Part shown: positions 1 to 64,000 of the stretch, in pieces
Layout: each line of letters starts with the position of its first letter
Numbering within the stretch: position 1 is the stretch's first letter
Assembly: GCA_002269645.1 (NCBI GenBank)
Contig: NIVC01003616.1
Coordinates: 23,490-87,489 of the forward strand
Length of the DNA: 64,000 bases
Direction of reading: 5' to 3'
Source of the DNA: Macrostomum lignano
Lineage: Eukaryota
Made by a program: the position numbers and the translations under genes
The notes under the pieces: generated by a model
Database searches by the model: none
Told to the model about the DNA's origin: nothing
Seen by the model: the letters and a program-made list of their open reading frames with translations, nothing else

Positions 1-1264
1 TAAGGCATTTGACCTTATTCAGAGTCATAGTTACTTTTGCTGTTTATCCAAAATTGTGGTAGGCCCTTATTTTTGCTCTAGGGTTTTTTTACAAGTAAGT
101 CACATTTTTGGTCACAAAGTAAGTTGCATGGCTAATGTAAATCAGGGGGGGGGTTGCATATGTATAGATACAGTGCTAGATCATTGAGGGCTTTGGAAGC
201 TAGATTTGAATGCTTCAAAGGCTAGATCTAGCCCTGGGGCTAGAGGTTGCTAATCTTTGCTCTACTACCTCATTTAGGATACTGTACTTTTGCTAAGAAA
301 ATTCTAGCATATAAAATTAGAAGCCTTCTTAGGCTTAAGACAATACTTTGTTGGTTGGCATATGGCATATGCAATATTGATAGTGCAATGTGTAATTGCA
401 TTTCAATAGTGCAACATAGTAATGTGGTATAGCACAATATTCAGTGTACTAATGTAGTGCAACAAAAAATGTATAAGCCTATTTAAATTAATAATTTGTT
501 ACCTGCTTTTCAAACGTATATTTTAAATTTTCTAAAATTTATTCTTTTTTTATATATGCATTACAATACTTTAATTTAAGAAAACATTAACAATCTTTGA
601 ATAAAGAACCATGACAGATGTCTCCTTTTCCTCATACTAGATACCTACCCCTGTATGCTATGCACTCTTTATACTCTCTCCTTAGTTATTAATATAAGTA
701 GTCTAACTAATAAAAATAACTGATTTAGTATAGTAATAAACAATATACAAAGGTATCATTGCAACTATAATATTTTCTACAAGCCTTATCATTGCAACTA
801 CTTTAGTAGTCTTATTTGCACAATTATTATTTTCAAAAATTATACTTACTTAGCAATTTTGATAGGCCTATCCTGGGTCTAACTTCAAGATAGGGGCCTA
901 CCAAATATAAACCTAAAATGCAATTAACATCAGTTGTAATGTAAAAATTTAAATAATATACAATTTTAAGTTATGTATTTAATTTTTATCTATATAAAAT
1001 AACTTTTGCTAATTTTTTACTGGTTTCCAACACCGAGTTGCAAATGGAAGTTTTTAGTTGCAGTTTTGGTTGTTGCATAAAGTAAAATTCAAGATCTGAA
1101 ACAGGATCCCAATTCAATTTTTTGACCCGACCTCTGGTGAAATTCTGATCACACAAAAAAGTTATACCCATCCAAGCTCTAAATTTGGTTTTTAAAACAC
1201 TTGCATGACAGACTTGCTGAACAGATAAGCAAAGTCAAGTGCCCCAGAGACAATACAAGGCAGA

Positions 1265-3764
1265 ATGCCGAAGCACAAGAAAAAGGACAGACAGTCATTG
1301 GCTGGTCGGCGCAGCTTGGCGCCTGGCCAAGGAGGCGACGCCGGTGGTGCAGCGGCGGGAGCTCCAGATCTCGACGACGAGGACACGGATGGGATGAGCG
1401 TGGCCAGCATTGCCGGCTCCGATGTGCCCGCGCAGGACGATGCGGCCGAGGGAGCCGATGCGGAAACTGTTGGCGATGAGGAACGACTCATCGATATGGT
1501 TGAGCGGCTGGGCGAGAAACGGGCTGAGTCCAGGATTAAAACTCTTACAGGTGCGACTGGCTGCCTGCCGCCTGCTCAGAGTGATGATGCTTCTAAATCC
1601 TCAGTAGCTGGGCCAGCCTCCCAGCTCTTCAGTTGTTGGACCAGCCTCCCAGATCCTCAGTTGCTTGGCCAGACTCCCAGAGTGTCAGTTGCTGTGCCAG
1701 CCTCCCAGATCCTCAGTTGCTGGGTCAGCCTCCCAGAGTGTCAGTTGCTGGGCCACCATCCTCCCAGATCCTCAGTTGCTAAGCCAGTCTCCCAGATCCT
1801 CAGTTGCTTGGCCAGCCTCCCAGATCCCCAGTTGCTTGGCCAGCCTCCCAGATCCCCAGTACACTACTGGTTGAACTCCGCCATCAACAGTCCTTATCCC
1901 CTACTCAACCCCTGCAGCCATGGTGTCGCTGCTCCGCTGCAGCGTGTTACACCTGCCGCCCACCTGGAGCCACCTGTTCACCCTCACCAGCGGCCTGGAG
2001 CGATGCGCCCGCAAAGGCCAAGGCATCGAACGGGTGCTGGCCATCGACGCATTCAGCCTGCTGTGCCTTCAGCTGGACGCCGACGAGCTGACCCAGGACA
2101 TGGCGGAGTTCAAGCAGCTGCTGTTGAACATTCTCACCGATAAGAGCGGCGCCGAGCTTCGCGTCCGAGCGGCCGCCTGCAGCGCCCTGGCTCTTGGCAC
2201 TTTTGTTAGCCCGCAGACTGACAGCGGCCGGTTAAGCGAGATGTTGGCCAATTTCGAAGCGATTTTCTCCGCTTCCGGTCATAAAGGCGACGGCAGTGTG
2301 CCAGTTCATTCTTCGGAAGTTTGCGACCTGCACGAGTCCGCTATTGACGCCTGGTGCCTGCTGTTCACCTTCGCCGGGCAGGACCTGGTGCGAGCGGCTC
2401 TGCAAAAGCAGATGCGTAAATTCACTGAGATTCTGGAGAGCGGCGATGTCGATTTGCGAATTCTGGCTGGTCAAGCCATCGCTCTTATCTATGAGGGCGC
2501 CTGGGACACTCAGGTTAGCTGGCACTCGCTTCCTTTGTCCCCCATTCGTGTCTTCCCTCCTCATGTCTTCCCCCTTCATGTCTTCCTCTGTTTCATGTCT
2601 TCTTCCCTTCCATGTCTTCCTCCCTTCCATGTCTTCCTCCCTTCCATGTCTTCCTCCCTTCATGTCTTCCTCCCTTCCATGTCTTCCCCCCTTCCATGTC
2701 TTCCTCCCTTCATGTCTTCCCCCTTCCATGTCTTCCTCCCTTCATGTCTTCCTCCCTTCCATGTCTTCCCCCCTTCCATGTCTTCCTCCCTTCCATGTCT
2801 TCCTCCCTTCATGTCTTCCTCCCTTCCATGTCTTCCTCCCTTCCATGTCTTCCTCCCTTCCATGTCTTCCTCCCTTCCATGTCTTCCTCCCTTCCATGTC
2901 TTCCTCCCTTCATGTCTTCCTCCCTTCCATGTCTTCCTCCCTTCCATGTCTTCCTCCCTTCCTTCCATGTCTTCCTCCCTTCATGTCTTCCTCCCTTCCA
3001 TGTCTTCCTCCCTTCATGTCTTCCTCCCTTCCATGTCTTCCTCCCTTCATGTCTTCCTCCCTTCCATGTCTTCCTCCCTTCCTTCCATGTCTTCCTCCCT
3101 TCCATGTCTTCCTCCCTTCCATGTCTTCCTCCCTTCCATGTCTTCCTGAATGTCTTCCTCCCTTCCATGTCTTCCTCCTTTCATGTCTTTCTCCCTTCAT
3201 CTCATTCACCCTTAATCTCTTGTTATTTTCACCACCTCTGCCGCACTGTTTCTGTCATTAAAAATCGCCTGTCTGTCAATTTAAATTCCCATTCAGGGCG
3301 AAGGGTTCCGGCCGCCGCGCCTGCCGGACCTCAAAGAGACAGTCCATCAGTTGTCAATCGACGGCGCCAAAAGTCGCGCCAAAGTTGACCGGCGCCGCCA
3401 GCGCGCCAATTTCCGGGACATATTCGCTTACATCACTACTGGCGAGTTCAGCAACCAGGAGGTGAAGCTCGGACAGTCTGGCGAGGTGCTCATTCTGGAC
3501 GACTGGACCGCGAAGATCCGGTATCATTTCTTTAGCCAAGTTCTGCAACAGGGCACCAACACTCATATGGAGCAGAATAGTTTTGTTCGCCAGGTGTTCG
3601 GTCTGGGGCCGCCAGTGCTCAAGGTACCCAGCGGCGGACCTGGCGGCGGCCGAATGTCGAAAACTGAGCGACGCTGCCTGCTGCAGGCGAATGAGAAATT
3701 TCTCAAACAGAATCGCAACGCCCAACGGACTAAGCGGCAATTGCGACTGAGCGAGAGCCAGTAG
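1265..3764 (+). CDS. IFRD1: Interferon-related developmental regulator (IFRD1/2 family), 3 exons
   Basis: Exons 1265-1550, 1918-2513, 3297-3764 with GT-AG junctions in phase 1 then 0. Motifs LERCARKGQG, LRILAGQAIALIYE and LSIDGAKSRAKVDRRRQRANFRDI match the IFRD and IFRD_C domains. Paralogue (1 vs 2) is not resolvable. Confidence 0.92.
1598..1860 (+). repeat. 28-bp minisatellite (CAGTTGCTGGGCCAGCCTCCCAGATCCT) in IFRD intron 1
   Basis: About 9 degenerate units; same family as 32740-33362 and 34335-35118. Confidence 0.9.
2545..3190 (+). repeat. 17-bp pyrimidine-rich minisatellite (CATGTCTTCCTCCCTTC) in IFRD intron 2
   Basis: Tandem units read directly. Confidence 0.95.
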
Positions 3765-6022
3765 TAGTGGCTTGAACTAATTAACCTGGCTATTGGTAAT
3801 TTTATTTGGTTTTACTAAAACATTATTCTCCATTTTATTAGCTTCCCAACCTCTGCTGACGGCCTTTCCGTTAATTTAATAAATAGTCTAATCTTTGTTT
3901 GCAACTCTGCCGAGACTCATTCGACCATATTAGTTAATTAGGATAGAACTGTCAGCTTGAAATTTGTTCGCTTATTCTACTACTGTCTTCAGCAAGTAGC
4001 ATGATAAGAATGCGTACTGTATTAAAATTATTATTATATCCAGTGCCCTAACTATTTATTTTTCAAGTCTTGAACAGAAAGCTTTTGTCTGCAATTTTTC
4101 GAACAGACATAATTAATCGTTAATCGAGGCTTGATAATTTCTCAAATATTTAATTTTGTTTTGCTGTTGTGCGCTGCCGGCAGGATTCAAGCGATTTAAT
4201 GAAATAAATTATTGCACTGTCATTCTGTCTAAAGAAACTACTTTGATAGCGGGGGATCGTAAAGAACTGTAAGTTTAAACTAGACAATGCAGTAAATATT
4301 TGTTATTTTGTTATCAAGTGTTATGATTGATTTTTATTAAAGTACATTGCAAACAGAAGAGAATTTATTGGTAAATAAAGTTAGTCGTTTTAGTAGTAAA
4401 CAAAGAAGAGAAAAAGCATAATAAAAGTAGTTATAACGTAAATATAAAATATTTTATTAAGCATTTTAATACGGAATTTCGCGTGCAATGCATGTGACAA
4501 GCCAGAAAAATGAACAAAAAAATATGTTACGCGGGTATTTTGGACGAACAGAAATTTAAATGGTACCGTAGTAATCAGTAAATTTTCAAGTGCCGGACAA
4601 TTACAGGTGCACAGTTACAGAAGCCAAAATGAAACACTATGTCAACAGCAATATAGCAAAATTATGCATATGATTATATTATTAAAGTTTTTATATTAAT
4701 ATTAAAGTTTTTTTGCTTGACAACAGAAAACGCGAATGGACAAGCAAAGCAAAGCAGTGTCGGAGGTAGCTCTTCCATATCGGTGAAAGGAGAGAAACTG
4801 AGCTTAGAAATATGCAATAATGCATACGAATAATCTAGATATGATTGCTTTGCAAACTAATAAATCTGTGTGTTGATAGCCAGTTAATATAAAATAGTAA
4901 ACTAAGTAAACACCTATAAGATATTATTATCACAGACAACATACGCGTTTGCTAAATAAAGAATGTTTCATAAAAACCTGTCATCAAAGGACAAAAAAGT
5001 GCCGATAGGCAAGGTGTAAAAATATGATTATTAGAACATCAAAAAATAATATGCGCGCATTAGAAGAAATGTGATCCGACAGAGGAGATTGTACTACAAA
5101 TATGAGTAGATATGAAATTATGGAAACTGTATTCGAATAGACTAGATGTATTTTAAAAGCTGCTCGATGGATTGATACGATCCATCTACTCGTACTGATC
5201 AGGAATTCTTCTATCCTGAAAGCTCAACTCCTAGCTGGGCTAAAAGTGGGAAAACAATTCCCGAATTCGAAGACTTCCTGGCCAGCAAACAACTGCCCCC
5301 CCCCCCCTATAAAAACAGAATCGTAAAACTGCACTAAAAACAGACTTATAGCGGAAAATTTTCGTGACTGAATAAAATGCTAGACATTTTAACAACAAAG
5401 CCTCCTCATCGAAATCGTTAACAAGAATTGGAATTCAATGGAATAAGCGAAAATAAACTATAAAGTAAAACAAAACTCGAATGTGTGATTGCAATTGAAG
5501 CTCAAGCAAAAGACAAATATTATAATAATGTTGACTCGCATCGATGCTAAAGGGAATAAAGTTAAAACATTAAAATAAATAAACAAAACAAGCAAAACAT
5601 TAATAAACAATTGTTTAACCAAGTGCTTTTCTATAAAAATTCAGTTTCAGATTTTTATACATAACTTATAGATGTAAAAGTGGCAGACAGAGGAAATCAA
5701 AGTGAAAATTTAGGAATATATAATTAGATAATGCGATGCTTATTAATAATTAATTGACAGCGAGCATGTGTAAACTGAATCAATAATCCCCTCAGTTACA
5801 ATATACATATAACTTAAAAACTATATTTCTTAATCATTGGTAAACTAGAAAAGTAAAACCTCTGTATCTCTTGTAGTTGCTAAGGATAATAATTATATTA
5901 TAATTATGAGCCAAATAAACTAATATAGTGAAGTTTTTGCTTTTATAGCCGAATTAAAATGATTCAACCAACATTGCCATGCAGATAGGCTGTTTCTCAG
6001 TGCCATTGCCGCTGCCATACTA

Positions 6023-20669
<14,647 letters not shown>

Positions 20670-21987
20670 TTTAGAGAACAATATTTGGCTGAGAAGTGAT
20701 CCAGATGCTGAAAAACTAGTTTGAATTAATTTTTAAAACTCTCTAATTGCTAATTATCTCAAAACAAACTGAATAGGAATGTTTATTGCACAATATATTT
20801 GGAGAAATGGAATACTGTCAACAAGATGCAAATTTCTGAATGCGCAAATTGAAGCTGCAATTCATAATAATATTTTTAATTAGCTCGTGTTATCTTAGTT
20901 TCTCTTACAAGCAATCTAGTGATCAAGAAAAAATTATTAAATGAATTATGCAGCAAGACGAAACATATTAATGCAAAAATAATGCTTAAATACATAACAT
21001 TTGTTATAAATAATAATGTTTAAATTGGGAAAGTGCCAGAGTCGCGAGCTGCGACTCTTCCACAATCTATTTCTGACATATAATTACTTTCAGTGCATGA
21101 CTTTTCCAGGGTACAGTCTATCGTATCAGTCGTATCGTAATTTTATCGTAACTAAACCTATTATTAAACTAGGCCTACTAGTCCTAGGCTTCAGCATCTG
21201 TTTAAGACCATGGCACTATCTCTAGACTCTAGCTAGGCGGCTAGGCCTAGCTTAGTTTCTAGAGTTATAGGCTAGGCTAGCAGGCCTACCTTAAGTTGGA
21301 CCTGATGAATTTTTATTGAGTAAAATTGTAGAATTTAGCATTGTAGGCATGTACATTGTAGCATTCTAGTGGGCCTAGGACTAGGTATTGTACGCCCTAA
21401 TCATCCTAGATTCCTCATTCCTAAGCCCATAGCCTATGGCCCTAGGCCTGGCGCCTAGGCCTATGCTATGCAATTGTCAAGTGTAGGCCCTAGTGACTAT
21501 ATATATAGTATATATCATATGTATATACTAGGATTAGGATATAGTGCAATATAATAAGATAGTATAAGATTAGATAAGTCTATGGTGCAAGAAAAAGAAC
21601 ATCTAATACAAATACAAATTACAATAGGGTTTTAATAATTAAACCTTGTTTAAAAAAGGCTTTTAACTAGACTTAGAGTTGTCTTCAATAAATATAGTTA
21701 AGGAATTTAGTAAAGGTCTTAAAACTTATCAATTATACATATATAAAAGATGAAATTTAGAAAAAAATTAGTATATGGATATTGTAACAACTAAATAATA
21801 AACTAGAAAAGAAAAAAACTTTGTTTTTGTTCCTAAAATTTTTTTACATTATATTGATTTGGCTTGTCATTGGGATAATAGCAAACTATAATCTTTTTCA
21901 TAAAAAAGTTTTTTTAACTGTGTCAAAATAGGTACATTAGTAAATTTTAGAAAAAATGGTAAGTTCCAACATTGGCATAGTCATTGT

Positions 21988-22284
21988 CATACATGCGCAA
22001 CCTCCAAAATTCGGTCGGCCATGCGACTTAGTTTTAACAAAAATGCGACGTAGTTTTTGGCCAAAAATGCGACTTAGATGTAAAAAACCCTAAAGCAAAA
22101 TTAACGCAACTTTGGGTAAACGGTAGGAGTAACTATGACTGTATTATTAGGTCAAAATGCCTCGTCAGCTACTTAGTACTACTACTTGGTTATTTTTTCG
22201 GGTGGGCATTTTTGCGACTTCCTTGGTTGGCCGCCAAATCGGTCGGCCGGACCGGCCGACTCGGCCGACTGTTGCGCATGTATG
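21988..22284. mobile_element. 297-bp hAT-type MITE
   Basis: Perfect 14-bp TIRs CATACATGCGCAAC (21988-22001) and GTTGCGCATGTATG (22271-22284). Exact 8-bp TSD GTCATTGT at 21980-21987 and 22285-22292. 8-bp TSDs are typical of hAT (also P/Merlin). Confidence 0.88.
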
Positions 22285-22929
22285 GTCATTGTAAAATACA
22301 AATTCAAAGTAAATTCTTTAAATTGAAATCAGGCATATGACAGCTTCAAGTAAAAAAGGACCATGCTTAAGGATCTAATGGCTAGGCTATCTGTTAAGAT
22401 TCAAACATTACACACAATATATAGGCTACAACAATTTAAGATCATTAACCTATTAGTGCAAGGCTCAGCCCCTGGCCCCCCTGCCATTTACCTCAATGGC
22501 CAGATAGAGAACCTAGCACATGATTTTAAACCAGAGAAGAGGAGAGATTGGAGAGAAGAGAGATTGAAGAAAGGAGTTAAGGGAATAATGGAGAAGAAAG
22601 GAGACAAGAGGATAGATGAAATCAAAGAAGGCAGAAGAGCAAAGAGATAGGAGAGAAGAGATAATAAAGGAAAAGATATAAGAGAGGAGATAAGAAATTA
22701 GAGAAAAGATTGCTTTTGTGGAATTTCAAAGGACCCGAGGGCCAGATGGAGTCTCACCGACCTGAGCTTGCCAACCCCAAGTGTTATTAGATGCATTATT
22801 CCCTTACCTGAGCTTTGATTGTTTGCAAAAAATGACTCAAATAAATTTCATTTGGTTCAGGATTTGTTGATATGCTCTATTTTTTAGCCAACTTATTTTT
22901 TTTTCATGCATGCAGCACAGCCGACAGTC

Positions 22930-25900
22930 ATGACTTCGAGACCAATTGTTACAGTGCAAGCTGCTAAAGAAGGCGAAAAATCTGGCGCCTCACTGGCTCT
23001 GCCATCAGTGTTTCGCGCTCCAATTAGGCCAGACATTCTCAACTTTGTGCACGATCAGATGCGCAAGAACACTCGCCAGCCGTACGCTGTGCACGTCAAG
23101 GCTGGGCATCAGGTACGAACTTTTACCTGTATCTAGGAGATGTTTACTAATCCGTGTCTGTCTGTGATAAGGTAATGGGTCAGTTGAATGTGCTTTCTTT
23201 CTGGCTGGGAGAATTTTAGCAGTGAACTTTCTTTCTAGATGCTAGTACTGATGACAGTGCATTAAAATCAAAGTTAGGCATGCCATTTGATGCAAATACT
23301 TCAAGTTTTTAGTCCATGGCTTAGTGGCATGATAGATGGGGTTACAAATAGTAACATAAATAAATAGGTTTACATAATAGATGACGTAGATAATTGATGC
23401 ATACATGATAGATGAGGTAGATAATTGATGCATACATGATAGATTGATAGTTAAAGTAGATAATTGATGCATACATGGTAGATTGATAGATAAAGTAGAT
23501 AATTGATGCACACATGATAAATGAGGTAGATAATTGATGCACACATGATAGATGAGGTAGATAATTGATGCACACATGATAGATGAGGTAGATAATTGAT
23601 GCACACATGATAGATGAGGTAGATAATTGATGCACACATGATAGAATGAGGTAGATAATTGATGCACACATGATAGATGAGGTAGATAATTGATGCACAC
23701 ATGATAAATGAGGTAGATAATTGATGCACACATGATAGATGAGGTAGATAATTGATGCATACATGATAGATGAGGTAGATAATTGATGCACACATGATAG
23801 ATGAGGTAGATAATTGATGCACACATGATAGATGAGGTAGATAATTGATGCACACATGATAGATGAGGTAGATAATTGATGCACACATGATAAATGAGGT
23901 AGATAATTGATGCATACATGATAAATGAGGTAGATAATTGATGCATACATGATAAATGAGGTAGATGATTGATACTCTGAGTCTGAAACTGTTCATAAAA
24001 ATTGGACATCTGTGGAGATGCCACATGGCATTCGCGTAGATCACCGGCACCCAAAGAATCCCAGCTATGCACCATGACTCACCGACTGACAATCGCACGC
24101 TCACTCCCACGCACACTGCCGCAGGTGTCCGCCGAGTCCTGGGGCACCGGCCGGGCAGTGGCTCGTATTCCGCGCGTCCGCGGCGGCGGCACCAGCCGCT
24201 CAGGTCAGGGCGCCTTCGGCAACATGTGCCGCGGCGGTCGGATGTTCGCGCCAACTAAGACTTGGCGAAAGTGGCACCGGCGGATCAATGTTCAGCAGCG
24301 TCGGTTTGCTGTGGCATCAGCCATTGCTGCCACTGGTGTTACTAGTCTGGTGATGGCGAGAGGTGAGTCGACCTGGTTGCAGACCGTTCTAAGAGATTCT
24401 CATTAAGTAAAATATTAGAGGCTAGGGTTGTTAGGGTCTAGTTAGTTAGGGGCAGGGGGGCTGTGAGAAGACATTGCCACGTTCATTACTGCCTATTCCG
24501 CCGACTCCCCTAAACAGGCAGTCATTCGCATTGGCCAATACTCGCACAGGAGTGTACAGCGGCCCTAACTTTATTTAGTGTTAATTACACGAGCAGAGCC
24601 AAGCTGAGATCCCAATTTAGACTCGAATTAATATGACTGCACTTGTAGTCGAGCCTGGGCCACTGGCACATAACAGCAGTTTAGAGGTTTGAGTTCAGCT
24701 ATTAGGGTAGTTTTAAGATCATCTAAAACAGTTTTGAGCTAATATTAAGGTAGTTTTGATGCCCAGTTATTAGGATAGTTTTGAGGTCAGTTGCCAGGGT
24801 AGTTTTAAGGTCAGTTGTTAGGGTAGTTTTGAGGTCAGTTGTTAGGGTAGTTTTAAGGTCAGTTGTTAGGGTAGTTTTGAGGTCAGTTGTTAGGGTAGTT
24901 TTGAAGTCAGTTGTTAGGGCAGTTTTGAGGTCAGTTGTTAGGGAATTTTTGAAGTCAGTTGTTAGAGCAGTTTTGAGGTCAGTTATTGGGGTAGTTTTGA
25001 GGTCAGTTGTTAGGGTAGTTTTGAGATCAGTTGTTAGGGCAGTTTTGAGCTCAGTTGTTGGGGTAGTTTTGAGGTCAGTTGTTAGGGTAGTTTTGAGGTC
25101 AGTTGTTAGGGCATTTTTGAGCTCAGTTGTTGGGGTAGTTTTGAGGTCAGTTGTTAGGGTAGTTTTGAGGTCAGTTGTTAGGGCATTTTTGAGCTCAGTT
25201 GTTAGGGTAGTTTTGAGGTCAGTTGTAGGGTAGTTTTAAGATCAGTTTTAAGGGCAGTTTTGAGGTGGTCAGTTAGGTAGTTTTGAGCTCAGTTAGAGTC
25301 ATATTTTGTGCTAAGGTGTCGGTAGACCTTTAGCCGCAGCTCCCCTCCCCGGCCGGCAGGTCATCGCATCGAGAAGATCAGCGAGGTGCCCCTAGTAGTG
25401 AGCGACTCGGTCCAGGACCTGAAGAAGACTAAGGAGGCCGTCGCATTTCTAAAGCGCGTGAAGGCCTGGCCTGACATTCAGAAAGTGTACGCCAGCCAGC
25501 GCTTCCGAGCCGGCAGAGGTAAAATGCGCAATCGAGCTCGGATTCAGAAGCGCGGTCCGCTAGTGATCTATGCCAAGGACAATGGACTCTGTCGGGCGTT
25601 TCGCAACATCCCCGGCGTCACTTTGATCTGCGTTAGCCGGTTAAACCTGTTGAAACTGGCCCCTGGCGGTCACCTGGGCCGATTTGTGATCTGGTCTGAG
25701 TCGGCCTTCCGTCAGTTGGATCAGATCTACGCCAAGTCTAAATTGCCGGACAATAAGATGGCTAGCACAGATCTGACTGGTATTCTGCGCTCGGACGAGG
25801 TTAAAGCCGCTGTCAGGCCTAGGCAGGCTCGGCAAGCTCGGGCTGTGCTCAAAAAGAATCCTTTGAAGAATGTGAACGTTATGGCTAAGTTGAATCCCTA

Positions 25901-26671
25901 CGCGCTGGTGTTAAAAAGGAAGGCTATTCTGGCTCAGCGGAAAGCTCTGGCTAAGAAGCGAAAGGTGAGATTGAGATATCATTATGGTATTTTATTATTC
26001 TCTGGGCATTTTTAAGGCAATTATCAGGTGGCTTCATAGGCGATTCTCAGGTAGTTTCAGGGGCGATTCACAAATAGTTTCATAGGCGATCCTCAGGTAG
26101 TTTCAGAGGCGATTCTCGGGTAGTTTCAGAGGCGAATGCGATTCTCAGGTAGTTTCAGAGGCGAATGCGATTCTCAGGTAGTTTCAGAAGTGATTCTCAG
26201 ATAGTTTCAGAAGTGATTGTCAGGTAGTTTCAGAAGTGATTCTCAGGTAGTTTCAGAGGCGATTCTCAGGTAGTTTCAGAGGCGATTCTCAGGTAGTTTC
26301 AGAGGCAATTCTCAGGTAGTTTCAGAAGTGATTCTCAGATAGTTTCAGAAGTGATTCTCAGGTAGTTTCAGAAGTGATTCTCAGGTAGTTTCAGAAGTGA
26401 TTCTCAGGTACTTTCAGAGGCGATTCTCAGGTAGTTTCAGAGGCGATTCTCAGGTAGTTTCAGAGGCGATTCTCAGGTAGTTTCAGAAGTGATTCTCAGG
26501 TAGTTGCCACGCATTTTTGTATTTTACTATGCACACAGTAATATTACATTACTCTATTGTAAACTTCAGGCGGACGCACCGGCCAGCAGCCAGAAGCAGC
26601 AGCAGAAAAAGCAGCCGGCAGCAAAGAAAGCCAAGCAAGCTGCTGTCAAAGGCAAAGCTGTCAAGAAGTGA
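22930..26671 (+). CDS. RPL4: 60S ribosomal protein L4 (uL4), 4 coding exons, 375 aa
   Basis: Exons 22930-23112, 24125-24362, 25360-25964, 26570-26671; phases 0/1/0 join. Motifs [44 protein letters not shown] and [15 protein letters not shown]. Confidence 0.97.
23380..23975. repeat. 31-bp minisatellite (GATAGATGAGGTAGATAATTGATGCACACAT) in RPL4 intron 1
   Basis: Tandem units read directly. Confidence 0.95.
24461..24673 (+). ncRNA. Candidate intronic structured RNA (possible H/ACA snoRNA) in RPL4 intron 2
   Basis: Long imperfect hairpin (ACTGCCT/AGGCAGT core), ACAGGA (ANANNA) box, further hairpins, and ACA followed by 3 nt. Folded by eye only. Confidence 0.25.
24700..25290. repeat. 24-bp minisatellite (GGGTAGTTTTGAGGTCAGTTGTTA) in RPL4 intron 2
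   Basis: Tandem units read directly. Confidence 0.95.
26040..26503. repeat. 23-bp minisatellite (GATTCTCAGGTAGTTTCAGAGGC) in RPL4 intron 3
   Basis: Tandem units read directly. Confidence 0.95.
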
Positions 26672-27529
26672 AATTTGCCCTGCAGTTTATCAGTAACTCT
26701 CATCGGATCTGAGCAGTGAATTTTGGACTTCCAAAATGAATTATAGCTGGTCGCAATAATTAAAGGAATTTGTGGAGAGCCAAGCTTCTTAAATAAGCTC
26801 TTAAGTGTTGGATTGAAAATTTTTGGCTTTATCATTGTTTCTTATTGAGTTTTTTTCATTGCTGAAAACTTAAAAAAGCAAGAATTCAAAGTTGAATAAT
26901 TATGTTAGACAACATTAAAATAAAAAAGCTTCATTATTTAGCTGAATTATTATAATTATATTTATGCATAGTCCAGCATCAACAACAATTCATAAATTTT
27001 ACAAAATTGCAGCATTGAATAAATCCGATTGGTGCGGAAATTGCACATTGCAGCATACAACAGTTCTTCATAAGTATATCATATAATCCGCATATACTAC
27101 TCAGGCTATTTGTAAGCGAGGCGTGCCATAATTGCACAGTTTTATTTGCTGCAAAAATGGCAAAGCGTGACTAGACTATGCACTAACAAAATCATATTTG
27201 CTCAGATTTCTTTGTAATTAAGCTTGAAAAGCTGACAGATGGCAGAAGAGGGGTTTAATAGTAGCTACGTCTTATAAATATACAGATAATCGAAGCAAGA
27301 CAAGCATCCAAGTGTCTATAATAGCGGCTGAATACTTTGATTAAATGATTGTTAAACTTGCTAATTTACAATAGCGACATAACAACGATAAACGAAAATT
27401 TAATTTAAATGACTATACTATACTGATCGATTAGATTTAAATACAAAAAAACGAATAAGCTATTAAGTCCAATGCGTAATCTGAATAGCGGTAATGAAGA
27501 CTGCTCACACGTGCAATGATGGCAAGTCA

Positions 27530-27732
27530 GTCACTGAATGATAGGGGTGGCAGGTCACTGCAGGACAGGGGTGGCAGGTCACTGCAGGACAGGGGGTGGT
27601 AGGTCACTGAAGGACAGGGGGTGGCAGGTCACTGAAGGACAGGGGGTGGCAGGTCACTGAAGGACAGGGGTGGCAGGTCACTGAAGGACAGGGGGTGGCA
27701 GGTCACTGAAGGACAGGGGGTGGCAGGTCACA
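27530..27732. repeat. 25-bp G-rich minisatellite (GTCACTGAAGGACAGGGGGTGGCAG) just downstream of the WDR37 stop
   Basis: About 8 units. Confidence 0.9.
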
Positions 27733-27793
27733 ATTGTTTCAAAAGCTACAAAGCTCGGCAGTGGCGAAAGCTGCATCGCCGATACATCGGCGC

Positions 27794-30700
27794 TCACATC
27801 TCCACGGATCCTGCCGTCCCGGGCCCGACGCCGCCTCCACCACCACCACCACCACCACCGCCGCCGCCGCCGCCGCCGCCAGTGCCGACCCCACCGCCCA
27901 GGCCAGCCTGGTGCAGAAACGCCGGCGTCACCTTCCAGGCGAGAATCTGGCAGTCGAAGCCGGCCGTAAACAAATTGAATCGGTGCGAATCTTCGCCCCA
28001 GCAGGCGGCGCTGGCCAGCCGGAGGTGGCCGCACTTGCCGTCCTGGCGGGGCAGCCGGCCGAGTAGACGGCCGCCGCCGAGGTCGCCGACGCCTCCGGCG
28101 GACACTCCGGTAGCGGCGGCAGCGGCAACGGCAGACGCGGCGCCGGCAGATGCGGGGGCGTTGGCGGCGGCTGCAACGGCGCCGGCGACTCCAACATTGG
28201 CAGCGCTGCTCTGGCCACCGCCGCCTCCGCCGATGCTGGCACCGACACCAGCTGGCGCCAACAGATTGCCGACGCCGCCGCCGCTGCCGCTACCGCCGCT
28301 TCCACCGGCCGAAACGTTGACGCTAGTGGAGGACGCGACACCGATGGAGGTGCCGATGCCTCCGCCGCCGCCGCCGCCGCCGCTGCCGCCGAGGTGGCAC
28401 AGCTGAACGTGCCGATTGTCAAGAGGCAGAGCGGCAATGCTGGGATAGTAGGGATGCACGGCCAGCCTGTTGACCGCAGCGTCCAGCCTGATGGTGGTGA
28501 GGGCGGTGGACAGCTTGCGCATGTCCCACAGGCGCAGCATTCTGTCCGAGCCGCCGCTAACGATTCGCTCCGGACCGGCGAATGCGGCGCAGGTGACGGC
28601 GCCAGAGTGAGCGCGGTGCAGGTGCAAATCCACCTGAGGCAATGGACAGATTTATCATCGATACATATCGGCTCCCATCATACATAGATTTTTTAAAATT
28701 AGCCAAAAATGGAATTTGGGTGACAGAACTGGAATCTAGGTGACAAAAGTGGAATCTATGTGAAAGAAGTGGAATCTATGTGACAAAATCAGAATCTATG
28801 TGACAAAAGTGGAATCTATGTGACACAAGTGGAATCTATGTGACAAGTGGAATCTATGTGAAAAAAGTGGAATCTATGTGAAAAAAGTGGAATCTATATG
28901 ACAAAAGCAGAATCTATGTGACAAAAGTAGAATCTATGTGACACAAGTGGAATCTATGTGACAAAAGCAGAATCTATGTGACAAAAGTAGAATCTATATG
29001 ACACAAGTGGAATCTATGTGACAAAATCAGAATCTATGTGACAAAAGCAGAATCTATGTGACAAAAGTGGATTCTATGTGACACAAGTGGAATCTATGTG
29101 ACACAAGTGGAATCTATGTGACACAAGTGGAATCTATGTGAAAAAAGTGGAATCTATGTGACAAAAGCAGAATCTATGTGACAAAAGTGGAATCTATGTG
29201 ACACAAGTGGAATCCATGTGACAAAAGTGGAATCTATGTGACACAAGTGGAATCCATGTGACAAAATCAGAATCTATGTGACAAAAGTGGAATCTATGTG
29301 ACAAAAGTGGAATCTATGTGACACAAGTGGAATCTATGTGACAAAATCAGAATCTATGTGACAAAAGCAGAATCTATGTGACAAAAGTGGAATCTATGTG
29401 ACACAAGTGGAATCTATGTGACACAAGTGGAATCTATGTGAAAAAAAGTGGAATCTATGTGAAAAAGTGGAATCTATGTGACAAAAGTGGAATCTATGTG
29501 ACAAAAGTGGAATCTATGTGACACAAGTGGAATCTATGTGACAAAATCAGAATCTATGTGAAAAAAGTGGAATCTATGTGACAAAAGTGGAATCTATGTG
29601 ACACAAGTGGAATCTATGTGACACAAGTGGAATCTATGTGACAAAAGCGGAATCTGTCACAAAAGTGGAATCTATGTGACAAAAGCGGAATCTGTCACAA
29701 AAGTGGAATCTATGTGACAAAAGTGGAATTTAGGAAACAGAAAAGAAACTTAGGTGACAAAACTAGGATTTAGGTGACAAGTGGAACTCGCTCACTCACC
29801 GGCTCTCCCATATTGAGGTCCCAAAGGCCGAAGTAGCCATCTTTGCTGCTAGTCAGAGCCAGCCGCCTACCGGGATGACAGGCCACCCCGGTGATGATGT
29901 CCTCGTGGCCCTCGTAGATGCGAATCAGTTTGCCAGTCTCGGCGCTCCACAGGGCCATGGGGCAGACCCGATCCCAGGAGCCCGTCACCACCTCGCAGCC
30001 GGAGATGAAATCTGCACCGATCACGGGCGCCGTGTGGTGGCCTGGGCGGGCGGGAGGAGCAGAGAGATGGCTAATCAATCAATCAATCAACCAATCAATA
30101 CTCTAATCAATCAATCAATCAATCCACCAATTAATCAATACTCTAATCAATCAATCAATAAATCCACCAATCAGTCAATACTCTAATCAATCAATCAATC
30201 AATCAATAAATCCACCAATCAATCAATACTCTAATCAATCAATCAATCCATCAATCAATCAATCCAATACTCTAATCAATTAATTAATCAATCAATCAAT
30301 CAATCAATACTCTAATCAATCAATAAATCAATCAATCCACCAATCAATACTCTAATCAATCAATCAATCAATCAATCAATCCACCAATCAATACTCTAAT
30401 AAATCAATCAATCGATCACTCAATCAATCAATTCCTAGAATCATATAAGCAATCAATATAAACTGTCAAGGAACAAAAGCATTCCAATTTAGACACGCCG
30501 CCAGCCCTCGCTCACCGGACAGCACCAGAGCCGGCTCGCTAATCACTTTGCAGGGCTCGGAGCCGCCAACAGAGGCGGAAGCGGAAGCGGGCAAATCGTG
30601 GCTGGGCAGCCGGATCAGGTGGGCCGCCGTATCGCCAGAAGCCGTCAATAGAATATCAGACGAAGGATGAAACCGAACGGAATTAACCGAGCCGGCGTGG

Positions 30701-32498
30701 CCCCGATACTCGATCAGACAGCAGCTGTCCCGATCGTTGCACAGCCAGACTCTCGCGGTGCCGTCAGCCGAGCAGCTGGCCACGAGATTCCTTCGCGGGA
30801 AAGCCGACAGGCCCCAGACGCCGTCCGTGTGACCCAGCAGCCTGGTGACAAACTGGCAGTGCTGCGAGGGCAATACAGGGCGCAGACTGGACACGATTCT
30901 ATTGGTCTGCTGCTTGTACTGAGCTTTGATTCTTTGGTAGATTGCATTCTGCTGCTGTTGTTGCTGCTGATGGGGCTGCTGCTGATGCTGCTGAGTGGCG
31001 GTCAATTTTCTGTTGGCCGACTCTCCGGCCAATTCGTTGCCGTCTGGCTGGTCCGCCTGCTGCTTGTCGAGTCGGCTCAACTGCTGGCGCACCTGCGGAT
31101 TGATGATGGGGGATTAGCACAGTTTAACTATGTAGTTTTATCTGTATAAAATACCTTGAAGCAGCAATGGTCATAAACCTGCTTTTGTGTCATACCCGTA
31201 ACTGTACCTACTACTTTTGAGCAACTAGAACACACCTTGTACCAGTCCGAACACGCCTGTGCCAGTCCAGACACACCAGTGCCAGTCCCAGACATACCAG
31301 TGCCAGTCCCAGACACCTGAGCCAGTCAAGACACACCAGTGCCAGTCCCAGACACACCTGTGCCAGTCCGAACACACCTGTGCCAGTCCGAACAAACCTG
31401 TGCCAGTCCAGACACACCTGTGCCAGTCCCAGACACACCTGTGCCAGTCCGAACACACCTGTGCCAGTCCGAACACACCTGTGCCAGTCCCAGACACACC
31501 TGAGCCAGTCCAGACACACCTGAGCCAGTCCAGACACACCTGTGCCAGTCCCAGACACACCTGAGCCAGTCCAGACACACCTGAGCCAGTCCAGACACAC
31601 CTGAGCCAGTCCAGACACACCTGAGCCAGTCAAGACACACCTGTGCCAGTCAAGACACACCTGTGCCAGTCAAGACACACCTGTGCCAGTCAAGACACAC
31701 CTGTGCAGTCCAGACACACCTGTGCCAGTCAAGACACACCTGAGCCAGTCCAGACACACCTGTGCCAGTCAAGACACACCTGAGCCAGTCCAGACACACA
31801 TGAGCCAGTCCAGACACACCTGTGCCAGTCCAGACACACTTGTGCCAGTCCAGACACACATGAGCCAGTCCAGACACACCTGTGCCAGTCCAAAAACACC
31901 TTTGCCAGTCCAGACATACCTGTGCCAGTCAAGACACACCTGTGCAGTCCAGACACACCTGTGCCAGTCAAGACACACCTGAGCCAGTCCAGACACACCT
32001 GTGCCAGTCAAGACACACCTGAGCCAGTCCAGACACACATGAGCCAGTCCAGACACACCTGTGCCAGTCCGAACACACCTGTGCCAGTCCAGACATACCT
32101 GTGCCAGTCCAGACACACCTACGCCAGTCCAGACACACCTGCTCCAGTCCAGACGCACCTGTTCCAGTCCCAGACACACCTGTGCCAGTCTAAACACACC
32201 TGAGCCACACCTGTGCCAGACACCTGTAACGCACCTGCCTCCGAATCTCTTTCTCAATTTCGGTCTCCAGCTGGCCCATTATCTTGTGAAATTTCACTCG
32301 AAACTCCGGCGTGAGGCCGCCCATTTCGCCGGCTCCGCTGCCTCCGCCACCGCCGCCGCTCCTGACGCCGGAAGCGCCGCCAGAAGAATCCAGACCGGAA
32401 GTCAGCCGTTTCCGATCCAACAGTTGATGCTGCGGCACCGCAGCCCTGTGACCGTAGCCGCCGCCGCCCCCTCCGCCGCTGCTCTCTTCGCTGGACAT
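27794..32498 (-). CDS. WDR37: WD-repeat protein 37-like, 4 exons, about 640 aa
   Basis: Exons 32498-32235, 31092-30516, 30041-29800, 28633-27794; phases 0/1/0 join. N-terminal IMGQLETEIEKE helix, GHTDGVW and GHAGSVNSVRFHP WD repeats, C-terminal ALPLDNRHV...RLPR...NLFTAGFD as in WDR37. An additional upstream exon cannot be excluded. Confidence 0.85.
28700..29735. repeat. 20-bp minisatellite (GTGGAATCTATGTGACAAAA) in WDR37 intron 3
   Basis: About 50 units. Confidence 0.95.
30072..30432. repeat. (AATC)n microsatellite with periodic ATACTCT/CCACC interruptions in WDR37 intron 2
   Basis: Read directly. Confidence 0.9.
31235..32225. repeat. 20-bp minisatellite (GTGCCAGTCCAGACACACCT) in WDR37 intron 1
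   Basis: About 49 units. Confidence 0.95.
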
Positions 32499-32739
32499 CT
32501 ACAGGCGATGGCCAACCGTGCCTCAATGTCACCCGTGTTAACACAATATGCCCAGATGCTGGACGAGCGCGTCAGAATCTTTTAATAGTTGTGACTCAGT
32601 TAGTGAATTCTTTCAAAATATAGAAGCTGAAAGTGTAAATAGCGAATTTTTAATAATTATACCATTATAATATTGTAAAACCATTCTAAAGGCTGACTTT
32701 ATTTTAGTTCACTAGAATTCAAAAGTGGGCCTCCGATTG

Positions 32740-33362
32740 TCAGTTGCTGGGCCACAATCCTCCCAGATCCTCAGTTGCTGGGCCAGCCTCCCAGATCCTC
32801 AGTTGCTGGGCCAGCCTCCCAAATCCTCAGCTGCTGGGCCAGCCTCCCAGATCCTCAGTTGCAGGGCCAGCCTCCCAGATACTCAGTTGCTGGGCCAGCC
32901 TCCCAGATCCTCAGTTGCTGGGCCAGCCTCCCAGATCCTCAGTTGCTGGGCCAGCCTCCCAAATCCTCAGCTGCTGGGCCAGCCTCCCAGATCCTCAGTT
33001 GCTGGGCCAGCCTCCCAGATCCTCAGTTGCTGGGCCAGCCTCCCAGATCCTCAGCTGCTGGGCCACCAGCCTCCCAGATCCTCAGTTGCTGGGCCAGCCT
33101 CCCAGATCCTCAGTTGCTGGGCCAGCCTCCCAGATCCTCAGCTGCTGGGCCACCAGCCTCCCAGATCCTCAGTTGCTGGGCCAGCCTCCCAGATACTCAG
33201 TTGCTGGGCCAGCCTCCCAGATCCTCAGTTTCTGGGCCAGCCTCCCAGATACTCAGTTGCTGGGCCAGCCTCCCAGATCCTCAGTTGCTGGGCTAGCCTC
33301 CCAGATCCTCAGTTGCTGTTTCAGCCTTCCAGATCCTCAGTTGCTAGGCCAGCCTCCTAGTT
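32740..33362 (+). repeat. 28-bp minisatellite between the ACAD 3' end and the WDR37 start
   Basis: About 22 units of the same family as IFRD intron 1. Confidence 0.95.
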
Positions 33363-33929
33363 GCTAAGCGAACGCTACCCTTTGTATCAAATTAAAACTT
33401 TAGGTGCTGACAAAATTTTAATCCTAACCTTAATCCTTACTCAGATTTCTTTGATTTCTAAGAAATGGACAGTGCTTAATAATTGACACAGTTAAAATTC
33501 GATTTGATTACGGAAACATCTTTATTCACAAATTAGAAAAGTTAAGCTTACATTTATCACAATATACTAATAAGTAGTAGCATATTCACTTTTAAAGCAC
33601 CAGGCATTTAAATCACCCAAAGCATATCTATACGCGCATGCAAGATTGCAGGTACACACTCTTAAAAATGATTAAAAAATTGACACGATAGTTTAAAGGA
33701 ATTAGAACGGTTAGATTCTACTGCACATGATTTCAAAACTATTAGAGATAAGAATAAATTACAAAAAACGAAATTTGTCAGAAAAATCCAATTTACTACT
33801 AACAAATTACGTCACTCAGTAGAAGCATCGAACATTATGGGAAAAGTTTCTAAAAAATTGAGAAAAAATACAATATTTATTCGCCTAATAGTACTCAATA
33901 ATAACCGTAAGCTACTTACTGATTCTTCA

Positions 33930-49635
<15,706 letters not shown>

Positions 49636-49664
49636 GCATGATACGTACGGAAAATAGTATATTC

Positions 49665-50360
49665 TACGCAGTGGCTTTAATTGGCTTTATTTTCTATGGC
49701 CGAGTGCAGTTCTGTGGCGGTGTGGCTTTGATTGGCTTTATTGTCTATGGCAGAGTGCAGTTCTGTGGCAGTGGCTTTGATTGGCTTTATTGTCTATGGC
49801 CGAGTGCAGTTCTGTGGCAGTGGTTTTGATTGGCTTTATTGTCTATGTCCGAGTGCAGTTCTGTGGCGGTGTGGCTTTGATTGGCTTTATTGTCTATGGC
49901 CGAGTGCAGTTCTATGGCAGTGTGGCTTTGATCGACTTTATTGTCTATGGCCGAGTGCAGTTCTGTGGCAGTGGCTTTGATTGGCTTTATTGTCTATGGC
50001 CGAGTGCAGTTCTGTGGCGGTGTGGCTTTGATTGGCTTTATTGTCTATGGTCGAGAGTAGTTCTGTGGCAGTGGCTTTGATTGGCTTTATTGTCTATGGC
50101 CGAGTGCAGTTCTATGGCAGTGTGGCTTTGATTGGCTTTATTGTCTATGGCAGAGTGCAGTTCTGTGGCGGTGTGGCTTTGATTGGCTTTATTGTCTATG
50201 GCCGAGTGCAGTTCTGTGGCAGTGGCTTTGATTGGCTTTATTGTCTATGGCCGAGTGCAGTTCTGTGGCGGTGTGGCTTTGATTGACTTTATTGTCTATG
50301 GCCGAGAGTAGTTCTATGGCAGTGGCTTTGATTGGCTTTATTGTCTATGGCTGAGTGCAG
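49665..50360. repeat. 49/52-bp minisatellite just upstream of the ACAD ATG; most units carry ATTGG (CCAAT)
   Basis: About 14 units of TTGATTGGCTTTATTGTCTATGGCCGAGTGCAGTTCTGTGGCAGTGGCT. Confidence 0.93.
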
Positions 50361-51460
50361 GCTTAAGTTGACTTGACTAATTAACTTGACTGAAAAAAGT
50401 TATTCATAATTAATCAGCTATTTCTATCTACACACTAATAGTAACATAAAAAGTGCATTTTAAATTCGAAAACAGAGATGTAGCTCTTAATTACTAATAT
50501 AATTAATTATATTTGCCCCATACTTGTCGACAAAATATGGATAGAAAAATAATGAAAAATAATTTGCAACAATTAATTGTATTAAATTACGAAGAATAAT
50601 TTAAATTATTACTATAAAGCACCCAATAAGGTAACACGAAAGAAAACTGTGTATAAATATCCACCAAAAGCAGACAAAATTAGGAGTGAGCAGAAATTAG
50701 CAAAAAAATAATGTAATGCATTTGCTGTGACTTTGGGTATATCAGAGACAGAATATTAATTGCCAAATAAATTAAAAATGCATTAACAATTTAGCAAAAT
50801 GCTTCGATTAGATTAATAAACTATTGAGGAAAGCTCAATACAATATTGATACTGGGTACATTTTTCTCAAGTAGAACTCCCTTCATCGCAATTGCGCGCC
50901 CATAGCTAAATTAATAAGACTCTCAAGAGGAGCTCAAAGGGGTACTTTTAGAAATAAGAGTCCTGAAACTATTAAGAAAGTAGTTTTAATAAGTCAGAAG
51001 ACCTTCAAAACCAGGCTACCTTTATAGTGTACTTTTACAAGATCTCAATACATAGAATGGCTAAGAAAGTACTTTAAACGGACCCAAAACCCTAGATCTA
51101 TTTACATTGTATTTTTAATCGAAATTTTTAGAACCACTCTTAATGAACTTTTACCAAACCCGAAGCGCTAGGACCTTTCAGAAAGTACTTTCATCAGATC
51201 CAAATTCCTAGAAACATTTTGAATGTACTTTTACCATCTAAATCAGTGGAGTCATTTATTATGTACTTCTATCGTATTAAGATCTCTAGAAATACTCATA
51301 ATGTACTTTTACCAGATACTAGGCCCTAAAATTAGTCAGTATGTACTTTATTAAAACTAGGAACCATTGTAACGTTCCGATTTACACTCTAAACTAAAAT
51401 GCCAGTTGACTAATCATAGCAACCTACAAACCCTAATTAGCAGACGTACATGCCAGCGAG

Positions 51461-52096
51461 TCACTCGATAGACACGCCGTGCAATTTCAAATCGGCGCGC
51501 AATCGTTTACTAAGAAAGCCGGCAGGAAATTGGGCCGTATTGATTCGGCAGGCGAATACGGCCTGGCGAAGAAGCTGCGGCTGCTCCAGCACAGCCGACA
51601 GGGCGGCTTCAAGCAGAGCAGGCAGAGAGCGCAGACCCAGCCGCAGATTAGGAGAATCGAACACCAAGCCCAATAGGCGAATAGCTAATTGGTATTGGCG
51701 AGTTTTGCAAGCCGAGCGAAGCAGGCAGTCCCAGAGCTTGGGATCAGCCAGTCTGGACGATGACGATGTCGGAGTCGGCGTCGACGAAAAGTTCGCAGCG
51801 GCGTCGTCGGTTGCGTCGGCAGCCCAGCCGGGGCCGGTCAGGGCCACGCGAGCCAGCAGCAGGCGGCAGAGCAGCTCCAGGCCGCGCTCGCCTTCGCCAC
51901 GAGCGGAACGGGCCAGCATGCCGATGTCTATGGCCGAGTCCCACTGGCCAAGCGGGCAGCGGGCCGGCTGCCCCATGCCGATGCCGAAGTGGGCGCGGAC
52001 CTGCGCCGGTTGGCAACGGGGAGAGGAGGGCTGGCTGTGAGAGAGACGGACACAGACAGACAGACAGACAGACAGACAGACGACACTAAGACACTA

Positions 52097-52167
<71 letters not shown>

Positions 52168-52212
52168 TAGACAGACAGACAGATAGACAGACACTAAGAC
52201 AGACAGACAGAC

Positions 52213-52247
<35 letters not shown>

Positions 52248-52650
52248 CAGCAGGACGGACGGGACAGGCGCAAGCAGCCCTATTATTAAAAACCCCTTAC
52301 CTGCAGTTCGCAGATCCTCATATGCCAGGCGTCGGCCAGTCTGGAGTCTGCCTCCAGGCGGTGCAGCACCCTGGCGCAGGCGAGGAACACGCCGCTAGGC
52401 CGCCAATCCTCCGAGTCCCAAGCGTCCCTGACGGTGGCCAGACAGGCAGAACGAGCTCGATCGTCGCTGCGCTGCACGAGGCGAACAATCAAGTCGGCCG
52501 TGTCGGCCAAGCGCTGCTCATCGTCCAGCAGTTGGTCGAGTTCATCGCGCTGTTGCTGCTGCATCTGGGACATCATGTCGCAGACGTTGACTGATAGCAG
52601 AGCGTCGGCGCTCAGGTCCAGCATTGATTGGCTCTGCTGCGAATCGCTGC
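51461..52650 (-). CDS. Unidentified alpha-helical (PPR/TPR-like?) protein; last two exons or a complete 2-exon gene
   Basis: Exons 52650 (or ATG 52624)-52301 and 52030-51461. GTAAGG donor; the CACAGCCAG acceptor restores the frame; GC-rich host-like codon use. No family recognised. Confidence 0.65.
52055..52250. repeat. (GACA)n microsatellite in intron
   Basis: Read directly. Confidence 0.95.
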
Positions 52651-52729
52651 CTACAAGCAGAGAGATTTCAATGAAAGCTATGAGACTTTATCTAAAGATG
52701 CAATTGATCTAAAATTAATGCTAATAGGA

Positions 52730-53356
52730 TCCTAATAGGAGTGATCCTTAGGGAGCTAATAGAAGTGATCTATAGGGAGCTAATAGGAGTGATCCCTAAA
52801 GGGAGCGAGTAGGAGTGATCCTTAGGGAGCGAGTAGGAGTGATCCTTAGGGAGCGAGTAGGAGTGATCCATAGGGAGCGAGTAGGAGTGATCCTTAGGGA
52901 GCGAGTAGGAGTGATCCTTAGGGAGCGAGTAGGAGTGATCCTTAGGGAGCGAGTAGGAGTGATCCTTAGGGAGCTAATACTAATAGGAGTGATTCTTAGG
53001 TAGCTAATAGGAGTGATTCTTAGGTAGCTAATAGGAATGATCCTTAGGTAGCTAATAGTAGTGATCCTTAGGTAGCTAATAGTAGTGATCCTTAGGTAGC
53101 TAATAGTAGTGATCCTTAGGTAGCTAATAGTAGTGATCCTTAGGTAGCTAATAGTAGTGATCCTTAGGTAGCTAATAGTAATGATCCTTAGGTAGCTAAT
53201 AGTAGTGATCCTTAGGTAGCTAATAGTAATGATCCTTAGGTAGCTAATAGTAGTGATCCTTAGGTAGCTAATAGTAATGATCCTTAGGTAGCTAATAGTA
53301 GTGATCCTTAGGTAGCTAATAGTAATGATCCTTAGGTAGCTAATAGTAGTGATCCT
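52730..53356. repeat. 24-bp minisatellite with two variant blocks (TAGGAGTGATCCTTAGGGAGCGAG / TAGTAGTGATCCTTAGGTAGCTAA) abutting the Polinton end
   Basis: Tandem units read directly. Confidence 0.93.
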
Positions 53357-53624
53357 AGTAGTATAGAAAAAGACGCTTCTAGACCCAGAGCACTTTTTTA
53401 ATGACCGTTTTAAGGGTCTAGAGGGGGGACACGGGGGGTAAATAAAAAAACACATCTAAACACCATTAATACATCTAATCACCCATAATCACCCCTAACA
53501 ATAAAAATCACTTCCCAACACTTCCAAACACTCCCCAACACCCCCCTCGCGTCCCCCCTCTTAAGACCTTACAAACGGTCATTAAAATAAGGTCTGATCT
53601 AGAAGCGTCTTTTTCTATACTACT
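53357..53624. repeat. Terminal palindrome: 27-bp perfect outer inverted repeat, about 85-bp imperfect arms, about 100-nt loop
   Basis: AGTAGTATAGAAAAAGACGCTTCTAGA (53357-53383) pairs with 53598-53624. Inner 15-bp (53396-53410/53573-53587) and 10-bp (53421-53430/53551-53560) perfect blocks. Confidence 0.95.
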
Positions 53625-54100
53625 ACTCTACCCAACACTTCCAACACTTCCAACACTTCCAACACACCCCAACACTTCTAACACTTCAAATTCTCTATAA
53701 CCCCTCGCACGCGCCGCAGGCGCGAAGGGGCACAGTCTGACCCAAACTGAGTCATAGAAAAGGAACAGTGTTTAACTATCTTAAAGCAGCTCACAAAAAG
53801 AAAAACTTTGCATGATCACCCCAAAGGGTCGCAGACAGTATAATGACTAACGTGGGAATTCGGGGTTTCTATTATACTCATCAATTACCGAAGCGCAAAC
53901 CTCAGACTCAAACTGGCTACAACAGGAAGGTGAGTTGCTTACTCATGAAAAGCGCTTTTATTATTTTCAGCACTCCACCCCAAGCTTTAATTGTGTGTAT
54001 AAGAATGATGAAATCTAAAAAACTAGCCACAGCAAATAGTCTCTTATTTATGCACAACTCCTAATATCTGTCTTTTACAAGAACTAACAAACGTATTATC

Positions 54101-54988
54101 ATGGCATCATCGAAAGAAGCAAGGATATCATCTATTGTCGAGATTGCTACGAATTTATCAAGGAAGGATAAGTCATTAATTGGTTGCCGACTTAAAGACT
54201 TCTCGGAGAAGGAATTGGAGGCCTTACATGATAGTTTAGAAAAGTTGGATGGGGTGAGTGAAAAGAAGCCGACCACCCAAAAGAGGAAAGAGAAAGGTTA
54301 TGTGGAGAATGTGCTAGAGACAATCTATCAGAAGTTAGAGGAGAACGAAGATAGAGGAGTTAGTGTGTGCGTGGAAGCGATTACACAAGGCCTATCCCAC
54401 GTTGGTCTCAAGCTTGAAGGTACGACCAAACATGATTTGATTGAAAGATTTAAGAAAATAAAGTCATCTATTGAAGCTCTATCGATTGCTAAGGCAATGA
54501 TGCAATTTGAGCAGGGTAGACTTATCTACTATTTAAGCACGAAGTATCGAATGACAGAGCGAGAGCTGGCCGACTCATTCAACATAACCAGCCGGAAGGT
54601 TGAGGATTATAAAAAATACTATCAACTCTGCCTTGAATACCCAGGTTTAATTTTTTCTACCTATTCAATGGGCATAGTAATTAATTATAGTGCTGCGATT
54701 TGCAAGAAGGCAAACAACGATGCCAGGTTTAAGGAACTTCTCAAGATGCAACACGAGACAGTTGCTTTGGTTTTGAAAGATGGCAGTCCTGAAGAAAAGC
54801 AAGTTCACCAGTGGTATGAAGACAGTAAGTGATTGCTTCACTATTGTGGTAATGTAAGTAAGTTCATATTTTTTAAAGCTTGCTTTTATATTGTAGCTTT
54901 CAACGAAGATCCTGACGCGGAAGACAAAGCTGAGAGCGCCGCCGAAGTCCGAGAGATGTTCGAAGGAGGAAAATGGGTTAAGAAGTAA
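54101..54988 (+). CDS. Putative HTH DNA-binding protein of the element, probably with a 72-nt intron (271 aa spliced; 243 aa unspliced)
   Basis: HTH-like MTERELADSFNITSRKVEDY. Donor GAC A|GTAAGT (54825) and acceptor TTTTATATTGTAG (54896); phase-1 join opens a 30-codon acidic exon ending in TAA at 54988. Confidence 0.7.
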
Positions 54989-55042
54989 ATAATTTGCGTG
55001 CTATTTCCATAACTATTAAACTGACAATCTTTTTAGTGTATA

Positions 55043-55143
55043 CATGAATTTTTCTCATAGCTTAGAAAAAATCATGTGTGTGTGTGCACCAAACTCTTTT
55101 AGTGTATACATGATTTTTTCTAAGCTATGAGAAAAATTCATGT
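55043..55143. other. Two inverted 34-bp sites with 13-8-13 (loxP/FRT-like) architecture
   Basis: 55043-55076 CATGAATTTTTCT-CATAGCTT-AGAAAAAATCATG is the exact reverse complement of 55110-55143. Each is preceded by the direct repeat TCTTTTTAGTGTATA. Confidence 0.85.
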
Positions 55144-55149
55144 GCTGTT

Positions 55150-55276
55150 ATAGACACAATGCACCGAGGACAGAGAGAAAAATGGCCATTCATCGAATAA
55201 AAAGCGTCCATTGTGCTCCAGCGGAGCAGGCCATTTGTGCCATCGGGCACAGCCCGCGAACCATAGGTTCATTTTT
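55150..55276. other. GC-richer structured non-coding segment with three tandem perfect hairpins followed by T5
   Basis: TGCTCC-agc-GGAGCA (55214-55228), TGTGCC-atcg-GGCACA (55236-55251), GAACC-ata-GGTTC (55258-55270). Confidence 0.5.
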
Positions 55277-55431
55277 GGATAGAGAATCTTTTGTGTTTGC
55301 GTCTTCTTTATTTTCTATACAAAAAAGAGTAAAAAAGAGCTATAAAATAAAATCGCTCGAGATGCTTGCACACTACCCTTTTCTTTAGTGTCTGCAACTT
55401 AATTTTTCTGTTACTAAAAAAAGAACAAAAA

Positions 55432-55842
55432 ATGACACACGTTACACATATGCAAAATCTGAACGAATTGCAGGTAGGAGACCCAGTTGAATACCGAGGT
55501 GAGGGTCTTTTTGATGTGGTTGGTACAGCAGCGAATTTCGTTAAAGACAATATGGGTCTTATAGGCCAAGCAGGCTCTGCAGCAGGTTCTATAACAAACG
55601 CTGTAAAGGGCGGAATCGAAGCAGCGAGGGCAGTAGAAGAACTAAAGAAATTGAGAGAATTTAACGACACCCTCTCACAAATAAAAGCAATAAAAGATTT
55701 GAAACTAGCGCAGGAAACAACTCAAGCCGCACAACCAACAGAAACCCCCACGAAAAGCACACCAATAAGTAATAAAGATATTCAGGATTTTAATAAAATG
55801 TTAACCACAATTAAAGGCGGAAAAGGATTAAAGAAATTTTAA
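55432..55842 (+). CDS. Virion core/membrane-lytic protein candidate (adenovirus pVI-like amphipathic helix)
   Basis: 136 aa; YRGEG then LFDVVGTAANFVKDN amphipathic helix; VKGG and IKGGKG resemble adenain cleavage sites. Confidence 0.6.
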   Translation: MTHVTHMQNLNELQVGDPVEYRGEGLFDVVGTAANFVKDNMGLIGQAGSAAGSITNAVKGGIEAARAVEELKKLREFNDTLSQIKAIKDLKLAQETTQAAQPTETPTKSTPISNKDIQDFNKMLTTIKGGKGLKKF

Positions 55843-55852
55843 CAATATAAAA

Positions 55853-56812
55853 ATGGACTCAGTTAATGACGAAAAACGGCTATATTTTATAGGAGAAATT
55901 GTAGATACTTTAAATCTAGACGATAATAAACATAGTCACGCAATGTTAAAAAGATTGGATCGCTTAGGCAAAAAATTTGACTACGACATCAATACATTTA
56001 AACTTGCTGCGAAATATGCACAAGAAGGAAGACCAATATCCTTTAAGAATCATGGTAGAAATTATAGGCTGACAGACTCCGATGTAAAATTTTTATTGGA
56101 GACTCACACTAAAAAGGACGGCGGGTTGTTACCCATTTTACCAATTCTTTTAGGACTTGGGGCAGCTGGAGCAGCTGGTTTAGCAGGAAAAAGAATTCAT
56201 GATAACATAAAACAGTTAGGAGAATTAAAAGCAAAAGAAGGGGGTATATTACCCCTCGCAACTTTGCTCCCAATAATTTTTGCAGGAATTGGAGCAGCTG
56301 GAGGAGTCGCTGGAGGAGCGGCTGGAATTGCAAAAGCAGTAAATGACAAAAAAGCCGCGGATGAAAAAGCCAAAAGAGAGGCCGAATTTCAAAGACAGCA
56401 AATAACACAGGACGCACAATTCAAACAAAAACTTATAGATACCATTAATAGTAGTTCAGCAACAGCAGAGCAAAAAAGAAATGCAGAAGCTAAATTAGCA
56501 GCTGGAAAAGGTTTAATTTTAAAAGGAACAACCCAAGGAAGTGGAGTTGTCGCAGATAAACTACATGAATTTGGCCAAACTTTAGAAAAAACGGGTGAGA
56601 AAGCTAAAGGATTTTTTGACAATATTGGATCCAATTTTAGACCAGCTGTTCAGAAAATTTTTAATAAATTAGGAAAAGATTTTAACATCATTGAAAAACA
56701 CGACGGAAGCGGATTATATCTCGAAATGCGACCAAAAGCAGGTTCAGGAATTTTCTTAAATTCAAACGTTATGGGAAATGGATTGCTATTACCAAAAGCA
56801 GATCTCGAATAG
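55853..56812 (+). CDS. Adenovirus pX(mu)-like core polyprotein with repeated Gly-flanked cleavage motifs
   Basis: GGILPLATLLPIIFAGIGAAGGVAGGAAGIAKAV closely resembles the adenovirus pX C-terminus. A second GGLLPILPILLGLGAAG segment and repeated GxG-hydrophobic motifs are present. Confidence 0.7.
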   Translation: MDSVNDEKRLYFIGEIVDTLNLDDNKHSHAMLKRLDRLGKKFDYDINTFKLAAKYAQEGRPISFKNHGRNYRLTDSDVKFLLETHTKKDGGLLPILPILLGLGAAGAAGLAGKRIHDNIKQLGELKAKEGGILPLATLLPIIFAGIGAAGGVAGGAAGIAKAVNDKKAADEKAKREAEFQRQQITQDAQFKQKLIDTINSSSATAEQKRNAEAKLAAGKGLILKGTTQGSGVVADKLHEFGQTLEKTGEKAKGFFDNIGSNFRPAVQKIFNKLGKDFNIIEKHDGSGLYLEMRPKAGSGIFLNSNVMGNGLLLPKADLE

Positions 56813-56896
56813 GCTCCTGGGGGGAGGGTCTGGACACCAAAAACACAAAATTAAAAAATCAATAATTCAAACATTATATAAATTTTATTCTATAAA

Positions 56897-59800
56897 ATGG
56901 AAGCAATTTTAGCTCAAATCGACAACCCTGAACTTAGAGCACAATTAATAGCTCAAATCGATGCACAACGAATTGCCGATAGGGCTGAAATAGAAGCAAG
57001 AATTAGGGCAGAAAATGAGATACGTTTAGAAAGACAATTAAATGATATTAATAACCCCCAACCACAAGGACAAAATGGAGCTGAAGTAATATATATAGAT
57101 ATAGATATAAATACAAATTATAAAGAATATTTTAAACAAATGAAAGATAAATTAAAGACTATATTAAACAATTATACTATAAGGCCAAATAACAAACGAC
57201 AGCCAATTAAGTATAAAATAGAAGTTGAAACAGAATTTAAAAAACCAAATATTCTTAATGCAAATTCAGAAATTGAAGTAATAAATAACTTTTCACAAGA
57301 ATCATATAAAACATTATTATCAATGGGAAATTACAACAATCAATTCGATCAAATAGAAGCTGAGTTTGATGAATGGATAGATAAGATGACAGAAAACGGA
57401 TCTGGGTTTATATTTGTATCCTGTAATTCAGCAATAGTAAAGATTGCACCTATAGAAATTCTTAAAGGACGATCACATATGAAGCTCAAATTTAAATCAC
57501 CTATGATTATAAATCCAGACAATAAAGATAATAAATGTTTATTATGGTGTTTATTAATTCATAAATATCACAATCAAGTAGAATCACACATTAATAAAAT
57601 ATATAATTATAGACAATATGAGGATGAAATAATAATGAAAAACATATCATACCCAGTAGCAATAGATGATATATATAAGATTGAAAAAATGAATGGTTTA
57701 AATATTAATGTGTTTACAATTGAAGAACCAAAAGATCTAGAAGAAATTTTAACCGATCCAGAATGGTATAAGAAAAGGTGTTATCTTGTTAAGCCAGCAA
57801 CTGATATAACAGCACCAGATCAAATCGATCTTTTGTACATGCAGCGCGAAAATGAAACACATTATATATACATAAAAGATATTAGTTCTTTTTAAGAGAA
57901 AATAGAAATAGATATCCACTATGTAGAAATTGTTTTACATTTAAAAAGGATGAAACAGCTCTTAAAAACCACCAACGATTTTGTTTAGATCACAAATTTA
58001 CTAATGCTATAATGCCAGCATCTGAAGATGCAACCCTAAAGTTCCAACAACATTATATGGCAGTTAAAAAACCAATAGTAATATATGCTGATTTTGAAGC
58101 AACAAATGTTCCCTTAAAAGAATCACAGACGGTATCTGATGACGGTGATCGTGCAAAGCACGCGACCCTACGGGACGAATGCACAAAAAAATTGGCACAA
58201 CAGTTTCCGAATAGTTATTGTATATATGTACACTCTGTAGCTGATCATATATTTAAATCAAGGATGATTACTTACCACGGTAATGATGCAGCTAAGCACA
58301 TGGCAGAATCATTAGTAAATGTATTTGAATATATTCAAAATCAATATGATAAATTATCAAAAAATATTAATATGACAAATAAGGATAGAGACAATTATAA
58401 AAATGCAACAAATTGTTTTATGTGCAAAAGACATTTAAGTAAGAATAATAAGATACGAGAACATTGTCATCTAACGGAATTATCGAGGGGCAGCATGTAG
58501 ATCATGTAACGCAAAAGAAGGAAAAGGATGTAAGGAAATACCAGTATTTTTTCATAATGGTTCCGGATATGATTTTCATTTCTTAGTTCGAGAATTGCTT
58601 CATTTAGGAAAGGATGAATATGAAATAAATATATTACCTAAAACATCAGAAAATTACATATCAATAACATATGGTAAGAAATACTCCCATCTAGTTTTTC
58701 TAGATTCCTTGAGATTCTTATCAACATCTTTAGCAAATGTTGTTTCATCATTAGTTCCAAAACCATGGGATTTAGAAATAGTAAAGAAAAACTTTCCAAT
58801 CTATTGAATCGTTTCAAAAAAGAAAAACTATCCGAGGAAGAACTAATGCTATTAACTCGTAAGGGCATCTATCCATATGAATATGTAACATCTGAAGACG
58901 TATTTTCTCATACCGAATTACCCCCAATTGATAAGTTTTATTCCACATTATCACAAACAAATATAAGTGAATCGGATTATGAACACGCTCAAAAAGTATG
59001 GAAATATTTTAATTGTAAAACATTTAAAGATTATCATAATCTATATCTTAAAGCAGATGTTCTCCTATTAGCTGATGCATTTGAAAACTTTAGGAATCAT
59101 ACATATGAGAATTTTAAAATTGATCCCGCATATTGTTTCAGTGCACCGGGATTAACATGGGCTTGTGGTTTGAAATACACAGATGTTAAGATTGATTTAC
59201 TAACTGATCATGATATGTTGTTAATGATTGAGAGAGGAATTCGCGGTGGATTCTCGGGTGTACTAGGAGATAGATATACTAAAGTAAATAATAAATATCT
59301 ACCAAATTATAATAAAAAAGAAAAATCATCATATGTATTATATCTAGATGCAAACAATTTATACGGTGGTTGTATGAAACAAAAATTACCAATAGCTGAT
59401 TTCCAATGGGAAGATGACCCCGATTATTACAAAAATATTCCCGAAGGAAGGGGCTGTATTGTAGAGTGGATTTGCAATATACTCGGGAAGCAAAAGCAAA
59501 AACATATAAATATCCTTTAGCTCCAGAGCATTGTTCAGTTAATGAAGATGATTTATCACAAACACAAAAAGATTATCTTAAAGTAGATAATGCAAAACAT
59601 CTAGCAACAAAAAAATTAATATTAAATTTACATGATAAGAAAAACTATGTAGTGCATTATAAGCTTCTACAATTTTATGAAAAGCAGGGATTAAAAGTGT
59701 CTAAAGTACATCGAACAATATCGTTTATTGAGGAAGATTGGTTAGCTAAATATATTGACTTTAATTCAAATCAGAGACAGATGTCAAAAACAAATTTTGA

Positions 59801-60886
59801 GAAAGATTATTGGAAATTAATGAATAATGCTTTTTATGGAAAAACGGTTGAAAATATTAGAGATAGAACCCAATTCCATTTAGAAAAGGATATTGATAAA
59901 GCAAAGAAATATTTCTCAAAACCTAACTTTAAAGACTTTATAAAATTTGATGATAACTTTATGGGTATTCATATGAGAAATAAAACAACAAAATTTCTTA
60001 AACCAATATTTATTGGAATGGTTGTTTTAGATTTGCAAAGCTAGTAATGTATGAATACTATTATGATGTTATAAATAAAACATGGCCAGATAACTATCCA
60101 ATATATGCAGACACCGACAGTTTGGTATTTAAGGTTGAAACAGATGACCGGACGGAGTCCGCGAACCAAAGGTTCGATGTCTATAAAGATATGGAAAAAA
60201 TTAAGGATACATTGGATACCTCCGACTATCCGGATAACCATCCTTTAAAATCAGATCAAAATAAAAAAGTTGTACTTAAAATGAAAGATGAATTAAATAG
60301 CAAAATCATAACCGAGTTTATAGCAATAAGATCAAAATGCTATGCATTTAAGGTTTTAGGACAGGAGGGAGAGGTAAAAAAAATAAAAGGGGTATCAAGA
60401 GCAGCAGTAAAAAAGATAACATTTGATGATTATAAAAACGTACTTTTAGATTACCTTAATACAATTGAAAATTATCATGCTCCACAATATCGATTAAATT
60501 CAGATAAGCATCAGATGTTTGTCATCGAGACAGATAAAAAAACATTAAGTCCATTTGATGATAAAAGATATTTAGATGATAAAATTAAAACATATCCATA
60601 TGGTTTAAAAGAAGAGATAAAAAATATGATAAAAGATAAAAAACAAAAAGAAGATATAATAAGTAAATATAATGAATACAAAGCGGCAATAAATAATTAT
60701 TATTACGATTGTGATTGTGAATCCGAATGTGATTGTGAATATAATACATTTCTAGAATATGAAAAAGATATAGATAATTATTATTCAACATTTCCAAAAG
60801 AACTTAAAAAATTAAATAAGGAAAAAGTCTTGAATAACTGGAAGAGATTAACAGAAAAATTACTTATCGGGTCTGTAAAAAACTAA
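56897..60886 (+). pseudogene. Protein-primed family B DNA polymerase (pPolB), split by 5 frameshifts in this assembly
   Basis: N-terminal ENGSG / NPDNKDNKC / HYIYIKD region, C2H2 finger, IYADFE (Exo I), EndoVII-like EHCH..RG..C..CN, FHNGSGYD (Exo II), YLDANNLYG, KLMNNAFYGK, YADTDS and PFDDKRY. Confidence 0.95.
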
Positions 60887-61219
60887 AGCATGTAATTGTT
60901 TGAGCAAATCATTAACTTCAATTTCATATATTATTGAGCACCAATTATCCTCACAGTCGGCAGGGTAACTTAAACAATCCTTTATTTTTTTCCTAAGTTT
61001 TTTTATTTTTCTAACCAATCTATCTATTTCAATTTCAATTACTATTTCAGCATAAACAATATCTTGTCTTAAAAAACGTTTTCTTTTATCTATCTCATAT
61101 CGGATGGGAAACATATCGTCCCCATACTCATGATATTTCTGAGATATAATTATATTTATTTTTTTATTAATATCATTAAGTTCACGCTCTTTAGTGATAA
61201 GGATTTTTATCGTATCCAT
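60860..61219 (-). CDS. Hypothetical coiled-coil protein of the element (119 aa)
   Basis: Intact ORF with an A-rich start context, convergent with and overlapping the pPolB end. Confidence 0.55.
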   Translation of the reverse strand: MDTIKILITKERELNDINKKINIIISQKYHEYGDDMFPIRYEIDKRKRFLRQDIVYAEIVIEIEIDRLVRKIKKLRKKIKDCLSYPADCEDNWCSIIYEIEVNDLLKQLHALVFYRPDK

Positions 61220-61234
61220 TTTCTTATAAAAAAT

Positions 61235-61566
61235 TTAGTCTTCGTCGTCATCCTCCCAAACAGCCGCCAATTTTACAGTCCTATCACTCTTTTATTATTT
61301 GTTTGTTTTAGTTTAAATTGCAATCCACCCTCGTTGCAGTATTTCATAACAAACGCTTTAGGTTTATTAATAACTAAAACAGGAAAATTTTTAACATCAT
61401 CTCCGCTTAGACATAAAATTTTTTGCCCATCTAATTGTAAAAATATTGATTGAAGCCCAATAAATTTAACCTGTCTCAAACATACAATATTATATTCTTT
61501 ATTCTCCAACATATTGGGTGTGAGATAATTAATCACATTAGAATCGGTTTTGAACCAGCTCTCCAT
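61235..61566 (-). CDS. Small beta-rich protein, possibly ssDNA-binding; acidic tail after a 1-nt frameshift
   Basis: 97-aa ORF; adding 1 nt near 61275 extends it to KLAAVWEDDDED-stop (61237-61235). Confidence 0.45.
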
Positions 61567-61592
61567 TTTTAATCTAAAAAAATAATAAAAAA

Positions 61593-62053
61593 ATGAAAGA
61601 CATTTATGTTTGTAATAAATGTAATGTGACTATGCACAGAGGGCAAACAGCAAACGGAGATATATATCATATGTGTTATTCATGTTCTAAAATATATCAA
61701 TTTGAAAAAACAAAAAAGATTGAAAACTCATATTACTATTTTAAAAAACAATTTTAAGAAATCTTACAAGAGACATTTCTGATCCAATTTTAATTCCCGG
61801 AAATAATGTTTATTTATATAATAACTTTTTCCATTTAAATAAAGGAAAGGGATTAAGTTCGAAAGACTCCGAAAGGATTTTAATTTTAGTTGGATATTAT
61901 TTCAATTTTCTTATTCGAGAGAATACAAAGTTTATAAGGATAGGTAACATACCTAACGAAATGTTACTGAAAAAGTCATTGGAATTTTTATGTATTGATA
62001 AAAAATTTAAACCTAGATCAGAAGAGAGTTACCACTTTGGGAAGAATATATAA
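61593..62053 (+). CDS. Zn-ribbon protein (CxxC-x17-CxxC), below the track cut-off; about 153 aa if one A is restored at about 61745
   Basis: MKDIYVCNKC...HMCYSC to TAA at 61757; the -1 frame stays open to TAA at 62053. Confidence 0.55.
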
Positions 62054-62070
62054 CATATGCATTAGAAAAA

Positions 62071-62726
62071 CTAAACAACCTGAAGTTCTACCGCACTTCC
62101 TGACCGCGGGCTTTGTGCCCCAGTAGCAATAGTTTCAGGTTCGTAAATGCCTAATGTTTCTATCGGTGGAGCTTTGGGTTTATCGAGTCTCAACTCTTTT
62201 AATTCCATATCGGTAAAAGTTTCAACATCTAAAATTCTATTTCTATCTTTTAAATATTTTTCATATAATTCAACCGCGGTTGATAATTCATGAATCGTTA
62301 TCTCTCCGTCATCCAATATTTTTTGCACATATAAATATAATTGATTTTTATATTGCTTGGCAACATCTCTTAATGATTTATATTTTTCCTTTCTTTTTTT
62401 AAGATATAATTTAATTGCTAAAAGTATTGATAAGTTCTGATCAATTCAAAACCTGATATTGAGCCAATTGAAATACCTAAAAATAATTGAGATAAATTAA
62501 GAGTTGGAATAGATTGTAAAATACCTAAAACGATTACACATAACATTGATAAGCTTCCAAATCCAATATTGAAAAAGTCCATATTTCTTATATGGTTTGA
62601 AATTCTTCTTACTTTTTTAGTATATAAACCATAATCATAATTTATTCGATCAACATTACTTAACATCTGACCTTTACGTTGGTTGAACCGGTCGCGTTCC
62701 CATTTATCTGCTTCAGATACCGACAT
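62071..62726 (-). CDS. Two-TM protein of a type common in Polintons, split by one -1 frameshift at about 62420
   Basis: Two hydrophobic segments, then a basic stretch and LDDGEITIHELSTAVELYEKY in the -1 frame. Family recognition is from memory only. Confidence 0.55.
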
Positions 62727-63035
62727 TCTCGTCTATTTTTAATAGCACCAAAATGAATTCCCCACGCTCTTTGGGGATTTGTCCCGAGCTCAATAGGTAT
62801 TGTATTGGAGTTATTCTTTCTTTTTCTCCCATTTAAATCCTATTTTCCAAAACTCTTGAAGTATAATATGATTTTTTAATAACTTAATTAATTCTTGAAG
62901 CTTCTTATTATCCTGAACATTTACAGTACTAAATAAAAATTTGGTATGAGATTTGAATGTTTTTATATTTGATTCTTGTTTAGGAATAGGAATAATAACA
63001 TTATTTTGCCATCGATGGGTTCTACTAAAAGCCAT
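62713..63035 (-). CDS. Hypothetical protein (74 aa; about 107 aa if one A is restored)
   Basis: ORF 63035-62811; the -1 frame is open to TGA at 62715-62713. Confidence 0.4.
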
Positions 63036-63085
63036 TTTATATATAAATATTTAAGGTATCGACTTTCGCGACTTAGGCTTTAGCC

Positions 63086-64000
63086 TTAGGCGATTTCGGT
63101 TTGTGGCCGTTCCAAATATGCGGTCGCAGCAAAATCATATCCTGCTGATGTGCTACCACAAACGGCTGCACACGAATAAAATGTGCGCATCGCTCCTCCA
63201 GTTCGAGCACCAAAACCCATAAGAGTTCCCGTTTTATCTAAATCTCCCCAAGTTCCACTATCATATGTAAAAAAGTTTTGCCCAATTAGCGTATATGTAT
63301 TAGCTGATACATTGTATGTGCTTATTTGATACCAAACTCTTTGATTTAAAATATTAATTTCAAAAAGATGCAATCGCCGTTATCAATATTAGCATAGGTT
63401 ATAGTTTGATCTGCGTCATTAAGAACATCATTACGAGCTGTTGCACCGTCTGATTTTATATTGCTCCAACAACCCCAACTCTATCATGCCATTCACTCGC
63501 AAACACAATCAAGCCGGCGCGGGTTGTTAACCCGGATCCAAATTCACTTGTTGGACGTTCGTGACAATATGCACATAAAACCAAACGTCAGCCACCACTT
63601 CCTGTAGCATTAGCAACTCGGAAATAGAAGGAGGCGGAGATATTACGAAAATGGGTGAAATTAAATTGTACGCTCCAGACCGACCGATGCTTCATCAGTA
63701 ATTCTAGCACCATTTTGATAATCTATATAAGAAGCATCTCCAACAAAACTTCCTGTTGGAAAAATATCGCCGGCGTGGTTGGGTTTTGATACCAGTCCAA
63801 TTGCAAATTACGGCTCGTACAAAGCGCATCGATTGCAGGTATTCCATCCAATTTTATTTTATCATTAAAAGACATTCGCCATCCGCCGTTTGTGTTACTC
63901 GCGTGTCAACATAACCTTTAGTAACAACAGAACTGTTATCGTTTATATTAGAGACATTGGTGATCGTATTGGAACCCATATCAATTGATTGATTAACAAA
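63086..64000 (-). pseudogene. Fibre/receptor-binding-like gene with a ConA-like (L-type lectin/LamG) C-terminal domain, multiply frameshifted, 5' part outside the window
   Basis: Shaft-like IDMGSNTITNV...VVTKGYVD, then ASFYFRV..GSG(G)ADVWF, NGD(W)HLFEINI and MGFGARTGG across several frames. Confidence 0.6.

Follow-up and report, generated by a model that had tools for sequence, protein, structure and literature searches.

The last part of the window, as the 64,000-nt stretch of Macrostomum lignano contig NIVC01003616.1 analysed here is called, holds a virus-like Polinton whose left arm raises a question: what is a spliced gene with two palindromes doing between the terminal repeat and the first structural gene? 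A first-pass annotation regarded this arm as a control module, perhaps a latency or excision switch. The features of the element are:

53357 to 53729, plus strand: left terminal inverted repeat (TIR), of which the first ~270 bp is itself palindromic
53730 to 55402, plus strand: variable cargo slot of 1673 bp, in which sister left arms differ
54101 to 54988, plus strand: gene for a 271-aa protein, with exons at 54101-54824 and 54897-54988
54825 to 54896, plus strand: 72-nt GT..AG intron, its joint present in sequence-run contigs
55042 to 55077, no strand: palindrome 1, 36 bp, with outer arms ACATGA..TCATGT
55108 to 55143, no strand: palindrome 2, reverse complement of palindrome 1
55150 to 55300, plus strand: short hairpins in a cluster that includes AATAAA at 55196, where the gene probably has its 3' end
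55432 to 55842, plus strand: 136-aa ORF, called pVI-like in the first-pass annotation, without family match
55853 to 56812, plus strand: 319-aa ORF, one stretch of which weakly resembles adenovirus pX
56897 to 60886, plus strand: protein-primed DNA polymerase B (pPolB), in several frames in this copy
60860 to 63035, minus strand for most: small accessory ORFs, some broken
63065 to 64000, minus strand: fibre-like gene, 3' part, disrupted in this copy and running to the contig end

The element is a canonical Polinton that encodes virion-type genes, as the first-pass annotation had proposed. In the window, pPolB is recognized by Pfam family PF03175 (E 2.4e-6, above the cut-off), its reading frame being broken across several frames. 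The contig stops at 64000, before the expected position of the rve integrase, for which matches came from sister copies alone (PF00665, with E 1.8e-7 and 1.3e-6, slightly below the curated cut-off). One sister copy contains an A32-type packaging ATPase (PF04665, E 1.4e-6), and the ORF set of the C1867 copy includes a DJR-like capsid ORF (PF21738, E 6.7e-5, below the cut-off), the predicted model of which is beta-rich and of low confidence (pLDDT 49). Protease-like and penton-like ORFs of sister copies fit a Polinton in size and position, and neither was matched in Pfam and PDB searches; the former has the motif order H-D-Q-C, which we take to be that of an adenain-like protease. Sister copies have TIRs at both ends, the element is ~19 kb long, and a 6-bp target duplication flanks two of the four two-ended copies, with none in C2221 and C5134.

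The pPolB, integrase and ATPase, the TIRs, the 6-bp duplication and the length are shared with Polinton/Maverick elements (pfam03175-type, Alpha-class adintovirus PolB), as the candidate capsid, protease and penton ORFs would be, whereas a terminal repeat that folds back on itself through co-varying arms and a cassette of HTH gene and palindromes are, in the passages compared, found in the present element alone (PMC8502044, PMC10748475). A search of mostly open-access literature returned no paper on Polintons of Macrostomum and none on a module of HTH gene and palindromes in a Polinton. Adintovirus gene maps in supplements could list the cassette protein family as 'Adintoc'.

Some of the gene names given earlier were upheld and others were weakened. 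The 136-aa ORF is present and was presumably named pVI-like from resemblance, but matched no family in Pfam or PHROG at E < 0.03; the pX-like stretch of the 319-aa ORF is a weak match only (Adeno_PX, E 0.022, below the cut-off). The pPolB assignment holds, with frames split in the window copy. As for the lectin-tipped fibre, the fibre ORF of one sister copy contains, beyond the window, an F5/8 type C lectin domain (E 1e-8), but at residues 41-140 of 471 and so not at the C-terminal tip; in the fibre of another copy it was undetected. A supposed likeness of an L117 ORF to a small Polinton gene was not confirmed.

The element starts with AGTAGT at 53357, and the palindromic end reported in the first-pass annotation is borne out by perfect 28-nt outer arms (53356-53383 and 53598-53625) and a folding z of -15.3. 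When eight ends were compared, 11 of the 72 predicted pairs had two-sided changes. A CCAACACTT-type short repeat follows at ~53626-53692 and is absent from many ends. Behind this terminus the copies diverge: by its junction signature, the 1.67-kb segment is present on 10 of 77 left ends, and 10 sister arms that were checked carry unrelated DNA of 154 or 347 bp in the slot. Both cassette-less alleles contain palindromes too, each slot allele having a palindrome of different sequence. Most family members lack the cassette and yet have ends that are 99% identical, so the cassette is not needed in cis. Between elements with and without it, the next two genes are 88-93% identical and pPolB 99-100%, which is consistent with a recombined left arm. 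In addition, a second Polinton family has a 91%-identical cassette behind its end at C283 and C1298.

The presence of the left arm is therefore optional. Absence from sister copies, which the first-pass annotation had itself named as a refutation, is largely what was found (67 of 77 by signature, 10 loci verified). The element can therefore do without this arm for its control, yet the arm is not host DNA either; what stands of the original proposal is an undescribed gene-plus-palindrome module. The slot is best read as a swappable cargo cassette. In nematode Mavericks, a variable region by the left TIR has raised GC and little conservation, and its intron-containing genes are exchanged between elements; the cargo there consists of WASP proteases and KRMA kinases and adjoins the integrase (bioRxiv 10.1101/2022.07.12.499685). 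The M. lignano slot is likewise a variable, intron-containing and probably exchanged region of higher GC at the left TIR, but it carries palindromes and a predicted DNA-binding protein that has no name, and its neighbours are virion-type genes.

The cassette gene is spliced. The joint across intron 54825-54896 was found in contigs of six of eight sequence runs (X1, X2, X5, X9, X10 and X11, not X15 and X18); none of the eight is recorded as RNA, and expression was judged solely from this joint. A few letters distinguish the spliced contigs from the window, and their source may be sister copies. An upstream intron with its donor at 53930 was rejected, its joint occurring in none of the eight runs and one contig reading through. 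The substitution pattern indicates purifying selection, with dN/dS of 0.33-0.36 against 88% homologs; against 50% homologs, synonymous sites are saturated and pN is 0.29-0.33.

The 271-aa protein has a basic stretch (51-70), long helices, a predicted HTH (~153-179) and an acidic tail. Its model (pLDDT 91.9) places helices at 153-160 and 164-179, and Foldseek, which gave no match at E 0.001 (best 0.37), repeatedly returned weak HTH matches, namely LsrR (39 columns at 1.0 A), sigma region 4 and SopB/ParB. A weak sequence match to a DeoR-type HTH (E 0.045) agrees, and the HTH predicted in the first-pass annotation is thus consistent with both the matches and the modelled helix pair. The family of this protein has no name and comprises 64 representatives. 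Pfam and PHROG hold no family for it, conserved host families and ParB families gave no sequence match, and viral contigs contained no relative of P0017. A word-based search with wide alignment added just one further protein, and the top ESM Atlas matches were unnamed clusters (0.91-0.92, low recognition) and uninformative.

Capture of a host gene that then travels as passive cargo would account for the intron and for a GC above that of pPolB (0.405 against 0.287), as in nematode Maverick cargo, and three of 21 gene-bearing loci lack both Polinton ends and Polinton genes over a distance of 10 kb. The other 18 adjoin Polinton ends or genes, however, a distant homolog lies ~0.8 kb from pPolB on a metagenome contig, and no conserved host family matches; we regard this origin as highly unlikely. 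Of seven homolog contigs from beyond the M. lignano genome, one has a Polinton gene and six are shorter than 3 kb.

The gene and the palindromes occur together. A palindrome lies at most 1.2 kb downstream at 11 of 14 close-clade loci, against none of 13 distant ones, and in the downstream 900 nt the palindromes are the sole similarity between the window and C2606 and between C2606 and C3267. Distant subfamilies have other downstream repeat arrays (119, 140 and 89 bp) with palindromic words. Only two of the seven homolog contigs from outside the M. lignano genome have a palindrome downstream that comes close to or exceeds the level of shuffles. Among the palindrome clusters listed, 12 of 16 are situated at second-family Polinton ends, away from any such gene, which makes gene and site separable; these arrays have a 60-bp period and 1-24 copies, and are preceded by a hammerhead-like motif. 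The window has a 66-bp direct repeat. Two inverted sites had been described in the left arm, and both exist and are 100% complementary, but at 36 bp rather than 34.

In Cre/loxP, paired sites each have two arms around a ~8-bp centre, and the asymmetric spacer gives direction. The roughly 14-8-14 geometry and inverted pair in the window copy resemble this arrangement and had suggested a site-specific inversion or excision switch, but there is no conserved asymmetric spacer: the centres of related sites, GAACGTTC and AACGCGTT, are self-complementary, in sites of variable length (34 or 36 bp). The intervening DNA is never inverted in 12 of 12 assembled loci with paired sites, recombinase families were matched at E 0.01 by none of the 47 ORFs (at least 75 aa) of the C1867 copy, which is bounded by target duplications, nor by the model of the HTH protein in the structure search, and the borders of the variable segment lie away from the sites. 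Such a switch is scarcely credible. The palindromes may instead act as RNA, pairing within the 3' UTR into a perfect stem of 36 bp that serves 3'-end formation, stability or small RNAs. Both sites follow the stop (54988) and precede the AATAAA, spliced contigs extend into them, they could pair with one another in full, and there is the motif before the second-family arrays. Against this, C1966, C532 and C2606 have their sites in direct orientation or close to symmetric, which means that conservation does not extend to the long stem itself, and in related sites stem and loop lengths shift while the outer sequence stays. Rfam gave nothing at gathering score for the left arm, where sub-threshold miRNA-type models fit the long hairpin only, or for nine related loci, and a hammerhead pattern is absent from the window. 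The structured RNA-like segment of the first-pass annotation is unsupported, region 55150-55300 having a folding z of -1.5 (-0.4 to -1.6 on the plus strand in six copies). An RNA role is unlikely on this evidence. A similarly doubtful case can be made for structure-driven repeats, hairpins or cruciforms that aid replication or recombination at Polinton ends, hitchhike with the gene and do not serve its protein as binding sites; the gene-less arrays, the differing palindrome in each slot allele and the co-varying fold-back of the terminal repeat point that way. The same outer arms nevertheless stand behind three gene lineages in which the rest of the downstream DNA is unalignable and synonymous sites are saturated, and distant gene subfamilies have different arrays.

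With moderate confidence, we favour a Polinton with an optional cassette, in which the palindromes are likely bound by the predicted HTH protein as a regulator of nearby transcription and which moves by homologous recombination. The protein would dimerize and bind the palindromes, which may serve as enhancer or operator at the junction between the cassette gene and the first structural gene; ordinary homologous recombination, rather than a site-specific switch, would carry the cassette from one Polinton lineage to another. The conserved outer arms are ~25 bp apart, which exceeds the usual span of an HTH dimer. IE1 binds the palindromes of baculovirus homologous regions (hrs). The hrs act in cis and are built of ~60-bp repeats that contain one imperfect palindrome apiece, and their enhancer and origin activity has been shown (PMC4535591). 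The 60-bp period of the second-family arrays and the 66-bp repeat in the window resemble them, whereas any such activity of the present system is putative, its protein has no detected kinship to IE1, the window copy has just two sites, and the cassette is dispensable. The likeness to ParB/SopB with their parS/sopC palindromes consists of the Foldseek matches to SopB/ParB chains (E 1.1-2.3, not significant), and ParB sequence families gave no match.

A three-unit heat-shock element is absent within 600 bp upstream in the window and in five other loci with the same promoter type, whereas nine of 17 loci overall, in other subfamilies, have a perfect one. A latency or stress switch could still apply to the wider gene family, in which the window lineage is without such an element. 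A bolder and less probable reading is that animal Polintons share a swappable regulator-operator system, in which an unnamed HTH family and subfamily-specific palindrome arrays would be exchanged between families, with a minority of copies acting in trans, would in some cases be wired to heat-shock elements (not in the window lineage), and would control transcription or reactivation.

To our knowledge, no activation route of integrated animal Polintons has been described, and the search of mostly open-access literature found no described Polinton regulator. Should binding fail, the remaining result would be a new cargo family in a known type of slot. An expressed candidate regulator and candidate sites, present in some copies and missing from near-identical ones, allow a direct test in a laboratory flatworm.

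The element starting at 53357 is a Polinton, in a host given by the source labels as Macrostomum lignano. It directly abuts a 24-bp tandem repeat, GC content, about 0.50 in the flank, drops to 0.26–0.40 inside, and pPolB is present in the window (PF03175, E 2.4e-6). The window is the final 64 kb of contig C3616, and the element is therefore cut at 64000. Sister copies, 95–99% identical to it across the first 9.5 kb, continue into a gene for a fibre-like protein, ORFs resembling those for protease and penton, a nuclease slot, an A32 ATPase (E 1.4e-6), an rve integrase and a capsid candidate (DJR-like domain at E 6.7e-5, below the cut-off; model pLDDT 49). Their far end, about 19 kb off, is the left end inverted. 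Four copies have both flanks visible; a 6-bp target duplication is present in two (C1867 and C349) and absent from two (C2221 and C5134). These features match the Polinton definition in the accessible text of PMC10748475, and the virion-gene element proposed in the first-pass annotation holds. In each of the 11 loci examined the pPolB gene was split, at differing positions, which may reflect long-read indels.

The tandem repeat unit (52734–53356) includes AGTAGT, also the terminal word of the element. The slot adjoining the integrase is a second swappable slot, with an Eco47II-like nuclease ORF in one copy (L019:2821–3348, E 0.0015) and, in others (L021:2804–3442), a putative HNH-like ORF. The first part of the integrase frame at L021:1221–2477 bears a weak likeness to phospholipase A2 (PF08398, E 0.02). 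Short GC-rich mini-hairpin stretches lie within or between the AT-rich genes (58137–58180, 60149–60175 and 63060–63100), one resembling 55244–55270 (81%). Extreme strand skew over 10001–17000 and 44001–49000 (GC skew -1.0; AT skew -0.6) probably marks satellites.

Features of the left arm in the window
53357–53625, fold-back terminal repeat
53730–55402, optional 1.67-kb cassette
54824–54897, splice joint (GT..AG intron) of the predicted HTH gene
55042–55077, palindrome 1
55108–55143, palindrome 2
55150–55300, RNA-like segment

The palindromic end was confirmed as a self-complementary fold of the first ~270 bp (z -15.3; 0 of 200 shuffles). Among eight ends compared, 11 of 72 predicted pairs carry changes on both sides, seven of them within the outer 27 bp. 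The outer arm is therefore being homogenised with its complement inside the repeat, likely by fold-back in replication or repair. A second element end is recreated 270 bp inside by the inner copy of the repeat. The fold-back is common to all ends and is no part of a control module.

The entire left arm was found by DNA search in eight places, including the window. A left-end census, based on an exact-match pattern at the terminal repeat's inner end and designed to leave out right ends, gave 77 sites leading into the cassette (10), a second allele (44), a third allele (21) or other DNA (2). Twenty loci fetched as a check comprised 10 left arms, eight right ends and two internally deleted cassettes behind a different end; in the 10 left arms, the cassette is replaced by unrelated DNA of 154 or about 347 bp. 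The unusual left arm is thus real but not obligatory. Cassette-bearing and cassette-less copies share 88–93% identity across the two genes that follow and 99–100% from pPolB onward, a profile that fits arm exchange via homologous recombination; mosaicism is described as common within this virus group in the available text of 10.64898/2026.10.13.758929. In C283 and C1298, the end of a second Polinton family is followed by a 91%-identical cassette. The slot is comparable to the variable, intron-bearing cargo region adjoining the left TIR of nematode Mavericks, as far as the accessible text describes it (bioRxiv 10.1101/2022.07.12.499685). Both cassette-less alleles have their own palindromes upstream of the first structural gene.

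Palindromes of the cassette-less slot alleles
L076:821–974, about 100 bp, imperfect
L082:845–1191, 16–21 bp

Splicing of the predicted HTH gene was borne out in contigs of six of eight runs (4/4, then 2/4 further; five studies in all), none recorded as RNA, and the spliced product is identical to an annotated 271-aa protein. The joint was not in contigs of runs X15 and X18, one X18 contig spanning the intron unspliced. Against two 88% homologues dN/dS was 0.36 and 0.33; against 50% homologues synonymous sites were saturated. Genome search gave 80 matches spanning several subfamilies, and a Polinton end or gene lay within 10 kb at 18 of 21 gene-bearing loci. Profile search gave 64 representatives (E ≤0.001), and a distant group aligned over 212 columns (99.3% probability). 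None of 53 members reached a Pfam cut-off. The protein model is confident (pLDDT 91.9) and almost all helix and had no Foldseek match at E 0.001; HTH chains (LsrR, sigma region 4, SopB, ParB) recur among weak matches, and the best PDB match of the family profile is a DeoR-type HTH (positions 138–179, E 0.045). Distant homologues lie on seven metagenome contigs: six are shorter than 3 kb, and the remaining one has a pPolB ~0.8 kb from the homologue (E 7e-17). In one metagenome contig (L116:1525–1706), a distant homologue is followed immediately by a 40-bp palindrome, its score reached by 1 of 40 shuffles, and three 47-bp repeats.

The window palindromes are imperfect 36-bp sites within a 66-bp direct repeat. 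Their outer-arm pattern occurs 121 times genome-wide (control pattern, 0). Of 14 close-clade loci, 11 have it downstream of the gene, the other three being one truncated and two decayed copies, versus 0 of 13 distant loci; distant subfamilies have other arrays there instead. Over the downstream 900 nt, the palindrome sites are the only sequence shared between the window and C2606 and between C2606 and C3267; the window and C3267 gave no match. The gene is missing at 12 of 16 palindrome clusters listed, and these 12 all lie ~1 kb inside second-family ends, with 1–24 copies, which counts against strict gene–site pairing. The inverted sites had been likened to lox; the palindromes stand, and lox-type behaviour is argued against by the symmetric centres of related sites, a spacer in the same orientation at 12 of 12 loci and no recombinase among 47 ORFs of one complete sister copy.

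The putative structured RNA found no support: the segment folds weakly (z -1.5), no better in five other copies; three copies have lost part of it, and in one it is scrambled. The first AATAAA past the gene stop falls within it. As to a stress switch, nine of 17 loci have a perfect three-unit heat-shock element in the 600 bp upstream of the gene, among them none of the six with the window's promoter type. None of eight 36-bp sites contains such an element either, and the window copy therefore has no sign of heat-shock control. The same element lies inside 50 of 66 34-bp palindromes (L096–L112; 24 of the 66 form one array), and these arrays may be heat-shock-factor sites. Just upstream of such arrays is a minimal hammerhead-ribozyme motif (13 pattern matches, some loci overlapping), decayed in several copies and accompanied by putative promoter elements: a TATA box, plus A and B boxes of RNA polymerase III type. 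These loci had no Rfam match at gathering score, and literature search found no Polinton with a hammerhead.

Hammerhead motif with 34-bp arrays, second family
L070:5660–6020
L098:4740
L105:4884
L107:5996

The basic stretch, predicted HTH and acidic tail make a nuclear DNA-binding regulator the most likely reading of the predicted protein. It would recognise the conserved outer arms of the palindromes, presumably as a dimer, and would tune transcription where its own gene meets the first structural gene; it may also act in trans at gene-less arrays. Palindromes acting at the RNA level, or serving a structure-only role, are real rivals to recognition by the protein. The proposed module would work like the baculovirus hr sequences and their activator, as outlined in the accessible text of PMC4535591, but does not itself belong to that system. 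As to an undescribed system, the element and its slot are of known kinds; the cargo gene family with its palindromes, not found in a literature search that included the accessory-gene section of PMC8502044, would be what is new here.

Follow-up and report, generated by a model that had tools for sequence, protein, structure and literature searches.

The stretch of Macrostomum lignano DNA analysed here, 64,000 nucleotides long and hereafter called the window, contains a decayed element that, judged by its polymerase and its end motif, is a Polinton, and that is capped at its left end by a 268-bp fold-back unit. The end motif of Polintons is given as 5'-(AGT)2 or (AG)3, with AGTAGT as the commonest form in vertebrate Mavericks (accessible text of PMC8097293). 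In the window, the AGTAGT at position 53357 is the insertion border, and the host minisatellite in front of it ends in GATCCT, which is predicted to be the 6-bp target duplication for the element as a whole. The features of the locus, together with the fold-backs found in other elements, are collected in Table 1. The same hexamer as the element tip also occurs in 9 of the 13 last minisatellite units (53044-53356) and in 0 of the 13 first units, which may reflect chance, target preference or conversion.

Table 1. Features around the left end of the Polinton and fold-backs at other loci with a protein-primed B-family DNA polymerase (pPolB)
Feature	Position or length	Strand	Basis or remark
Host minisatellite of 24-bp units, ~26 units, left flank	52732..53356	.	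repeat search, unit list
Outer arm, starting with the Polinton end motif AGTAGT	53357..53439	+	inverted match; differing flanks before 53357
Unpaired 103-nt loop with degenerate 9-10-nt CAACAC-type repeats	53440..53542	+	folding, base composition
Inner arm, an inverted copy of the terminus with AGTAGT on the bottom strand, then an extra ACT at 53625-53627	53543..53624	-	inverted match, folding
CAACACTTC repeat block, G-free, between 5-bp CTCTA repeats	53626..53692	+	repeat search, contigs
GC-rich hairpin with a 6-bp core (53710-53724) and a GCA triloop	53701..53730	+	folding, contig depth
First Polinton ORF, 243 aa from the ATG at 54101 (database form 271 aa)	54101..54832	+	protein match
319-aa ORF; weak match, below threshold, to adenovirus core protein X/mu (E 0.022)	55853..56812	+	profile search
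Broken pPolB in at least 5 ORF pieces	56897..60886	+	PF03175, E 2.4e-6 on one piece
L133 fold-back	129 bp		left of pPolB, past 5.6 kb almost without ORFs; motif at both tips
L049 fold-back	84 bp		right of pPolB and rve integrase; motif at both tips
L055 fold-back	72 bp		right of pPolB; motif at both tips
L027 fold-back, degenerate	137 bp		ahead of the first ORF; nearest pPolB relative of the window in the tree

The right end of the element lies beyond the window, and the part within it spans 53357-64000. The first ORF of this part is 100% identical to the M. lignano protein BOX15_Mlig000052g5, whose gene carries the annotations g1-g7; a second subfamily has 52% identity. No Pfam match to an rve integrase, ATPase, protease or capsid was found among the 15 ORFs in 53357-64000, where the element runs off the window, and 2,615 ORFs from related loci gave 0 tblastn matches outside the pPolB region of that interval. 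Homologues of the polymerase numbered 6,612 at E<=1e-20 among 8,000 scored, and the closest of them mostly carry an Endonuclease VII/HNH-like domain. The closest known elements are Polintons/Mavericks with a pPolB2-type polymerase, which are Beta-adintovirus-like. An HNH insertion has been described for the pPolB2 of nematodes and oomycetes (PMC10748475, accessible text). A scan for sigma-70 promoters and terminators, which are irrelevant to a eukaryotic element, stayed at chance level. Within the Polinton, at 55031-55144, two 48-bp direct repeats lie 66 bp apart, each with a 36-bp imperfect palindrome, and the two palindromes are exact reverse complements of one another, as flip and flop forms; organism B (see below) has one 48-bp unit and the runs X1 and X16 include contigs with an extra one, which suggests an invertible or hairpin-copied site.

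The fold-back unit spans 53357-53624 and carries AGTAGTATAG once forward, at 53357, and once inverted, ending at 53624. Its first 27 bp (53357-53383) are perfectly complementary to 53598-53624, and the complete arms match over ~83 bp at ~85% identity (E 6e-19), with matches per 10 columns inward from the tip of 10, 10, 8, 6, 10, 7, 8, 8 and 5, then random. Matching and folding thus bear out the perfect inverted recurrence of the terminal 27 bp claimed in a previous interpretation made from the letters of the window (the sequence-only reading), and the column counts bear out the alternation of conserved and diverged blocks that it described. Its term palindrome does not fit, since the unit is a fold-back with 83-bp arms around a central 103 nt that is unpaired and has a composition of A48 C36 T19 G0 on the top strand. 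The unit strand has a folding energy of -65.9 kcal/mol (z -15.2; 0 of 200 shuffles equally low). The 20-nt tip pattern, with up to 3 mismatches allowed, occurs at only 2 sites within the window, against 0 expected from 100 shuffles; no further copies of 53357-54100 were found within the window, and the exact 20-nt pattern had 0 matches among the viral, metagenome and prokaryote contigs searched. In silico, the strand that has the terminus as its 3' end also folds, with its last base paired to the inner arm (-79.5 kcal/mol, z -17.6), and this 3' end is predicted to be able to fold back and self-prime in the manner of a parvovirus, in which case extension would copy the body. Taken alone, the 268-bp unit has terminal inverted repeats and lacks coding capacity, and no target-site duplication (TSD) was found around it, GATCCT and ACTCTA (or CTACCC) being alike at 2 of 6 positions, as the sequence-only reading had also stated.

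Repeats and a GC hairpin follow the unit, again in agreement with that reading, and the CCAACACTT array occupies 53632-53687. The hairpin is weak on its own, since its folding (z -2.5) was equally low in 3 of 200 shuffles; contig depth falls just past it, at ~53736. The top strand has no G in the loop (53440-53542) or in the repeat block (53628-53692), so that the strand whose 5' to 3' direction leads to the end is TG-rich and telomere-like, with runs of G. A/C-rich runs also occur after the inner end in L133 and L027. In locus L112, a GC hairpin with a GTA triloop (4523-4552) lies directly outside a AGTAGTATAGA end at the contig tip, so that the same parts as in the window, GC hairpin and end motif, occur there in another order.

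The stretch or part of it is contained in 17 of the 19 listed public sequencing runs (6 studies), 16 of them from organism A and 1 from organism B. Four runs from 4 studies (X1, X16 and X17 from organism A, X6 from organism B) were compared over 53317-55416 on the basis of assembled contigs only. Contigs with differing flanks stop at 53357 in X17 (3 contigs, agreement 0.59) and in X6 (2 contigs, agreement 0.58), which shows that the outer AGTAGT is a real border. A read or assembly chimera was considered and excluded, since the arms differ by 15% and 4 runs from 4 studies cover the unit. One X17 contig passes from the inner end straight to the hairpin (joint 53625 to 53693) at a depth of 878, the depth at single positions of this run being 606-1329 across the unit and 48 in the repeat block, and the same junction is seen as loose contig ends in X1 and X16; free inner ends are therefore not the rule, and the repeat block differs from copy to copy. 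The form that is commonest in X17 has no CAACACTTC block, and organism B has a shorter one. A 159-nt contig of X16 (record 8; 53671-53829, depth 89) bridges the block, the hairpin and the body, and a 1221-nt contig of X6 (record 22) combines 53593-53626, 25 other letters and 53710-54059. The two arms also change together: the middle of the inner arm of an X6 variant agrees with the middle of the outer arm of an X17 variant in ~21 of 26 columns and with the window arm in ~16 of 26, both counted by eye on variants from different copies.

Three organism A runs show a marked excess of the end. Contig depth over 53387-53736 and over 53737-55416 was 4,659-24,610 and 239-911 in X1, 4,893-17,990 and 100-372 in X16, and 857-2,848 and 57-248 in X17, so that the unit with the hairpin reaches roughly 10- to 40-fold the depth of the body, although summed contig depth is not copy number and is inflated by overlapping short contigs. 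The excess is absent in organism B (10-33 as against 21-105), where divergence lowers cover, so that low depth does not mean absence. The single contig at depth 878, set against main body contigs at 57-71, indicates that many ends do not lead into this body, and the excess hints at gene-less derivatives of the end module. Single contigs hold both tips and an unlike middle (joints 53391 to 53587, 53449 to 53590 and 53455 to 53585), and an opposite-strand joint 53389/53699, at depth 69 in X1 and 43 in X17, is possibly a sequence variant. X1 and X16 contigs run past 53734 into shared sequence, in which the body's AAACTGAGTCAT motif is retained. No loose contig end was found behind 53624 among 30 of 201 listed, a search in which flank contigs with a short overlap may be missed, and free 268-bp copies may exist as a minority. 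As far as could be tested, the sequence-only reading's counter-case, a standalone MITE with TSDs, was not found: the TSD is absent and the unit is linked to the body at multi-copy depth. Its view that the unit is no independent mini-element holds for the absent TSD and for the inner end, which mostly continues to the hairpin, and is qualified by the possible minority of free copies; its view of the palindrome as part of the terminus holds for the left end, where the unit is joined to the body in organisms A and B.

The same fold-back design is supported in some other pPolB elements. We collected 168 pPolB loci, with 32 more that were mostly re-fetched contigs, and scanned the 585 ACTACT sites of the 168 loci and the last 12 kb of the window for an anchored inverted partner within 600 bp. 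A score of at least 24 was reached at 9 of the 585 sites as against 0.3% of 2,340 random positions, and a score of at least 40 at 6 sites as against 0 of 2,340. The 9 anchored sites correspond to 5 units, those of the window, L133, L049, L055 and L027; the score of 27 for L027 is within chance alone, ~1.8 such sites being expected among 585. The other four units sit at apparent element ends, each of these loci shows one end only, and no TSD was found around any of the 5 units. For the window and L133, arm identity has its maximum at the tips or close to them; for L049, L055 and L027 it is high across the first 30 columns. L123 and L124, which are relatives of L133, start within the outer arm, and their fold-backs have a different sequence, with own-arm scores of 24 and 23 as against cross-arm scores of 11 and 8 for L133 versus L123; all three share one loop orientation, which amounts to 2 independent cases only.

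Other ends are plain. Among 8 ends with AGTAGT in the outer 60 nt of the contig, an inner inverted copy was present in only 1, L064 being excluded from the plain ends with its motif 51 nt from the contig end; no frequency can be read from this, because fold-backs were sought everywhere and plain ends at contig tips only. None of the 3 loci that have a terminal repeat at each end (L002, L005 and L099) has a fold-back, a new fold-back was present at 0 of the 210 ACTACT sites in the 32 additional loci, and 779 CTCTCT sites gave 2 anchored matches, both in a dispersed repeat of L058. The pPolB of L133 as a single query returned 0 viral loci and 5 loci that were all already in the set. In a quick pPolB tree with a weak backbone (205 columns, 139 rows; L055 and L002 excluded for single alignments below 170 aa), the window groups with L027 (support 97) and L133 with L123 and L124 (99), and L049 stands elsewhere; this tree cannot separate one origin of the fold-back from several.

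Doubled ends may take further forms. L134 has a 367-bp inverted repeat with 76 perfect bp (4288-4654) just after its pPolB, starting with AGCTAG, and is sister to L049 in the quick tree; it lacks AGTAGT and was not counted as a fold-back, and it may be a fold-back end that uses a different motif. In L060 (1-240) the terminal AGTAGT block recurs ~212 bp inward as a direct repeat, and L057 has ACTACT near the tip of its right end and AGTAGT ~130 bp further in; both are other forms of doubled ends. Many contigs in bacterial or archaeal MAG bins (among L107-L168 and L186-L200) carry eukaryote-type pPolB genes, and L133, with its long gene-poor flank, is likely host-animal contamination in a MAG.

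There is good support for inheritance of the 268-bp fold-back as a component of this Polinton lineage's terminal repeat, and the double end is neither a one-off nor mainly a free MITE. With Polintons/Mavericks as described, the element shares the 5'-(AGT)2 end motif, the pPolB gene, chromosomal insertion and occurrence in several copies (PMC8097293 and PMC10748475, accessible parts), and it differs in that described ends have one motif each, whereas this element has another end, facing inward, 268 bp further in. The strings "palindrom-" and "hairpin" have 0 occurrences in the main text, as far as accessible, of PMC8097293, PMC10748475 and PMC8502044, and the accessible portions of 10.1101/2025.02.07.637071, PMC11296320, 10.1101/2024.01.15.575659, PMC12945077 and PMC6431247 hold nothing on such ends. 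The papers found on Macrostomum together with Polinton/Maverick were unrelated. The only close report found, in a search that left aside supplements, Repbase, subscription journals and the founding papers of 2006/2007, is a bioRxiv preprint on Halocafeteria seosinensis (10.64898/2026.07.28.741278), which in its accessible part describes terminal palindromes in endogenous virophages (subtypes 1, 2, 5 and 6) and a PLV (subtype 4). Those palindromes also lie inside the TIR beside the TSD, with hairpin priming proposed, and differ in being 52 nt long and tight (gap limit 10 nt), from a protist and mostly without pPolB (same preprint, in part). The window, in contrast, holds an animal pPolB element with 83-bp imperfect arms, a 103-nt loop and the full motif at both tips. 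From the sequences compared, the double end appears to belong to a minority of pPolB elements, and for these it appears undescribed in the searchable literature.

The fold-back would allow a single strand to close at the end, probably so as to restart or repair copying. Adenovirus panhandles are a parallel to a single strand closed by its terminal inverted repeats. In the standard model of 2006, the two far TIRs of a single-stranded Polinton pair to close it, and the strand is replicated by protein priming (PMC4196379). We propose, by analogy and with about an even chance of being right, that a local mini-panhandle serves protein-primed replication by restoring a duplex origin or mending the 3' end. 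The sequence-only reading had suggested a fold-back or secondary origin, and of its suggestions this is still the favoured one; the recurrence of the design in other pPolB elements, the copy-specific repeat block and the abundance of the end module relative to the body go beyond that reading. Strand displacement by the protein-primed polymerase, or excision of a single strand, would yield a strand with the 3' end ...TATACTACT, and this 3' end would pair with the inner arm 268 nt away. In the resulting mini-panhandle the first 27 bp would match the true duplex end, and the far end, 15-20 kb away, would not be needed; the folded end could then act as a duplex origin for the terminal-protein/polymerase complex and as a fill-in template for a trimmed 3' end. 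Protein priming would copy the end without inverting it, and repeated pairing would keep both tips identical. Geometry, inheritance, recurrence, joint change of the arms and a mostly fixed polarity favour this proposal, and a local duplex tip would explain the peak of identity at the tips, the motif on both arms, the unstructured loop and the fixed-looking polarity. Against it, self-priming from a folded 3' end could continue into the body, and no stop signal was found. The fold-back is in any case not required for Polinton replication, since most visible ends are without it.

The telomeres of Streptomyces (Tap/Tpg) serve as a working analogy only. There, too, the terminus pairs with an inverted copy of itself further inside (Palindrome I with IV), and GNA-triloop hairpins, protein priming and fold-back repair of truncated 3' ends are described, but the replicons are bacterial, have an internal origin and use proteins that are not homologous (PMC5449611). 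Streptomyces repair used a short local hairpin and not long-range pairing (same source, in part), which also speaks against the mini-panhandle. An extension of the analogy, in which a scattered subset of pPolB Polintons would have Streptomyces-like self-contained origins and the ~310-bp module here, made up of fold-back and GNA hairpin, would be a gene-less satellite replicon at ~10x its helper and a minimal element dependent on the Polinton, we regard as unlikely.

Among the rival explanations, the one that survives best takes the inner end as a second integrase site, from which gene-less derivatives, consisting of the unit or of the unit and hairpin, would keep the tips identical. It is the best account of the depth excess, which in X1, X16 and X17 lies far above the twofold expected of a TIR, and the single contigs with both tips and an unlike middle agree with it. 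We nevertheless consider it improbable: 0 of 5 units have a TSD, most inner ends in X17 continue into the hairpin, organism B has no excess (where divergence lowers cover), and it leaves unexplained why gene-bearing elements of other lineages have fold-backs at their ends. It is compatible with the mini-panhandle as a side effect.

Parvovirus and AAV termini provide a second model, as their terminal bases recur inverted further in and their 3' end can self-prime. Their hairpin ends need the Rep nickase and yield flip and flop forms, whereas the polarity in the window looks fixed. If the Polinton end worked in this way, its 3' end would fold and self-prime and a nick would resolve the product; the predicted pairing of the last 3' base, with extension that would copy the body, suits such a course, and the joint 53389/53699 could be a flipped unit. 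Resolution should, however, flip the unit each round, and one orientation dominates (878 as against at most 43 in X17), the unit of organism B has the window's orientation, and L133, L123 and L124 share their loop orientation (2 independent cases). Homologous polymerases have an Endonuclease VII/HNH-like domain, but this nuclease domain is also present in plain-ended elements. A model of this kind was proposed for the palindromic virophage and PLV ends of Halocafeteria, although the palindromes of the preprint go mostly with non-pPolB elements (10.64898/2026.07.28.741278, accessible part). Overall, we hold a parvovirus-like end to be very unlikely here.

The double end might also be a neutral relic, arising from a single ancestral template switch or end fusion and copied along with no role. 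Linear ends readily give rise to inverted duplications, the majority of the Polinton ends sampled are without the fold-back, and the quick tree is compatible with a single origin. Yet the tips are perfect and the inner parts of the arms have diverged by ~15%, the arms change together in variants and relatives, and lengths (72-268 bp) and sequences vary by lineage with the motif staying at both tips. The relic is accordingly highly improbable, and the fusion of two related ends suggested by the sequence-only reading is, as a one-off event, disfavoured by this joint change of both arms.

The least probable of the readings is that the abundant ~310-bp form is a Helentron-type, HINE/DINE-1-like element that was fused to or derived from the Polinton end. 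MITEs and HINE/DINE-1 elements are likewise short, gene-less and abundant with inverted ends, HINEs adding a 3' stem-loop, and HINEs are described with subTIRs of 12-15 bp starting 2-4 nt inside, a 3' subTIR 38-60 bp from the end, a stem-loop within ~35 bp of the 3' end and T-rich or TT targets (PMC4067079, accessible text). The inverted repeats, central short repeats, stem-loop and apparent end ~45 bp past the inner arm in the block-less form resemble this, as does the depth drop at ~53736 just past the hairpin, a putative end. The arms, however, are 83 bp long, start at base 1 and carry the Polinton motif, the left flank ends in CCT, no T run was found after the hairpin, and X1 and X16 contigs pass 53734 into the shared sequence mentioned above; the unit, moreover, differs from MITEs and HINEs in having no TSD and no TT target and in being linked to a Polinton body in two organisms.

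If the mini-panhandle proposal holds, the exit of Polintons from the chromosome and the start of their protein-primed replication, for which the 2006 model still stands (PMC4196379, accessible text), become approachable through a short, testable cis element, the inner inverted end, whose 27 perfect bases mark the likely core origin. The natural variants of 72-268 bp with jointly changed arms are ready comparisons. The doubled end may also account for the origin of gene-less palindromic Polinton satellites, and the inner AGTAGT can cause programs that call TIRs and TSDs to annotate spurious MITEs or misplaced borders.

Elsewhere in the window, 35530-36917 and 41434-42818 form a direct repeat of 1,388 bp (99.4%) that consists largely of a 24-bp array. 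Between its two copies lies a 1,272-aa ORF (37525-41343) with endonuclease, reverse transcriptase and RNase H, that is, a LINE-type ORF with LTR-like long flanking repeats. A 7.4-kb TATC-type array of ~1,865 units spans 9630-17063, and its top strand is G-free over most of its length.

What the first reader, a model, noticed from the sequence alone, without database searches (positions are those of the whole stretch)
55028..55145. Pair of inverted loxP-like 13-8-13 sites (exact flip/flop copies)
Each 34-bp site has 13-bp arms matching at 12/13 around an asymmetric 8-bp core (CATAGCTT), the geometry of Cre/Flp-type tyrosine-recombinase targets. The second site is the exact reverse complement of the first, 33 bp away, yet both share the same 15-bp direct left flank, as if the imperfect palindrome had been duplicated and flipped. 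Flip/flop isomers are also the hallmark of hairpin-end resolution in parvo- and poxviruses. Alternatives are an HTH operator pair or a hairpin-type transcription end signal as in mimiviruses and virophages.
Basis: partly seen in the sequence, partly recalled or inferred. Interest (0 to 1): 0.8.

Follow-up and report, generated by a model that had tools for sequence, protein, structure and literature searches.

The report
Palindrome repeat array in flatworm Maverick
The two mirror-image 36-bp sites are real, but they are two units of a conserved array of palindromes next to a DNA-binding-type gene inside a virus-like Maverick element of the flatworm Macrostomum lignano. They are most likely protein-binding sites rather than recombinase targets.

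Summary
Positions 55042-55077 and 55108-55143 are exact reverse complements. Each is a 14-8-14 imperfect palindrome, and both follow the same direct left flank.

The window is the last 64 kb of Macrostomum lignano contig NIVC01003616.1. The sites lie 54 bp after the stop codon of a spliced, orphan gene with a helix-turn-helix (HTH) motif. They are about 1.7 kb inside the left end (53357) of an endogenous Maverick/Polinton (adintovirus-like) element. That element carries a protein-primed DNA polymerase (pPolB) gene and a protein-X-like gene.

Five genomic copies at four insertion loci all show the same flip-then-flop order. No tyrosine recombinase is visible, and the sites are not at the element's terminus.

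A sister element family in the same genome (HTH protein about 50% identical) has, at the same place, 3-4 direct units plus one degenerate unit. Each holds a 34-bp palindrome with the same outer 10-11-bp arms and a different, still self-complementary centre. In the left 2-3 kb of the two families, this array is the only alignable non-coding DNA.

Best reading (confidence about 0.45): a cis-acting array of binding sites for a dimeric protein, probably the adjacent HTH protein, built like baculovirus homologous regions (hrs). The flip would be an old, fixed template-switch or conversion event between two quasi-palindromes. The loxP-like and hairpin-telomere readings are not supported. An RNA-level 3'-end hairpin is not excluded.

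The parts
53357..64000 (.). Endogenous Maverick/Polinton (adintovirus-like) element. The left end is at 53357 and the element runs off the end of the contig, which is also the end of the window. The right end is not available.
   Evidence: Homology with four other genomic copies starts at 53356/53357, and the upstream flanks are unrelated at four loci. Pfam finds pPolB here and A32-type ATPase, double-jelly-roll capsid and adenain in the sister element. The window is identical to the end of NIVC01003616.1.
53356..53625 (.). Terminal foldback at the left end. The first 28 nt recur as a perfect inverted copy at 53598-53625, and the imperfect complementarity extends to about 85 nt.
   Evidence: I3: 28 nt, 100%; I2: 43 nt, 77%.
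54101..54988 (+). First gene of the element. It encodes a spliced 271-aa all-alpha protein with a helix-turn-helix motif (P0144, BOX15_Mlig000052g5). The intron is at 54825-54896.
   Evidence: 100% match to P0144. Gene model in GCA_002269645.1. GT-AG intron read. AF2 model with pLDDT 84 and local HTH matches at rmsd about 1 A. Exon 1 (the first 243 codons) is intact in all five copies.
55015..55020 (+). ATTAAA hexamer between the stop codon and unit A. It is a possible polyadenylation signal that would place transcript ends just before or at the first palindrome.
   Evidence: Read. Its function is inferred only.
55028..55078 (.). Unit A: direct left flank TCTTTTTAGTGTAT plus the 36-bp imperfect palindrome 55042-55077 (14-8-14, core CATAGCTT, A.A mismatch) plus a conserved G.
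   Evidence: (DNA hairpin -8.8 kcal/mol, z -5.8).
55079..55093 (.). Rest of the spacer between the palindromes (TG-rich). Together with unit B's left flank it is partly alignable with the sister family's spacer.
55094..55144 (.). Unit B: the same direct left flank (TCTTTTAGTGTAT) plus palindrome 55108-55143, the exact reverse complement of the palindrome in unit A (core AAGCTATG, T.T mismatch), plus a conserved G.
55196..55201 (+). AATAAA hexamer 53 nt after unit B. If used, both palindromes would lie in the 3' UTR of the HTH mRNA.
   Evidence: Read. Its function is inferred only.
55380..55412 (.). Possible degenerate third half-unit (left flank plus left arm only), about 20 nt upstream of the start codon of the next gene.
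   Evidence: D2: 55384-55396, 85%; I5: 81% complementary to the right arm of B. The covariance model did not detect it, so it is weak.
55432..55842 (+). Small 136-aa gene of unknown function. It is syntenic with a homologue in related environmental contigs.
   Evidence: tblastx to L001 331-711.
55853..56812 (+). 319-aa glycine-rich gene like adenovirus protein X (virion core or membrane-active type).
   Evidence: Sub-threshold Pfam Adeno_PX hit. Homologues carry PF05829. The adintovirus literature describes protein-X-like genes (PMC8502044).
56897..60886 (+). Protein-primed family B DNA polymerase gene, broken into six stop-free pieces in three frames. That means at least five interruptions (frame changes and/or stops).
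   Evidence: Pfam PF03175. There are 5,475 relatives, those named being from animal genomes. The copies differ mostly by 1-nt indels.
60860..64000 (-). Block of minus-strand ORFs of unknown function. The last one runs off the contig; its counterpart in copy L012 is a 554-aa ORF.
   Evidence: no Pfam hit and no similarity to the sister family's capsid gene.

Best explanation
The pair is a two-unit tandem array (66-bp period) of an imperfect 36-bp palindrome. It belongs to a Maverick/Polinton-type virus-like element of Macrostomum lignano and sits directly downstream of the element's first gene, which encodes an orphan HTH protein.

The array is a conserved cis-acting element. Most likely it is a set of binding sites for a dimeric sequence-specific DNA-binding protein, and the adjacent HTH protein is the obvious candidate. 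In this reading it acts as a regulatory, origin-like or maintenance site for the gene block that follows. Its architecture is the same as in baculovirus homologous regions: tandem units of about 64 bp, each holding an imperfect palindrome.

The second unit is flipped, but not because anything inverts it today. An old, now fixed event copied the inside of one quasi-palindrome into its neighbour in inverted register. That could have been a replication template switch or a gene conversion that used the symmetric outer arms as homology. Such an event leaves the direct flanks untouched and mirrors the core and the arm mismatch exactly.

Shown: the anatomy, the multi-copy mobile context, conservation in a sister family, and the absence of orientation polymorphism. 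Inferred: protein binding, the identity of the binder, the biological role, and how the flip arose.
For: 1. The structure is real and non-random.

2. The array is part of a mobile element. Five copies at four loci with unrelated flanks share one left boundary at 53357, and the HTH gene and the array move together with the pPolB block.

3. A sister family (L006/L010; HTH protein 49-52% identical) carries 34-bp palindromes downstream of its HTH gene, with the same outer arms ACATGATTTT/AAAATCATGT and the same T...G flanks. There are 3 or 4 units at a 60-bp period, plus one degenerate unit.

4. In the left 2-3 kb of the two families, only the HTH coding sequence (59% nt identity) and this array (69% over 106 nt, E = 1e-7) can be aligned (the standard blastn found nothing). 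This argues for sequence-specific constraint rather than a generic hairpin.

5. The centre differs between the families but stays self-complementary. Two pairs changed on both sides, and 90% of cells are paired against 30-49% when the partner is slid.

6. Half-sites occur only in the array, and a covariance model finds no further unit in any locus. There is therefore one dedicated site per element, not a per-gene signal.

7. The neighbouring protein is a confident all-alpha fold (pLDDT 84). It has an HTH that superposes at about 1 A on the HTHs of LsrR, sigma region 4 and ImmR, and it gives weak hits to ParB/SopB/DnaA-C DNA-binding domains. Sub-threshold Pfam hits to HTH_DeoR and Sigma70_r4 fall on the same residues in the sister protein.

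8. Baculovirus hrs are three to eight 64-bp units, each with a 24-bp imperfect palindrome, and act as origin and enhancer (PMC4535591).

9. The flip is fixed. All five copies have the same order, and single substitutions in two copies occur at a rate similar to the surrounding sequence.
Against: - No binding, expression or occupancy data exist. The protein-site pairing rests on adjacency and co-occurrence in only two families.
- The outer half-sites are 30 bp apart in one family and 28 bp apart in the other. That is awkward for one rigid dimer on B-DNA and fits recognition of an extruded hairpin or an RNA stem better.
- The HTH protein has no significant global match to any solved or viral predicted structure.
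- The array lies downstream of the HTH gene, where a 3'-end signal would also lie. Two hexamers of the usual polyadenylation type flank it.
- A third HTH-gene lineage (L009, 49% identical) shows no such unit in the 320 nt available after its stop codon.
- Baculovirus hrs occur at several loci per genome. Only one locus is seen here.
- The compensatory changes amount to only two events. Palindromes can also stay symmetric through template switching without any selection.
Confidence: 0.45

Rival explanations
1. RNA-level 3'-end element. In this reading the palindromes are transcribed, and as stem-loops they mark or protect the 3' end of the HTH mRNA. In the sister family they would also end the convergent capsid transcripts. 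The mirrored second unit would present the same hairpin to transcription from either side.
For: The array starts 40-54 nt after the stop codon, and two polyadenylation-type hexamers flank it. In the sister family it lies between the HTH gene (+) and minus-strand capsid-module genes, so transcription converges on it. Each unit folds as a stable hairpin. The C/A mismatch of the sister units would be a G.U pair in a minus-strand RNA. Flipping makes the plus-strand RNA of unit A identical to the minus-strand RNA of unit B.
Against: No other gene end in the element has a hairpin. None has a perfect stem of at least 9 bp (shuffles give a mean of 1.4), and none matches the model. The sequence of the arms, and not just their pairing, is conserved across families whose other non-coding DNA cannot be aligned. 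Downstream genes in the window family are on the same strand, so there is no need for bidirectionality there. Two to four tandem copies are unusual for a terminator. Neither strand turns the A.A or T.T mismatch into a wobble pair.
Confidence: 0.2
2. No present function. An AT-rich quasi-palindrome was tandemly duplicated and one copy was flipped by template switching. It hitch-hikes in a young, recently amplified element family.
For: The copies differ by well under 1% in the HTH exon and about 1% around the array, so identity among them says nothing about selection. Unit number varies (3 versus 4) as in any minisatellite, and the host genome is extremely rich in tandem repeats. Single substitutions in the palindromes of L012 and L013 are tolerated.
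Against: Conservation of the arms, flanks and position across two families with about 50% protein divergence, where no other non-coding sequence is alignable, is hard to obtain without constraint. The chance recurrence of a 10-11-nt arm pair at the same place is negligible.
Confidence: 0.15
3. Long-hairpin RNA gene. Units A and B pair with each other into a perfect duplex of about 40 bp that is processed into small RNAs, by host silencing of the element or by the element itself.
For: As RNA, 55000-55180 folds into one long perfect hairpin at -63.3 kcal/mol, z = -8.0, with 0 of 200 shuffles as stable. Many miRNA-precursor models give sub-threshold hits to exactly 55040-55146 on both strands. 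The flip is what makes the A:B pairing perfect.
Against: All Rfam hits are far below the gathering scores (best 51.9 against 101) and occur on both strands, as for any long hairpin. The sister family uses direct units of near-perfect palindromes, so the inverted arrangement is not the conserved feature. Copy L012 has already lost perfect A:B complementarity. No expression data are available.
Confidence: 0.07
4. Target sites of a Cre/Flp-type tyrosine recombinase that inverts the 30-bp spacer or the cores.
For: The 13-8-13 geometry with an asymmetric core, and two sites in inverted orientation.
Against: The orientation is the same in five copies at four loci. No Phage_integrase or other recombinase domain occurs in any ORF segment of at least 80 aa in the visible element or in the sister element. 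Sister-family units are direct repeats with symmetric centres. A 30-bp spacer is, from general knowledge of these enzymes, too short for synapsis of inverted sites. Inversion between A and B would invert the spacer, yet the direct left flank lies inside that spacer and is in the same orientation as at unit A.
Confidence: 0.03
5. Relic of hairpin-telomere resolution, meaning flip/flop isomers as in parvo- or poxviruses or a protelomerase site.
For: An imperfect palindrome is present in both orientations. The element also has a terminal foldback at its left end. Terminal palindromes have been reported in endogenous virophages and PLVs (bioRxiv 10.64898/2026.07.28.741278).
Against: The sites are 1.7 kb inside the left end and separated from it by a complete gene. 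Both isomers sit side by side in every copy instead of alternating between copies. The element encodes a protein-primed polymerase. No protelomerase is visible.
Confidence: 0.02

Closest known systems
Baculovirus homologous regions (hrs), bound by the IE1 dimer
   Same: Tandem units of about 60-70 bp, each centred on an imperfect palindrome, in a few copies per array. They occur in an AT-rich invertebrate DNA-virus genome, and copy number varies between genomes (PMC4535591; compare).
   Different: There is no sequence relationship. Hrs occur at several loci per genome, whereas one locus is seen here. Hr palindromes are 24-30 bp against 34-36 bp here. The binder here would be an unrelated orphan HTH protein. 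Enhancer or origin activity is untested.
Repeated palindromic sites paired with their own binding-protein gene (ParB/parS, SopB/sopC and EBNA1/oriP-type modules)
   Same: A gene for an HTH-type DNA-binding protein sits next to a short array of palindromic sites, and the two are inherited together as a module. Weak structural hits to ParB/SopB DNA-binding domains were found.
   Different: The structural hits are not significant (E of at least 0.76). No partition ATPase is visible. An episomal stage of the element is unknown. The half-site spacing is far larger than in parS-type sites.
loxP/FRT-type tyrosine-recombinase sites
   Same: 13-bp inverted arms around an 8-bp asymmetric core, with two sites in inverted orientation.
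   Different: No recombinase was found, there is no orientation polymorphism, the spacer is 30 bp, the sister family has symmetric centres and direct units, and the arm sequence is unrelated as far as can be judged without a comparator.
Hairpin 3'-end signals of mimiviruses (the 'hairpin rule')
   Same: An AT-rich palindrome just after a stop codon in a virus-like element.
   Different: In those viruses nearly every gene has its own, non-conserved hairpin. Here one locus per element has a sequence-conserved, repeated palindrome.
Quasi-palindrome template switching and minute hairpin-loop inversions (known from bacterial mutagenesis and chloroplast non-coding DNA)
   Same: This explains an exact reverse-complement replacement bounded by the symmetric outer stem, with the flanks unchanged.
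   Different: Here the donor may have been the neighbouring unit rather than the same hairpin. The event itself cannot be observed, only its product.
Maverick/Polinton elements and adintoviruses of animals
   Same: pPolB, a protein-X-like gene, an A32-type ATPase, a double-jelly-roll capsid and adenain (the last three seen in the sister family), a 5'-AG terminus, and multi-copy insertion (PMC8502044).
   Different: The adintovirus description I searched does not mention a left-end spliced HTH gene followed by a palindrome array (no occurrence of palindrome or hairpin). The integrase and the right end have not been seen.

Membership tests
Cre/Flp-type recombination sites | Two inverted arms of about 13 bp around a 6-8 bp asymmetric core | tested here: met
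   14-8-14 (13/14), core CATAGCTT.
Cre/Flp-type recombination sites | A cognate tyrosine recombinase encoded by the same element | tested here: not met
   no recombinase domain among 33 selected ORF segments of at least 80 aa from the window element, the L012 tail and the sister element. The caveat is that the right part of the element lies beyond the contig.
Cre/Flp-type recombination sites | Both orientations of the segment between inverted sites occur among copies or reads | tested here: not met
   five copies at four loci all have the same arrangement. Raw reads could not be tested.
Hairpin-telomere flip/flop (parvo-, poxvirus, protelomerase phages) | The palindrome lies at the genome terminus | tested here: not met
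   The left end is at 53357 and the sites at 55042-55143, with a complete gene in between.
Hairpin-telomere flip/flop (parvo-, poxvirus, protelomerase phages) | Flip and flop alternate at the same position between genome copies | tested here: not met
   every copy has flip at unit A and flop at unit B.
Mimivirus-type hairpin rule | Hairpins follow most genes, and their sequence is gene-specific | tested here: not met
   Only this locus has hairpins, and its sequence is conserved between families.
Baculovirus hr-like palindrome arrays (analogy, not homology) | Tandem 60-70-bp units, each with an imperfect palindrome | tested here: met
   66-bp period x2; 60-bp period x3-4; compare PMC4535591.
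Baculovirus hr-like palindrome arrays (analogy, not homology) | Several dispersed arrays per genome | tested here: not met
   There is one array in the visible 10.6 kb and one in 10.7 kb of the sister element. The right part has not been seen.
Baculovirus hr-like palindrome arrays (analogy, not homology) | Bound by a virus-encoded dimeric activator, with enhancer or origin activity | not testable with these tools
   The only evidence is the adjacency of an HTH-motif protein.
Maverick/Polinton (adintovirus-like) element | Protein-primed family B DNA polymerase | tested here: met
   PF03175. The nearest relatives are in animal genomes. The gene is broken.
Maverick/Polinton (adintovirus-like) element | Capsid module: double-jelly-roll capsid protein, A32/FtsK-type ATPase and adenain-type protease | tested here: inconclusive
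   All three were found in the sister element L006. None was recognised in the visible part of the window element.
Maverick/Polinton (adintovirus-like) element | rve-type integrase, terminal inverted repeats and target-site duplication | not testable with these tools
   The contig ends inside the element and contig look-ups were exhausted. Only the left end (5'-AG...) is seen. Relatives L003 and L004 carry rve.
miRNA / hairpin-RNA precursor | Match to a curated family at its gathering score, or evidence of processed small RNAs | tested here: not met
   The best Rfam hit is 51.9 bits against a gathering score of 101, on both strands. Nothing reaches gathering. Expression cannot be tested.

The most novel reading that the evidence does not exclude
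The orphan HTH gene and its downstream palindrome array form a self-contained protein-plus-site module at the left end of an animal Maverick/adintovirus-like element. It would be comparable to EBNA1/oriP, ParB/parS or IE1/hr, serving as an origin-like, maintenance or master-regulatory site. Such a module would be a cis/trans component not yet described for this virus group. The conserved stem with a variable centre and the fixed flip would then reflect recognition of an extruded hairpin or cruciform rather than of plain duplex DNA.
Probability: 0.15. Interest if true: 0.7.

Novelty: new variant of a known kind. Interest (0 to 1): 0.4.

Why it matters
Mavericks/Polintons and adintoviruses are known almost only from their protein genes. 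Their cis-acting DNA, apart from terminal repeats, is essentially undescribed.

Here the one non-coding element conserved between two diverged flatworm families is a palindrome array tied to a lineage-specific HTH gene. That gives a concrete, testable candidate for a regulatory, origin-like or packaging-type site and its binding protein in an animal virus-like element.

It is also a clean natural example of an exact flip of a quasi-palindrome inside a direct repeat. This shows that a 'flip/flop' appearance does not require a recombinase or a hairpin telomere. If the array turns out to be only a 3'-end hairpin or neutral, the finding is ordinary.

Tried and rejected
- **Source contig.** Exact look-up of the window's 319-aa protein found nothing. 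The source was identified through the HTH protein instead.
- **IMG/VR.** There are no relatives of the protein-X-like gene or of distant HTH-family members. A scan for the arm pattern gave one lone palindrome in a giant-virus MAG with unrelated genes, judged to be chance.
- **JGI metagenome contigs.** Two scans with distant HTH-family proteins found nothing. Alignments of the family were too divergent to use as queries.
- **Related contigs.** Related environmental contigs (L001, L002) and related animal elements (L003, L004) share the small gene and protein-X gene, or pPolB, but have no such palindromes.
- **Rfam.** Nothing reaches gathering score. The sub-threshold miRNA hits are generic hairpin matches.
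- **HTH protein.** There is no Pfam family above threshold. There is no PDB sequence hit. Neither the PDB nor the BFVD fold search gave a significant match, even with the pLDDT-84 model.
- **tRNA idea.** A tRNA-like stretch before the sister array was checked, and ARAGORN finds none.
- **Capsid-gene idea.** The window's last minus-strand gene is not shown to be the capsid gene. It has no Pfam hit and no similarity to the sister family's capsid protein.
- **dN/dS.** A dN/dS test on the HTH gene among copies had too few substitutions, 0-4 per pair.
- **Long TIR idea.** The idea that the HTH gene and array lie in a long terminal inverted repeat is not supported. Only one annotated HTH gene per contig was returned. 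The right end could not be fetched.
Full report
**1. The observation**

Positions 55042-55077 and 55108-55143 are exact reverse complements over 36 nt, separated by 30 nt. Each is itself a 14-8-14 imperfect palindrome with 13 of 14 positions paired. Both the 8-nt core (CATAGCTT, AAGCTATG) and the single arm mismatch (A.A, T.T) are mirrored between them.

Read as direct repeats, the two units are 48 nt long and 83% identical with a 66-nt period. They share the left flank TC(T)TTTTAGTGTAT and a G after the palindrome.

The 36-mer occurs only at these two places in 64 kb, even allowing 3 mismatches, against 0.00 expected. Only one other hairpin with a stem of at least 12 bp exists in the window, and it lies in a minisatellite.

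**2. Where it is**

The upstream ORF 54101-54832 is 100% identical to Macrostomum lignano protein P0144 (BOX15_Mlig000052g5). The locus fetched for that protein is base-for-base identical to window 44101-64000 and ends where the window ends. The window is therefore the last 64 kb of contig NIVC01003616.1 of assembly GCA_002269645.1.

The host DNA is extremely rich in mini- and microsatellites. From about 53.4 kb onwards the composition and gene packing change.

The gene order from the left end is as follows.

- A spliced gene for a 271-aa protein lies at 54101-54988, with an intron at 54825-54896.
- The two palindromes follow.
- A 136-aa gene lies at 55432-55842.
- A 319-aa glycine-rich gene lies at 55853-56812. 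It gives a sub-threshold Adeno_PX match, and its relatives carry PF05829.
- A protein-primed family B polymerase gene lies at 56897-60886 (PF03175). It has thousands of relatives, and those that carry a source name come from animal genomes: clam, wasp, spider and hydrozoan.
- Minus-strand ORFs of unknown function continue to the contig end.

Related elements from another assembly carry an rve integrase, a double-jelly-roll capsid protein, a PLA2 domain and Adeno_PX. This is the gene set of Mavericks/Polintons, also called adintoviruses (PMC8502044).

**3. It is a mobile, multi-copy element and the HTH gene belongs to it**

Four further genomic copies were fetched: L007, L008, L012 and L013. 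They are 93-99% identical to the window from position 53356/53357 up to about window position 63050; beyond that, L008 stays about 97% identical nearly to the window end, L012 and L013 drop to about 80% (63110-63864), and L007's contig ends.

The 3 kb upstream of that boundary are unrelated between the window, L007/L008 (one locus), L012 and L013. That gives four independent insertion loci with one common left end, which begins AGTAG.

The HTH gene and the palindromes are therefore inside the element. The palindromes are about 1.7 kb from its end. The right end is not available, because this contig and that of L007 stop inside the element. L008's contig continues, but only about 10 kb beyond the gene was fetched.

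The polymerase gene is broken. In the window it is six stop-free pieces in three frames, so there are at least five interruptions. The other copies have 7, 9, 9 and 4 pieces. The copies differ there mainly by 1-nt indels. As I recall, this assembly is long-read based, so real decay and assembly error cannot be separated. The first exon of the HTH gene is intact in all five copies, with 0-4 substitutions per pair.

**4.

All five copies have the same arrangement, with the first unit in one orientation and the second in the other. L012 has one substitution in the loop of unit A. L013 has one in the left arm of unit B. These rates are typical of the surrounding sequence.

No tyrosine-recombinase, protelomerase or other recombinase domain was found among 33 selected ORF segments of at least 80 aa from the window element, the tail of L012 and the sister element. 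The Pfam hits were pPolB, Pox_A32 ATPase, double-jelly-roll capsid and adenovirus-type protease, plus two marginal hits (DUF7329, Ndc1_Nup).

The sites are not terminal. The recombinase and hairpin-telomere readings therefore fail their own tests, within the limits of five assembled copies and an unseen right end.

**5. Conservation in a sister family**

M. lignano has a second family whose HTH protein is 49-52% identical (P0146; loci L006 and L010). Its left end also begins AGTAG, about 1 kb upstream of the gene.

Downstream of that gene lie 34-bp palindromes of the form ACATGATTTT[C/T]ACGAAC[G/T]TTCGTAAAAATCATGT. L006 has three and L010 has four, at a 60-nt period. One degenerate unit lies 294 nt upstream of the array.

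The comparison of the units with those of the window gives four points.

- The outer 10-11 bp of each arm, the preceding T and the following G are the same as in the window.
- The centre is different but again self-complementary.
- On the joint alignment, 90% of cells pair, against 30-49% when the partner is slid. Two pairs changed on both sides between the families.
- These sister units are direct repeats with nearly symmetric centres, so the conserved feature is the palindrome array and not the inverted arrangement.

A sensitive nucleotide comparison of the left 2-3 kb of the two families aligns only the HTH coding region (59%) and the array (69% over 106 nt, E = 1e-7). Standard blastn aligns nothing.

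Downstream of the array the families differ. In the window family the small gene, the protein-X-like gene and pPolB follow on the plus strand. In L006, capsid-module genes follow on the minus strand. Apart from the HTH gene, tblastx finds only a weak pPolB match between the two elements.

Half-sites occur nowhere else in either element. A covariance model built from ten units finds no further unit in the window or in ten other loci.

**6. What it most likely is**

The evidence combines as follows.

- The arm sequence itself is conserved.
- Two to four regularly spaced units are present.
- There is one locus per element.
- The array is tightly linked to a lineage-specific gene.

The gene's product is a confident all-alpha fold (pLDDT 84 with a 17-sequence alignment). 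It contains a canonical HTH, with local superpositions of about 1 A on the HTHs of LsrR, sigma region 4 and ImmR. It also gives weak, non-significant hits to ParB, SopB and DnaA-C domains.

Together this points to a protein-binding cis-element with the neighbouring protein as candidate binder. The nearest architectural analogue is the baculovirus homologous region, made of three to eight 64-bp units, each with a 24-bp imperfect palindrome, acting as origin and enhancer (PMC4535591). This is an analogy in construction, not a family membership. There is no sequence relationship, only one array is visible, and binding is untested.

One detail argues that the folded stem, as DNA cruciform or RNA, may be what is recognised rather than plain duplex. 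The outer half-sites are 30 bp apart in one family and 28 bp apart in the other, and the centre is free to change as long as it pairs.

**7. How the flip arose (inference)**

The outer arms read the same in both orientations, so two neighbouring units can align in inverted register. A replication template switch or a conversion tract between them, or within one hairpin, would replace everything inside the outer arms by its reverse complement and leave the flanks direct.

That is exactly what is seen: core and mismatch are mirrored, and the left flank and trailing G are direct. The event predates the amplification of the family, because all copies share it. No recombinase is needed.

**8. Rivals**

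- **RNA 3'-end element.** This remains possible. The array starts 40-54 nt after the stop codon. An ATTAAA lies at 55015-55020 and an AATAAA at 55196-55201. In the sister family the array sits between convergent genes. Against it, no other gene end in the element has a hairpin, and sequence conservation is not expected of a generic terminator.
- **Long hairpin RNA.** As RNA, A and B pair into one perfect hairpin of about 40 bp (-63 kcal/mol, z = -8), which draws generic sub-threshold miRNA-model hits. The inverted arrangement is not conserved in the sister family, and L012 has lost perfect complementarity.
- **Neutrality.** This fits the young age of the copies but not the conservation between families.

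**9. The HTH protein family**

Word-based search finds it only in Macrostomum, as four clusters. A profile search of 1.84 billion representatives finds 18 proteins, including another M. lignano paralogue group and short transcript-size contigs from unnamed samples. Their context could not be fetched.

A third lineage (L009, 49% identical) has no unit in the 320 nt after its stop codon, where the contig ends.

**10. Verdict**

The headline interpretation is not supported.

The finding is a previously undescribed conserved cis-element of a flatworm Maverick lineage. It is interesting to specialists, but its function is unproven.

Noticed in passing
window 53356-53625: The left end of the element is a foldback. 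The terminal 28 nt recur as a perfect inverted copy 214 nt further in, with imperfect complementarity over about 85 nt and an A/C-rich repeat between the arms. The sister family has three 82-nt tandem repeats at its end instead. Terminal palindromes were recently noted in endogenous virophages and PLVs (bioRxiv 10.64898/2026.07.28.741278).
   Followed up: partly
L006 11463-11535: A sub-threshold hammerhead ribozyme (HH9) match (32.7 bits, gathering 52, E = 4e-6) lies in the roughly 240-nt stretch that separates a degenerate palindrome unit from the main array of the sister element. It may be a small ribozyme-bearing insertion.
   Followed up: no
window 56897-60886 and copies L007, L008, L012, L013: The polymerase reading frame is in 6, 7, 9, 9 and 4 stop-free pieces in the five copies, and the copies differ mostly by 1-nt indels. 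The first exon (243 codons) of the 271-codon HTH gene is intact in all five. Either the HTH gene is preferentially preserved, or many breaks are long-read assembly errors.
   Followed up: partly
window 9630-17063: A 7.4-kb (TATC)n microsatellite of about 1,865 units gives a GC skew of -1.0 over 6 kb.
   Followed up: no
window 37525-41343 (with 35675-36917 and 41579-43828): An uninterrupted 1,272-aa non-LTR retrotransposon ORF (endonuclease, reverse transcriptase, RNase H) sits inside a 24-nt minisatellite. This makes the flanks look like long direct repeats.
   Followed up: partly
window 44388-49406: A 23-nt minisatellite of about 219 units (5 kb) lies within the span of the annotated acyl-CoA dehydrogenase gene, presumably in an intron.
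   Followed up: no
L011 9810-9843 (IMG/VR GVMAG-S-1101169-75): A lone 34-nt palindrome has the same outer arms and a similar loop start (CATAGC). It lies between unrelated genes of a giant-virus MAG. It was the only hit in IMG/VR and was judged coincidental.
   Followed up: partly
window 53864-53880 and L006 9512-9528: A 17-nt block (16/17 identical) lies upstream of the HTH gene in both families. It is the only other hint of non-coding conservation (E = 0.38) and could be a promoter or transcript-start element.
   Followed up: no
window 55380-55412: A degenerate copy of the unit's left flank and left arm lies about 20 nt upstream of the start codon of the small gene. The sister family also has a degenerate unit about 290 nt from its array.
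   Followed up: partly
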